From contig JAGCXI010000035.1 in assembly GCA_017961365.1 (NCBI GenBank), forward strand, positions 1-56,466: a stretch of DNA of 56,466 nt, read 5' to 3'. A program made the translations under genes and the position numbers. This DNA comes from Clostridia bacterium (GTDB lineage Bacteria; Bacillota; Clostridia; Christensenellales; CAG-1252). The notes beneath the pieces were generated by a model. The model worked only from the letters and a program-made list of their open reading frames with translations, was not told the DNA's origin and did not search any database. Below are positions 1-56,466 of this stretch, in pieces (positions within the stretch are counted from its first letter, which is position 1; every line of letters starts with the position of its first letter).

Positions 1-79
1 CTTATAGCTTTTGACATTTAGTTCGCTCGTTTTTTTGCCGCGCTCCTTGCGAGCGCCTTTCTCTCTATAGCGCGCGTGA

Positions 80-1480
80 TCAACGCCTGCGCTCCGAGAT
101 CTTCACGAACTGCGCATAGCGCTCGGCGTCCGCGTCGCGCACGAGATCATCCAGCTCTCCGTCGCTCATCGCCGCCACTCTTCCGCCGGCATACATCTCG
201 TCCACTCTCGCCTTGACAGCCGCCACGATGGGATCACTTTTCACAACTTTTGCCTCCTCGGGAAGCGAATAGCTGTTATTGATCCAATAGGCGATGCCCG
301 CGAGTCCGCTGTTATTATCCACGCAGACCATCGGCGGACGATGCAAGACCTTGGTTGTATTGAAGATATTATAGATCTCCTCGTCCTTCATGAGGCCGTC
401 CACATGGACGCCCGCTCTCGTCACATTGAAGTCTCTGCCCACGAAAGGCGTGCGCGGCGGGATCTTATAACCGATCTCACGCTTGAAATACTCCGCGATC
501 TCGGTGATGACCGAAAGGTCCATCCCGTCCGTCGTCCCTTTCAAGGAAGCGTACTCGATCGCCATCGCCTCCAAGGGACAATTCCCCGTCCTCTCGCCGA
601 TGCCGAGAAGGGCGCAATTCACCGCCGAGCAACCATAGAGCCACGCGGTGGCGGCATTCGTCACCACTTTATAGAAATCGTTATGCCCGTGCCACTCCAT
701 CTGCTCGCTCGGGACCTCGCCGTAACGCCACAAGCCGTAAATCGTCCTCGGGACGCTCCTCGGAAGAGAAGAGCCGGGATACGTGACGCCGTAACCGAGG
801 GTGTCGCAGGCGCGCACCTTGATGGGGATGCCGCTCTCTTTGGAGAGCTTCATCAGCTCGCGCACGAAAGGCACGACATAGCCATACGAATCCGCCCTCG
901 TGATGTCCTCGAGATGGGCGCGAGGCACGATGCCGCGATCCAGCGCCTTTTTGATGATGGAGAGATATTTGTCCATCGCTTGCGCGCGGGTGAGATGCAA
1001 CTTATTGAAAATATGATAGTCCGAACAGCTGACGAGGATGCCCGTCTCTTTGATGCCCATTTCTTTCACAAGCTCAAAGTCCGAATCCGTGGCGCGGATC
1101 CAGCTCGTGATCTCGGGGAACTCATAGCCGAGCTCCTGACAAGCGCGCACCGCCGCCCTGTCCTTCTCGCTGTAAAGGAAAAACTCGCTCTGCTTGATGA
1201 TGCCTTTCTTGCCGCCGAGGCGATGCATCATCTTATAAAGATCCACGATCTGCTCCACGGTAAAAGGCTGCATGGACTGCTGTCCGTCGCGGAAAGTGGT
1301 GTCCGTGATCCATAAAGACTCCGGCGTATTCATCGGCACGGTGAAGAAATCGAACGCCGTGCGCGGCACGTTCTCATAGTCGAAGAACTCGCGGAAAAGA
1401 TTCGGCTCCGCGACGTCCTGCAACGAGTAGGAATACGTCTGCTCCTGCAGCAAATGCTTGTGGGTGTTATAGAATATCAT
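80..1480 (-). CDS. Re-citrate synthase-like enzyme (DRE-TIM metallolyase, LeuA/HMGL-like family)
   Basis: ITDTTFRDGQQ, EWHGHND and GIGERTGN motifs; N-terminal QDVAEPNLFRE extension; no LeuA regulatory domain; AGGAGG RBS. Confidence 0.8.
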   Translation of the reverse strand: MIFYNTHKHLLQEQTYSYSLQDVAEPNLFREFFDYENVPRTAFDFFTVPMNTPESLWITDTTFRDGQQSMQPFTVEQIVDLYKMMHRLGGKKGIIKQSEFFLYSEKDRAAVRACQELGYEFPEITSWIRATDSDFELVKEMGIKETGILVSCSDYHIFNKLHLTRAQAMDKYLSIIKKALDRGIVPRAHLEDITRADSYGYVVPFVRELMKLSKESGIPIKVRACDTLGYGVTYPGSSLPRSVPRTIYGLWRYGEVPSEQMEWHGHNDFYKVVTNAATAWLYGCSAVNCALLGIGERTGNCPLEAMAIEYASLKGTTDGMDLSVITEIAEYFKREIGYKIPPRTPFVGRDFNVTRAGVHVDGLMKDEEIYNIFNTTKVLHRPPMVCVDNNSGLAGIAYWINNSYSLPEEAKVVKSDPIVAAVKARVDEMYAGGRVAAMSDGELDDLVRDADAERYAQFVKISERRR

Positions 1481-1497
1481 ATAGCCTCCTATCTGCC

Positions 1498-2571
1498 TTA
1501 CGACTCTTCGCTTCCTTTCAGGAGCTCGTTCTGCTCATTCAAAGCGAGCGCTTCGATCATCTCGAGCATATCTCCGTCCAAGAACTGTTCCAAGCTGTAA
1601 AGCGTCATACCAATGCGATGATCCGTCACTCTGCCCTGCGGGTAATTATACGTGCGAATGCGTTCGCTCCTATCGCCGCTGCCCACCTGCGCGCGCCTCT
1701 TCTCGGCGTACTCTTTATCGGCTTGCGAGCGATAATAGTCATACAATTTGGACTTCAAGACCTTCATCGCTTTTTCTTTGTTTTTGATCTGTGACTTCTC
1801 ATCCTGACAAGTCACCACGAGACCGGTGGGGATATGCGTGATGCGGATGGCGCTCTCGGTCTTATTCACGTACTGCCCGCCGGCGCCGCCCGCGCGGTAG
1901 GTGTCGATTTTAAGATCGGCGGGATTGAAATCCGCGTCCACGTCCTCCGCTTCGGGAAGCACAGCCACCGTCGCCGCGGAGGTATGGATCCTGCCCTGCG
2001 ACTCCGTGGCGGGAACGCGCTGAACGCGATGGGCGCCGCTCTCGTATTTGAGCTTGCTGTACGCCCCTTTCCCCGAGACGAGGAAGACGGCTTCCTTCAC
2101 GCCGCCGAGGTCGGTCATATTCATATCCACCTCTTCGGTCTTCCAATGCATACGCTCGGCAAAGCGCATATACATACGCATCAGCACCGCGCCGAAAAGA
2201 CTCGCTTCTTCGCCGCCCGTGCCCGCGCGGATCTCGATCACGACGTTTTTATCGTCATTCGGATCCTTGGGAAGAAGCTGGACTTTAAGGACGTCCTTTA
2301 AACGCTCCATCTCCTTCTTCGCGCTCTCTTTTTCTTCTTCCGCAAGCGCGATGAGATCGGGATCACTCTCCGAAGACAGTAACGCTTCGCATTCTTCCTG
2401 CTCGCGCTCCGCCTTGCAATAAAGATCGTAATTCGCGATGATCTCGGAGAGCGCGGAATGCTCCTTCGCCACCTTCTGCCATTCGTCCTGACGGGCGATG
2501 ACATCGGGGTCGGAGAGCTTCCGATTCAGCTCTTCGTATCGCGCTTTCATCAATTTCAGCTTCTCAAACAT
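1498..2571 (-). CDS. prfA: Peptide chain release factor 1
   Basis: GAGGQ motif, RF1 PxT motif (VPAT), [16 protein letters not shown]; adjacent to prmC. Confidence 0.97.
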
Positions 2572-4340
2572 GCCTTCTCCACGATAACGACGCGATCATG
2601 CCCTTCGAGGTCCCGCAGGACCGTACCGCCGCCGAAGATCTCCTTCACGGCTTCCGCTTGATCCCATCCGATCTCCACAAAGAGCTTGCCGCCTTCCGCA
2701 AGATGCGGCGCGACGCTCTCTTTTATCTTCCTGTAATAATCCAGCCCGTCCTCCCCGCCGTCCAAAGCAAGGCGCGGCTCTTTCCGAACCACCGCGTCCA
2801 AAGCGTCGACGGTCTCGGAGGGGATATAAGGCGGATTCGCCGTGATGACGTCGAACGCTCCTTCGACGGACGCGAAAAGATCACTCTTCACGAAGATGAC
2901 ATTCGCGCCGAGCGCCTCCGCATTCTCTTTCGCAAGCGCAAGGGCTTCTTCGCTGATATCCGACGCCGTGACGGAGGACCCCCTCTTCAAAGCGAGCACG
3001 ACGGCGATGGCGCCGCTCCCCGTGCAAATATCCAATATCTTCTCTTCCGGATTCGGCTTGAGACCGAGCACGGCTTCCACGAGCACTTCGGTGTCCCCGC
3101 GGGGAATAAGCGCGCGAGCGTCCGTCTTCATCTTCACGCCGTAAAACTCCGTTTCGCCGAGCACGTACTGCATCGGCTCGCCGTCGCGAACGCGACCTGC
3201 CGCCGCCACGACTTTCTCTTTCGCCGCGCTCGGAACGCTCTCCAAGAGCGGGAGCTCACTTCGCGAGACGCCGAGATAATATGCGAAAAGCCAGTCCGCG
3301 ACGGTCTCCGCTTCTTCATTCCCTTTCAAGATCGAGAGCACTTCGTGCCGCGCGAGCTTATAATCCTTCGTGATATTGAAATCCCTCGTCGGGATCGTGG
3401 GATCCGCATCCATCTCCTGCACGGTCTTGAACGCCGTCAGAGAGACCTCCAGCATGGAATCATCCGGCTCCCTCGTCGTCAACCTTTGGAAAAGAAGCCC
3501 GGGCGTCTTGAGGACGCGCACGAAAGCATTGTCAAACTTCGCAAGGAACTTCAAGACCTCATAAGACACCCCCGCCACGACGGGAAGGAGCGCAAGCCTC
3601 GTCACGAAACGCAGCAGGAAGGAGAGCATGCCCTTATACTGATCGAAGGTGGGCAAAAACGCCGTGATGATCAAGCTGACAAAGACCGTGATGACGAGAA
3701 AACTCGTCCCGCAACGGTCATGCACGCGCGGCATTCTGCGCGCATTCTCCACCGTGAGCGCTTCGCCCTGCTCGAAGCAGGAGATCACTTTATGCTCCGC
3801 GCCGTGATACATAAAGACGCGTTTGATATCCTTCATACAAGAGACAAGGATGAGATACCCGAGAAGCACGACGAGACGCACCGCGCTCATAATGAGATTT
3901 TTCCAGACATAGAAAATATTCTCAAATCCGGGGATAAGATCGAGGAGCTTCACCACGCCGACAGGCAAGGCGATGAAAAGCCCGATCGCGAAAAGCACGC
4001 CGAGCAGGACGCCGATCACGATCGCAACGTCTACGGCGCTCTTCCCGCTTTTTCCCGCGAGCCAATAATCGAAACGCGTGGGCTCGCTCTCCTCTTCCCC
4101 ATAGACCTCCGCGGAACGCGTGAGGACTTTGGAGCCGACGATCATCATCGAAAAGAAACTGATGAAGCCGCGAAGCACGGGCACTTTCATCCACCATTTC
4201 TTCTCCTGCGAAATGCGAGCGGATTCGACTTCTATCCTGCCGTCGGGCGTGCGAACCGCCGTGGCGACGCTGCGCTCACCGCGCATCATCACCCCTTCGA
4301 GCACCGCTTGTCCGCCGATCTTGGAAACGAATTTTCTCAT
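2556..4340 (-). CDS. prmC: DUF1385 membrane domain fused to release factor glutamine methyltransferase PrmC/HemK
   Basis: N-terminal [27 protein letters not shown] (DUF1385); C-terminal [24 protein letters not shown] (PrmC). Start moved to ATG 4340 (GAGG upstream). Confidence 0.9.
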
Positions 4341-4425
4341 CTTACCTCTCTTCCGCCGCAACGCTTCGGATGACGGCGGGGACTTATGCAAAGAGCCTCC
4401 GAAAGGTCCTTCGTATAATAATAAC

Positions 4426-4456
4426 AAAAAATGCGTTGCCTTTTTTCAACAACGCA
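4426..4456 (-). terminator. Intrinsic terminator after rpmE
   Basis: TGCGTTG/CAACGCA stem followed by T6 on minus strand. Confidence 0.65.
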
Positions 4457-4466
4457 CTTCGTTTAC

Positions 4467-4676
4467 TTATTTATTCCTGCCATAGCGGTTGTTGAACTTT
4501 TCGACTCTGCCGCCGGTATCCACGAGCTTCTGCTTGCCCGTAAAGAAGGGGTGGCACTTATTGCAGATATCAACGGAGATGACATCCGTCTTCTTCGTCG
4601 TGCCGGTCTCGAACGTATTACCGCAAGCGCATACAACTTTCGCTTTTCTGTACTCGGGATGGATAGACTCTTTCAT
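4467..4676 (-). CDS. rpmE: 50S ribosomal protein L31, zinc-binding type
   Basis: [29 protein letters not shown]. Confidence 0.97.
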
Positions 4677-4714
4677 GATTGCGTTACCTCGTAATAATAG
4701 CTTTATGTACTGTC

Positions 4715-4743
4715 ATTATACTTATCTCCTTCTTTTAAGTCAA
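4715..4743 (-). promoter_or_regulatory. sigma-A promoter of rpmE
   Basis: TTGACT-17-TATAAT on minus strand. Confidence 0.8.
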
Positions 4744-4842
4744 CGATTTTTCGGCATAAATTCGAATTTATTTCAATAAATTAAGAATTCTCCGCCTTTT
4801 TCGGAGGTCGAAGAGAAAGAAAAGCTCGTCGCAAAAACAGGA

Positions 4843-7176
4843 TCAGAAGAGAAGACGGAAATACGCGCCAAAGTACTTCAGCATATTTTGGATGATGAAA
4901 AGCAGACAAACGGAAGCCACAGCCGCCACGAGAAGGGCGGAAAGCGCAATGACGGCATTTTCAAAGAAAATGATCTTCCTCTTCTCCGAAACGCTCGCGC
5001 CGACTTGCGCCAAAAGTCGAAACTCCCGTTTGCGATCGCGATAAGACGCCAAAGCGTTATTCGCATAGCCGAGGAAGGCGAAGATTACCACGAGCACGTC
5101 AAGCAAGATCAAAACGCGGATATAGGCATTCGCCGCTTCGACATAAGAAGAAAAGAGCTCGACGAAACGGACGACGAAAGCCGAACGCGAATATTTCTCG
5201 GCGAGATCCTGCGTGACCGTCTCTGCGGAAACTTCCGCAAGACAGGCATTCTCCTTGATTCCCAAGCCGGAGAGATCGGTGAAAACGATGGCGAGCGGCG
5301 TATCGAGATAAGAAGCGACCGTAAAGACGGTCTCCACTCCTCCGACTTCCAAAAGGATCGGATCCCCGACGGAGACCCCCGCCTGCATCGCCAATCCCCT
5401 GCCGATGGCAAGACGACGCTCGCCTCGCACGGAAGATACGTCGAGATCAATGGATCCGACGTCCATCGCCACGGCGAAATCCTCGGCGCGGAGCGCGACC
5501 AGCGTCACTTGGCGCGTCCCTTGCGCAAGGGAACATTTTTGCTCGATATAAGCAAGATACGTCTCTTTGACCCCCTCTTCCGCCACGACCTCGGAGCGAA
5601 TGGCTCTGACGTCTTCGGACTCCGCCGAGATCACGACGTCGGCGCGGAAAAGCCGCTCCAAAGAAGAGAGCTGCGCAGCCGTTTTCCCGGAGATCGTCGC
5701 CACCGAAATGACCACCGTAAGCGCGATGACGAGAAGACGCGCGCCGGACTGCGCATGCCGATTCTCCCTTGCGCCCGCCGCCGCGATATAGAGGGCGCCG
5801 ACCGCGCTTTTTTCGGAAAAACGCATTATGAGAGCATTCGCGCCCTTTATCAAAATCGGCATGACCGCGAATAAGAGAGCAAAGAGCGCAATCGCCGCAA
5901 GGATGCCGGACGCCAAAGCTGCCGAGACCGAAGACAAGGCGCTCCAAAGAAAGAGAGCGACAAAGAGTCCGCCCGTGATCAAAACGGGTAAAACCTGCGG
6001 CTTGCGAACGGAGGAAGAGGACTGCATCATTTCATAAAGAGGCATCTTCCCCACCCGCCAAACGGGGATAAAAGCGGAAAGCAATGCGAGCAATACGCCG
6101 AAGAGGACGCCGAGAGACGCCGTGCCGAAGGTGATCGAGACAGGCGCGCTCGCCGTACCGATCATCAAATTCATCAACGCGGCAACGCCGTAACTCGCCG
6201 CGACGCCGAGAAGGCTTCCGAGCACGGCATAAAGCGCGATCTCCGCGAAAAGATAGAAGAAAAGAGCGCCGGACGACGCGCCTACGCTACGGAAAAGCGA
6301 CGCCAGCGAAAGGCGATTCTTCATCACGAGCGTCACCGCCGTATAGATCAAAATGACGCCGAGAACGGCGACAAGCCCGACAAGCGCGAAAAGCACGGTG
6401 CTTTCATATCGAAGAGTGGTAGCGAGCGCTTCTTCATTGACGGGAGAGGCAAAAGTAAAAGAGGGCGCAAGGCGTCCCAACGTCGCCGCGATCTCCTTCT
6501 CCGCTATGCCGAGCGCTTCTGTCTTTTCTTCGGACAGTTCTATAAAAAAGCGATTTCTGATCCTCACGTCTTCCGGCATGGAAAGTAGCCTTGCCGTCAC
6601 CGTGTCGCTGAGGAGGATATCCGCTTGCAAAAAGGGGCCGCTCTCCTCCGCAATCCCCACGACTTCCACCGTGGACTTTCTCTCGGATCCATAGACGGAA
6701 AGCCCCATCCGATCCCCCGTTTTCACCCCGATCTTCTCCGCAAAGGCGGCGCGCAAGATGACGCCCGTCGCTTTTGAAGAAACGCCGCCGGAGACAAACT
6801 TGCAGTCATTATACTTGAAAAGATCGGAAATGTCCGTCGAATACGCGCGAGCAAAGCTCTCCGTCCCGCCCGTCGCGGTCAGATAAGAATAATAACCGGA
6901 ATGTAAGGTCCCGTAGGCTTCCGTCTTCTCGCGAAGCGTGCGATACTCGGCGGAGTCCTCCGTCGTATAATAAGCGGAAAAAGCATCGGAAAAAGAAGCC
7001 TCCAGAGCGCATTCACCCGCAAGCGCGCGGTAAGACGCCGTCTCCCTTTTCTCCACGGAAACGCGCAGAGAAAATGCGGCGACAAAGACCGCGACGGCAA
7101 GCAAGACCGTCGCGACGATCAAGATGGGCTCCCCCACCTTGCGCTTCACGGAACGCAAAAGGCTTCTTACAAACAT
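4843..7176 (-). CDS. ABC transporter permease, MacB/FtsX family
   Basis: Two FtsX-like halves (LFRSVGAS; RKREFRLLAQVGAS), many TM helices, two large extracytoplasmic loops; overlaps ATPase stop. Confidence 0.85.
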   Translation of the reverse strand: MFVRSLLRSVKRKVGEPILIVATVLLAVAVFVAAFSLRVSVEKRETASYRALAGECALEASFSDAFSAYYTTEDSAEYRTLREKTEAYGTLHSGYYSYLTATGGTESFARAYSTDISDLFKYNDCKFVSGGVSSKATGVILRAAFAEKIGVKTGDRMGLSVYGSERKSTVEVVGIAEESGPFLQADILLSDTVTARLLSMPEDVRIRNRFFIELSEEKTEALGIAEKEIAATLGRLAPSFTFASPVNEEALATTLRYESTVLFALVGLVAVLGVILIYTAVTLVMKNRLSLASLFRSVGASSGALFFYLFAEIALYAVLGSLLGVAASYGVAALMNLMIGTASAPVSITFGTASLGVLFGVLLALLSAFIPVWRVGKMPLYEMMQSSSSVRKPQVLPVLITGGLFVALFLWSALSSVSAALASGILAAIALFALLFAVMPILIKGANALIMRFSEKSAVGALYIAAAGARENRHAQSGARLLVIALTVVISVATISGKTAAQLSSLERLFRADVVISAESEDVRAIRSEVVAEEGVKETYLAYIEQKCSLAQGTRQVTLVALRAEDFAVAMDVGSIDLDVSSVRGERRLAIGRGLAMQAGVSVGDPILLEVGGVETVFTVASYLDTPLAIVFTDLSGLGIKENACLAEVSAETVTQDLAEKYSRSAFVVRFVELFSSYVEAANAYIRVLILLDVLVVIFAFLGYANNALASYRDRKREFRLLAQVGASVSEKRKIIFFENAVIALSALLVAAVASVCLLFIIQNMLKYFGAYFRLLF

Positions 7177-7832
7177 TTCTCGATCCTGCCGTCCTTGATC
7201 GTGATGACGCGATCTCCGTAGCCCGCCCCGATCTCGCTATGCGTGACTTGCACGATCGTGACGCCGTATTTCTTATTGAGCTCGGCGAGGAGCTCCAAAA
7301 CGTTTTTCGCATTCTCGCTGTCGAGATTTCCCGTCGGCTCGTCAAGGAAGATGACCTCAGGCGAATAAAGCAGAGCGCGCAAAACGGCGACTCTCTGCTG
7401 CTCGCCGCCCGAAAGCGTGGCGGGATAACTGTCCTTGACGGCGTCCAGCTTCATAAAAGAGAGCAATTCTTCCGCTCGCGCTTCATACGCCGCCGTCTTC
7501 TTTCCGTCCAGTCGAATGGGCAAAAAGACATTGTCCCACACGGTCATCGTGGGGATCAGATTAAAGAACTGATAGACATAACCGATCTTCGTGCGGCGCA
7601 TTTTCGCAAGCTCTTTTTCGGAAAGTGCCGTGATCTCCGTCTCGCCGATCCGAACGCTGCCCTCGTCGGGACGCATCACGCCGCCCATAATGCCGAGGAG
7701 GGTGCTCTTCCCGCTTCCGCTCTCCCCCGTGACAGAGAGGAATTCTCCCGACTTCACCGTGAAAGAGAGAGAATGAAGGATCTCCCGTCCGTCGAAACTT
7801 TTCTTTACATTCGATACTATGATATCCGCCAT
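7167..7832 (-). CDS. ABC transporter ATP-binding protein, LolD/MacB-like
   Basis: GESGSGKS, LSGGEQQRV, FLDEPTGNLD, VTH. Confidence 0.95.
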   Translation of the reverse strand: MADIIVSNVKKSFDGREILHSLSFTVKSGEFLSVTGESGSGKSTLLGIMGGVMRPDEGSVRIGETEITALSEKELAKMRRTKIGYVYQFFNLIPTMTVWDNVFLPIRLDGKKTAAYEARAEELLSFMKLDAVKDSYPATLSGGEQQRVAVLRALLYSPEVIFLDEPTGNLDSENAKNVLELLAELNKKYGVTIVQVTHSEIGAGYGDRVITIKDGRIEKCL

Positions 7833-7835
7833 ATT

Positions 7836-8312
7836 TTACCGCCTTTCCACCCTCGTGATATCCGCAAAGGTCGCTCCCGCCACGCCTTCGAAAGAGGCGG
7901 GCGCCGTCTTCAAAAACACGCCGAGCTTGCCCGCGCTCGTATAGATCTCGTCAAAAAGAAGAGCTGTCTCGTCGATCACCGTCCGAAAGAGCTTTTTCAT
8001 CCCGATGGGCGAACAGCCGCCGTGGACATACCCCGTCAAGGGGAAAAGCTCCTTCTGCGGCAACATTTCCACGCTCTTCACGCCGACGGTCTTCGCCGCT
8101 TTTTTAAGATCCAAAGTCTCCGCAACGGGCAAGACGAATACGTAATGATCGAGATCGGAGCCGACGGTCACGAGGGTCTTAAAGACCGATTCCCGCTCCG
8201 CGCCGAGAAGGCGCGCGGCGTCCTCTCCGTTCTTCGGGATCTCGGAAAGAAAAAAGGCTTCGTACGCCCTGCCTTTATCCTCCAAAATACGCATCGCATT
8301 CGTTTTATCCAT
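7836..8312 (-). CDS. ybaK: Cys-tRNA(Pro) deacylase YbaK/EbsC
   Basis: KTNAMRIL, VFKTLV, TGYVHGGCSPIG, SAGKLG; start moved to ATG 8312. Confidence 0.92.
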   Translation of the reverse strand: MDKTNAMRILEDKGRAYEAFFLSEIPKNGEDAARLLGAERESVFKTLVTVGSDLDHYVFVLPVAETLDLKKAAKTVGVKSVEMLPQKELFPLTGYVHGGCSPIGMKKLFRTVIDETALLFDEIYTSAGKLGVFLKTAPASFEGVAGATFADITRVERR

Positions 8313-8318
8313 AGATAA

Positions 8319-8347
8319 ATTATAGTCTTGACAGCCCCTTTTGTCAA
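8319..8347 (-). promoter_or_regulatory. Consensus sigma-A promoter of ybaK (predicted leaderless)
   Basis: TTGACA-17-TATAAT ending 7 nt before ATG 8312. Confidence 0.8.
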
Positions 8348-8368
8348 TACGGGAGGGAGCAAAATCAT

Positions 8369-8398
8369 TTGACTTTTCTCCGTTAGGAGAAGTAGAGT
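8369..8398 (+). promoter_or_regulatory. sigma-A promoter of DMT gene (predicted leaderless)
   Basis: TTGACT-18-TAGAGT ending 7 nt before ATG 8405. Confidence 0.55.
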
Positions 8399-8404
8399 GT
8401 AGAT

Positions 8405-9352
8405 ATGGCACGAACTTTCGACAAAGTGAAATTCGCGAGATATTCCTGTCTCTTCATCGCCGCGCTCTTATGGGGCATCTCTTTCGTCGTCCAAGCGGTG
8501 GATGCGATCTCCCCTTTCACCTTTACCGCCGTGCGTTCCTTCATCGGCGCCGTCGTGCTTCTCCCCGTCTTCCTCATCATGGACGCGGTCAAAAAGAAAA
8601 AAGGACTTCTCCTCGACAAAACGCCCGAGGAGAAGAAAAAAGAGCGCAAGGATCTCCTCCTCGGCGGACTCGCCTGCGGAAGCGTCATCACCGTCGCCAC
8701 GAACCTGCAACAATTCGGGCTGTCGATGAATCTCGAGGCGGGCAAAGCGGGCTTCATCACCGCGATGTATATCGTCCTTGTCCCCATCATCGGGCTCTTC
8801 CTCGGCAAAAAGAGCAGTCTCATCATCTGGATCTCCGTCGCCCTCGGCGTGGCGGGGCTTTATTTCATCTGCGTAAAGGATTCTTTCTCCGTCAATACGG
8901 GAGACATCTGCCTTATCCTCTGCGCCGTGGCTTTTGCGGGGCATATCACCGTCGTGGATCATTTTGTCTCCAAAACGGACGGCGTCAAGCTCAGCGCCCT
9001 GCAGTTTCTCGTCTGCGGCGTCTTCTCCGCCATCCTCGCCCTCATCTTCGAGCGGGACGCTTTCTCCTTCTCCCTGATCCTCTCTTACTATCGCTCTTTC
9101 CTTTATATGGGCATCTGCTCCTGCGGCATCGCTTACACTTTACAGATCATCGGACAAAAAGATACGAATCCCACCGCCGCCTCTCTCATCATGAGCTTCG
9201 AGGCGTGCTTCTCCGTCCTCGGCGGCTTCCTGCTCCTCGGCGAAAGACTGAGCGTGCGGGAATGGATCGGCGTCGGCATTATGTTCGTCGCGATCCTGCT
9301 GACGGAGTCCAAAGAGCTCTTTCGAAAGACCGCTTCGCCCGAGGGCAAATGA
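8405..9352 (+). CDS. DMT/EamA family transporter
   Basis: About 10 TM helices; LWGISFV, KAGFIT, AYTLQIIGQ, ASLIMSFE. Confidence 0.92.
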   Translation: MARTFDKVKFARYSCLFIAALLWGISFVVQAVDAISPFTFTAVRSFIGAVVLLPVFLIMDAVKKKKGLLLDKTPEEKKKERKDLLLGGLACGSVITVATNLQQFGLSMNLEAGKAGFITAMYIVLVPIIGLFLGKKSSLIIWISVALGVAGLYFICVKDSFSVNTGDICLILCAVAFAGHITVVDHFVSKTDGVKLSALQFLVCGVFSAILALIFERDAFSFSLILSYYRSFLYMGICSCGIAYTLQIIGQKDTNPTAASLIMSFEACFSVLGGFLLLGERLSVREWIGVGIMFVAILLTESKELFRKTASPEGK

Positions 9353-9366
9353 CAGGGGCGCGCATA

Positions 9367-9396
9367 TTGACGCAAAAGGCGCGAATGTGATATACT
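9367..9396 (+). promoter_or_regulatory. sigma-A promoter with extended -10
   Basis: TTGACG-18-TATACT with TG one base upstream of the -10. Confidence 0.6.
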
Positions 9397-9406
9397 ATAA
9401 AATGCT

Positions 9407-10723
9407 ATGAAGAAACGATTTCTTTCGCTCATTCTCATCTTGATCCTTTCGGCGAGCCTCGCGCTTGCTCTTTTTTCTTGCAAGGACAAGCCGAGCTCCG
9501 ACCCCCTGCCGGACATCCCTGTCCTTGCGGCGGAAGCCGTGGCGACGGCGCTTCCCGAGAGCGAAGAAAAAGAAGAGATCGTCTCCGCGCTGCTTTCCCT
9601 CCTCGACGCGGCGGAGATCGAAGACGCGGATAAAGCGACTATCCTCCTTCTCGCAAAAGAAAATGACGTCGGCGCGGCGCTGCGCGCCCTTTATACGAAA
9701 GACTTTAACGGCGAAGCGAAGAGCCAAACCGAAAAAGCGCTTTCCCTCATCGCGAATACCGTCAGCGCGGACATCGCGGGCGACCTCTTTTACGCCGTGG
9801 AAATGAGCCGTTCGGAGAGCCTCTCTTACACCCGCGAGGACTGCCGCAAGATCGCCAATCTTTATTTCATCTTTTATCGGGACCTCGGAGAGACCGAGCT
9901 CTCCGCCCTGCTTCAAGGAGATCTTCAAGGACTGAGCGCGCGAAGGGTCAATACCCTTCTCCTCTCCCTTGCTTCCGCCTTGCATTCCATGACGGGCGTA
10001 TCGGAGGGCGGCAAGGAATATCTCCGTGCGCTCGCGCTCACGCTGCCGGAAAAGATCGTCCGAGAGCGGAAGATCGCCTCCGCAACCGCTGCGACGGAAT
10101 ATCTGACGCGGCTCATCAACGCCGTCTTCCGGGCTTACGAGCCTTTCCTCTCTTACGCCGCCGCATTCTCATCGCTCGCCACCGCAGAGACCTTCCTCGG
10201 CGTGGACTACGAGCGCAGAGAAGCCACCCTTTATTACGGCTATCGCTATGAAAGCGCCGTCGCCACCGAGATATCCCGCGAGGATTACGAAGCAAAGCGC
10301 GGCGGATACGACGCTTATTTCCCCATCGAAAAGATCGTGCGAGGCTACACCGAAAACGGCGTCTTCCGCGCCATCTCGGACGAGAAGATCGAGCTTGCGG
10401 AAAAAGCGCAAAAGCTCAACGTGACTTACCTTGCTTACGTCGCGCTGGACGACGCCGAAAAAGAGGCATTTCGCCGTAGCTTGGACGAAGTGCTCACAGT
10501 CCTCAAAGAGGATCAGGTGCTCACCGCCTCTTTCCTCGGAAAATCTCTCCACGTCGATTCCAATCTCGCGTCCCTTGATTTCGACGGACTTTGCGACGCG
10601 CTCCGTCCCCTCTCCGTCTTCAATCCGCGCGACGGGATCACCGACGAGGAACTTGCCCTCGCCCGCAGCGCGGCATCCGCTTTCGAGCGATATATGCATT
10701 CCTATCTGCCGAATATCTATTGA
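9407..10723 (+). CDS. Hypothetical lipoprotein
   Basis: Signal peptide with lipobox LFSC; helical, Ala/Leu-rich; no family recognised. Confidence 0.75.
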   Translation: MKKRFLSLILILILSASLALALFSCKDKPSSDPLPDIPVLAAEAVATALPESEEKEEIVSALLSLLDAAEIEDADKATILLLAKENDVGAALRALYTKDFNGEAKSQTEKALSLIANTVSADIAGDLFYAVEMSRSESLSYTREDCRKIANLYFIFYRDLGETELSALLQGDLQGLSARRVNTLLLSLASALHSMTGVSEGGKEYLRALALTLPEKIVRERKIASATAATEYLTRLINAVFRAYEPFLSYAAAFSSLATAETFLGVDYERREATLYYGYRYESAVATEISREDYEAKRGGYDAYFPIEKIVRGYTENGVFRAISDEKIELAEKAQKLNVTYLAYVALDDAEKEAFRRSLDEVLTVLKEDQVLTASFLGKSLHVDSNLASLDFDGLCDALRPLSVFNPRDGITDEELALARSAASAFERYMHSYLPNIY

Positions 10724-10760
10724 TCGCGCCGCGTGCTTTCGATCCACGCAAAAACAATAT

Positions 10761-10803
10761 AAAAAAAACGAACGGCTCCTTCCGAGAGAAAGAAGCCGTT
10801 TTT
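10761..10803. terminator. Bidirectional intrinsic terminator
   Basis: AACGGCT/AGCCGTT stem with A-tract before and T-tract after, between convergent genes. Confidence 0.65.
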
Positions 10804-10830
10804 ATTTGACCGAAACCGATCCTTTCCGGA

Positions 10831-11805
10831 TCAGCACCGAATGATGATCTTCAGATAATTATTCTCGCTGTCCGCCGCTTCCGTGAAAGCCTCCGGAGCA
10901 CCGAGAAAATCCACCGTCTTATCCACGAGATCATCCACTTTCACCACTTCATTCGCAAGAAGATTGATGGCGGCGTCCATATCGGAAGCGCCGTTATTGA
11001 TCCCAACGACGGAGAGCTGCCTGCCCATAATGGCGGAGATGTCCGCATTCAGCTTGCCGATGAAAGTATCATAGCCGACGATGCCGACTTTGCCCCCTTC
11101 CTTCGTAAGCGAAAAAGCGAGCTGAGGCTGCTGGGAGGAGCGGCATTCGAAGATCGTGCAATCCGCCATCTTGCCGCAAGTGATCTGCTTGATGCGACGA
11201 GCGGCGTCCTGCTTGGAAGAATCGATGCGATAATAGATGCCGAATTCTTCCGCGGCGGCGAGACGCTTCTCGGACTTATCGATGATGATGGGGATGGCTT
11301 GATAATAGATGGCGAGCTGCGCAAAGATGAGCCCCAAGGCGTTCGCGCCCAAAATGGCGACGTACTGCTCGTGCTTGAGATCCAGCTTATCCGTCAGCCC
11401 CGCGGCGATGCCGACATACTCGGCGAAAACGCCCATATCTTCCGTAATGCTTTCGGGAAGAGAATAGACGCATTCCTCAGGCACGACGACAAAATCCGCG
11501 AGATAACCGTCCGTATCCACGCCCATGATCTTCAAGCGTCCTTTCGCATCCTTCATATAAGGAGAAAGCAACACTCTCTCTCCTTTGCGGAAACGGCTGT
11601 CTTCATTCGCTTCGCTGATAAAGCCCGTGGCGATACGTCCCGGGGTGATGGGCAATTTCGCTTTCTCAGAGCCTTCGTAAACGGCGACATCCGCGCCTGT
11701 GAGCCCGAGCTTCGTGACTTTCACTTTTACGTGACCGGGGCGAAGCTCTCCCGTGACTTCCTCCATGGAAAGCGCGCCGGGCGCCGCTATCTTCCAAACT
11801 TTCAT
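10831..11805 (-). CDS. Medium-chain dehydrogenase/reductase (sorbitol/threonine DH-like) lacking Zn ligands
   Basis: GroES-like N-domain plus Rossmann fold (ILGANALG, GGKVGIVG); CxSD and GHE motifs replaced. Confidence 0.8.
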   Translation of the reverse strand: MKVWKIAAPGALSMEEVTGELRPGHVKVKVTKLGLTGADVAVYEGSEKAKLPITPGRIATGFISEANEDSRFRKGERVLLSPYMKDAKGRLKIMGVDTDGYLADFVVVPEECVYSLPESITEDMGVFAEYVGIAAGLTDKLDLKHEQYVAILGANALGLIFAQLAIYYQAIPIIIDKSEKRLAAAEEFGIYYRIDSSKQDAARRIKQITCGKMADCTIFECRSSQQPQLAFSLTKEGGKVGIVGYDTFIGKLNADISAIMGRQLSVVGINNGASDMDAAINLLANEVVKVDDLVDKTVDFLGAPEAFTEAADSENNYLKIIIRC

Positions 11806-11833
11806 AGCACTCCTTTGCCTTTCGGCAAGAGAG

Positions 11834-11862
11834 ATTATACCACGTTCTCCTCGAAAAGTAAA
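11834..11862 (-). promoter_or_regulatory. sigma-A promoter of MDR gene
   Basis: TTTACT-17-TATAAT with extended TG. Confidence 0.65.
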
Positions 11863-11965
11863 GTATTCCTCCCTGCGAAAAGCGACGCCGCGCGCTTCTC
11901 TTTTTTCATAAAGATCCTCACGCCGCCGCGAAGCGGAGAAAAAGCCGCCGCCCGGCGGAAAAATA

Positions 11966-11974
11966 TGATATAAT
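11966..11974 (+). promoter_or_regulatory. Extended -10 promoter at the putative IS110 left end
   Basis: TGATATAAT; no recognisable -35. Confidence 0.6.
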
Positions 11975-11980
11975 AAAGGT

Positions 11981-12081
11981 GCGCTCCCGCGATCCGGTTT
12001 TTTTCAATACCTAACGCTTGTCGTTTTTACAGGAGGATACGGCGCGGGAGCGTATGCGGCGGAGATTTTCGCCGCATTTTT
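11981..12081 (+). ncRNA. Candidate IS110-associated structured RNA (bridge/seek RNA-like or attenuator leader)
   Basis: Begins 7 nt after the -10; stem GCGCTCCCGCG (11981-11991)/CGCGGGAGCGT (12043-12053); then terminator hairpin ATGCGGCG/CGCCGCAT plus T-tract. Confidence 0.5.
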
Positions 12082-12110
12082 ATCAAAAAAAAACAAAGGA
12101 GGAAAAGAAA

Positions 12111-13313
12111 ATGATATACGTGGGAATAGACGTAGCGAAGGACAAACACGACTGCCACATCGTGCGGGAGGACGGCGAGATCCTTTTGGATAATTACACC
12201 TTTCAAAACGACTCGGAGGGATTTTCGGCGTTTCGGGAGACGGTGAAGCGCCTGCGCAAACGAAAGGAAGAAGTCAAGATCGGCTTGGAGCATACGGGGC
12301 ATTATTCGCAAAATCTCCTCTCCTTCCTAAAGGAAGAGGGCTATACCGTCATCGCCTTAAATCCTTTGACGGTGAATATGTACCGCAAGAGCAAGTCCCT
12401 TCGCAATACGAAGACGGACAAAAGCGACGCGCGCTACATCGCCGAAGTGACGGCGGAGACCGTCGTAGAAAAGAGGCGGCACGTTCTCGCCGACATCTAT
12501 ACACTGAAATCCCTGACGCGATACCGTTACCGCGTCTTAAAGACCCTCCAGACGATGAAGAACCGTTACCGCCGCGTCTTGCAGATCGTCTTTCCGGAAT
12601 TCGAGACCGTCTTCAACGTGAATTATAAGACCACCATCGACCTTCTCGTGAAATATCCTTCGCCGAAGGATATCCTGAAGACGGATAAAGAGGCGCTCGC
12701 AAAGAGTCTCGACAAGCTTTCGCACGGACATTACGGGAAGAAGACGGAGGCGCTCATCGACGCCGCCGCACACACCATCGGCGCGGCGAACGCGGGCGAC
12801 GCTTTCGAACTGAAACACCTCGCGAAACAGATCTCTTTCCTGCAAGAAGAAGTGGACGTCCTCGAGGAACGGCTGGAAACGATCCTTCGCCGCCTGCATA
12901 CGCCCATCCTCTCCATCCCCGGCATCGGGATCAGCACCGGCGCCGCCATCCTCGCCGAGATCGGAAATATCAAGAACTTCGAGACTCCTTCCAAGCTCCT
13001 TGCTTACGTCGGGAGCGAGCCCACGATCTATCAATCGGGCAAATACCTCCTCACCCGCACGCCGATGGTGAAGAAAGGCTCGAAATACCTCAGAAACGCC
13101 ATCTTCCAAGCCACCAAAGCCGCCTACATCACAGACCCCGTCATGCGCGCTTACATCGACAAAAAGCGTGACGAGGGGAAACATTTCTTCGTCGCCCTCT
13201 CGCACGGAATGAAGAAAATGACCCGCATCATCTTCGCCGTGCTGAAAAGCGGAAAAGACTACCAAGCGCCGAAAGGGACGGCGATAAACGCCGAATGCGA
13301 AACGGAAGATTAA
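12111..13313 (+). mobile_element. IS110 family recombinase/transposase (400 aa)
   Basis: DEDD residues in YVGIDVAK, GLEHTGHY, KTDKSD; IPGIG, LAEIG, YQSG catalytic Ser, KGSKYLR; AGGAGG RBS; element ends not resolved. Confidence 0.93.
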
Positions 13314-13342
13314 AAAACGCTACGATACACGCAGCGCTTTTT
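13312..13342. terminator. Imperfect hairpin between IS110 and flavodoxin
   Basis: AAAAACGCT...AGCGCTTTTT. Confidence 0.4.
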
Positions 13343-13358
13343 ATTTCTTCAAGGAAAA

Positions 13359-13805
13359 TCAGTCAAAGAAGACTTGCAATTTTTCCATTTCTTCAGGGTA
13401 TTTCTTCGGCTCTTTCAGGACGACGATCTTCGAGGAGGGAAACTCTTTTCCCAGCCGTTCGACCGCCTTTGGCGCCGCGCCGCCACCCGCATAGAGGACG
13501 AAGGAGAGTTCCTTCCCTTTCAAGGCTTCCAGCACCGAATTGATGGGAGAAGAGATCCTGCCATTCCAAACGGGAGAGCCGACGATCACTAGGTCATATC
13601 CTTCGAGAGAACTGTCCCATTCAAAGAGAGGATCCTTATGCTTGATCGCCGCCAAGAAACCGCCCGTCAGCATTCCCAAAAGGAAAGACTTCGGAAGGGG
13701 CTTCTTCGGGGTGACTTTGCGGATCTCCGCCCCCTTCTCGCGAAAGCGCTCCGCGACGAGATCCCCATTCCCCGTATAAGAATAATAAATAAAAAGCGTT
13801 TTCAT
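13359..13805 (-). CDS. Flavodoxin-like protein
   Basis: YYSYTGN FMN loop, YDLVIVGSPVW; GGAGG RBS before ATG 13805. Confidence 0.85.
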   Translation of the reverse strand: MKTLFIYYSYTGNGDLVAERFREKGAEIRKVTPKKPLPKSFLLGMLTGGFLAAIKHKDPLFEWDSSLEGYDLVIVGSPVWNGRISSPINSVLEALKGKELSFVLYAGGGAAPKAVERLGKEFPSSKIVVLKEPKKYPEEMEKLQVFFD

Positions 13806-13940
13806 AGTCCTCCTTCCGCCATGCGTGCGAACCACTCCGACAAAACGCACTCACGGGCGAAATCACGTTCTTCACATCATGCAATAATAATGAAAAAGAA
13901 CCCAACTAAAACCGCCAAAATATTTCCGCGCGAATGAAGA

Positions 13941-14045
13941 AGGGGGCAGATGCGAGGCTCGGCAAGCCTTGGCGAATGAGTGTACTTCTTGTACGTGATT
14001 TCGTCAAAGTGCAGACAGAAACAAAGCAAGTGGGTCGCCACCTCC
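13941..14045. repeat. Palindromic intergenic repeat (REP/MITE-like), copy A
   Basis: Core TGAGTGTACTTCTTGTACGTGAT 13977-13999 inside a hairpin; AGATGCGAG upstream. Confidence 0.65.
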
Positions 14046-14122
14046 CGTCAGCCCCCGCCCTTGGCGAGCGCGAACGCGCCATTGAGGTTCCCCGAAATAT
14101 CCATGGGGATGTGGGCGCGTAG

Positions 14123-14220
14123 AACGGTGTAGATACGAGCGCTCACCGAAGAGGCGGGTCTGAGCGTACTCCTTGTACGTGATGCCCGACGATGAGGCGT
14201 AGCGAAGTAGATGCGCCGTT
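14123..14220. repeat. Palindromic intergenic repeat (REP/MITE-like), copy B
   Basis: Core TGAGCGTACTCCTTGTACGTGAT 14161-14183 (21/23 identical to copy A); closing stem AACGGTGT/GCGCCGTT. Confidence 0.65.
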
Positions 14221-15175
14221 ATAGGCGCTCACCTTTAATGGCCAAGGCGAGAGCGCCATATAACCCCGCGTCATTCTTCAAAGCCGCAGCCAGCACTTTC
14301 ACCTTCGGATTCACCCCTGCGCCATAGAGGAGCGCATTCATCTTGCGCGAAACCTTCTTGATGAAATAATCCCCTTGATTACTGATGCCGCCGCCGATCA
14401 AAACGACGTCGGGGCGGAAGATATTCGCGAGAGAAGCGAGACCCTGCGCAACATAGGAAACATAATCCTTGATGACTTTCAAGCCCGCTTTATCCCCTGC
14501 TTTCGCCGCGTCGAAGGGAACGATGCCAGACTCGCCTTTCTCTTTCCAGAGGGAGGCGAGGAGACTATCGGGACGACGAGCTACCATACGCGCCGTCTGG
14601 CGGAGGAGCGCGCTTGCCGAAGCATACGCCTCGAAACAGCCGCGATTTCCGCAGGTGCAACGTTCGCCGCCCATTTTCAGCATAATGTGTCCGCCTTCCG
14701 CGCCTGCGCCGCCGACGCCCGTGATCATCTCGCCATTTGCGACGATACCCGTGCCGACGCCCGTGCCAAGGGTGACGAGGAGGACATTCGAGAGCCCTTT
14801 CGCCGCGCCGAAGAGCGCCTCTCCGAGCGCCGCGGCATTCGCGTCATTCTCCACGAAAACGGGGCAATCAAGATGCTTCCTTACGTCTTGAACGATGGGG
14901 GCATGCTCAAGCTTGATATTATTCGAATATACGATGACACCTTTCTTTCCGTCCACGGTGCCGGGCGTACCGATGCCCACCGCGCGGATCTCCTTCTCCG
15001 CGACGCCGATACGGGAAGCAAGCTCTTTGAGGAAACGCGCGATGCTCTCGCCCATCTCCGCGGAAGTGATGCCGTCCTTTGTCTTGAAACTGTCTTTTAC
15101 GAGGATCTCACCCTGCTCGGTGGCAAGGCAGCATTTGATGCTCATTCCTCCGACGTCTACACCTGCATAGATCAT
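14219..15175 (-). CDS. ROK family sugar kinase (glucokinase-like)
   Basis: GVDVGG, ENDANAAALGE, TLGTGVG, EGGH, CTCGNRGCFEAYAS; no HTH. Confidence 0.92.
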   Translation of the reverse strand: MIYAGVDVGGMSIKCCLATEQGEILVKDSFKTKDGITSAEMGESIARFLKELASRIGVAEKEIRAVGIGTPGTVDGKKGVIVYSNNIKLEHAPIVQDVRKHLDCPVFVENDANAAALGEALFGAAKGLSNVLLVTLGTGVGTGIVANGEMITGVGGAGAEGGHIMLKMGGERCTCGNRGCFEAYASASALLRQTARMVARRPDSLLASLWKEKGESGIVPFDAAKAGDKAGLKVIKDYVSYVAQGLASLANIFRPDVVLIGGGISNQGDYFIKKVSRKMNALLYGAGVNPKVKVLAAALKNDAGLYGALALAIKGERL

Positions 15176-15184
15176 AACTTCACC

Positions 15185-16495
15185 TCAATTGATAAATTCT
15201 TCGTAGATCGCGTTGATCGCTCTCTCGTAATCGTCCCCTTTCACGGCGACGATGATATTCAGTTCGCTGGAGCCTTGGTCGATCATCTTGATATTCACGC
15301 CAACGCGGGAAAGCGCGGTGAAAAGTCTAGACGCCGTGCCGGGCTTGTACGCCATGCCGTGTCCCACCGTGGCGATCAAAGCGAGATCACTCTGCACCTC
15401 CAAGCGATCGGGGCTGACCGCTTCACGGATGCCGCCGATGAGCTCTTGCATTTTGCCGCCGATCTCGCTGTCCGCGAGGATCAAGGTCATCGTGTCGATG
15501 CCGCTCGGAAGATGCTCGAAACTGATATTCAGATTCTCCAAAACGGAGAGGAGACGGCGGGTGAAGCCGATCTCGTTATTCATCATGGACTTCTCGATGA
15601 GGATGCTGACGAAACCTTTCTTGCCCGCGATGCCCGTGATGAGGCGATCATGCTGCAAGACGCCGGGGAGGATCATCGTGCCGGGATCCTCGGGGTCGAA
15701 AGTATTCTTGATATTGATGGGGATATTCGCCTTGCGCACAGGGAAAATGCTCTCCGGATGCAAGACGTTCGCGCCCATATACGAGAGCTCGCGCAGCTCG
15801 CGATAAGAAAGCTCGGGGATCTTGCGCGGATGATCCACGATGCGCGGATCTGCCGTCAGGAAGCCATTCACGTCCGTCCAATTCTCATAAAGATCCGCTT
15901 TCACGGCGCGCGCCACGATGGCGCCCGTCACGTCGCTGCCGCCTCTGGAGAAGGTGCGGATCTGACCGACGGAAGTGCTCCCATAAAAGCCGGGCATGAC
16001 GACATACTCTTTCTTGAGAAGAATGCGACGCGCAACGTCATTCGTGTACTCCGCATTAAAGACGCCGTTATCCGAAAAGCGGATCACCTCTTTTGCATCC
16101 ACGAAATCATAGTCGAGATAAGCCGCGAGAAGCATCGCGGAGAGGCGCTCTCCTTGCGCCGCGGCATAATCCGCGATGGGAGAAGCGACGATCCCCTCTT
16201 CGATCTCCTTAAAGATCGCTTCGAGATCCACTTTGTCCGTGACGCCGAGGCCTGCGGCGATCTCGACAAAACGCTCTTTGATGGGCGCGAGGAGCGAAGA
16301 GAGCTTCCCTCCCTTCTTACTCTCCGCATAAGCGGTCAATAAGCTGTCCGTGATCTTGATGTCCTTCGCGTGTCTCTTTCCGGGGGCGGAGACGACGACA
16401 TACTTCCTCTCACTGTCCGCGCGGATGATATCCGCCACTCTTTTGATCGTGTCACTCGACGCCATACTGCTGCCGCCGAACTTGCAAACTTTCAT
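15185..16495 (-). CDS. lysC: Aspartate kinase
   Basis: KFGGSS, VVSAPGK, FSRGGSD, WTDV, C-terminal ACT domains. Confidence 0.93.
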   Translation of the reverse strand: MKVCKFGGSSMASSDTIKRVADIIRADSERKYVVVSAPGKRHAKDIKITDSLLTAYAESKKGGKLSSLLAPIKERFVEIAAGLGVTDKVDLEAIFKEIEEGIVASPIADYAAAQGERLSAMLLAAYLDYDFVDAKEVIRFSDNGVFNAEYTNDVARRILLKKEYVVMPGFYGSTSVGQIRTFSRGGSDVTGAIVARAVKADLYENWTDVNGFLTADPRIVDHPRKIPELSYRELRELSYMGANVLHPESIFPVRKANIPINIKNTFDPEDPGTMILPGVLQHDRLITGIAGKKGFVSILIEKSMMNNEIGFTRRLLSVLENLNISFEHLPSGIDTMTLILADSEIGGKMQELIGGIREAVSPDRLEVQSDLALIATVGHGMAYKPGTASRLFTALSRVGVNIKMIDQGSSELNIIVAVKGDDYERAINAIYEEFIN

Positions 16496-16519
16496 ATTTT
16501 TCTCCTTATATTCGGTATT

Positions 16520-17746
16520 TTATCGTATCCTTCTGCATTCGAGATAATATCTCTTTTCTTCCGCCTCACCCATCGAGAAAGTCTTCCGCGGCAGGGAACC
16601 GTGTTTCACCACGTAAGGGAAAAGATCGCTCTTCTCCATCACGGGCATAAAGATCGCCACGCCGTCATGAGACGCCGCCACCTCCGACAGATTCGCGTCA
16701 CCGTGGATATAATCCACCGAAACGCCCTCGTGCTTTGCGATATAGTCGTCGATGAAATCCTGCACGGCTTTCACCGCTTCCGCCGCCACTTTCGGGACAT
16801 CTACGCCATACATCTCATCGCGATACAGGACGGTGACGTGTCCTTCGCCCGAAAGCGAGCGTTGCATCTCCTCGATGAAAGGAAGACCCGCTCCGAAGAT
16901 GACGCGATGGATCGCCTCAAAGAGGAGGTCATCCTCATAAAGATTCACGATCTCGACGAGGACGTAACGCGCGGGATGATCGCGGCGCTCTTCCTCCGAG
17001 AGCGAAGGCTTGATCTCCTCCCAAAGGAGCTTCGCCGTCGCCACGGAATGATTTCCGTCTCCCACGGCGAAGAGAAAGGGCTTCTCAATGCCGTAACGGC
17101 TCTTCATCCGCGCGGGATCGGCAAGGGCGAGCACGGCGGAACGCACCTTTTCGGCGTCCTTCACGCGATAGCCTTTGATATGCCCGCCGGACATATTGAG
17201 GTCTGTATCATATAAAAGATCTTCCTCCGTCACGGAGGCGAGAACGGGCTCGATCACGGAGCGCTCTTCATCGTCGATGAGAAGCAGCACGTGGGGAAGC
17301 TCCAAGGGGGCGCCGCGGCGGATCTTCAGACGCACGGGAAGGCGCTCTTTCACCGTGGCTTCGGTGGCGCGAATGGGCAGTCCGCCCGTCATAAAATCAT
17401 AAGAATCGAGATCGACGGCGGCGATGAGCCCCACGCGGCGATGCCCGTAGGACGTGACCCTATCCGTCAGAATGAAATCATTCACCTCGCGGAAGATCCC
17501 CTTTCGAAGATAATCCGTCATATGTAAATTGATGGAGCGAATGCGCTCTTCCATATCCCCCCTTTCGAGATAATACTCGGGGAAAATGATATGCAAAGCA
17601 CTGACCTCTCCGCAATGATCGCGAAGCTTCTGCCAATACTCGCCTTGCGACGTAAACTGATCGCAAGCGATGACCGCCCATTTCTCCAGATCCACATCCT
17701 CTTTCGGCAAAAGCACCCGAGGAACGCGGATGATATCTTCCGTCAT
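16520..17746 (-). CDS. DUF1015 family protein
   Basis: WAVIACDQFTS, IRATE, AVGDGNHS, LPRKTFSMG; ATG 17746 overlaps cdaA stop. Confidence 0.85.
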   Translation of the reverse strand: MTEDIIRVPRVLLPKEDVDLEKWAVIACDQFTSQGEYWQKLRDHCGEVSALHIIFPEYYLERGDMEERIRSINLHMTDYLRKGIFREVNDFILTDRVTSYGHRRVGLIAAVDLDSYDFMTGGLPIRATEATVKERLPVRLKIRRGAPLELPHVLLLIDDEERSVIEPVLASVTEEDLLYDTDLNMSGGHIKGYRVKDAEKVRSAVLALADPARMKSRYGIEKPFLFAVGDGNHSVATAKLLWEEIKPSLSEEERRDHPARYVLVEIVNLYEDDLLFEAIHRVIFGAGLPFIEEMQRSLSGEGHVTVLYRDEMYGVDVPKVAAEAVKAVQDFIDDYIAKHEGVSVDYIHGDANLSEVAASHDGVAIFMPVMEKSDLFPYVVKHGSLPRKTFSMGEAEEKRYYLECRRIR

Positions 17747-18597
17747 TTTCTGCCTCCTCTCCCGTAACTGCGCGTATTTCTTCTGCTGATATCCGTAATG
17801 CCGAAAGCATCGTCCAAGGCGTCCATAAGCTTCTCGCCCGTGATATAGCGCTTGATCTCTCCGTTTCTGACAAGACTGATGATCCCCGTCTCTTCGCTGA
17901 CGACGATGGTCAAGACGTCGCTTTCCTCCGTGATGCCGATGGCGGCGCGATGGCGCGTGCCGAGATCCTTGCTGATCGCGGGATTCTGCGAAAGCGGCAG
18001 GAAGCAACCCGCCGCGAGAACGACGTTATTCTTGATGATGACGGCGCCGTCATGGAGCGGCGCATGGGGATTAAAGATGCTCTCCAAAAGCGGCGCGGAA
18101 AGGGCGCTGTTCAGACGAATGCCCGTATCGAGCATATTGGAGGAGATGATGGTCGGACAGACGACGATCAAGGCGCCGATATTATTCTTCGCGAGATTCT
18201 GACAAGCTTTCACGATCTCGCCCGAGGCATAGCGAAGGTCATCTTCGTCTCTGGAATTATGAAGCTTTGCATAGACGTTTTCTTCATTCTGTCCGCCGAC
18301 TTTGGCAAAAAGCAGCTTGAGATCGGACTGATACACCACCGCGCTCGCCACGATAAAAATGACGGCGAGGAAGCGCATGATCTCACGCGTAAAGTAAAGG
18401 GCTTTTAAATCAAAGAGCGCCGTGCAGACGTCCATTCCCACGAAAAGAAGGGTGTACAAGATAAAGAAAAGACCCATCTTATAATTCTTTTTGCGGAAGA
18501 AGAACGCCGCGATCGCGATGATAAAACAAAGCAAGATCACCGCATCCACGATGGAGACCCAGCCGATATTCTTAAAATAATTCGTCAGCAATTCCAT
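17743..18597 (-). CDS. cdaA: Membrane diadenylate cyclase CdaA/DacA
   Basis: Three N-terminal TMs; DAC motifs LHDGAV and GTRHRAA, VSEETG. Confidence 0.92.
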   Translation of the reverse strand: MELLTNYFKNIGWVSIVDAVILLCFIIAIAAFFFRKKNYKMGLFFILYTLLFVGMDVCTALFDLKALYFTREIMRFLAVIFIVASAVVYQSDLKLLFAKVGGQNEENVYAKLHNSRDEDDLRYASGEIVKACQNLAKNNIGALIVVCPTIISSNMLDTGIRLNSALSAPLLESIFNPHAPLHDGAVIIKNNVVLAAGCFLPLSQNPAISKDLGTRHRAAIGITEESDVLTIVVSEETGIISLVRNGEIKRYITGEKLMDALDDAFGITDISRRNTRSYGRGGRK

Positions 18598-18669
18598 ACA
18601 CGCACCTCAATATTGCTAAGCTATATCAAGTATAATATACCCCGCGCAAAAAATAAAGCAAAATCCACG

Positions 18670-19920
18670 CTAAAAACGGAAGACGTCGTCCTCATCATCC
18701 GCCTTTGGCGGATCCTGCTTTTTCTCTCCTTCGAACTCCTCGAAAGGACTGTCCTCATCGGGGGCATCCTCCTCCGGCGCGCGGAAAGCGTCTTCCCATA
18801 CGCGCTCTCTTCTGTCCTTCCCTTGCCTGACGATCAAGAGCACGAAAAGCAGAATGACGACCGCCGCCCCGATGAACAAAATGAGATAATACGCAAGCGG
18901 GCTTTGAAGATCCGCGCCGGAGACTTCTTTCTCCGCTTTTTCGAGCGCTGCGGAAAGTCCCTCCCCCGTCACGCCTTTAATGATGACATTCGAGACGGCG
19001 AGAAGCCTCTTCTCCGTCTCCGCTTTGCCGCCGTTTCGCCTGTCGATGGTCTCAAAGGTGTCCTCGCTCGTGCCGACGACGTCTCCCTTCCCTTCATAGC
19101 GATAGACTCCCGTCTTATACGTCCAGGCGCCGCCTACGAAAGAAGCGCAAGGAATATCCTCCGCGAGGAAAGCATGATTTGCGCCGAGGATGCCGAGATG
19201 GGCTTGGAGATAAGTGCCGTCCGAGAAAGTATAGGTGACCGCGCGCTTATAGGCAGGGGGATCGAGGATATCCGCTTTCGCCTCCTCGATGACGCCCTTG
19301 AAATACGTCGCGTGAGCGCGTTTCACATCGTCGCAATAGAGATAATCATAACTGCCCGCGGCGACGCCGTCGAGATTGATATACAAAGCGAGGGTGTCGA
19401 GATCCACGCCGCATTTTTCCACGTTGAAATCGGAGAGCGCCACCCCGCCCCAGAAAGCGATCACGATGTCATAATCACAAGAGAGCGTCGAGAGCGCCGC
19501 GGCGACATACTGCAAAACGCCGACCGAAAGCGCCGCTTCCGCGCCTTCGCCCACGCCATCGCCGCCCGAGGGCTCGAAACAGCCGTAATACGTCCCGATG
19601 AGGACTGTCTTTCCTTTCCCATTGTCCTTAAAGCCGAGGACGTGATTATAATGACAAGTGATCTTGGCGGAAGTATTCGTCGACTCGATCTGATGGACGA
19701 AAGTCGGCGTCTCCACGCGATATCCGAGGGCTTCCAAGAAAGAGACCAGCACGGCGGAAGAGGCTTGTTCCAGATCTCCGCTCAGCGTGCGCGTGGGATA
19801 TAAAGAGGCGAACGCCGCGGCGTATTCATAAGGCAAAGCTTCCGCGGAAGAGACGCCGACGGGCGCCACCGCGAAGAAAAGCACGCTTACGATCAAAAGA
19901 ATAAGCAGAAATCTTTTCAT
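18670..19920 (-). CDS. Secreted, C-terminally anchored M28-peptidase-like protein with degenerate active site
   Basis: Signal peptide; NHVLG..TVLIG, DIVIAFWGG, YINLDGV; C-terminal TM and acidic tail. Confidence 0.6.
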   Translation of the reverse strand: MKRFLLILLIVSVLFFAVAPVGVSSAEALPYEYAAAFASLYPTRTLSGDLEQASSAVLVSFLEALGYRVETPTFVHQIESTNTSAKITCHYNHVLGFKDNGKGKTVLIGTYYGCFEPSGGDGVGEGAEAALSVGVLQYVAAALSTLSCDYDIVIAFWGGVALSDFNVEKCGVDLDTLALYINLDGVAAGSYDYLYCDDVKRAHATYFKGVIEEAKADILDPPAYKRAVTYTFSDGTYLQAHLGILGANHAFLAEDIPCASFVGGAWTYKTGVYRYEGKGDVVGTSEDTFETIDRRNGGKAETEKRLLAVSNVIIKGVTGEGLSAALEKAEKEVSGADLQSPLAYYLILFIGAAVVILLFVLLIVRQGKDRRERVWEDAFRAPEEDAPDEDSPFEEFEGEKKQDPPKADDEDDVFRF

Positions 19921-20471
19921 AGCGCCACCTCCAAAACCGCGAGCAAGATCGTGACGCCCATCAGCGCGAAAGGCACGACGGAAAGCGCTGTCGCAAGCGC
20001 CTTTCTGTCATAATCATGCGCGAAACGATCCACAAAATACTTCGATCCGATAAAATAAAACACCCAAACGACAAGCGTCTTGATGACGCCGAGGACGGAA
20101 GAAAGGGCGGGAATGAAAAGCTCGGGCAAACCGATGAGCCCGCAGAGCATAAGGCAGAGGAAGGAAAAAGAGAGGACGATCCCCGAATACTCCCCATAGC
20201 GCAGAGGGAAGGGATAAAGCATGCCGCTGCGCCGCGTGAAGATCACGCCCACGATGCGATACGAAAGATAGACCAATACCTTCGCGAGAAAAGCGGAGAA
20301 GAGCACCATCACCACGGACATCGTAATGAGGAAAGTCGTGTGATTCATCCCCATCGTCTCGGCCGCCATGCTCGCGATCGAGAACGTATACGCTACCTTG
20401 GAGAACCAATACGCCGCACCCGTCAAAAAGAGGAGCAGATAAGGATTCGCTTTTTTTAAAACACCGATCAT
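19917..20471 (-). CDS. Hypothetical membrane protein
   Basis: About 5 hydrophobic helices; 4-nt overlaps with both neighbours. Confidence 0.75.
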   Translation of the reverse strand: MIGVLKKANPYLLLFLTGAAYWFSKVAYTFSIASMAAETMGMNHTTFLITMSVVMVLFSAFLAKVLVYLSYRIVGVIFTRRSGMLYPFPLRYGEYSGIVLSFSFLCLMLCGLIGLPELFIPALSSVLGVIKTLVVWVFYFIGSKYFVDRFAHDYDRKALATALSVVPFALMGVTILLAVLEVAL

Positions 20472-21403
20472 TTTTTCCTCGCTTCGATGGCTTCCGCGAT
20501 CGCGAGATCCATCGCGTTTTCCACGCTTATATTTCCCGTCTTGAAGGCTTCTTCGAGCGCATATAATTTCATCAGCACGGAAAGAAGCTGTCTTTGGCTA
20601 TATTGCGCCGCCGCCTTCTTCGCCTTCTGTAAAGGATAAACCGAGACGCCGAGCGAAGCAGCCAATTCCGCGTCCGGCATGGAGGGCGAAAGCTTCGCGT
20701 CAAGCATCAAACGGACTTGATCCGTAAGGCGGGTGAAGAAAGGCGAATATTCATAAGCATTCCGCGCCAAGGAGGAAAGGACTTCATAGGCGCCTTTATA
20801 GCTCCCGCGGGCGATGGCATCCGTGAAATCGAAGACGCGATAGGAATAAGAGGGCTCGACATAGCGATCCACCATGGCGTCGTCGATCATTCCCAGCGGG
20901 ACGAGCTTAATGAGCTCATTCTTGATACGCGTCATATTCTGCTCGGCGTATTGCACGAGTTTCTTCGCGGCGGAAGGCGCGATGCTGCCTCCCATCTCTT
21001 CCGCGAGACGGGCGACATAGGGCGTGAGCTCACTTTCCGTCAAGACGCCGAAAGAATATTTCTTCGCGCCGGGGACATTCCCCTCGCAGTTATACAGCAC
21101 GAGGACGCCCGTGGGAGAGGGCTCCTCGAGATATTTCACGATCTCTTTGATCTCCGCTTCTTTGAGCTTTCGGTCGCGAATGACCGCGACTTTCCTCTCG
21201 GAGAGCATCGGGAAATTCTGCACCCCCCAGATCGCTTCGTCGACGGGCTGCTCCGAAGAGAGGACGGTCGTATCGAGATCGGAAGAGAGCGCAAGGAGAT
21301 CCTTATACGCCAGCTCCGACCAATATTTATCCTCGCCTTCGATCTGATAAAGCGGAGCGATCTCCCCTCTCGCGATCTGCGCTTTGAATTCGTAATACAG
21401 CAT
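20468..21403 (-). CDS. holA: DNA polymerase III subunit delta
   Basis: PLYQIEGED, FPMLSERKV, NELIKL, VFDFTDAI, FKTG; typical length. Confidence 0.85.
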   Translation of the reverse strand: MLYYEFKAQIARGEIAPLYQIEGEDKYWSELAYKDLLALSSDLDTTVLSSEQPVDEAIWGVQNFPMLSERKVAVIRDRKLKEAEIKEIVKYLEEPSPTGVLVLYNCEGNVPGAKKYSFGVLTESELTPYVARLAEEMGGSIAPSAAKKLVQYAEQNMTRIKNELIKLVPLGMIDDAMVDRYVEPSYSYRVFDFTDAIARGSYKGAYEVLSSLARNAYEYSPFFTRLTDQVRLMLDAKLSPSMPDAELAASLGVSVYPLQKAKKAAAQYSQRQLLSVLMKLYALEEAFKTGNISVENAMDLAIAEAIEARKK

Positions 21404-21763
21404 CTATGCTTTCTCCCCGAAAATAAGATCCGCCGTGGCGATGAGATCCACCCCACTCCCCGCAACGTCTTTTACGACGACTTCGCCCGCTTTGTAGGAA
21501 CGATCCAAAAGCACCTTCGCCGCCGCCTGCAAGACCGCGGATACCTGCGCTTTGCGGAAAGGCTCGGAGGTCTTCACGCTGAGCACGCCGCCCCCTTTCA
21601 CCTTGAGGAGCGTCGTGACCATGCGTTTGGGATCGACGTATTCATTGACGCCGTATTTCTCGCCCCGCGGACAGGTATTTCCCCTGACCTTCACGACGCC
21701 GTCTTGCTCTTCTATCGTAAGCGCGCACCCCATTGGGCACATAATGCAAGTGGTCTCCATCAT
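21404..21763 (-). CDS. DUF1667 family protein
   Basis: CIMCPMGC, GNTCPRG, PKRMVTT. Confidence 0.9.
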   Translation of the reverse strand: MMETTCIMCPMGCALTIEEQDGVVKVRGNTCPRGEKYGVNEYVDPKRMVTTLLKVKGGGVLSVKTSEPFRKAQVSAVLQAAAKVLLDRSYKAGEVVVKDVAGSGVDLIATADLIFGEKA

Positions 21764-22995
21764 TCCTCCAATGCGACGGAGATATCGCCTTTGATAAGCG
21801 ATTTCTCGATCTCGATCTGTTGCATCTCGCCCGGGGCGAGCACCATCGTCTTCTTCCTTTTCAAAAGTTCGTCGCCGGAGCGCACGACGACGCTCTTCCC
21901 GCGGTACACTTTATTCACGCGGAAATAAAGCCGCACCTTGCCTTCGCCCTTATGGACTCTCTGCGGCAAGACGTAGCGAACGCCTTCCCCCGCCGCTACG
22001 GAGACGCACTCTCCCTGCGAGAGCTTGCCCGCGGCATATTGCGCCGCCGACTTTCCCGCAATGAAGGCTTCCTCGCTGACATTGTCCACGAGATCATGCA
22101 CGTGGAGCACATTGCCCGCGGAGAATATCCCCGAAACGGAAGTCTGCCGATATTCATCCACGACGGCGCCCGCCGTCACCGGACTCATCTCGACGTCCAT
22201 CCCCGTGAGAAGGTCATTCTCGGGAATCAGCCCGACGGAAAGGAGGAGGGTGTCACAAGGAACGTATTCTTCCTTTTCGAGGATCGGCTGCAATTTCTCG
22301 TCCACGGGAGCGATATACACGCCCGTAAGGCGTTCCTTCCCCGTGACCCGCGTCACCGTAGTGGAATAACGAAGCGGGATGTCGTAATCCTGCAAACACT
22401 GCACGATATTTCTTTTCAAACCGCTACTGAACGGCATAATCTCCATCACGAGCTTCACCTTCGCGCCTTCGCTCGTCATGCGGCGCGCCATAATGAGCCC
22501 GATATCGCCGCTGCCGAGGATCACCGCTTCTTTCCCGACGAGGAATCCTCCGACATTGGAGAGACGCTGCGCCATACCCGCCGTATAGATGCCTGCGGGG
22601 CGCGTGCCCATAAGCCCGATCGCGCCTGCGCTACGCTCGCGACAGCCCATCGCAAGCACGATGCTGCCCGCCGAAAGCTCGATGAAACCTTGCGTGGGCG
22701 AGACCGCCGTCACGTTTCTTTCCTCCGTCAGAGAAAGCACCATCGCCTCGAGATACACCGTGACGCCGCGATCCGCGAGCACTTTTTCGCGGAAACGCGC
22801 CGCATATTCGGGACCCGTCAGCTCCTCGCCGAAATAATGAAGACCGAAGCCGTTATGGATACATTGATTCAAGATGCCGCCCAGCCTGACGTCACGCTCG
22901 AGGATCGCGACGGAAGCGCCTTCTTCCCTCGCGCCGAGCGCCGCCGCCATTCCCGCGGGACCGCCGCCTATGATGACTACGTCAAAGTGTTTCAT
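21760..22995 (-). CDS. FAD/NAD(P)-dependent oxidoreductase
   Basis: GGGPAG, GGILNQCIHNGFG, GSGDIGLIMARR, GNVLHVHD. Confidence 0.92.
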   Translation of the reverse strand: MKHFDVVIIGGGPAGMAAALGAREEGASVAILERDVRLGGILNQCIHNGFGLHYFGEELTGPEYAARFREKVLADRGVTVYLEAMVLSLTEERNVTAVSPTQGFIELSAGSIVLAMGCRERSAGAIGLMGTRPAGIYTAGMAQRLSNVGGFLVGKEAVILGSGDIGLIMARRMTSEGAKVKLVMEIMPFSSGLKRNIVQCLQDYDIPLRYSTTVTRVTGKERLTGVYIAPVDEKLQPILEKEEYVPCDTLLLSVGLIPENDLLTGMDVEMSPVTAGAVVDEYRQTSVSGIFSAGNVLHVHDLVDNVSEEAFIAGKSAAQYAAGKLSQGECVSVAAGEGVRYVLPQRVHKGEGKVRLYFRVNKVYRGKSVVVRSGDELLKRKKTMVLAPGEMQQIEIEKSLIKGDISVALEE

Positions 22996-24427
22996 ATCCG
23001 TCCTTCACCTCGTACGGCGCGATCTCGCTGCCCGCGTCGCCCTTCCTGACCGCCGTCATCGGAATGCCGAGCTCGCGCGAAAGGATCTCCATCACTCTCG
23101 GCTGACAGAACCCGCCTTGACATCTGCCCATTCCCGCGCGCACCCGTCTCTTGACGGCGTCCACCGTCTTTGCGGGGACGGGAGAATGCACGGCGCGAAC
23201 GATCTCCCCTTCCGTCACCTTCTCACAGCGGCAGACGATCCTTCCGAAAGCGGGATCTTCCTTCGCCTTCGCCGCGATCTCTTCCGCGGAAGACTCTCTG
23301 AAACGGAAAGCTTTGGGAAGCGGGATCATCTTCTCCTTCTTCTCAAGCGAAAGCTTCTTCGCCGCTTCTTCCGCCACATATTCGCCGATCGCGGGCGCGG
23401 AAGTCAGCCCGGGAGAACAGATCCCGAGAAGCATATAAAAACCGGGGACTTTCGCAGACTCTTCTATGATGAAATCACCGCCGACCGCCGTGCGCGTGCC
23501 GGCATATACGCGGATCGCCGAGCGAACGTTCACGCCCTTCATCAAGCGCGCCGCGCCTTCCCTCACAGCAAGAAGCCCTTCCGCCGTAACGGCATTGCGC
23601 TCCGCTTCTTCGTGGGGCACTTTGCGCGACGTGGGACCGAGGATCACATTCCCGTCCGCCGTCGGCGCGACAAGGATCCCTTTCCCTCTCTCATCGGGAA
23701 GCGGGAAGACGACGGTGCGCACGACGCCCGCCTCTTTATGATCGAGGATATAATAATCACCTACGGCGTGGGTCTCTTGATAAGGCTCTTCGCCGATGAG
23801 GGCATTCACCTCCGCCGCGCCCGCGCCCGCCGCATTCACGACAAAACGAGCGGCATAGACTTCTTTCTCCGTGCGCACGCTGAAAAGCGCTCCTTCTTTC
23901 GAGAGCGCGATCACTTTCTCCTCAAGGCGCACTTCCGCTCCGTTCGTCACCGCGTGATCCGCAAAAGCGATGGTGAGCTGATAAGGCGAGACGACCCCCG
24001 CCTCCGGCGCATACAGGGCGTATTCTATGTCATCCGCGATATTCGGTTCGAGAGCGCGAACCGCGTCCCTGCCGAGGATCTCCACTTTCACGCCATTCCT
24101 GACGCCGCGATCACGGAGCACTTCGAGCGCGGAAAGCCCCTCCTTCCTCGCCGCCACGAGAGAGCCGACCTTTTGATAAGGCACGTCGAGCTCCGCGGTC
24201 AGAGACGGGAACATCGCCGCTCCTTTTACATTGAAATAAGCCTTCTTCGTGCCCGACTCCGCGTCATAGCCCGCATGCACGATGCCGCTGTTTGCACGGC
24301 TGGATCCGCAAGCGACGTCGGAGGACTTCTCCAAAAGAAGCACTTTCGCTTTATAAGCGGCAAGGCTCCTCAGGACTGCCGTCCCGACGACGCCTCCGCC
24401 GATCACGATCACGTCATAAACATTCAT
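22982..24427 (-). CDS. GlpA/LhgO-like FAD oxidoreductase with BFD-like [2Fe-2S] domain
   Basis: GGGVVG, NSGIVHAG, SPGLTSAPAI, CRCE...GMGRCQGGFC. Confidence 0.9.
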   Translation of the reverse strand: MNVYDVIVIGGGVVGTAVLRSLAAYKAKVLLLEKSSDVACGSSRANSGIVHAGYDAESGTKKAYFNVKGAAMFPSLTAELDVPYQKVGSLVAARKEGLSALEVLRDRGVRNGVKVEILGRDAVRALEPNIADDIEYALYAPEAGVVSPYQLTIAFADHAVTNGAEVRLEEKVIALSKEGALFSVRTEKEVYAARFVVNAAGAGAAEVNALIGEEPYQETHAVGDYYILDHKEAGVVRTVVFPLPDERGKGILVAPTADGNVILGPTSRKVPHEEAERNAVTAEGLLAVREGAARLMKGVNVRSAIRVYAGTRTAVGGDFIIEESAKVPGFYMLLGICSPGLTSAPAIGEYVAEEAAKKLSLEKKEKMIPLPKAFRFRESSAEEIAAKAKEDPAFGRIVCRCEKVTEGEIVRAVHSPVPAKTVDAVKRRVRAGMGRCQGGFCQPRVMEILSRELGIPMTAVRKGDAGSEIAPYEVKDGYETL

Positions 24428-24429
24428 AA

Positions 24430-24963
24430 TTATTGCTGAATAAATTTCTCCCGATACAAGGTGATCGCTTCGCGAACGATCTCGAGCGCTCTGTCTCTGC
24501 CGAAGATCTCCATCACGGTGGTCTCTTTATGCTCGAGCTGTTTATACACATTGAAGAAGTGGGCGATCTCCTGCACGATATGGGGCGGAAGCTCTCCGAC
24601 GTCACGATAATTATTGAAGGTGGGATCGCGGAAAGGCACGGCGATGATCTTATAATCGAAGGCGCCGCCGTCGATCATCGCCATCACCCCGATGGGATAA
24701 CACTGCACGATGGCAAGGGGCGCGATCTGCTCACTGCAAAGGACGAGGACGTCCAAAGGGTCCTTGTCGTCGGCATAGGTCAAAGGGATGAAACCGTAAT
24801 TCGCGGGATAATGCGTGGACGTATAAAGCACTCTGTCCAAGATGAGCGCGCCCGTGGTTTTATCGAGCTCGTACTTATTCTTACTGCCTTTGCTGATCTC
24901 GATGACGGCGATAAAGTCTTGCGGACTGATGCGTTCGGGATCCATATCACGCCATAAATTCAT
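24430..24963 (-). CDS. ppa: Inorganic pyrophosphatase, family I
   Basis: NKYELDK, YPANYGFIP, DKDPLD, FFNVYK. Confidence 0.95.
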   Translation of the reverse strand: MNLWRDMDPERISPQDFIAVIEISKGSKNKYELDKTTGALILDRVLYTSTHYPANYGFIPLTYADDKDPLDVLVLCSEQIAPLAIVQCYPIGVMAMIDGGAFDYKIIAVPFRDPTFNNYRDVGELPPHIVQEIAHFFNVYKQLEHKETTVMEIFGRDRALEIVREAITLYREKFIQQ

Positions 24964-24995
24964 AAGAAAACCTCCTGAAAATCTTCCAATATATT

Positions 24996-25024
24996 ATTTT
25001 AGCACTATAATAAATATATTTCAA
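24996..25024 (-). promoter_or_regulatory. sigma-A promoter of the ppa operon
   Basis: TTGAAA-17-TAAAAT with extended TG. Confidence 0.7.
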
Positions 25025-25071
25025 GAGGTATGAAGCGAATAATCGCATTTTCCCGCCGAAACGCCCGAGAT

Positions 25072-25100
25072 AAAAAAACGTACCGCCCGAAAGCGGTACG
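25072..25100 (-). terminator. Intrinsic terminator downstream of rel
   Basis: CGTACCGC/GCGGTACG stem plus T7 on minus strand. Confidence 0.8.
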
Positions 25101-25273
25101 AGAATCGAGTTAAGCCGGCGCCGGCGCTTTTCAAGGGGTATCTCATTTCTTCGAAAAGACTTTTTTCTTTCGTACACTGCATAGTATGACGGAAGAAGAA
25201 AAAATGTGAAGCGAAAGTGAGATGCGGCTTTGCCCCTCAGGGCGAAACGTCCGAAAAGCGCTCAATTATGTTT

Positions 25274-27418
25274 TTATCCGCGGACGACGTCCGTGACCGA
25301 CTTGATCTGCATCAGCTTATTTTTCAAAGAAATCAACTCTTCCCTGCCCGCAAGCTCGGCGGTGACCTCGATCTTGACTTTTTTGTCCTTATCCACCGCG
25401 GCGGCGATATGCGTAAGCTCCACGTTCATCGAAGAGAAGAGCTCGGTGACTTTATTGATCGCGGACGTTTCGTCCGCAAAGACGACGAGGGTGACGGAGA
25501 ATTTCCCCGCAACGACGCCGCTCCATTCCGCTTTGATCAAGCGATCATTCTCGAGCTCGGTGACATTCTTACAATCCGCGCGATGCACGTTGATCCCCCT
25601 GCCGCGCGTGACATAGCCGATGATGCGATCTCCGGGAAGCGGATTGCAACATTTGCAGAGATGGACCTGCATCCCGTCCTCGCCGTCGATCAGCACGTTA
25701 TTTCCCGAAGAGGACGGCTTGCGAACGACGGTCTGCTTCGCCTCTTCTTTCGGAATGGTCTGCAGATAACGATGGACGAGCTTATCGATGATCTGTTTGG
25801 GCTTAAGCTCTCCGCATCCCACAGCGGCGAGCACGTCGTCCGCGGAGGAGAAGGACTGTCTTTCCGCCGTCTCATAGATCCAGCTCTCCACCATAAGCTC
25901 CTTCGCGCTGTATCCCGCTTTCTTGCAGGCGGCGATGAGCATATCCCGTCCGATACGGACATTCTCCTCCCGCATCGTTCTTTTGAAATACTGACGGATC
26001 CTCGCCTTCGTGGAGGGCGACGCGACGAAACGGAGCCAATCGCGGCTCGGCTTTGCCGAAGCGGAGGTGATGATCTCCACGATATCCCCCGTTTTGAGCT
26101 TCGTGGAGAGGGAGACGATCTTCATATTGATCTTGCCGCCCGTACATTTATTTCCGACGTCGCTATGGATGGCGTAGGCAAAGTCCACCACCGTGGAGCC
26201 TGCGGGCAGATTGATGACATCGCCGCGCGGCGTAAAGACGAAGACCTCGTCATTGAACATCTCCGTCTTCAAGGCGGCGACGTATTCCTGACTGTCCTCG
26301 ACGTCCGACTCATGGAGCGCCATCACCTCGCGGATCCACTTGATCTTCTCGTCGAGGGTGCGATCCGTCTTCCCGTCTTTATACTTCCAGTGCGCGGCGA
26401 TACCGTACTCGGCAAGGCGATGCATCTCTTTCGTGCGGATCTGCACCTCGAAGGGGGCGCCGAACTCATTCAAAACCGTGGTGTGGAGCGACTGATACAT
26501 ATTCGCCTTGGGCATCGCGATATAATCCTTAAAGCGCCCGGGAAGAGGCGTCCAAAGGGAATGCACGATCCCGAGGACATTATAGCAATCCTTCACCGTA
26601 TCCACGATGATGCGGATCGCCATCAGATCATAGATCTGGTCGATAGAAGACTGCTGCCGCTTCATCTTCCTGTATATGCTGTAAAAATGCTTGGAGCGAC
26701 CGTTGATCTCATAGGGAATGCCGAGCTGTTCGTCGAGCTTTGCCTTCAGCTCTTCGCTGACCTTCCTTACGAAATCATCCCTCTCCTCTTTCTTGGAGGA
26801 GATAAGATCCACAAGTTCGTAATACTCTTTGGGATAAAGATAACGCATGGAGAGATCTTCGAGCTCTCCCTTGATCTGCGACATCCCGAGGCGAGCGGCG
26901 AGCGGCGCATAGATATCCATCGTCTCTTGCGCGATCGCCTGACGGGACTCCTCCGGCTTATAGGAAAGAGAGCGCATATTATGCAGCCGATCCGCAAATT
27001 TGATAATGATGACGCGCACGTCCTTCGCCATCGCAAGGAGCATCTTGCGGAGGTTTTCCGCTTGCGCTTGTTCTTTGCTTTTGAATTGGAGCTTATTCAG
27101 CTTCGTGACCCCTTCGACGAGCATCGTCACCCCCGCGCCGAAGCGCTCTTCCAAGATCTCATGCGTGGCGTCCGTGTCTTCGATGACGTCATGGAGGAAG
27201 CCCGCCGCCACGGTCTCGGCATCCATCCCGAGGTCAAGGAGGATATTCGCCACATGGCAAGGATGAATGATATAGGGCTCGCCCGAGAGCCGGAACTGCC
27301 CTTCGTGCTTTTCTTTCGCGAAGGCAAAAGCCGAGAGAACGAGCTCGCACTGCGTGCCCGAGAAAACGTGCTTGACTTTTTCTATGAGTTCATTCTCGTC
27401 TATCGTGATCTTCGTCAT
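25274..27418 (-). CDS. rel: Bifunctional (p)ppGpp synthetase/hydrolase Rel
   Basis: LHDVIED hydrolase, GRFKDY and EVQIRT synthetase, TGS, CKCC..HRADC, ACT domain. Confidence 0.97.
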   Translation of the reverse strand: MTKITIDENELIEKVKHVFSGTQCELVLSAFAFAKEKHEGQFRLSGEPYIIHPCHVANILLDLGMDAETVAAGFLHDVIEDTDATHEILEERFGAGVTMLVEGVTKLNKLQFKSKEQAQAENLRKMLLAMAKDVRVIIIKFADRLHNMRSLSYKPEESRQAIAQETMDIYAPLAARLGMSQIKGELEDLSMRYLYPKEYYELVDLISSKKEERDDFVRKVSEELKAKLDEQLGIPYEINGRSKHFYSIYRKMKRQQSSIDQIYDLMAIRIIVDTVKDCYNVLGIVHSLWTPLPGRFKDYIAMPKANMYQSLHTTVLNEFGAPFEVQIRTKEMHRLAEYGIAAHWKYKDGKTDRTLDEKIKWIREVMALHESDVEDSQEYVAALKTEMFNDEVFVFTPRGDVINLPAGSTVVDFAYAIHSDVGNKCTGGKINMKIVSLSTKLKTGDIVEIITSASAKPSRDWLRFVASPSTKARIRQYFKRTMREENVRIGRDMLIAACKKAGYSAKELMVESWIYETAERQSFSSADDVLAAVGCGELKPKQIIDKLVHRYLQTIPKEEAKQTVVRKPSSSGNNVLIDGEDGMQVHLCKCCNPLPGDRIIGYVTRGRGINVHRADCKNVTELENDRLIKAEWSGVVAGKFSVTLVVFADETSAINKVTELFSSMNVELTHIAAAVDKDKKVKIEVTAELAGREELISLKNKLMQIKSVTDVVRG

Positions 27419-27427
27419 ATATCGATT

Positions 27428-27455
27428 ATTATATCATATCCCTAAAAAGAGACAA
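27428..27455 (-). promoter_or_regulatory. Promoter of rel (near-leaderless)
   Basis: TTGTCT-16-TATAAT with extended TG, 10 nt before ATG; no SD. Confidence 0.55.
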
Positions 27456-27471
27456 GCTTTTTTTCGCGGTT

Positions 27472-27687
27472 TCAGGATGTTTTTCGCCTAAAAGCAAGGA
27501 CGAAAAGAGCGACAGCCGAAACAAGATAAAAAGCGGAGAGCGCGACGCCCGTCCGAAAACAGAAGACAGGGATCGTTCCCGAATGCAGAAAGGAGAGCAC
27601 GGCGAAAAGCAGGAAGGCGAGAAACACCGCCGCCATAGCCGCTGCCACGATGATAAAGAGCTTCCATTCCCTGCCGAGCTTATTCAA
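27472..27687 (-). CDS. Small two-TM membrane protein
   Basis: Two hydrophobic helices; GGAGG RBS; overlaps upstream stop. Confidence 0.65.
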   Translation of the reverse strand: MNKLGREWKLFIIVAAAMAAVFLAFLLFAVLSFLHSGTIPVFCFRTGVALSAFYLVSAVALFVLAFRRKTS

Positions 27688-30016
27688 AATAAACCTCCAA
27701 TGCCTTCATCTCGTCGAGCGAAGCGACTTTCACGGTCTGAAAATCGAGGTTTGAGCCCATTTCCGTCCCTTCGAGCGTCGTCGCGGCGTAAATGTAATTC
27801 ATTCCGCTGAAAAGATCTTGGACGAGGAGGGCGCCCACACCGTGATCCGGCCCCGCTCCCACGTACGCATTCTGCAAAAACAGGATGGGATAGATGCGAT
27901 ACGCGACATAATGCGCGGCGCCGCAGATGCCGCCCGTGAAGGTGTTTTCGTCGCCCGTCGTGACCGCCCCCGTATAGAAGGACTTTTGAATGCTGCCGTA
28001 GCTGCATCCCGCGATCCCGCCGAGATAGACATAAGCTTTCTTGCCCTCTTCCCACTGCGTGACGGAGGCGCTGACATCCGCGATCTGGCGGCAGGCGGAG
28101 ATATCGTTATTTGCGTCGTTTCGCGCGGTGATGCCGCCTGCATAGGCGCTGTCCGACGTGCTGACTGCCGACACCTTCCCGAGCCCGGAGCAGGAAGTCA
28201 CCGTGCCCGCATAGATATCATACGTGCGGTTAATGGCGGTGATCCCGCCCGAATAGGCATAAGCATTCTTTCCTTTCGCGCTGACCTCCGCGTGATTCAG
28301 AGAGGTCGTGATCGCGCCGAAATTCAGTCCGACGACGCCGCCCGCACACGCGGCGGAAAGCTCCTCTTCGGGCGCGGAAAGGCTCGCCGTGCTCTCGATC
28401 TCTCCGTAATTCTCGCAATCCACGACGTTCGTGAAATTATCCTTCGCAATCCCCGCTGCGCAAGCTTCGTCCGTGGAGCTATACGCCGTGATTTTTCCGC
28501 GGGAGAGATTCCCGTACAGCCCGACTTCGGTGAGCGTTGGATTTGCATTCTCCGCACGCTCATTCCGACAGACGATGCCCGCCGCAAAGGCGTATCCGTA
28601 CGCGCCCCGCGCCGTGACGTCTCCTTCATTCTTGCAGTCTTTTACGACGCCCGTATTCATGCATGCGATGCCCGCCGCATATGCCGCGGCAACGGAGGCG
28701 CCCTCCTCGAGGGAAGCCAATGCGATCTCGGAGGTGATGCTCGCGCCATTCACCGAGCGATACACCCCACCCTCATTTTCCGCGACGATCCCCGCCACAT
28801 TCGGATTCCATCTCGAGATAGTCGTGCGCTGCGTAAACTCGACGGAGGAGCCGCATTCCGTGATATTCCCCGCCGCTTTATTGCGCGCGGCGATGCCCGC
28901 CATATCCACCGCGACGGAGGTGACTTTTCCTTGCGCGAAGCAGCCTTTGATCGTGCCCCGATTCTCGCCGACGAACGCCGCGAAATAACTATTGCCGCCT
29001 TCTTCTCCCGTAAATGCCAAGGTGACTACGGCGGTGCTGTCCGATATGATCCCTTCATTCACCGTGGCAAAAAGAGAAAAAACGTTGGTGACGGAGGTTT
29101 CGTCGTCTTCCGCGTTCTCCTCGACAAGAGTGTCCGAGAAAGACTCTTTTGCATAGGAAAGATCCTTGGTCACGACCGAAACGTTCTCCAATTTTCCTAA
29201 GTTTTTTCCGATCACTGCGCGCGCGGGATAGCCCTCCTCCAAGACGAAAGTGACGTCCTTCAAAACGCCCGTGAAGACTTCTGCGAAAGGCGTCGTCAGA
29301 TGAATGATATGATCCCCGCCGAGGATCACGGCGGAGACCTCTTCCGCCGTCGAGGAAAGCGTAAGATCCCTCTCGACGGAGATCGTATCTTCTTCGGACA
29401 AAAGCGAGGTCATCTCTTTCGCATTTCGGACGCGATAAGGATGTTTCGTCGTCCCCAGCCCCGAATACGCCGCGAGAGACAAGCTCAGCGCGAGGGTCAA
29501 AGAAAAGAGCGAAAGCAGGACGACGGCAGAAATTCGGAGGATTTTCTTTTGCAGATAAGGCATCGGTTCTTTGGGCAAGATCAGGGCGTCTCCCTTTCGC
29601 GCGACGCCTTCCCCGAGCCGCGTATAATAAATGCGATGAAGGGCGGGAAGATAACGGTCCGCCGCGGGATAGACGGCGTAAAGCTTTTTCAAAGCGCGCG
29701 GCTTGCCGAGGATCGCGAGCATCTCCAAGGGAGAGACTTCCTTCCCTTGATAATGCCGCAGGGCTTTCCCCGCTTTCTTCATAAAGAGGGCATCCGCCTC
29801 TTCGATACGGTCATAACGGATGCGCACGCGTTCTTTCGAGAGCGCGTCGAAATATCGCCGAACGATGCGACGCGACGAAAAAAGATAAAGCAGAGAAAGG
29901 AGCGGGAAACGCCCGAAGACGGCGGAAAATACCTCGGGGGAAGCGATCTCCCCGAAGCCTTTCGCATCGTCCGCGCGGACGATCTCCAAAAGTCTTTTCT
30001 CCGCCTCGAATCTCAT
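27680..30016 (-). CDS. Membrane-anchored GLUG/beta-helix repeat protein with cytoplasmic N-domain
   Basis: About 160-aa basic N-domain, one TM, GLGTTKHPYRV cap, repeated AGIxxxN.G.I..C.N.G.V units; ATG 30016 overlaps upstream stop. Confidence 0.75.
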   Translation of the reverse strand: MRFEAEKRLLEIVRADDAKGFGEIASPEVFSAVFGRFPLLSLLYLFSSRRIVRRYFDALSKERVRIRYDRIEEADALFMKKAGKALRHYQGKEVSPLEMLAILGKPRALKKLYAVYPAADRYLPALHRIYYTRLGEGVARKGDALILPKEPMPYLQKKILRISAVVLLSLFSLTLALSLSLAAYSGLGTTKHPYRVRNAKEMTSLLSEEDTISVERDLTLSSTAEEVSAVILGGDHIIHLTTPFAEVFTGVLKDVTFVLEEGYPARAVIGKNLGKLENVSVVTKDLSYAKESFSDTLVEENAEDDETSVTNVFSLFATVNEGIISDSTAVVTLAFTGEEGGNSYFAAFVGENRGTIKGCFAQGKVTSVAVDMAGIAARNKAAGNITECGSSVEFTQRTTISRWNPNVAGIVAENEGGVYRSVNGASITSEIALASLEEGASVAAAYAAGIACMNTGVVKDCKNEGDVTARGAYGYAFAAGIVCRNERAENANPTLTEVGLYGNLSRGKITAYSSTDEACAAGIAKDNFTNVVDCENYGEIESTASLSAPEEELSAACAGGVVGLNFGAITTSLNHAEVSAKGKNAYAYSGGITAINRTYDIYAGTVTSCSGLGKVSAVSTSDSAYAGGITARNDANNDISACRQIADVSASVTQWEEGKKAYVYLGGIAGCSYGSIQKSFYTGAVTTGDENTFTGGICGAAHYVAYRIYPILFLQNAYVGAGPDHGVGALLVQDLFSGMNYIYAATTLEGTEMGSNLDFQTVKVASLDEMKALEVYFE

Positions 30017-30720
30017 TTCTTTCTCTTCACGCCCCGATCGGCAGCCCACCTGTCGAGAATGTCGTAAATGTAACTTTCATTTACAGCCTCCCCTTCCGTG
30101 ACCTTCCGAAGAAGTTCGCTCGTGGAAAGGAAGGACGCCGTAAGACTCTCTATGCCGGCATTTCCTTCGCGGACGCCCGCCTCCAGCTCGGTGAAGCGCG
30201 CCCGAATGCCCGTGAGTTTGTCATTATTCTCCGAGAGCGCCGCCGCCACATCTTTATTGATAAATTCCGCCACTTTATTCACCCCCGCGTTATAATTCGC
30301 GACGGTGCGTTCGAGCTCTTTCAAATTATAATTCTTGCGCTTTTCGTCGAGCGTACTTTCCAGCCTGCCGATCTGCTCTTCCGCCTCTCCTTCGAGCTTA
30401 GAGAGCGCGTCCAGCGTGCTTTCCAGCTTCCCGAGCGTTCGGGAAAGGGTCTCGACCTCCTTTTCATAACGCTCGCTCTTGACGAGGAAAGCGTCGATCT
30501 CATGCGCCAAACTCTGCGCTTTCGTCGCCTCGGAAGAAAGGGTCTTATAAATGCGATCGAGATTTCCCGAAACGTCCCCTTCGAAAGCGGCGTTCAGCCT
30601 CTCGATGTCCCCCCGCAGACTGTCGTACGTGTCGGCGAATTCACGCAAATTCTCCGTAACGGGGGTCAAAAGATCTCTGTATTCGCGAAATGATTCGATA
30701 AGTGCTTTAACGTCTTCCAT
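30013..30720 (-). CDS. Coiled-coil hypothetical protein
   Basis: Heptad-rich, Glu/Leu-rich throughout; AAGGAG RBS; TGATG coupling to the helicase gene. Confidence 0.75.
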   Translation of the reverse strand: MEDVKALIESFREYRDLLTPVTENLREFADTYDSLRGDIERLNAAFEGDVSGNLDRIYKTLSSEATKAQSLAHEIDAFLVKSERYEKEVETLSRTLGKLESTLDALSKLEGEAEEQIGRLESTLDEKRKNYNLKELERTVANYNAGVNKVAEFINKDVAAALSENNDKLTGIRARFTELEAGVREGNAGIESLTASFLSTSELLRKVTEGEAVNESYIYDILDRWAADRGVKRKK

Positions 30721-33068
30721 CACTTTGCTCCTTTTGCCTTTTTATTCCTTCTTTTCAAGAGAGAGGAGACCTCCCTCATTTCTCCTTTCAGATGCGCAAG
30801 ATCGCTCTCGATGACGCGCGAGACGATCTTCATCGCCGCCGCATTCCCCTTGAGTTTCTCGAAATGAGACACGACGCGATAATCCAGACGGGCGTCCTCC
30901 CCCGTCGTCGTGGCGTCCACCATCGCGGCGAGGTCAGTTTCGCCCGCAAGCTCGAAATACTCCTTCGCTTGGGCGTGATATCCTTTCTCCCAATACGCGA
31001 CGCCCGCATTCACGTAATCGCCCGCCGAGACGTAATTCTTCCAGATCTCGATATCGAAAAGCACCTTCTTCCGCTCGAGATCATTGATGAGAGAAGCGGC
31101 GGCGTTTTCCGCATTGTCATATTGCCCGAGCTTCATAAATTCGACGGCGCGACGCTTATATTCTTCCTGCTCGACAAGGGTGCTTCCCACCGTTTCTTTG
31201 ATCCGACGGACGGCGTCCTCTGCCCGTACTTCCTCAAAATGCTCTTTGAAGAAGGAAGAAAACTGCGGGATATCCTTTTCTTCCGCCACGAAAAGATGCC
31301 TGCGCGCACGGGAGACACCCACGTAAAAGAGATTGAAATAATAACGATAGAGGCTATTCTCGTCCGCTTTCTTTCGATCGAGTTCGATACGCGCGAGACG
31401 GGCGAATTGCTCCCGATTCGAGGAAAGCACGTTATACAAAACGACGGTGTCCCTCTCCAAGCCTTTGATCTCGGAGACGGTGAGGATCTCCTTTTTCGGC
31501 AGGAGGGCGCGAAGCCGCTCTTTCTCCGCCTGCGAAGCGACCACCACCGTGAAATTATCCGTGACTTCTTTCTTCATCCTCTCAAGGAAATCCCCCGAAC
31601 GGAAATACAGCGCAAAGGAACCTTTTTCCCTTGAAACAGCCTCGGCATCCAAGACGAAGCCATGCACGCCGAAAGTCTCGCGATTCAGCTTTGCGAGCGC
31701 CATGACGATATCCGCGATCTCCTTGCTGTTTCGATAATTATACTTGAGCTCGGAGACTTCTGTGACATCCTTTTTATAGAGAAGATCCTTTAACGCCGCG
31801 AATGAAAAATAAGCGGGATTCACCATCTGCGAAGCGTCGCCCACGCAGAAAAGTTTGATGGCGATATCGCGGAAATAAGCGAGTTGGACGTGGGTGAAAT
31901 CCTGTACCTCGTCCAAGATGACGAGAGAATACTCCGGGTACTTCGTCTCGCGGGACATCTCCTCGCAAGCGGCATTGAGATCTGTTTCGCCGACCTCGGC
32001 AAGATAGTCTTTATACGCCGCGGAAAGGTCATAAACGTACTCCGCTTCCGCGCGGGTGAAAGTGCCTTCCCGCGCGAGGACGTACCCCTCTTTCCCCATC
32101 GCCTCTCCCGTCGCTTTGCCGAAGAGATAGCCATAGATCTCTTTATACAAGACCTCACGCGCAATGGAATGCTTCTTTCCGCGTTGCAGAAGGTTATAAT
32201 TCTTCATCTCCGCCAAAAAGCGACGGAAGGTCTCTTCATCCGCCTTCTTCCTCTCACCGTACTTCTTGCGATAAATATCCTCGAGGAGAAGATAATCCAC
32301 CTTTTCGGAGAGATAAGTGAGGATCCCCTCGATCTGCTCGCGGACGGGCGCGTCCGCGCGCAAAGGCACGCCGATCACCCGCGTCACCGCAAGGAGATCC
32401 GTCGCGTCCAAGCGGATCTTTCCGCCGTCGAGATCGGCAAGAAAGGCGCGCAAACTCTCTGCGAAAGCCTCCGCCTTTTTCCGCACGTCGAGGAGCAAGC
32501 CACGGGAAAAAGTGCTGTACAGCGTACGTCCGCGATAAGAGGAGACCGCAGCGAAAAGGATCTTGTCGATACAAACATTCGTCTTACCGCTACCCGCAAT
32601 GCCCTGTACGAGAAGGTTCTTCCCTTCCGCGCGGACGATCGCATTCTGCTCTTCATTCAAAAGCGGAAGATTCACTTCTTCGCTGAAAGTGCGATAAAGC
32701 TTGCGATCCCGATACGGGGACGCCGCCGTCCTCTCCACGCGCCATTCGTCGAGCCCCTTCAAACGGGGATCGCCCTCATGGGTGACGAGATAAGAACGGA
32801 AAGCATAAAAGATCACCGCCGCTCCGTCTCGAAAAGCGGGCTCGAAGGCGGCGAAAAGCTTCACGTCCTCGGCATAAAAAGAAAAATGTCCTTCCCGAAG
32901 CCCCGCTCGCAACGCGGAGGAAGCAAGATGGGTCAGAAGGACGTTCACATTCGCGAGTTTCGCCGTGGCAAGAGAGAAGTCTTCCGTCTTATATACGGAA
33001 TATTCCGTAAGATACAGCTCGTCGTGATCGACGACGATCTTCTCCGTTCTTCTCGTCTCTTTCGGCAT
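30720..33068 (-). CDS. UvrD/Rep-like SF1 helicase/ATPase with C-terminal TPR-like and coiled-coil region
   Basis: LNEEQ, GIAGSGKT, LDEVQD, VGDASQ, NYRNS, IKGLE, FYVGVSRAR. Confidence 0.85.
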   Translation of the reverse strand: MPKETRRTEKIVVDHDELYLTEYSVYKTEDFSLATAKLANVNVLLTHLASSALRAGLREGHFSFYAEDVKLFAAFEPAFRDGAAVIFYAFRSYLVTHEGDPRLKGLDEWRVERTAASPYRDRKLYRTFSEEVNLPLLNEEQNAIVRAEGKNLLVQGIAGSGKTNVCIDKILFAAVSSYRGRTLYSTFSRGLLLDVRKKAEAFAESLRAFLADLDGGKIRLDATDLLAVTRVIGVPLRADAPVREQIEGILTYLSEKVDYLLLEDIYRKKYGERKKADEETFRRFLAEMKNYNLLQRGKKHSIAREVLYKEIYGYLFGKATGEAMGKEGYVLAREGTFTRAEAEYVYDLSAAYKDYLAEVGETDLNAACEEMSRETKYPEYSLVILDEVQDFTHVQLAYFRDIAIKLFCVGDASQMVNPAYFSFAALKDLLYKKDVTEVSELKYNYRNSKEIADIVMALAKLNRETFGVHGFVLDAEAVSREKGSFALYFRSGDFLERMKKEVTDNFTVVVASQAEKERLRALLPKKEILTVSEIKGLERDTVVLYNVLSSNREQFARLARIELDRKKADENSLYRYYFNLFYVGVSRARRHLFVAEEKDIPQFSSFFKEHFEEVRAEDAVRRIKETVGSTLVEQEEYKRRAVEFMKLGQYDNAENAAASLINDLERKKVLFDIEIWKNYVSAGDYVNAGVAYWEKGYHAQAKEYFELAGETDLAAMVDATTTGEDARLDYRVVSHFEKLKGNAAAMKIVSRVIESDLAHLKGEMREVSSLLKRRNKKAKGAK

Positions 33069-33077
33069 ATTTTACAT

Positions 33078-33620
33078 TCAGACGAGGGCTTTCAGCCTCG
33101 CCACAGTCTCGTCGATCCACTTGATCTGGAAGTCATAATACGCGATGGAATAATTCGTGGAATACAGCCAATACGCGGGCTTCGCCGCGGTCTCTTCCAC
33201 CTTTCCGATCTCGGACACCTGCGCCTCGATATCCGCACGCGCTTCGAGGCAGATCTTGCGATAATTCTCAAGAAGATTGATCGCGTGCTCCCGATCCACT
33301 TTCGCGGAGAAGAAAAGCTTCATCAAAAGAGGATTGCGGACGACGCCGAGCTCCGACGCGCTGTCGTCTTTCAGCCAGCGAACGAGCTCCGCATTTCCTT
33401 CCTTGGTGATGCCATAGACCCTTTTATTCGGACGGGCGTCTTGCTCCACCTTCGAAGAACGCACCCATCCGATCTCTTCCATCTTGTCGAGCTCGCGATA
33501 GATCTGACTCTGATTCGCCACCCAAAAATAACTGAGAGACTCTTGAAAGAGCTTGGAAAGATCATATCCCGAGGACTTACGCAAGGTAAGCAAACCCAAT
33601 AAACCGTGTTTTAACGACAT
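33078..33620 (-). CDS. PadR family transcriptional regulator (AphA-like, long form)
   Basis: MSLKHGLLGLL, SGYDL, SQIYRELDKM, RPNKRVYGIT, LMKLFF. Confidence 0.93.
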   Translation of the reverse strand: MSLKHGLLGLLTLRKSSGYDLSKLFQESLSYFWVANQSQIYRELDKMEEIGWVRSSKVEQDARPNKRVYGITKEGNAELVRWLKDDSASELGVVRNPLLMKLFFSAKVDREHAINLLENYRKICLEARADIEAQVSEIGKVEETAAKPAYWLYSTNYSIAYYDFQIKWIDETVARLKALV

Positions 33621-33643
33621 AATAAACTCCCGATTTTCGCTTT

Positions 33644-33684
33644 TGTAATACTGTTAGTATATTACACAAGTTAGTATTCGTCAA
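33644..33684 (-). promoter_or_regulatory. padR promoter overlapped by an inverted-repeat operator
   Basis: TTGACG-17-TATACT; TGTAATA-N9-TATTACA at 33644-33666 covers the -10. Confidence 0.65.
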
Positions 33685-33768
33685 CCGATTTCCCTTCCTT
33701 TTCGCGATTTCCCAAAGATTTCCACGTCCGCCCTTCTCCCCCGCCCTTTATAATGGAAAGTGGTGCTT

Positions 33769-34731
33769 ATGAAAGGTCTTTTGCGAAATCTCTGTCTCTT
33801 GCTTTTACTCCTCTTTCTCTGCGTTTTTACGGGATGCGAAGGAGCCTTTCTTCGTTCGAGCCTCCTCACGGAGACTTCGGAAGAGATCCTTTTCCAATCA
33901 AATGAAAGCGAGCGCGAAGCGGAAGAGACGCTTTCGGAAGAGGCTCCGATCCCCCCAAAAGAGGATACGCCGATCGACGGCGAAGGAGAGGCTCCGACAA
34001 ATCCGGCGGAGGAACCGTCTCCGCCATTCACGGAGGATCCCCCCGAGGATGAGACGGCGCAGCCCGATCCTTTATACATAGAACCGATCTCGGATTACGA
34101 AAAATACATGGCGGTCTGCGCCGCGGCGAACGTCAATCTGCGCGCGGGACAAGGGACGGACACCCCCATTCTCGGCTGTCTCGGCGTCGGGCGGAGCCTC
34201 CCTCATCTCGAGCGATGCGGAGAATGGTACGCCGTCCTGTGGGAAGAGCGGATCGCTTACGTCAGCGCCGCATACAGCTATCTCGCGGAGACCTGCCGCG
34301 CAACGGAACGCATCATCGAAGCGGGGCTGCAAAAGCTCGGCGCGCCTTATGTCTGGGGCGCGGCGCGGATCTTGAACGGCGAAGGCGAAGAGAGCCCTTA
34401 TTTCACGGGAAAGAGCTTCGACTGCTCCTCTTTTCTTCAATACTGTTTCTACGTCGGCGACGGCGTAAAACTCGGCAATTATACGGGCAGCCAAGCGGAC
34501 TACACCCGCGGGGAGATCATCACGCGCTATTCGGACCTCCGACGCGGCGACTTCTATTTCACTGGAGAGGGCAAGATCTCGCACGTCGTCCTTTACATGG
34601 GCGGAGGGCGTCTCCTGCAAGCCTATAGCGCGAACGGAGGACCCGTCTCCTTCACGACGGACGACAGATGGAAAGGAAAATTCATCTCGGGGCGGCGCGT
34701 GGATCTCTCCGTCAAAGAACAATACGAATGA
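33769..34731 (+). CDS. NlpC/P60 peptidoglycan endopeptidase lipoprotein with SH3b domain
   Basis: Lipobox FTGC, Glu/Pro linker, VNLRAG (SH3b), GAPYVWG, FDCSSF, SHV; alternative start GTG 33760. Confidence 0.88.
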   Translation: MKGLLRNLCLLLLLLFLCVFTGCEGAFLRSSLLTETSEEILFQSNESEREAEETLSEEAPIPPKEDTPIDGEGEAPTNPAEEPSPPFTEDPPEDETAQPDPLYIEPISDYEKYMAVCAAANVNLRAGQGTDTPILGCLGVGRSLPHLERCGEWYAVLWEERIAYVSAAYSYLAETCRATERIIEAGLQKLGAPYVWGAARILNGEGEESPYFTGKSFDCSSFLQYCFYVGDGVKLGNYTGSQADYTRGEIITRYSDLRRGDFYFTGEGKISHVVLYMGGGRLLQAYSANGGPVSFTTDDRWKGKFISGRRVDLSVKEQYE

Positions 34732-34762
34732 GATCCCAAGTCCTGTCGGATAACGCATAGAC

Positions 34763-34793
34763 AAAAAGGCAACGAACGATCGTTGCCTTTTTT
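34763..34793. terminator. Bidirectional intrinsic terminator
   Basis: AAAAAGGCAACGA/TCGTTGCCTTTTT perfect inverted repeat. Confidence 0.85.
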
Positions 34794-34824
34794 CGTACCA
34801 TTTTGCCGCGAAAGCTTTTAGATC

Positions 34825-35832
34825 TTATTCCTTCGCCTCTTCCTTATTTGCGGGCGTCTCGGGAGCTTCGGGGAGCGCTTTCGCCGCGGCTCTCGCCTTC
34901 ATCGCTTTTTCCGCCGCCTCCTCTTCTTCCTTACGCTTCGCGCGATAGTCACGCAGTTTCTTAAAGAGCGTGAACGGGACTTTGCGAATGCGGCAGACGA
35001 TAAACTTCACAAGAACGTAGATCCCGAAGCCCACCGCGAGGAGCCCGAGATAAGGCAGGACCGCCACGAGAACGGTCAAGATGCCGCCGAAGACGATGCC
35101 GATGCTCTTCCCGCTGCCGAAGAAGACCTCTCCGAGCTTCTCCCAATAGCTCGCTTTTTCCTCTTCTTCATAGTCCCCTTCGCTGTATAAAGTGACGTTC
35201 ACCGTGCTGTAGTCCGCCTCTTTTTTATAATCGGTCAAGACCTTGGAATAATTGTCGATCTGACGGGAGACGTCCAAGATCCGCTCGGTGATATCCACTT
35301 TCTCCGCAAAGGTGGTCGCCTCGGCGAGGAGGGCTTCCAACGTGGCTTTCTTAAATTCCAACGCTTCTTTCTCGCTCTCCGCATTCACGTAACGATCCGT
35401 GATATCCACGGTGGACACTTCTTTTCTTTCCACCTTCCCCGTGCCTTCTATCTCGTCGAGGAAGTCATTCAGCTTCGGCGTGGGGACGCGGAAAGAATAT
35501 TCGTACACACCGGAGGAATGCTCATCGGAATGAGACTCATAGCCCGCGACCGCAGTCAGCGCCGCGCGCATCTTCTCGGCGGACGCCGTGTGATCCGTCA
35601 CCGTAAGAGCGATATCCACCGTATAGACGATGAGGCGATCCTCCGTCACGATGATACGGCTCGTCGAGGACGCGCCGCTGACCTTATTGGACAAGGCATA
35701 TTGCTTATTGGGCGCGCTCACCGCTCCGTCTTCTTCCGAGATCCCTTCCTTGGCGCTACACGCCGCAAAGGCAAGAAGGACGGAAAGAAGGAGCAATGCG
35801 ACGACTACGACACGAAAAACTTTCGATTTCAT
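34825..35832 (-). CDS. DUF4349 domain lipoprotein
   Basis: Lipobox FAAC, FRVP, DITDRYV coiled coil, YSTVNVTL, C-terminal TM. Confidence 0.85.
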   Translation of the reverse strand: MKSKVFRVVVVALLLLSVLLAFAACSAKEGISEEDGAVSAPNKQYALSNKVSGASSTSRIIVTEDRLIVYTVDIALTVTDHTASAEKMRAALTAVAGYESHSDEHSSGVYEYSFRVPTPKLNDFLDEIEGTGKVERKEVSTVDITDRYVNAESEKEALEFKKATLEALLAEATTFAEKVDITERILDVSRQIDNYSKVLTDYKKEADYSTVNVTLYSEGDYEEEEKASYWEKLGEVFFGSGKSIGIVFGGILTVLVAVLPYLGLLAVGFGIYVLVKFIVCRIRKVPFTLFKKLRDYRAKRKEEEEAAEKAMKARAAAKALPEAPETPANKEEAKE

Positions 35833-35917
35833 AATGACCCTCCTGTTATTTCTATAAAGAGTATATCATATCACGAGCGCGAGATACGCCCGCGAAAGAA
35901 AAATTTATCCGAAATTT

Positions 35918-35945
35918 AAAAAAGCGGCGAGCCGAAACCCGCCGC
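35918..35945 (-). terminator. Terminator of the amino acid ABC operon
   Basis: GCGGCG/CGCCGC stem plus T6 on minus strand. Confidence 0.7.
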
Positions 35946-35951
35946 AAAAGA

Positions 35952-36875
35952 TCATTTATTTCGAGAAGCAAGGAATGCCTTGGTCTTCTCGCTCTTCGGA
36001 TTCCCAAAGACTTCCTCCGGCGTGCCCGCCTCTTCGATGACGCCATTCGCCATAAAGATGATCTTATCCGCCACGTCCCGCGCAAACTCCATTTCATGGG
36101 TCACGACGATCATCGTGGTGTCGCTGTCCTTGAGCTCTCGAATGACTTTCAGGACTTCGCCCGTCAGCTCGGGATCGAGCGCGCTCGTCGGCTCGTCGAA
36201 GCAAAGGATATCGGGATTCATCACCAAAGCGCGGGCAATGGCGACGCGCTGTTGCTGCCCGCCCGAAAGCTCACAGGGATAATTATCCTTCTTTTCGAGG
36301 AGGCCCACTCTTTCGAGAGTGGAAAGAGCTTTTTCTTTGATCTCTTCCACGTCCCGATAATCAGGCTTTCCGTTCGCCGCGTATTTTGCCTCTGCCGCCG
36401 CGATCTCTTCCGCGGAAGACGCTTTTTTCAGGGCACGAGCTTTCTCTTTCTCCGCTTTCTTCGCCGCGCGGAGATCGCTCTTGAATTGGAGCGTGGGCGC
36501 AAGCGTCAGATTATTGATCACCGACTTATGCGGAAAAAGATTAAAATTCTGGAAAACCAGCCCGAAATGGAGCCTTTTTACACGAAGGAGCTTGTCATTA
36601 TGTTTAAGCTTCTTTTTCGCCGTCTGTTCCGCAAGCCCGTCATAAAGCACCTCTCCATTCACCGAGATGGTGCCTTCATCCGAGAATTCGAGGAAATTCA
36701 AGCAACGAAGAAGCGTCGTCTTGCCGCTGCCCGATGAACCGATGATGACAACGACTTCGCCCTTCGCCACCGAGAAATCGATGCCTTTCAGGACCTCCGT
36801 CTCGCCGAACTTCTTTTTGATCCCTTTGACTTCGAGAATAGTCTCGGGCGCACTCTTTATCATTTCTTCCGACAT
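35952..36875 (-). CDS. Polar amino acid ABC transporter ATP-binding protein (GlnQ-like)
   Basis: [41 protein letters not shown]. Confidence 0.95.
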
Positions 36876-36887
36876 ACGCTTTCCTCC

Positions 36888-37538
36888 TTACACCTTGTAA
36901 TAACTCATCTTCTTCTCGATAAAGCCGAAGAGAAGCGTGAGGAGACCGACGAACACAAGGTAGAAAATACCTGCTACAAGGAGCGGGATAATGATATTCA
37001 CCGCATAGGTCCCCGTGAAATTCTTCGCCACGCGGATGATCTCGATGACCGCTATGGTATTCGCAAGAGAGGTATCTTTCACAAGCGTAATGATCTCATT
37101 GCTCATCGGGGGAACGATGCGCTTAACCACCTGCGGCAGGATGACATGGAAGAAGGTCTGCCCTTTGCTCATGCCGAGTACGGCGCCCGCTTCATACTGC
37201 CCTCTCGAAATGCTCTCGATCCCGCCCCTGTATATCTCCGAAAAGTAACATGCGTAATTGATGGAAAACGCAATGATAACGGCGATCATCGGTTCGGTAA
37301 CGGTGAAAAGCCCGATGAGTCCGGGACCGTAACAGACGATCAATAATTGCAACATAAGAGGCGTGCCGCGAATGACCCAAACAAAGCCGCGAATGAAATA
37401 CTTCAACGGCTTAAATCTCGACATCGAGCCAAAGGCAACAATAAGTCCCAAGGGGATCGCTATGACCAGCGTCAGCGCGAAGATCTCGCACGTGACAAGG
37501 AAGCCCGATCCAAGATCAAATAAAAGTGCCTTAAACAT
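36888..37538 (-). CDS. Polar amino acid ABC transporter permease
   Basis: RGTPL, SEIYRGGI, GQYEAG, ILPQ, LVKDTSL. Confidence 0.95.
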   Translation of the reverse strand: MFKALLFDLGSGFLVTCEIFALTLVIAIPLGLIVAFGSMSRFKPLKYFIRGFVWVIRGTPLMLQLLIVCYGPGLIGLFTVTEPMIAVIIAFSINYACYFSEIYRGGIESISRGQYEAGAVLGMSKGQTFFHVILPQVVKRIVPPMSNEIITLVKDTSLANTIAVIEIIRVAKNFTGTYAVNIIIPLLVAGIFYLVFVGLLTLLFGFIEKKMSYYKV

Positions 37539-37558
37539 TTTTCTCCTTTAACACAAAT

Positions 37559-37588
37559 AAGTTAGCCTCGTTTTCACAAGGCTAACTT
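37559..37588. other. Intercistronic stem-loop after the binding-protein gene
   Basis: AAGTTAGCCT/AGGCTAACTT perfect 10-bp stem. Confidence 0.65.
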
Positions 37589-37617
37589 GCGCATTATCTT
37601 TTGAATAAAGATTTGTA

Positions 37618-38493
37618 TTATTCTTCTTCGCCCTCGAAATAATTCATCGGAGCAAAGATGGTGTAACCGATCGTGATCTTTCCTTTCTTCTGGATCGCCG
37701 CGGTCGCACCGTCGGTGGGAAGGGTATAGTCTTTGGTGAAGCCGTTGTAAAGGTTCGAATCCAAGGAATACTTCTCAGCAAGGTTCTTCGCAGTGCCGTT
37801 ATCGAAACACTTCTTCAAGGCATAGTTCAGAGCATCTCTGAGGTTGCTCTTCTCTTTCACCGCAACGGCATAATACTCGACCTCGACATCTTCGAGCGAA
37901 ACGATCGCCAAAGAATCCTTGTATGCGCCTTTCGCGGAAGAGATGTACTCGCTCGCCATCGTAAGATCGATCACGCCGAAATCATACGTGCCGGCGGTAA
38001 CAGCGGTAAAGACGTCAAGCTGCTTGCCGAGCTGGGAGCATTCCACACCCAACACATCTTCAATAACGCTTTGGCCCGCAGAGGATGCCTCGGCGCAACC
38101 CTTCTTCCCCGCAAAGCTCGCATTGGAAGCATAAAACGCGGCATTCGCTTTCTTCACGACAGCGACTTGCTTATTCTCCATATAGAACTCCGTGAAATCC
38201 AAACCTCCGATCTGCTTATTGTCTCTGTCCGGATCGATGTAACCATTGTCTCTGGCCTCGGTATACGTGAAACCGTTCCACACAACGTCGATCGCGCCCG
38301 ACTCCAACATCGTCTCCTTGGAATCCCAATCGATCTCAACGAACTTCACTTTCAGCCCAAGCTCACTTGCCACAGCTTCCGCAAGCTCGGTATCGAAACC
38401 GACAAGTTTCTTATTGGAGCAGCCTGCAAACACTGCTACGCAGCTCACGATGACCGCAAGCACCAAAATGATCGCAATAATACTCTTTTTCAT
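37618..38493 (-). CDS. Amino acid ABC substrate-binding lipoprotein (family 3), circularly permuted
   Basis: Lipobox FAGC, LVGFDTELA, IDWDSK, IDVVWNG, YMENKQ; usual N-terminal strand located at the C-terminus. Confidence 0.9.
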   Translation of the reverse strand: MKKSIIAIILVLAVIVSCVAVFAGCSNKKLVGFDTELAEAVASELGLKVKFVEIDWDSKETMLESGAIDVVWNGFTYTEARDNGYIDPDRDNKQIGGLDFTEFYMENKQVAVVKKANAAFYASNASFAGKKGCAEASSAGQSVIEDVLGVECSQLGKQLDVFTAVTAGTYDFGVIDLTMASEYISSAKGAYKDSLAIVSLEDVEVEYYAVAVKEKSNLRDALNYALKKCFDNGTAKNLAEKYSLDSNLYNGFTKDYTLPTDGATAAIQKKGKITIGYTIFAPMNYFEGEEE

Positions 38494-38540
38494 TCTCTTT
38501 ATTCTCCTTTTCACTCTCGCCGAAAATTCAGCGTGGTCAC

Positions 38541-38569
38541 ATTATAACACAGGAAATTTTAGTTGTAAA
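38541..38569 (-). promoter_or_regulatory. sigma-A promoter of the amino acid ABC operon
   Basis: TTTACA-17-TATAAT. Confidence 0.7.
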
Positions 38570-38649
38570 GCGATTTAGCGTGTTAAAGTGAAAAATTTTT
38601 GTTTTTCTTTTTTTGCGAAAAAGACGCCTATCGCGCGAAACTTTTAAAA

Positions 38650-39555
38650 TCAAATGGGATCTTTTCGCGAAGGAGAAGGAAGGTTCAGGACGATGATCGC
38701 GCCGAGGACAAAGACGATGCCCAGGATCTTCGCAAAGTCATGCGTCTCGCCGAAGAAAGCGATCCCCACCACCGCGGCGACAAGGGGCTCCACCGCCACG
38801 AGGATCGCAGAGCGGGAAGGCTCCACCCTCTTCAAGCCCCAAGTATAGAAGAAATACGGCAAGACCGTGGAGACGACGGCGATGGCGACGCACCATATCC
38901 AAAGCGAAGGCGTACCCGACAAGACGGAAAAGAGCCCTTTTACATCCGAAGCGGGCAAGGCGGCAAGAAAGGCGAAAACGAAAGTATAGGTCGTGACGGT
39001 CAGTGTGTCGTACTTACGCAGACCGAAAGCGCCGAAGATGGTGTATAAAGCGTAAAAAAGTCCCGAAAGGATCCCCATGAGCGCCACGAAAGGCTCGAGC
39101 CGAGCGCCGCTGCCCGTCACGCCCGAAACCAAGAGACAGCCGATGAAAGTCATGGCAAGCGCGATGATCTTCTCCGGGCGTATCTTCTCCTTAAAAAGAA
39201 GAGCGGAGAGCACCATAACGAAGATGGGCGACGTATAAAGCAGGACAACGGCGACGGAGGCTTCGGAATGAATAATCGTATAGAAATAAAAATAATTGAA
39301 AAGAAAGACGCTGACAACGCCCGTCCCGAGGAAGATCCAGACGTCACGCAGACGAAACCCAAGCTTTCGCGGAGAAGAAAGGAGCGTAACGACGAGGAAA
39401 AGCGGCGCCGCGATGAAAAGACGCACAAAACAGATCTGCATGGCGGTGAGCCCCGCCGCAGAGAGCTTGCGGATGAAAATGCTGATGACGCCCCACAGAA
39501 CGCCTGCCAGAAGGATGGAGAGCGGAGGGAGCACGCGCGAGAACTTCTCTTTCAT
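38650..39555 (-). CDS. DMT/EamA family transporter
   Basis: About 10 TMs; LWG, VLLYTSP, LFKE, LVAVEP; start moved to ATG 39555. Confidence 0.92.
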   Translation of the reverse strand: MKEKFSRVLPPLSILLAGVLWGVISIFIRKLSAAGLTAMQICFVRLFIAAPLFLVVTLLSSPRKLGFRLRDVWIFLGTGVVSVFLFNYFYFYTIIHSEASVAVVLLYTSPIFVMVLSALLFKEKIRPEKIIALAMTFIGCLLVSGVTGSGARLEPFVALMGILSGLFYALYTIFGAFGLRKYDTLTVTTYTFVFAFLAALPASDVKGLFSVLSGTPSLWIWCVAIAVVSTVLPYFFYTWGLKRVEPSRSAILVAVEPLVAAVVGIAFFGETHDFAKILGIVFVLGAIIVLNLPSPSRKDPI

Positions 39556-39564
39556 TTCCTTTTC

Positions 39565-39593
39565 ATTATACAATCTCTTTTGCAAATACTCAA
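39565..39593 (-). promoter_or_regulatory. Promoter of second DMT gene (near-leaderless)
   Basis: TTGAGT-17-TATAAT, 10 nt before ATG 39555. Confidence 0.55.
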
Positions 39594-39612
39594 TTTTTTT
39601 GACGGCGAATCA

Positions 39613-39641
39613 TTGCTATTTTGCCCTTGATGTGATATGAT
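39613..39641 (+). promoter_or_regulatory. tRNA promoter
   Basis: TTGCTA-17-TATGAT with extended TG. Confidence 0.6.
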
Positions 39642-39693
39642 ATCCTGCGTAACGGGCTTGGGCGCTCCCCTTCCCGCAAAGTGTCATCTATAT

Positions 39694-39768
39694 GCTTCCG
39701 TAGTTAAATGGATATAACAGCCCCCTCCTAAGGGGCCGTTGTGGGTTCGATTCCCGCCGGGAGTACCA
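39694..39768 (+). tRNA. tRNA-Arg(CCT)
   Basis: Acceptor GCTTCCG/CGGGAGT, anticodon arm GCCCC-CT CCT AA-GGGGC, GGTTCGATTCC T-arm, encoded CCA. Confidence 0.96.
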
Positions 39769-39797
39769 AAAAGCAGTTCCGAATGAACTGCTTTTTT
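39768..39797 (+). terminator. tRNA terminator
   Basis: AAAAAGCAGTTC/GAACTGCTTTTT. Confidence 0.85.
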
Positions 39798-39803
39798 GCG
39801 TAT

Positions 39804-40119
39804 GAGCGGCGGGAATCGAATAGGGAGCCACTCGCTCGGCGAGTGCTTTGCGCAAGCAAAGTGAAAGTGCTATGATGCACTTTCAGCGGGTAGGCCCGTA
39901 CAGACGGGGATTCCCGCCGGGACATCCTTATTCACTCCCGGCGATGAATCTCACCCAAGGGTTCACGGCTTCGCCCCTCCCGGTCGCAATTACAAATTGC
40001 TCCCCGCTTTGGCTACCGACAGCGCACTGTGCTGTCGGCTTAACGCGTCGCGCCCGCCGGGAGTACCAAAAAGCCTCAAAAGAGGCTTTTCTTTTTTATC
40101 GTTAGGAAATCGAATAGGG
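39804..40119. repeat. tRNA-derived repeats with stacked palindromes
   Basis: Inverted T-arm copy 39807-39820; direct copies 39909-39922 and 40053-40074; second terminator 40068-40090. Confidence 0.75.
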
Positions 40120-40122
40120 GCT

Positions 40123-40707
40123 TTATCCTGCGATCAGAAGCATCGCCTTTACGACCATATCGTTTAAGGAATAACCTCTGACGAAGCCGAGCGAGATCGG
40201 GAAGAGCAGGAGGAGAATGAGGCTCGAAAAGACGATGAGCGTCACGGCACCGCATTTCCCTCCCCTGCTCGTCAATTTATGCGCATGGAAGGAAGCGATG
40301 ACGATCATCGCCACAAGAATCGCAATGATCGCATATGGCGAAAAGATAAACCAAATGAGATATCCGAGCAAGACGATGGCAAAGCGTATCACAAAAATCC
40401 CGACCAACGCAACAGCTCCCCCTATAAAGCTTATATTGTCTTTACTTTTAGCCGCTCCAACCCCAACAAGGATCACTGCCGTCAACATTGCAACGACGAT
40501 AGAGACCGTAAAAGGAACAGAAGTCCCCTTCCCGTCGGGGCTTGAAATAAAGGCAGAGAAACCCACGTGAGGGATAAACCTCGTCATGATGAGAAAAGGC
40601 AGATTTAAACGCGCCGAGATGAAGGTTATAAACGCCGCCGCGGCGAGCGCGGAAGCAACGGTGATGAAAATGCGAATATATCTCTTCCTATTCGCAAGAC
40701 TTTTCAT
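40123..40707 (-). CDS. Hypothetical membrane protein
   Basis: About 5-6 hydrophobic helices; starts 5 nt after the upstream stop. Confidence 0.7.
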   Translation of the reverse strand: MKSLANRKRYIRIFITVASALAAAAFITFISARLNLPFLIMTRFIPHVGFSAFISSPDGKGTSVPFTVSIVVAMLTAVILVGVGAAKSKDNISFIGGAVALVGIFVIRFAIVLLGYLIWFIFSPYAIIAILVAMIVIASFHAHKLTSRGGKCGAVTLIVFSSLILLLLFPISLGFVRGYSLNDMVVKAMLLIAG

Positions 40708-40712
40708 TTTGC

Positions 40713-41549
40713 TTACTTGCGATGAAGCAACTTATTGATCGCCGTGATGAGAAGTCGAATAACGAGCGCGACGAGCACGGAGATCATCGCGAACATAATG
40801 GCGAGAAGATAGACGCACATCACATAGATCGCCGCGGAAGTCATCGCTCCCGTCACGACGCGCATCGCTTTCATGCTGATGACGCCCACGATGATGGGCA
40901 CGATGGCGAAGATGGCGATCACCAAGATAAGACCGAGCTTCGCGCCCTCAATGTCCGGCTTACTGAGGCGCATATGGATCGCGATCATACAACCCAAAAG
41001 GAGCATCACCCACCAAGTCCAAGTCTTGAAATTCTCTACGGCGAACATCTTCCTGAAGAAGCCCGCGAATCCTTTGCCGATCAAGGGAAAATAGTCGCTC
41101 ATATTATAAGCGCCGCCGCTGAGGAGCTTCATCGCCACCGTTAAACTCGTAAAAGCGGGACGCACCAAAAGGAAAAGAAGCAGGAGCAGGATGCCCGATC
41201 CGAAGATGATGGGACCGACGCCGATAAAGAACTGCCCTATCTTTTGATAAATGTTTTTGGGATTATACGAATGTGTGACATAGCCGAGCGTGCCGTCATC
41301 CGAACTGGCTTGGAAGAGCTTGATCTCCGTGATCTTATGCGCGAAAACGAGGCAAAAGAAAGCGTGACCGAGCTCGTGGATCGGCGTGCCGATGACTGCC
41401 GTGGCGACGCAGACCGCATGGCTCTTCGTCCCGACGAAACGATAAAAAAGCGTATTCAGGCAGGCGATGATGACACCCGTCAAGATCACGGCTCCCACCC
41501 AAAACAAGACCTGCATCAAAGCCGCAACCAATATTTGTCCGAAATCCAT
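40713..41549 (-). CDS. Membrane zinc metalloprotease (M50-like)
   Basis: IHELGH in hydrophobic context, LGYV, IGVGP, HMRLSKPD; multiple TMs; AGGAG RBS. Confidence 0.75.
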   Translation of the reverse strand: MDFGQILVAALMQVLFWVGAVILTGVIIACLNTLFYRFVGTKSHAVCVATAVIGTPIHELGHAFFCLVFAHKITEIKLFQASSDDGTLGYVTHSYNPKNIYQKIGQFFIGVGPIIFGSGILLLLLFLLVRPAFTSLTVAMKLLSGGAYNMSDYFPLIGKGFAGFFRKMFAVENFKTWTWWVMLLLGCMIAIHMRLSKPDIEGAKLGLILVIAIFAIVPIIVGVISMKAMRVVTGAMTSAAIYVMCVYLLAIMFAMISVLVALVIRLLITAINKLLHRK

Positions 41550-41636
41550 TTTCTCACTCCTTTCCTTCGCCTCTCCTTACGGACGGCAAAGGGACCTTTC
41601 ACCTTCGTATTTTCGCTTCCCTTTCATGAAAAAGCA

Positions 41637-44600
41637 TCAATTATAGTAATAATTTGAATAATTGGAATAACGATCATAGTTCGTTAAGTCCCTATTATCC
41701 TCCAGATTGGAATAAGAATTCGCCATAACGCTATAATACGTGCTGACGAAAGCCATGCTCTTTCTGATCTCATTCCACGCCTCATGCGTGCCGCCGTAAT
41801 AGATCTGCATATCCGTGCGATACGAGCAGTCATAGAAAGCGAAGGTCCCGAGCTTTTTCACGGAAGACGGGAGCGCGATGGCGCTCAAACTGTCACAATT
41901 ACGGAACGCCGAGCTTTCGATGGTCTCAAGCCCTTGATTAAAGATCACGCAATTCAGATTCAAGCAATACGCAAACGCCTTACGATAAATGACTTTCACA
42001 TTGCTTCCGAAAGTCACGCGGAGGAGCCCGCTGCATTCATAGAACGCCCTCTCCCCTATCTTTTCAACGGAATTCGGAATGGCGACCGCAGTCAGAGAAT
42101 AACACCCCGAGAAGGCGGAACGAGAGATCGAGCGGAGGGAATTCGAGAAAGTGACCATACGAAGATTTCCGCACTGATAGAAAGCGCAGGTGCCGATGCT
42201 CGACGCATTCGAGAGATCGAAGGTCGTCAAAGAATCACAGGCACGGAAAGCATTGCTCGGGACTTTCTCCACGGGTTGCAGATATTTGACAGTCAGAAGG
42301 TTGCGCGCCTTGCGATAAGCCGATTCGGCGATGGAGGACTGATTCGTGACCGTCACCGACTGGATCCAAGACACGCCCTTCGTGCCGAGGAGATAAGAAA
42401 GCGGCTTGGGCGATTTTTCCTTGCCGATACGGTTCACGACCAAGCTGACAAGATCCGGACAATTCGCAAAAGCGTATTCCTTGATTTTCGTGTCCGATCC
42501 GTCGATCGTGACCGACAAAAGACGGCTCTTCTCGAATGCGCTTTTCCCGATGACCTTTAAAGCTTCCGTCCCCGTGAAATAATCAATCGAAGTGTCATAG
42601 AAGGCATAGTTCCCGATCTCCGTAAGCTCTCCGCATTCGAAATCGGAGAAATACGTACAATCGCGGAAGGCATCCTTCTTAACGACCGTCACGTTCCTGC
42701 CCACGACGGAGCAAAGGGAGGTACAGCCGGAGAAAGCCTTCGCGGGGATGGTCGTCTGCTCATCCGAGAGCGTCATGGAGACAAGGCTCGAACAGCCGGA
42801 GAAACAGCCTGCTTTCTTGATGGGACGAATGATCTCCAAGCGTCCGATATAGCGCCTGCTCTCCCCGAACACTTTTTTCATCGTGCGATCCAATTCGTAA
42901 ATGCTGACGTCATAGAGGTTGTCGCACTCGGCGAAAGCCTTCTTCCCGATCGAAAGATCGGTGGCGGCGGTAAGATCGACGGAAAGGAGATCCTCCGCGT
43001 CGCGGAAGGCATTCTTCCCGATGTCGTGAAGATCCGCACTCGCTTTATAAGAAAGAATGCCGGACTCACGGAAAGCATCCGCCTTGATCAAGGTGACCAT
43101 CGCTTCGCAAGGGACTTTATCCAAACTATAACAGCGGAAGAAAGCTTTCTTGCCGATGCTTGTCACGCCGTTCAAGGTCAAACGCGAGAGGAAGAAACAC
43201 TCGCCGAACGCTTCATCCGGAATGGTCTCGACGGGCGACTCCAGAACAAGATCCGTCAAATAATAACATCCGTTGAAAGCCCCTTTCGCAAGCTCTGTCT
43301 GCGAGAAGATCGAGATGGAAAGGACATTCGCGCGGCTTTCGCCGAAAACCGTCTCCATCGTAGAAGGCTTTCCTTTGGTGTAAAGGCGGCTGAGCGACAC
43401 GGAAGTGAGATCATCACACCGGTCGAAAGCGCCCTCCCCGCAAGAGAGTTCTTCATGCGTGAGAGATACGCTCGTCAATTCGGAATTTGCAAAGGCGCCC
43501 TCGCCGATATAAGCCAAAGAAGGCAGATCCGACAAACGACGAATGGCGGTGTCCCGATACGCATTTTTCTCGATGCGCTCCACCGCGTCAAACGAGACAG
43601 AAGAGAGCCATTCGCAGCCGCGGAAAGCCTCCTCTTTCACGACAGTGACGGCGGGCGCTTCCACGGAGGTAAGCGCAGTGCAGCCCTTAAAGGCGCGCGC
43701 GGGAATGACCGTCTGATCTTCCGCAAGATAGACGGAACATAAGCTTTCGCACCCCTCGAAGCACCCTTCTTTCTCGCATTTTCCGCTGAGACCGACGGCG
43801 GTGATGATATCCTTCGTCGAGCCGAAGATATCCTCCATCGTGGCATGGGATTTTTGCGAGCCCAAATACGCCAAAGAAACGGAGGACAGCTGCTTACAAT
43901 CGGTGAAAGCTTTCCTGCCGAGCTTGGCGTCAAAGGACTCGGAAGTATCAAGCGTCGAGAGGTCGGATGCGGCGAAAGCCCTGTCCCCCACCTTCTCCAA
44001 CGCCGCGGTGCCGATAAAGGCGGTGACGCCCGTATACGAGAACGCCTCCGCGCCCACTTCGACCAAAGTGTCCATGCTCGGCACGCTTCTCAGGTTCTCA
44101 CAGCCATAGAAAGCGCCCGTGCCGATGCGGAGCAGATTCACGGCGTCCACGATCGCAAGCGCGGCGCAGTCCTTGAAGCAATACTTGGGGATCTCTTCGA
44201 TCCTCTCTCCGAGCACCACTTTATACAAAGAGCCGCATCCTTCGAACGCCGACGTCGCCAAAGACGCCTGATCCGTCACGTAGACCGTCTCCACCGACGA
44301 AACGGAAGAGCCCAATACGGACTTCAACGTGCGCGGAGACTTGTCCGAACCGATCGCGGCGCAACGGAAGGAAGCAAGCATCGGGCAGTCTGCGAAGACT
44401 TGCTTGCCGAGCGTCAGGCTCGGATCCATAATGCTCGCCGATTTCAGATATTGACAGCCCGCGAAAGCCTTGTCTCCGATCTCGGTGACGACCGAGCCCG
44501 AAGCATAAGACTCAAGCGCGGTATTCGCAAACGCCTCTTTCCCGATGGTGGTGATCCCCGCGAAGGAGATATCGCGGAAATTGGAACAATTCTTAAAGCC

Positions 44601-47237
44601 CGCCTCTTCCACCTTCGTGATGGTATTACAAGAGAGAGAGACCAAGGACTCGCAGTCTTTAAATCCGTCCTTGACGACCACCATTTCCGCAGAGTCGAGG
44701 ATCGTGATCTTGCGGAGGGTCTTCTTGCCTTCCGCAGAGATGAAATATCCCATATCCTTGAAAGCGCCGATCTCATCCCCGATGAAAGGAAGAGTGATGG
44801 CGTCGAGCGCGCCGCATCCGTAAAGGATCCCTTTCTCGATGCGGGTCACCGTGCCGCGAAGCTTCATGTCGGAAAGACTTTCGCAATTCTCGAAAAGCTT
44901 CTTGGGGAGCGTCGAATCGGAAAAGACGAGATCCACCCTTTCCAAGCTCTCGCAGGAGGAGAAAGCTCCCTTCCCGATCTCGAGCGAAGGCGCGAGCGAA
45001 GCGCAGCGCAACTCACGAATAAAAGCGCAATTCGCAAAAGCATAATCGCCGATCGAGACATAACGATCGAGATACGCCTTGGAAGACGCCGTGCCGTAAA
45101 AGGCTTTATCTCCCACCTCACGCGCGAAAGAGACCTTCTGCGCGGCATCCAAACAGGCACAATCTTTAAAGGCGCCGTCTCCGACGATCGAGACATTCTT
45201 TCCGCCCGTCAGCTCCTCGAGAACAAGGCATCCCTTAAAGCAATACGCGGGGATCTCCGTCGTAGCGGAATGCAGCTTCACGGTGGTCAAAGCGTCGCAA
45301 TTTTCAAAAGCATGCGCGCCGAGCGTAACTTCCGAGGAAGAAAGATCCACAGTCTCCAACGCATCGCAATTTCGGAAGGCATTCGCGCCGACCGTCTTGC
45401 AATTCGCCCCTCCGAAAAAGCGCTGAATTTGATTCGGCAAGAGGAAGGAATTCGCCGCGACGCCGATGATCTCATAATCCTCATAGGTCTTGGGGAGCGA
45501 GACCTCCGTCAGACTCCTATCGAAGAGACCCGCGACGACCATCGTATGATCCGCGCGACGATTATAATAATAAGACTCGTCATAAGCGTCATAACGCCCC
45601 ATGAAATAACAGCCCGTGACCAAAAGCAGGAAGGTGATGATCCCGAGGGAGCACGCCCATCTGCGGCCTTTGCCGCATTTTTTCCCATAATCGCTCTTCT
45701 TGTCGCGCTTCTTTCCGTAGGGGCGGTCATACGCCTTATTTCGACTGACGACGCCGCATATCGTGATATACGTCACGACGAGCAAGGTCACGAGCGCCGT
45801 CAAAGCAAGCTGACCGATGAGCTGATCGATCAAGGTGTAACGATAGATCCCATATACGGCGAGAAGCCCCGCAAAGAAGAAGAAGGAGAAAGTGACGGGC
45901 GCTTTGCGAAGCGCGCTTTCTTTCTTATTCAACTTCGCGATCTCCTCTTCCGCCAAGGTGTCCAAAAGAAGCCCGAGGAGGACTCGGCTCATATCGAAAA
46001 GAAGTGCTTCGTCGGGCATCTCCTCGATGCAGCTCGCGTTGTCGGCAAAATCCTGCAAAAGACCGCTGAGCTTCGGATCTTTCCTATAATCCTTGCCGAG
46101 ATCCGCGGCGTCGAGATTATAAAGATCCCACGCCGTCTTCACCTCCTTCCCCTCGGACAAAGAAGAGGCATTCTTCTGTATATAACGCACGTACTCGCAG
46201 AAGAATCTCAACGCCTGCTTCGCGCCGACGCTGCGTCCCACGTCCGCAAAACCTGTCTTCTCGGACTTATTCGAAACGTCGAAATGACCCGTCTTGAGAT
46301 CAAAATTACATTTTGCTTTTCCCGCGGACTTAAAAAGGAACTTGGGGAGGGTATAATTCGGATAAACGAGACGATCGCCTTCGAGATCTACGCGGAAAGA
46401 CGCGTACTTCTTCAAAGCGGTGTAATCTCCGAGAGAGATATACGAAGAAAAGATCTTCTCATAATCCACGTTCTTTTTCCCGATCGCGCTCTCGATGACG
46501 GCGACGCGCGAAAGGATCTTGTCCCATTTGATGGGGCGGAACCAAGATTTATCCGTGCCCGGATATTTGACATTCTTGCTGACGATATATTTATCGTAGA
46601 AAGCTTCTTTCTTCTTTTTCCAAAACTCTGCGAAAAGTTCTTTTCTCCGCGCCGCGCGCTCCTGCGCCGCTTCGATCTCGCTGACCAGCTTACGAACGAA
46701 GAGGAGGACGTCCACCTTCTCTTCCCTGTCATCGCCTTTGAGACCGAATTCGTCCGCGATGCCGTCGCTATAGAAATTCGTCGCCGCGATCTTCTCTTTT
46801 ACCTTATTACAAGCGGTTTTGAGAACCTTTTCGCAACTATAATCCTTCGCGTCGTCCAGATCATGCAAAAAAGCGAAAAGAAGCATCTTGGCGTCATAGC
46901 CGATCTTGTCATGCTCTGCGGCTTTGGGCAAAGTGTCTCCGTACTTCGCGGAAACGCAATAATCCGTCGGCTTCCTCAGGATCTTCGCCTTATACGCCAG
47001 ATAGTCAAGAGCGGAAGTGTCCAACGCTGCGATGCCGACGGAAGGATCCCACGTCCCGCCTATCTTCTCTTCGACGGCGGCGCAATACGCCTCAAAGCTG
47101 TCATACAGCGGGCGAAACATCGTCTCGCCCTTATCCGTAAGAACGATCTTGGAGTCATAGAGCCAATGATCCGGCCTTCCGAGAGAATGCCAGACGGCTC
47201 TTTCCGACCATTTTATTTCTGTATCACCTATTCCCAT
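41637..47237 (-). CDS. Large BspA/TpLRR (LRR_5) membrane protein with ~440-aa N-terminal domain
   Basis: Dozens of IGxxAFxxCxxL repeats after three TM segments. Confidence 0.9.
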   Translation of the reverse strand: MGIGDTEIKWSERAVWHSLGRPDHWLYDSKIVLTDKGETMFRPLYDSFEAYCAAVEEKIGGTWDPSVGIAALDTSALDYLAYKAKILRKPTDYCVSAKYGDTLPKAAEHDKIGYDAKMLLFAFLHDLDDAKDYSCEKVLKTACNKVKEKIAATNFYSDGIADEFGLKGDDREEKVDVLLFVRKLVSEIEAAQERAARRKELFAEFWKKKKEAFYDKYIVSKNVKYPGTDKSWFRPIKWDKILSRVAVIESAIGKKNVDYEKIFSSYISLGDYTALKKYASFRVDLEGDRLVYPNYTLPKFLFKSAGKAKCNFDLKTGHFDVSNKSEKTGFADVGRSVGAKQALRFFCEYVRYIQKNASSLSEGKEVKTAWDLYNLDAADLGKDYRKDPKLSGLLQDFADNASCIEEMPDEALLFDMSRVLLGLLLDTLAEEEIAKLNKKESALRKAPVTFSFFFFAGLLAVYGIYRYTLIDQLIGQLALTALVTLLVVTYITICGVVSRNKAYDRPYGKKRDKKSDYGKKCGKGRRWACSLGIITFLLLVTGCYFMGRYDAYDESYYYNRRADHTMVVAGLFDRSLTEVSLPKTYEDYEIIGVAANSFLLPNQIQRFFGGANCKTVGANAFRNCDALETVDLSSSEVTLGAHAFENCDALTTVKLHSATTEIPAYCFKGCLVLEELTGGKNVSIVGDGAFKDCACLDAAQKVSFAREVGDKAFYGTASSKAYLDRYVSIGDYAFANCAFIRELRCASLAPSLEIGKGAFSSCESLERVDLVFSDSTLPKKLFENCESLSDMKLRGTVTRIEKGILYGCGALDAITLPFIGDEIGAFKDMGYFISAEGKKTLRKITILDSAEMVVVKDGFKDCESLVSLSCNTITKVEEAGFKNCSNFRDISFAGITTIGKEAFANTALESYASGSVVTEIGDKAFAGCQYLKSASIMDPSLTLGKQVFADCPMLASFRCAAIGSDKSPRTLKSVLGSSVSSVETVYVTDQASLATSAFEGCGSLYKVVLGERIEEIPKYCFKDCAALAIVDAVNLLRIGTGAFYGCENLRSVPSMDTLVEVGAEAFSYTGVTAFIGTAALEKVGDRAFAASDLSTLDTSESFDAKLGRKAFTDCKQLSSVSLAYLGSQKSHATMEDIFGSTKDIITAVGLSGKCEKEGCFEGCESLCSVYLAEDQTVIPARAFKGCTALTSVEAPAVTVVKEEAFRGCEWLSSVSFDAVERIEKNAYRDTAIRRLSDLPSLAYIGEGAFANSELTSVSLTHEELSCGEGAFDRCDDLTSVSLSRLYTKGKPSTMETVFGESRANVLSISIFSQTELAKGAFNGCYYLTDLVLESPVETIPDEAFGECFFLSRLTLNGVTSIGKKAFFRCYSLDKVPCEAMVTLIKADAFRESGILSYKASADLHDIGKNAFRDAEDLLSVDLTAATDLSIGKKAFAECDNLYDVSIYELDRTMKKVFGESRRYIGRLEIIRPIKKAGCFSGCSSLVSMTLSDEQTTIPAKAFSGCTSLCSVVGRNVTVVKKDAFRDCTYFSDFECGELTEIGNYAFYDTSIDYFTGTEALKVIGKSAFEKSRLLSVTIDGSDTKIKEYAFANCPDLVSLVVNRIGKEKSPKPLSYLLGTKGVSWIQSVTVTNQSSIAESAYRKARNLLTVKYLQPVEKVPSNAFRACDSLTTFDLSNASSIGTCAFYQCGNLRMVTFSNSLRSISRSAFSGCYSLTAVAIPNSVEKIGERAFYECSGLLRVTFGSNVKVIYRKAFAYCLNLNCVIFNQGLETIESSAFRNCDSLSAIALPSSVKKLGTFAFYDCSYRTDMQIYYGGTHEAWNEIRKSMAFVSTYYSVMANSYSNLEDNRDLTNYDRYSNYSNYYYN

Positions 47238-47259
47238 TTTGCTTTATTCTCCTGCTGTA

Positions 47260-50200
47260 TTATTGCGGCACGACGAAGCTTGTCGCGGGATTCGTAATCG
47301 AGATGTTTTGAGTGCCTTTCGTCGAGACGCGAACATACCAAGTACCGGGGTTTTGGAAGACATAACTCTCCGGCTGTGTCGTAGACTGCCAATTCACCGG
47401 ATCCGAATAATAAACGAAATTCAAGAGCGCGATAATATTCGGATCGGAAGAGACGGCGGCTTTGAGATCATCCTCCGTAGCGTAAGACCGATTCTCTCCG
47501 ACGTAATGCGAATTCGGGATGTCCAAAGTCAATTGCTTCATCGTAACGAAACACGAACCGTTACCTTCGTAATTTCCGGAGGTATTACTGCAACGCCAAT
47601 CGAATGCCTTCTGTCCCCCGATTTTAAAGGTCACTTCGGGATATTCCGCGTCTCCGTTATAGAGAATGACGTCGGAAAGAGCCTCACCGTCCACAAGCAA
47701 GCGGAACTTATAACTTGTGCTGCCCGCGAAGACGATGCCCGTCGTCTCTTCATAGTCTTGCCAACCGGACACCTCATCGTCTCCTGCTCTCAAGTACTGC
47801 AAGGTAAGTCCGTCATTCAAGGAGAGCGTTCTCGGATTGATCGTCCATTCGATCTTCGCCGTGCGCTTGTAATTCGTCAAGGCATTGATCTTATTGTCCC
47901 CCGCTTCGAAGAAATAATTCTCTGTCGTCAATTTGACATAACCGTCATATTGACCTGCGTCTTGCTTCGTCAGATCGACCGTATCGATATAATTCGCAGC
48001 GTCCGCAACGTCGATGGTATATCCGATGGTTCGATTCGTTCCGTTATAGGTGCATTCTATGGTTCGATTCGTTTCATTATAGGTGAATCCTGTGATCGTC
48101 ACGCTGAGGGTGACTGCCTTCGGATCGATATACCAATACACTGTCGCCGCATGCGCGTCGTCCTTCAAATCATCCACGCCCGTGCCTTTCACGAAGCAAT
48201 AATCCGACGAAGTCAAAGTCACGGTCGCAGTATAGGGCGAGGAAGAAGCATTCACTTCCGCAAGACCTTCTTCCGTGATGTAATTCTTCGCATCCTCAAC
48301 GTCCAAATCATACGTGATCTCCCTTTGCGCATTCTTCGCGTACTCAAATCTCTTTGCGGAGGTCACGGCAATCGTGACGGGTTTCGGATCGATGGACCAA
48401 GAATAGGTCGTCTGCGTGCTAATGGTGTAATACGCGGCTTGATCGGGCTTTAAAGTGACCTGCACTTGATAATTGCCGGCATGCGTCGCCGCATCGCCCG
48501 ATATCGTACAAACGCCTTTCTTATCGGCATTCGACGAATTCGTTACGGACACGCCGATGGTCTGCTCCGTTCCGGAATACAAATCGTTCGCACGAGCATC
48601 ATTGAAGACGACAGTCAGTTTCGCCTTTTCGATCGACCAACTGAATTCTTTTTCGTCTCCGCCCCCAATGAAGCGATAATTGCTCGTCAGCGTGAAGGTC
48701 GCCGTATACTCACCGATATCCTTCTCCTGGATCGCGCTTGTGCTCTCGAAAGTCGCCGTGGAGGGCGAGAGCGTATACTCCAAAGTGATATATGCGCCCG
48801 TGTACTCATACTTAAACTTCGTCACATCCAAGGAGACTTCACACTTCGCGATCGTCCAAGCGAAGCTCTTCTGATAGATCGGCTCGCCTTGCGCCGTCCA
48901 ACCGAAGCAATAATTATTCTGATTCACAGCCTTAATGGTCGCATATGCCGTATAGCTGCCTGCGTCGGTCGCTTGATTCCCCGATACGTCGAAAAGGTCG
49001 GACGCTTCGAAAGCATAGGTCTTCAATTCATTGCTATAGGTCAGATTTTGTCCCGCTTTCGGCGTGGCAGTGATCTCCGCTTTCTTGATCGTCCAAGGCG
49101 CAGAGGCTTTATCTCCGCTCTTGCTCCAGCCCGAAGGATAGCTCGCGATCGTATAATTCGCGCTCGCCGGCGACACTTCCGCCGTATAGGAATTTGCCAC
49201 CGTACCCGTATTTGCGCTGACATTGATGGAGCTTGCGCCCGCATTGGAAACCACGGTGAAAGTCTTCTGGGATCCGTTATAGGTAAATTCGGAGCCGGAA
49301 GGACCGACGCTGAGGGTGATGCCCCAAGGCGCAATGGACCAGCCGAGGCTTACGCTCGTCATGCTTCCCGCGAAGGTATAGTTCGTCTGATATGCGCTCT
49401 TGATCTCCACGGTCGCCATATACTCGGTGCTTGCATTCGTGCCGGTATTCCCCGTGACGGAGGTCACTTTCCCGCTGTCCGCGGCTCTCTCGCCCGTCAC
49501 GTTGATCTCTTTCGTCTGCGAACTGCCGTTATAGGTCAGCGAAGAAGATCCGAGCGCTGCCGTAAGCGTCCTCTTGGCGATATTCACGGTATGAATCGCC
49601 GAGCTCTCGAGCACGTAATTCGCCCAACTGCCGGCATCCGCATCCACCGTGATGACATATCCGCCTTCCTTATGATCCACCGCGCTGAAATCGATCTGCA
49701 CCTGCGAACCGGAATAATTCTTCACGCCCGCATCCGCCGTGACCGAAACGCGACCCTGCAAGGACGCGGCGCTATGCGCGCATATATTCTGCACGGAGAT
49801 CGTCAGCTGATTCGTATTTCCGTAAGTGCAATTCGTATGATCACTCGTCGTCCCGAAAGAAATGGTGACGGGGCGTTTCGTGATCTCCCAGGTCAAGTCT
49901 GTCTCGCCTCCGTAAGCGTAATTCGCGGCATTGCTGAGCCCCGAGACTACGATATGATAAACGCCGACATTCGTCTCGCTCTGCGTCGTATTCGCCCCGA
50001 AGGTGATCTCATTACGATCGAGCGCCACCCCGTCAAAGAGGATGGTCGGCGTATGCGCAACGCCGTCATAGACAATGCTGTCGTCGCCCGTCTTCAACGT
50101 GACGGAGGAGACATTCTTCTTATTCACCGTAAAGACGGCTTTACTTCCCGTCACCACCGCATAGTTCGCGCAGAGCTCGGAGATCCCGACGGTGTACGTG

Positions 50201-53200
50201 GCGGCATTCGTCGCCCTGAACTGCACGGTCAGTCTCGACTCTCCCGCGTCATAACCGATGGAGCCCAAGGTCACGCCCGAAGGCAAGGAGAACTTGCTCG
50301 CCGCGCCCGTTTGAATGGCGGAGAGGTCTCCCTCCGAAACGCCCTCGATGGCAAGCGTAAACGTGAGCAAACTATTCGCATAGGTCTGCGCCTCCAAGGT
50401 CTGATCCACGGAGATGGTCTTCGCCTTGATCTCATAAGCATAGGAAGCGCCCGAGGTGATCTCGTAATTCCCATTGGAGAAGGAAATGCTCGCCGTATAA
50501 GAGCCTGCATTCGTCTTTTTGTCATTCGTGACGGTCGCGCCGACGTTATCCGCGCCGTAGACGCCGAACAAACCGGGCGTCGCGACGTATTGTCCGCCGT
50601 TATAGATCACGGTGGGCTTCCCATCTTCGATCGCCACCGCGCCGGAGAGGGTCCATTCGATCGTGACCTGCGCAGGCGAAATGCTCCAAGACCAGCGGCT
50701 CGACGTCTCGTCCAATACATAGTTCTTATTCACGTCCGCAGAGGTCAAGGCGGCAACCGCTTGATAGCCCTCCGCGCGTACGTTCATTTTGGAATAATCA
50801 TTCGAAGCGGAAAGCTCGGGCGTCTCGCCGTTCTGCGCGCCCAAAGCGACGACAGGGGTCAAGGTGACGGTCGTCCCGTCATAGACGTAAGAAGCGGCAG
50901 CCGCAGCCTCGTTCTTTTTCCAAGCGACGGTCAGCGTCCTCTTCGAGATCGTCCAAGTCCAAATCTTCGTCGCCGCGTCAAGGTCGTAATTCTTATTCAC
51001 GTCCGCGGAAGTGAACGCCGCGACCGCTTCATAGCTCGTCGTCCTCGCGTCCTTCGCGGCGAATTCATTCGTAGCGGCAAGCACGGGTGTCTCGCCGTTC
51101 TGCGCGCCCGAAGCGACGACGGGGGTCAAGGTGACGGTCGTCCCGTCATAGACATAAGAAGCGGAAGCCGCAGCGTCGCTCTTTTTCCAAGCGACGGTCA
51201 GCGTCCTCGTGGCGATGCGCCATTCGCAAGTGGGCGCAGAGGTCGGAAGCTTGTAATTATTTTGCGCCGCGCCCGAGATCCCCGTGACAGTCGCCGTGTA
51301 CGAGGTGCTCGCGTCGGTCTTATTCGCATTGTCATAGAGGAAAGTCACCGTATCATTCCCCACCACGTTCAAAGCGACGGCGGAGACGGAACGCTCCGTC
51401 CCGTTATAGACGTAATCTCCGGTTTGATAAAGATCGCCGCTGTCATTCTTCCAAACGAAGCCTTCCAACGTGCGTTTCGCGATCGTCCAATTCTTTAAAA
51501 GCGTCGCGGAAGCGATCCCCTCAATCGTATAATTCGGATTCGAGAGAGCGACAAGCGTCGTCGTATAATCGCCCGCGTTTCTGCAAGCGCCGCTATACGA
51601 ATAAACGCAGCCGACGTCGTCCGTCCCCGCATTCGTCGGGCGAGCGATATAAGCATTTTGATGTGCGCTCCCGTCATAGATCCGATCATAGGAAGTGTCG
51701 GAGAGCACCCATTCGAAGGCGAGTTTCTTCGGCGCGATGCTGAACGTATCCCCCCAAGAATACTTGCCGCCATTCTCCGTATCCTCATAATGGGCGGACT
51801 GCACCGCATAATTCGGATCGAGGCATTCCACGGCGATCGAGAAAGACACGACCGTCCGATACGAGAAGGTGAAGATCTCTTTATTCTCGGCAATGATCGC
51901 CTCGAAAGAGCGCTCTAAGGGCGTATCGAGCGTGCGATCCGCCTCCACCGTTACTTTGATATTCCCTGTCTTCCATTCGGAATTGCAATCCTTATTCTGC
52001 ACGCCCGTGAGGGTCAAAGTGGCGCTGATCATGTCGCCCGTATAAGTATTCGCGAGATTATTCCAAGCATAGGTGATGGTCGCAGGGATGATATGCCATT
52101 CTCTCGTGGCGTCCGCATCCCCCGCCAAAACGTAGTTCGCGTCCGTGAAGCTCGCCACCGTCGTCTCGTAGTCTCCTACATTCGTCCTGCGGTTGCCCTT
52201 CCCTGTGACATAACGCACTTCGGGGGCGTCCGCCGCCGCGGCAAGCACCCAATCTCCCGTCTCGGGATCAGAAACGTATTTCACCGTGGCGGCGCTCACG
52301 CTTGCCGTCACGTTCTGTTCCGCGCCCGTATAAGACGGAGAGTATCCGTTCGTCTGCGTCCAGACCAATGTCTTCACTTGGATGGGCGAGATCTCCAAAG
52401 AGGTCATCGTCTCCGAAATGATGTAATTATTCATCAGAGCGGAATCACCGAATCCGCTGACGACGAGCTCATACACCTCGGCGTCCACAGCCTGCACCGT
52501 AAGCAGATACTCGCTCGCGGCGCCCGCGGCGGCGAGGAGCTTATGCGTTTTGCCGTTCTCCGTAATATTCCAAGCGAAACAGTCTTGATCGACCTGCGCT
52601 TCTTCTCCGTGCTCGAAGCCGGAGATCCTAAGCGTCGCCGCCTGCACGGAGCCATCATAGGTGGCGGAGAGATCATTCGGCGTGACCGTCAAGGCTTTCT
52701 TCGCGATGCGCCAAGACAAAGTCACCGTCTCCTGCGACGCGACGTAATCATGGCTTTCCACATTGCCGACCACATTCGTGACGGCGTCGATCGCCGCCGT
52801 ATAGACGTCGGCGTTGAGCTTCTTCACATCGCGCAAAGTGAGCGCCAAAGCGTCTTTCTCGCCCGTCGCGGCATTCATGCAAAGATCCGCCGCATCCGCG
52901 CTCGGATAGACCTCTTTATTCGTGCCGTTATACGTGAAAGCCGCATCGTAATAAGGCGTGAGATGCGCATTATCGACATACCAGCCGAAGGTCAGCGTCT
53001 TGGGGGTGATCGTATAAGTCCTCACCTCGTCCGCCGCCGCAAGCTCGTAATTATCGAGGCTCATCGTGAGATCCAAAGCATACGTCGCCGCGCGGATGAT
53101 CTTGATGTCGAGGCGATATACGGAAAGATTTCCCGGCGTGAAGCTGCCCGCGCAAGCGAAGTCCACGGCGTTCGCCGCAACGTGACGGAAAAGATCCGCC

Positions 53201-56200
53201 GTGATATTCTCCACGTCATTCCCCTTGAAACCTTCCACAGAGAGGATAAACGTGCGATAACTTCCGTCATAGACGGAAGAGTCTGCGTCCACATAGTCGA
53301 TCCAGCTCTTCGTGAGCCTTTGCTTGTCGATCGTCCAATTGCAGTTCACTTTATTATCGGGGAGAGAATCTATCGTATAGTTATTCGCCGCCGAACCCGT
53401 GATGCCCGTGATCGTGATGCGATACTCGCCCGCATTCGTGAAGTCCACTTTATCTCCCGCCACGCCCGTACGCGTGCCGCCTTGATAAAGGAAGCTGATC
53501 TGATCTCCTTCTTCGACCTCCGCCACCGCTCTTATGGTCTGCGGCGCGGCGCTGTAAGTCGTATGAAGGACGCCGCCGCTGAAGGCATAATCGCCCGTCG
53601 ACTCCCAATTCACCGTGACCGCTTTCTTCGCGATGGTCCATTCCGTAGAAAGGTTATTTCCACCCGTCAAGGTGTAATTATCATTTCCGAGAGAGATGGC
53701 TTGGGCGGTATACGTGCCGGCGTTGATGGCGGAAGCGGCGTCATTGCAACTCACTTCGCAGACATCCCGCACGCCGTTTCTGCTGCAGATATTCTTGACC
53801 GCGACGCTGACATATTTCCAAGTCTTATCATAAGTGGTCTGCGTATTCGTCCAGACCAGCTCGACGGGGCGCTTCGTGATCGTCCAAGAGCAAGTCTCCT
53901 TGCCCTCTTCCGTGAAGACATATTCATAATACTCCGCGAGCGCATCGGGAAGCGCTTGGATCTTCGCCACGTACGTGCCTTGATCCGTCCCCGAGACCTG
54001 TCCTTCGAGGGCGATGGTATTCGCCTTGATATCCGCGGGTACGCCGTCGCCGTATTCCGCCACCATCCTATGCTCCGCGCCGTTATAGACCGTGGTGAAA
54101 TTTCCGTAATCGCCCGTGCCGTCCAGTCTCCAACGAATGGTGACGGGGCATTTCACGATGGTGTATTTCGAGCTGATCGCTCTCTTTTGATAGTTCGGAT
54201 CGACGGCGCCGTTCTTCAGGATGGAAAGATAAGTGGAGACGGAATAGCCCTGCTTATTGACGGCGCGCTGACCGTTTCCGCTATACGCGGGCGCATCCGC
54301 CGTGAGTCCGCTCACAGCCAAAGGCGCGCCCGGCGTCCAAGTGACTTCTACGCTCTTGGGAAGACCGTCATAGACGTACTCCATCTCAAGGAACCGAATA
54401 TTGTATTTATTCTTGAGTCTCTCGAAATACTCGACGTCTTTCTCGAGATCTTTCTGCATCACGGAGATCGTGACGCTCGCGGCGCCCGCGGAAGTCTGCT
54501 CCGTGAGCTCGTCATTCCCGGAGGTGGCGAGGACAGAGAAGGCGTATACGCCCGATTTCACGACATCCTTCGTGAGAAGCGTGAAGGTGACGAGCCCCGT
54601 ATCTTCGGCATAGCCACAGGTGAAAACGGCGAAATCGGGATTCGTGACATTCTCCATCGCACAGCTGCCCGCGAGGTTCGGATCGTATTTCAGCTCGAAA
54701 GAACCCGTCGTCTCCTCGGCGCCGAAAGACGTCGCAAGCTCATTGGGCGTAAAGGACCATCTGACCTGATAACGATTGGTCTTATTCAGAGCGTGATCCA
54801 AGCTATACGAGGCATAAAGCGTATTATTATCGTCATACTCGAAGGACTTAAAGGTGGAATTCAATGCCTCCTCTTCCCCATTTGTTTCGAGCTTGAGCTG
54901 CGTCCTTACGCCGAGGAAATCCAGCTCCCAAACCGGCGTAAGCGTGACGGAATCACGGAAAGAAAGCGTCTTGAGATAATTCGTGTCAAGGCTGTAATGC
55001 TCGCTGTCCGCGCTGTCATAACAATACCACTTGAGATCTTGATATCCCTCTCGCTCATACCCTTCATAGGTGGGCAGGTCGAAATTATTTACGTCCTCAC
55101 CCACGATGAAGTCGGTCTTCAGCCCGGGCGTCTCAATGGGCACGTAATAAGAGCCCCATTGATAGGTGACGCTGCAGACTTTCGCCCAGCGGGCGTAAAG
55201 CGTGGTGTCCTTCGGGAAGACGGCGCTGTAGGTCTCGGCGGCAAACTGCACGAGAGAGCCGCTCTCGGTCTCCCAACCGCGGAAAATATAACGCTCGCCC
55301 GAAGCGGGGTCCGTGAAGACCATCTCGGAATTATAGAAAGTCTTATCCGTGATGAAAGCATTCGTGGAAGGCATCAGATCCGCCAACATAAAGGTGCGGA
55401 GCTCCGCCACGCCGCTGACGAGATCGAGGATCTTGCTCGGGACGAAGAGCCCGTCCATTCTCGACTCGAAATTCACAAGCACTTTCTTGTCAAGATTATC
55501 CACCGTGAGATTTTCACGGATCTCGGGATAGGTCTGACGGATATAATTGTATTTTTCCTGCATCTTGTCCGTATCGCGCGGATCTTCGTTATCATTGATG
55601 ATGGTGATCTCGAGATCGTCCTTCTTGAAAGCATCCTCAAAGACGATGACGGCGTCCGACTCCGAAGAAAGGGAAAGCGTACGGAGAGAGGACGTGACGA
55701 TGGACGTGCCGAAATAAATATTGCCGTTTTGGGCAAAAAGCTCCACAGACTCGAGGTTCTCACTGACGATGCCCTCTTTTCCGATGGATTCGACGGACTT
55801 CGGAAGCGCGATGGCGCGAATATTATTCCCGACGATGGCGCGATCTCCGATCTCGCGAATGTTCGACGGCGCGTCCTCCGTGTCCTCGAAGATCACTTCG
55901 TCGATCTCTTTCGCGCTCGTGAAGAGCTTATTGCGCACGGTCTCGGAATCCAAAGCGCCTTCCAAGATCTTCGTGACCTTGAGCCCATTGAATTCGGAAG
56001 GGACGAAGACTTTCTTGCTCTGTCCCCAATAAATGCCTTTGACGTAATACTCCGTGCCGTCCGCGCTCTTTTCATACATAATATTTCTGTATTGGAGGCG
56101 ATCATTGCGATAACGCGTATGCATGACTGCGACGGGGAAAACGACGGAGATGAGCTGAATGACGACCACGATGATAAGGAAAGCGAAATACGTCTTCGTA

Positions 56201-56466
56201 CCCGTCTTGAACTTATCTTCCGAACAATCGTAATTATGTAACGCCACGCGGAACTCGATCTTATCCCACCATTGATAGACCAAAAGAATGGTCAAAAGCT
56301 GACAGACCCACACCGCCGCAAGATCGATCCTGAGATACGCGCCGATGGAGGCGAAAACGAAATTCGCCGCGGTGAGCGCGATCCAGAGCAGATTCAACAC
56401 AAGCAACATCGCGCGGATCCCCGAAGCGGGATTTCCTGCGTTTGCCTTGACGTTATGCGGGAAATA
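47260..56466 (-). CDS. Giant surface protein (>3000 aa, 5' partial): TMs, short LRR, InlB-B-like repeats, many MBG-like Ig repeats
   Basis: Frame stays open to the window edge; FRGW..TLYARW; repeated YDG/YNG..NAGxY..NY..WxI units; no LPxTG or SLH seen. Confidence 0.85.
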   Translation of the reverse strand, partial: YFPHNVKANAGNPASGIRAMLLVLNLLWIALTAANFVFASIGAYLRIDLAAVWVCQLLTILLVYQWWDKIEFRVALHNYDCSEDKFKTGTKTYFAFLIIVVVIQLISVVFPVAVMHTRYRNDRLQYRNIMYEKSADGTEYYVKGIYWGQSKKVFVPSEFNGLKVTKILEGALDSETVRNKLFTSAKEIDEVIFEDTEDAPSNIREIGDRAIVGNNIRAIALPKSVESIGKEGIVSENLESVELFAQNGNIYFGTSIVTSSLRTLSLSSESDAVIVFEDAFKKDDLEITIINDNEDPRDTDKMQEKYNYIRQTYPEIRENLTVDNLDKKVLVNFESRMDGLFVPSKILDLVSGVAELRTFMLADLMPSTNAFITDKTFYNSEMVFTDPASGERYIFRGWETESGSLVQFAAETYSAVFPKDTTLYARWAKVCSVTYQWGSYYVPIETPGLKTDFIVGEDVNNFDLPTYEGYEREGYQDLKWYCYDSADSEHYSLDTNYLKTLSFRDSVTLTPVWELDFLGVRTQLKLETNGEEEALNSTFKSFEYDDNNTLYASYSLDHALNKTNRYQVRWSFTPNELATSFGAEETTGSFELKYDPNLAGSCAMENVTNPDFAVFTCGYAEDTGLVTFTLLTKDVVKSGVYAFSVLATSGNDELTEQTSAGAASVTISVMQKDLEKDVEYFERLKNKYNIRFLEMEYVYDGLPKSVEVTWTPGAPLAVSGLTADAPAYSGNGQRAVNKQGYSVSTYLSILKNGAVDPNYQKRAISSKYTIVKCPVTIRWRLDGTGDYGNFTTVYNGAEHRMVAEYGDGVPADIKANTIALEGQVSGTDQGTYVAKIQALPDALAEYYEYVFTEEGKETCSWTITKRPVELVWTNTQTTYDKTWKYVSVAVKNICSRNGVRDVCEVSCNDAASAINAGTYTAQAISLGNDNYTLTGGNNLSTEWTIAKKAVTVNWESTGDYAFSGGVLHTTYSAAPQTIRAVAEVEEGDQISFLYQGGTRTGVAGDKVDFTNAGEYRITITGITGSAANNYTIDSLPDNKVNCNWTIDKQRLTKSWIDYVDADSSVYDGSYRTFILSVEGFKGNDVENITADLFRHVAANAVDFACAGSFTPGNLSVYRLDIKIIRAATYALDLTMSLDNYELAAADEVRTYTITPKTLTFGWYVDNAHLTPYYDAAFTYNGTNKEVYPSADAADLCMNAATGEKDALALTLRDVKKLNADVYTAAIDAVTNVVGNVESHDYVASQETVTLSWRIAKKALTVTPNDLSATYDGSVQAATLRISGFEHGEEAQVDQDCFAWNITENGKTHKLLAAAGAASEYLLTVQAVDAEVYELVVSGFGDSALMNNYIISETMTSLEISPIQVKTLVWTQTNGYSPSYTGAEQNVTASVSAATVKYVSDPETGDWVLAAAADAPEVRYVTGKGNRRTNVGDYETTVASFTDANYVLAGDADATREWHIIPATITYAWNNLANTYTGDMISATLTLTGVQNKDCNSEWKTGNIKVTVEADRTLDTPLERSFEAIIAENKEIFTFSYRTVVSFSIAVECLDPNYAVQSAHYEDTENGGKYSWGDTFSIAPKKLAFEWVLSDTSYDRIYDGSAHQNAYIARPTNAGTDDVGCVYSYSGACRNAGDYTTTLVALSNPNYTIEGIASATLLKNWTIAKRTLEGFVWKNDSGDLYQTGDYVYNGTERSVSAVALNVVGNDTVTFLYDNANKTDASTSYTATVTGISGAAQNNYKLPTSAPTCEWRIATRTLTVAWKKSDAAASASYVYDGTTVTLTPVVASGAQNGETPVLAATNEFAAKDARTTSYEAVAAFTSADVNKNYDLDAATKIWTWTISKRTLTVAWKKNEAAAAASYVYDGTTVTLTPVVALGAQNGETPELSASNDYSKMNVRAEGYQAVAALTSADVNKNYVLDETSSRWSWSISPAQVTIEWTLSGAVAIEDGKPTVIYNGGQYVATPGLFGVYGADNVGATVTNDKKTNAGSYTASISFSNGNYEITSGASYAYEIKAKTISVDQTLEAQTYANSLLTFTLAIEGVSEGDLSAIQTGAASKFSLPSGVTLGSIGYDAGESRLTVQFRATNAATYTVGISELCANYAVVTGSKAVFTVNKKNVSSVTLKTGDDSIVYDGVAHTPTILFDGVALDRNEITFGANTTQSETNVGVYHIVVSGLSNAANYAYGGETDLTWEITKRPVTISFGTTSDHTNCTYGNTNQLTISVQNICAHSAASLQGRVSVTADAGVKNYSGSQVQIDFSAVDHKEGGYVITVDADAGSWANYVLESSAIHTVNIAKRTLTAALGSSSLTYNGSSQTKEINVTGERAADSGKVTSVTGNTGTNASTEYMATVEIKSAYQTNYTFAGSMTSVSLGWSIAPWGITLSVGPSGSEFTYNGSQKTFTVVSNAGASSINVSANTGTVANSYTAEVSPASANYTIASYPSGWSKSGDKASAPWTIKKAEITATPKAGQNLTYSNELKTYAFEASDLFDVSGNQATDAGSYTAYATIKAVNQNNYCFGWTAQGEPIYQKSFAWTIAKCEVSLDVTKFKYEYTGAYITLEYTLSPSTATFESTSAIQEKDIGEYTATFTLTSNYRFIGGGDEKEFSWSIEKAKLTVVFNDARANDLYSGTEQTIGVSVTNSSNADKKGVCTISGDAATHAGNYQVQVTLKPDQAAYYTISTQTTYSWSIDPKPVTIAVTSAKRFEYAKNAQREITYDLDVEDAKNYITEEGLAEVNASSSPYTATVTLTSSDYCFVKGTGVDDLKDDAHAATVYWYIDPKAVTLSVTITGFTYNETNRTIECTYNGTNRTIGYTIDVADAANYIDTVDLTKQDAGQYDGYVKLTTENYFFEAGDNKINALTNYKRTAKIEWTINPRTLSLNDGLTLQYLRAGDDEVSGWQDYEETTGIVFAGSTSYKFRLLVDGEALSDVILYNGDAEYPEVTFKIGGQKAFDWRCSNTSGNYEGNGSCFVTMKQLTLDIPNSHYVGENRSYATEDDLKAAVSSDPNIIALLNFVYYSDPVNWQSTTQPESYVFQNPGTWYVRVSTKGTQNISITNPATSFVVPQ
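50674..51207 (-). repeat. Intragenic tandem duplication, 267-bp (89-aa) unit
   Basis: TLTVAWKK..SYVYDGTTVTLTPVVA.GAQNGETP occurs twice; CAAGCGACGGTCAGCGTCCT at 50921 and 51188. Confidence 0.85.

What the first reader, a model, noticed from the sequence alone, without database searches (positions are those of the whole stretch)
11966..13342. IS110 recombinase with an unusually compact, self-terminated upstream RNA: a possibly domesticated RNA-guided system
Seen: extended -10 (TGATATAAT) puts the predicted start at 11981, the first base of an 11-bp GC stem (11981-11991/12043-12053). The stem encloses one ~50-nt AU-rich domain and is followed by a terminator (12054-12081), then the RBS and a recombinase with all DEDD residues and the SG serine. 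Only 45 nt separate its stop from the convergent flavodoxin, and that gap has no TTGA-type -35. Known: IS110 recombinases use bridge/seek RNAs from the non-coding end with target- and donor-binding loops, and circularisation joins a right-end -35 to a left-end -10. Inference: this ~100-nt single-domain RNA could be a minimal or one-loop guide for an immobilised recombinase with a host function, or an attenuator limiting its expression.
Basis: partly seen in the sequence, partly recalled or inferred. Interest (0 to 1): 0.72.

Follow-up and report, generated by a model that had tools for sequence, protein, structure and literature searches.

The report
One-loop bridge RNA with immobilised recombinase
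A jumping-gene recombinase that has lost the RNA loop and the DNA ends it needs to move has been kept at one chromosomal spot across a genus of gut bacteria, together with the half of its guide RNA that reads a target site, so the host probably now uses it.

Summary
Window 12111-13313 encodes an intact IS110-family DEDD/Ser recombinase. It follows a ~100-nt RNA gene: extended -10 at 11966-11974, stem-loop at 11979-12055, terminator at 12056-12081.

Relatives 38-55% identical carry a canonical two-loop bridge RNA, a ~130-nt right end with a TTGACT -35, and a left end starting at a -10. Covariance models show the window's RNA matches only their first, target-binding loop. The donor-binding loop and both element ends are gone.

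All relatives at least 67% identical share this one-loop form and are one clade. There is exactly one copy in each of 11 of 14 genus genomes, always beside the same dehydrogenase gene, and its tree matches the host-gene tree. That implies one gain and two losses. dN/dS is 0.04-0.13, the catalytic residues are invariant, the RNA stems covary and the guide nucleotides are nearly fixed.

So this is an immobilised, vertically inherited, selected one-loop bridge system. Its function is not shown.

One lead: the guides match the ribosome-binding junction of hypervariable secreted-protein gene cassettes, which are multi-copy only in recombinase-bearing genomes. This support is partial and post hoc.

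The parts
11966..11974 (+). Extended -10 promoter TGATATAAT of the RNA. TSS inferred near 11981.
   Evidence: TGnTATAAT/TATACT sits at the same place in 15 other orthologous loci. No -35 is needed with the TG extension (established knowledge). The TSS was not measured.
11979..12055 (+). Stem-loop homologous to the target-binding loop (TBL) of two-loop bridge RNAs. Outer stem 11979-11991/12043-12055. Inner helix 11994-11996/12040-12042. 5' loop strand ends in the left target guide CAATACCT (12005-12012, core CT at 12011-12012). Cap hairpin 12013-12025. 3' loop strand holds the right target guide ACAGGAG (12029-12035).
   Evidence: Fold. The two-loop model R1 matches 11982-12052 at model positions 7-76 of 157 (24.5 bits, E 0.0012). 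One-loop model R2 scores 127 bits. Covariation. The guide register was calibrated on relatives' insertion flanks.
12056..12081 (+). Intrinsic terminator (8-bp GC stem, 4-nt loop, U-tract) in the place where relatives have the donor-binding loop.
   Evidence: It is present, with compensatory changes, in the orthologues (helix 4 is 99% paired).
12098..12102 (+). Shine-Dalgarno GGAGG of the recombinase gene. There is no room for a separate promoter between the terminator and the RBS.
   Evidence: The RBS is conserved in the orthologues.
12111..13313 (+). IS110-family DEDD/Ser recombinase, 400 aa, intact.
   Evidence: Pfam PF01548 + PF02371. NCBIfam NF033542 scores 211 bits against a cutoff of 140. 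Aligns to IS621 8wt6. dN/dS is 0.04-0.13 among orthologues, and 180 of 421 alignment columns are invariant, including the catalytic residues.
13314..13358 (.). 45-nt spacer to the convergent gene. It stands where a ~130-nt right end with a TTGACT -35 and a donor site would be.
   Evidence: Relatives' right ends. In orthologue L023 the two convergent ORFs overlap by 4 nt.
10831..11805 (-). Flanking Zn-dependent alcohol-dehydrogenase-like gene ('up324'), the conserved synteny anchor.
   Evidence: Pfam ADH_N + ADH_zinc_N. It lies on the same contig, 0.2-3 kb from the recombinase, in 11 of 11 recombinase-bearing genus genomes.
13359..13805 (-). Flanking flavodoxin/FMN-reductase-like gene. It sits directly next to up324 in genomes that lack the module (empty site).
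   Evidence: Pfam. Empty sites in G006 and G009.

Best explanation
This is a derivative of an IS110-type bridge-recombinase element that can no longer transpose and has been inherited vertically in one genus.

How it probably works:
- An extended -10 promoter drives a ~100-nt RNA. The RNA is the target-binding loop of an ancestral two-loop bridge RNA and ends at an intrinsic terminator.
- Read-through of that terminator gives the mRNA of an intact DEDD/Ser recombinase. The RNA element therefore also sets a high RNA-to-enzyme ratio.
- The donor-binding loop, the left-end junction -10 and the whole right end (-35 plus donor site) have been deleted. The canonical circle-and-insert cycle is therefore impossible.
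- By inference, a recombinase dimer binds the RNA. The two loop strands read a ~12-nt DNA site, AATAC-CT-CCTGT in this genome. The 5' strand pairs with the bottom strand and the 3' strand with the top strand.
- Two such RNA-loaded dimers, each on a full or half-matching site, would synapse and exchange strands at the CT core, giving inversion or deletion between host sites.

What is shown: the homology of the RNA, the loss of parts, single copy, synteny, co-phylogeny and purifying selection. What is inferred: transcription, RNA binding, homotypic synapsis and the identity of the target.
For: RNA identity
- The two-loop model R1, built from 20 relatives, matches the window only at 11982-12052, model positions 7-76 of 157. 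This is its only hit in the genome at E<=10.
- The reciprocal one-loop model R2 hits 11 of 12 two-loop loci searched, in the five whose R1 match I compared (L034, L027, L056, L072, L037) at the first loop.
- The structure holds 89.3% of cells paired against 77.5% in shuffles (0 of 500 reach it). 18 of 25 pairs show compensatory change, and slid controls give 31-49% (the alignment is fitted to the model).

Lost parts
- Relatives of 38-55% identity have the full two-loop RNA: 30 of 31 loci, with the 31st cut by its contig end.
- They also have a right end ending TTGACT-N11-TAGTTAG|CT and a left end starting at GTATAAT.
- Here only 45 nt follow the stop.

Immobility and vertical descent
- There is one protein match in G000 and one in each of 10 of 13 other genus genomes.
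- There is exactly one R2 hit in each of these 11 genomes and none in the other 3.
- up324 is on the same contig in 11 of 11.
- The one-loop clade is monophyletic (15 rows, 90/100) with the two-loop locus L034 as sister. Its three sublineages match the up324 tree.
- Recombinase identity tracks identity of the neighbouring ROK kinase, r = 0.79 over 28 pairs.

Selection
- dN/dS is 0.041-0.132 in 12 pairs.
- D7, E60, D103, D106 and S309-G310 are invariant.

Guide conservation
- The left guide CAATACCT is identical in 15 of 16 orthologues, which go down to about 65% protein identity.
- By contrast, three mobile relatives with near-identical recombinases (branch lengths 0.013-0.039) carry three different guide pairs.

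Precedents for single-loop activity
- A TBL-only RNA is abundant and supports LT-guided top-strand transfer in CazIS110-1 (bioRxiv 10.1101/2025.10.25.684509, section 8 read).
- DBL-DBL recognition suffices for IS621 excision (bioRxiv 10.64898/2026.08.31.748434, abstract and highlights read).
- An 82-nt seekRNA suffices in an IS1111 element (PMC11187229, passages read).
Against: - No expression data exist for the RNA or the protein.
- All genomes are MAGs (71-97% complete). Copy number rests on assembly, and a trans-encoded donor loop in unassembled DNA cannot be excluded.
- The module was lost twice (the G006+G002 lineage and G009) with clean up324-flavodoxin or up324-ROK junctions. It is therefore dispensable.
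- In the one study that tested it, TBL-only RNA gave only one of the two strand transfers. [quoted passage not shown]
- The local neighbourhood is not static. A 2.7-kb insert lies between up324 and the RNA in G008 and G007. An extra gene lies downstream in G010. In G003/L053 both the module and up324 are flipped. Some residual recombination activity or mobility at the locus is therefore possible.
- No full-match target was found in most genomes.
Confidence: 0.72

Rival explanations
1. It is an ordinary, still mobile IS110 insertion sequence. Its presence at the same place in many species reflects repeated site-specific insertion, not descent.
For: - IS110 elements are strongly site-specific (PMC11208160).
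- Empty sites exist in G006 and G009.
- The upstream flank differs in G008 and G007, and the module is flipped in G003/L053.
Against: - There is no donor-binding loop in any of the 17 one-loop loci. R1 gives TBL-only or low-score stretched matches in 14, and nothing at E<=1 in 3.
- There is no right end. The spacer after the stop is only 45 nt in the window and absent in L023, where the convergent ORFs overlap by 4 nt; in other orthologues the downstream DNA differs and was not examined for a right end.
- There is one copy per genome in 11 of 11.
- The recombinase and host-gene trees agree.
- The flanks carry no match to the element's own guides.
- The G008/G007 'different context' is the same locus with 2.7 kb inserted.
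Confidence: 0.07
2. It is a decaying relic of a dead IS. The RNA stem-loop is only a leftover 5' leader that happens to terminate transcription, and neither RNA nor protein has a function.
For: - The module was lost twice without visible compensation.
- No target was proven and no expression data exist.
Against: - dN/dS is 0.04-0.13 at dS of 0.4 to above 2.
- The gene reads through intact in 10 of 11 genus genomes; in G010 one TGA falls within the match, and that ORF ends at 391 aa against 400 here.
- The catalytic residues are invariant.
- The RNA stems keep pairing through compensatory changes, while the loop strands are nearly invariant across about 65% protein identity.
- A relic would not show this pattern over genus-level divergence.
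Confidence: 0.08
3. The RNA is purely a cis-regulatory leader, for example an autoregulatory binding site plus attenuator. The recombinase is guided by something else, or acts without RNA as was long assumed for Piv.
For: - The terminator sits between the promoter and the gene, and there is no second promoter.
- The loop is conserved in sequence, as a protein-binding operator would be.
Against: - The conserved loop strands are exactly the positions that pair with flanking target DNA in mobile relatives. The right guide matches the flank in 3 of 3 loci and the left guide in 1 of 3 of the L027 group. In the L035 group the left guide matches at 6-8 of 8 positions in 3 of 3 loci.
- The distal right-guide nucleotides change by lineage into four variants, which a fixed operator would not do.
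- This rival is compatible with, rather than opposed to, a guide role.
Confidence: 0.12

Closest known systems
IS621/IS110 bridge-RNA recombination system (Durrant et al. 2024, PMC11208160; Hiraizumi et al. 2024, PMC11208158; passages read)
   Same: - The recombinase has the same architecture and catalytic residues.
- The RNA gene lies upstream of the recombinase gene behind a sigma-70-type -10.
- It has an internal loop whose 5' strand reads the bottom strand and whose 3' strand reads the top strand, around a CT core.
   Different: - It has one loop instead of two, about 100 nt against 150-250 nt.
- It has no donor-binding loop, no right end or junction promoter, and no mobility.
- Its guides are fixed across a genus rather than varying between elements.
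Two-loop elements of Clostridia MAGs, 38-55% identical (L034 is sister; L027/L036/L037; L035/L062/L063)
   Same: - They belong to the same recombinase subfamily.
- Their first loop has the same TAACGC...CGTT cap and GGAG-containing right guide.
- They target Shine-Dalgarno-like CTCC sites.
   Different: - They keep the donor loop (TTGATTAGTTAGATAACGC...), a left end of about 330 nt and a right end of about 130 nt with a TTGACT-17-TATAAT junction promoter.
- Many sit on 1.4-2.5-kb contigs typical of repeats.
TBL-only RNA of CazIS110-1 (Sun et al., bioRxiv 10.1101/2025.10.25.684509, abstract and section 8 read) and short seekRNA (Siddiquee et al. 2024, PMC11187229, passages read)
   Same: A single-loop RNA of about 80-100 nt carries both target-matching strands. 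It is bound by the transposase and is able to direct at least partial strand transfer.
   Different: Those RNAs are products of loci that also encode the full RNA and intact ends, and they serve transposition. Here the locus encodes nothing else, and the element does not move.
Piv invertase of Moraxella (Piv/MooV family; known to me from the literature and from passages in PMC11187229)
   Same: It is a chromosomal, host-serving DEDD/SG recombinase related to IS110-type transposases. It inverts DNA to vary a surface protein.
   Different: - Piv belongs to the short (315-330 aa) IS492/IS621 branch and sits beside its invertible segment.
- No guide RNA is described for Piv in the passages of PMC11187229 that I read; I did not search further.
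- The protein here is 400 aa, has a conserved guide RNA, and its candidate sites lie on other contigs.

Membership tests
IS110-family DEDD recombinase (protein) | N-terminal RuvC-like DEDD domain plus C-terminal Tnp domain | tested here: met
   PF01548 at 8e-39 and PF02371 at 1e-20. NF033542 scores 211 bits against a cutoff of 140.
IS110-family DEDD recombinase (protein) | Catalytic D-E-D-D and the Ser-Gly of the Tnp domain | tested here: met
   D7, E60, D103, D106 and S309-G310 align with IS621 D11, E60, D102, D105 and S241-G242. They are invariant in 15 orthologues.
Canonical bridge RNA | Target-binding loop: an internal loop with left and right target guides around a capping hairpin | tested here: met
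   R1 matches at positions 7-76. R2 hits the first loop of two-loop RNAs. Covariation.
Canonical bridge RNA | Donor-binding loop that matches the element's own joined ends | tested here: not met
   There is no match to R1 positions 80-157 in the window or the genome. A terminator stands in its place.
Canonical bridge RNA | Length of about 150-250 nt | tested here: not met
   About 101 nt from the inferred start at 11981 to the end of the U-tract at 12081. The range is taken from PMC11208160.
Canonical bridge RNA | Guides complementary to a real DNA target | tested here: inconclusive
   The register was calibrated on relatives. The best own-genome matches are 11 of 12 nt. One relative (G008) has 14 consecutive nt. 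Scan counts do not exceed the reversed-pattern controls.
Mobile IS110 insertion sequence | Right end with -35 and left end with -10 that form a promoter on circularisation | tested here: not met
   Relatives have TTGACT-17-TATAAT across the junction. Here the right end is absent.
Mobile IS110 insertion sequence | Several copies, or different loci in related genomes | tested here: not met
   One copy in each of 11 genomes, always next to up324.
Piv-type domesticated invertase | Adjacent invertible segment bounded by inverted recombination sites | tested here: not met
   I noticed no inverted pair of guide-matching sites in the 7-kb neighbourhoods, but ran no dedicated inverted-repeat search. 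The candidate sites are on contigs C8 and C68.
Piv-type domesticated invertase | Membership of the short IS492/IS621/Piv branch | not tested
   No Piv sequence was compared. Length (400 aa) and low identity to IS621 argue against membership.

The most novel reading that the evidence does not exclude
The one-loop RNA and its recombinase may form a natural RNA-guided DNA-rearrangement system working for the host. Loop-loaded dimers would pair homotypically on sites that share the left half-site AATAC-CT. These sites lie inside the ribosome-binding region of hypervariable secreted-protein genes. Strand exchange at the CT core would swap which gene cassette sits behind the single promoter-bearing expression site. 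That would be RNA-guided phase or antigenic variation.

Support
- The three G000 cassettes (C8 6718+, C8 8701-, C68 16260+) share an almost identical ~115-nt 5' block, although their mature parts are only about 35-50% identical.
- Across G000, G005 and G004, paralogue identity ends at AATACCT or just after it. That is the predicted core boundary.
- The G008 cassette carries 14 consecutive nt of the target predicted from the G008/G000 RNA.
- The basal lineage's guide (G007) predicts the ancestral expression-site sequence AATACCTCCTTAAA, which is seen in G006, G009, G005-C18 and G000-C68; G002 carries a variant, AATACCTCCTTATT.
- The family has 3 copies in G000 and 3 in G005. It has exactly 1 copy in each of 14 recombinase-free genomes of the family that have a match.
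- Contigs break at these repeats.

Against
- The site is RBS-like.
- The right-guide match is poor in G005.
- No cassettes are assembled in 6 recombinase-bearing MAGs.
- The lead was found post hoc.
Probability: 0.35. Interest if true: 0.92.

Novelty: new variant of a known kind. Interest (0 to 1): 0.76.

Why it matters
Bridge recombinases are known as parts of selfish insertion sequences and as engineered genome-writing tools. This would be a natural lineage in which the donor half of the system was discarded. The target-reading half has been kept under selection for genus-level time.

If correct, it would show three things:
- A single loop is enough for a biologically useful reaction.
- The system offers a minimal RNA (about 75 nt of structure) and a matching enzyme for testing homotypic or half-match recombination.
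- It gives the first RNA-guided counterpart of Piv-like host invertases.

It also shows how an RNA-guided transposon can be domesticated. If the cassette lead holds, it would link RNA-guided recombination to surface or secreted-protein variation in gut anaerobes.

Tried and rejected
- Rfam (evalue mode, window 11000-14500): only two sub-threshold chance matches outside the element.
- RNA evidence: no RNA holder was listed for window 11700-13500, so read laying could not be used.
- Earlier findings of this scan: three look-ups returned nothing. One call failed on a word limit and was re-sent shorter.
- Donor loop in trans: R1 over the whole genome gave only the known locus.
- Remnants of the element's own target in its flanks: a loose resemblance at 11863-11883 is not conserved in the orthologues. 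Rejected as chance.
- Genome-wide scans for lineage-specific predicted targets (16-mers, up to 2 mismatches) in 14 genomes. Hit counts equal the reversed-pattern controls. Apart from the G008 cassette and the G006/G009 expression sites, the 11 other hits whose context I read lie in unrelated coding regions or RBSs, for example a ribosomal-protein-like gene start in G010; 5 further hits in G006 and G009 were not examined.
- 'Context B' (G008, G007, L051, L058, L088) first looked like a second insertion site. It is the same locus with two genes inserted between up324 and the RNA.
- Pfam and NCBIfam gave no family for the cassette proteins.
- The MAFFT alignment A3 under-counts stem covariation because of indels. 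Per-sequence folds and a model-based realignment were used instead.
Full report
**Observation.**
- TGATATAAT lies at 11966-11974.
- A GC-rich stem runs 11979/11981-11991 with 12043-12053/12055 and encloses 51 nt.
- A hairpin plus T-run follows at 12054-12081.
- GGAGG at 12098-12102 precedes the ATG at 12111.
- The ORF 12111-13313 gives a 400-aa protein with the two IS110 domains (NCBIfam NF033542 at 211 bits against a cutoff of 140).
- D7, E60, D103, D106 and S309-G310 align with the IS621 catalytic residues D11, E60, D102, D105 and S241-G242 (residue roles from PMC11208158, passages read).
- Forty-five bases separate the stop from the convergent flavodoxin-like ORF at 13359-13805.
- The 137-nt leader folds at -47.9 kcal/mol with z = -3.5.
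- Rfam has no family for it.

**What the RNA is.** Loci encoding relatives were fetched from the genus, from species genomes and from metagenomes. They fall into two classes with no overlap.

Relatives of 38-55% identity have a ~190-nt upstream RNA with two internal loops. The first loop has the form GGTTCA...TAACGC..CGTT...GGAG...CC inside a long stem. The second is TTGATTAGTTAGATAACGC...CGTTTTAT...ACGAG.

A covariance model of 20 of these (R1, 157 positions) finds the full two-loop RNA in 33 of 57 further or training loci. This includes 30 of the 31 relatives at 38-55% identity whose upstream DNA is held. The 31st is cut by its contig end.

In the window R1 matches only 11982-12052, at model positions 7-76 (24.5 bits, E about 1e-3). 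The 17 one-loop loci behave as follows:
- 9 match within positions 4-79;
- 5 give low-score alignments (13-28 bits) stretched over the whole model, against 118-167 bits for true two-loop RNAs;
- 3 give nothing at E<=1.

The reciprocal model of the one-loop RNA (R2) scores 96-127 bits on 17 of 17 one-loop loci. It hits 11 of 12 two-loop loci; for the five whose R1 match I compared (L034, L027, L056, L072, L037) the hit lies at the first loop. The window's RNA is therefore the homologue of the first loop alone.

**That first loop is the target-binding loop.** In the near-identical elements L027, L036 and L037 the alignment of flanks places the left end at ...CT|C-GTATAAT and the right end at ...TTGACT-N11-TAGTTAG|CT. 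Joining the ends gives TTGACT-17-TATAAT, the junction promoter described for IS621 (PMC11208160, passages read).
- The reverse complement of the 3' strand of loop 1 equals the right flank in 3 of 3 elements (CTCCTTA, CTCCTTTC, CTCCCAT).
- The 5' strand equals the left flank plus CT in 1 of 3 (CATACCT in L037).
- In a second group (L035, L062, L063) the 5' strand matches the left flank at 6-8 of 8 positions.
- Loop 2 carries TAGTTAG, the right-end terminus.

This is the published geometry: the 5' strand pairs with the bottom strand over 8-9 nt, the 3' strand with the top strand over 4-7 nt, and the core is included in both.

**Structure.** All 16 distinct one-loop RNAs fold alike. Each has an outer stem of 9-13 bp with different sequences, a CCG/CGG helix, a 4-bp cap and a terminator. 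On the model-fitted alignment of 28 rows:
- 89.3% of cells pair, against 77.5% in column shuffles (0 of 500 reach it);
- 18 of 25 pairs show compensatory change;
- partners slid by 1-3 columns give 31-49%.

The caveat is that the alignment was fitted to the structure. The plain MAFFT alignment shows fewer compensatory pairs (5 of 24) because of indels in the stem.

**What is missing.** The donor loop is replaced by a terminator. The ~130-nt right end is absent, with 45 nt after the stop here. In L023 the recombinase and flavodoxin ORFs overlap by 4 nt. The first ~130 nt of the relatives' left end, with the junction -10, has no counterpart. R1 finds no second loop anywhere in the 1.40-Mb, 88%-complete assembly.

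**Immobilised and inherited.**
- G000 has one copy.
- Ten of the 13 other genomes of the genus have one each, at 67-97% identity.
- R2 finds exactly one RNA in each of these 11 genomes, directly upstream of the recombinase, and none in the other three.
- The dehydrogenase-like gene up324 is on the same contig in 11 of 11. It is divergent with a 230-385-nt spacer in 7, lies 880 nt away in G010, and lies 2.9 kb away with two inserted genes in G008 and G007. In G003 both it and the module are flipped.
- A ROK-kinase-like gene lies on the other side in 9 loci.
- G006 and G009 show up324 next to the flavodoxin gene with a ~190-nt spacer. G002 shows up324 next to the ROK gene.
- In a tree of 41 recombinases the 15 one-loop rows form one clade (90/100). 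It is nested in the two-loop family, with L034 as sister (84/99).
- The clade's three sublineages are {G008, G000, G001}, {G007} and {G013, G005, G004, G012, G011, G010, G003}. These are the lineages of the up324 tree. In that tree the recombinase-free G006+G002 are sister to G007, and G009 is sister to the large group (quick method, single gene).
- The simplest history is one gain in the genus ancestor and two losses.
- Recombinase identity correlates with ROK identity (Pearson 0.79, 28 pairs; Spearman only 0.38).

**Selection.** Pairwise dN/dS is 0.041-0.132 in 12 pairs, and one further pair is saturated. 180 of 421 alignment columns are invariant, including all catalytic residues.

The left guide CAATACCT is unchanged in 15 of 16 RNAs (CAATGCCT in L030). 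The right guide has four lineage variants: ACAGGAG in 7, ACGAGGAG in 6, ACGGGAG in 2 and AAGGAG in 1. By contrast, L027, L036 and L037 have almost identical recombinases yet three different guide pairs. Fixed guides fit a fixed host target.

**Candidate target.** The calibrated register predicts AATAC-CT-CCTGT(AA) for this genome. The best matches in G000 (11 of 12 nt, or 15 of 17) are the ribosome-binding junctions of three paralogous genes. Two are convergent on contig C8 (starts at 6718+ and 8701-, with the contig ending 54 nt beyond the second start). One is on C68 (start 16260).

Features of these genes:
- They encode proteins with an invariant 30-residue N-terminus and mature parts only 31-64% identical, even between species. 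They have no Pfam or NCBIfam family.
- Within G000 the three share an almost identical ~115-nt block, from the RBS to just past the signal sequence.
- Across G000, G005 and G004 the identity among paralogues ends at AATACCT or up to 5 nt beyond it. This is the predicted core boundary.
- One copy per genome (G000-C68, G005-C18) keeps the upstream region that the single-copy genes of G006, G009 and G002 have (AATACCTCCTTAAAC...).
- The G007 RNA, basal in the clade, predicts that same sequence.
- In G008 a cassette start carries 14 consecutive nt of the target predicted from its RNA.
- In the whole family the gene is single-copy in all 14 recombinase-free genomes that have a match. It has 3 copies in G000 and 3 in G005.

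Results against the lead:
- The site is the complement of a Shine-Dalgarno plus spacer. The 10-mer AATACCTCCT occurs 8 times in G000, including once inside the recombinase gene at 13042-13051.
- Scans with the lineage-specific 16-mers give no more hits than reversed controls. Of the remaining hits, the 11 whose context I read are unrelated; 5 in G006 and G009 were not examined.
- The right-guide match is weak in G005 (5 nt) and imperfect in G004.
- Six recombinase-bearing MAGs have no assembled cassette.
- The lead was found by looking at the top hits, so it is post hoc.

I rate it at about one in three.

**Mechanism.** Shown: the anatomy, the homology, the losses, the inheritance and the selection. 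Inferred: the RNA starts near 11981 and ends at the terminator, and read-through makes the recombinase mRNA. The RNA would load a recombinase dimer and read a ~12-nt site.

IS110 active sites are composite between two dimers (PMC11208158). Catalysis therefore needs a second loaded dimer, which here can only carry the same loop.

Homotypic or half-match reactions have precedent:
- A TBL-only RNA is about ten-fold more abundant than full bridge RNA in CazIS110-1. It supports the LT-guided top-strand transfer but not the second transfer.
- DBL-DBL recognition suffices for IS621 excision in a cell-free system (abstract and highlights).
- An 82-nt seekRNA supports movement of an IS1111 element.

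**Comparison and novelty.** Six literature searches (and the find in 10.64898/2026.10.21.760802) returned no description of a natural locus that encodes only a target-binding loop, lacks element ends and is vertically inherited. bioRxiv supplements could not be read and might hold such cases among 'deviating' covariance models.

The closest host-serving relative is Piv. The closest RNA analogues are TBL-only RNA and seekRNA. I file this as a new variant of a known kind. The protein is a member of the IS110 recombinase family. The RNA is a partial member of the bridge-RNA family, with the target loop present and the donor loop tested and absent. The locus is not a mobile IS.

Noticed in passing
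G000 contigs C8:6600-8755 and C68:16150-17300 (loci L096, L097); relatives L099-L117: A family of hypervariable secreted proteins with an invariant 30-aa N-terminus. The copies share an almost identical ~115-nt 5' block within a genome. Convergent gene pairs occur in G000 and G005. There is a single copy in every recombinase-free genome of the family that has a match. Contigs break at the repeat.
   Followed up: partly
L022/L025/L055/L058/L088 upstream of the RNA; G008:C83, G007:C22: In two lineages a ~2.7-kb insert lies between up324 and the RNA gene. It holds a Cys/His-rich ~740-aa protein and a ~135-aa protein, next to a CCCCCTCCCCC...GGGGTGGGG palindrome.
   Followed up: partly
L026 (G003) and L053: The RNA-recombinase block and the up324 gene are each flipped in place relative to the other genomes (order: ROK+, flavodoxin+, RNA, recombinase+, up324-). 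This needs two inversions that share the breakpoint just upstream of the RNA promoter.
   Followed up: partly
L005/L024 and L006/L029 downstream of the recombinase; L008/L030 upstream: Copies of a ~35-nt palindromic repeat (GCGGAGAGTG...GCTCCGC-like) flank the module in several genomes. It may be a REP-like element.
   Followed up: no
L039:2602-2677: A two-loop relative has an extra target-loop-like copy (R1 positions 4-79, 31.5 bits) about 140 nt upstream of its full bridge RNA.
   Followed up: no
window 13042-13051: The 10-mer AATACCTCCT, which is the left guide plus the start of the right target, occurs inside the recombinase gene, just after the codons for the catalytic Ser-Gly. It is probably chance.
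   Followed up: no
L027:2640-3000, L036, L037 (alignment A1): Two-loop relatives have a left end of ~330 nt with two promoters: a junction -10 at the very end and an internal GATATAAT before the RNA. A 50-nt inverted repeat lies between them. The elements sit at Shine-Dalgarno-like CTCC sites.
   Followed up: partly
L030 (G010) 4242-5534 and L026 79-1248: An extra ~430-aa gene of unknown family lies next to the module in the G010/G003 lineage, downstream in one genome and upstream in the other.
   Followed up: no
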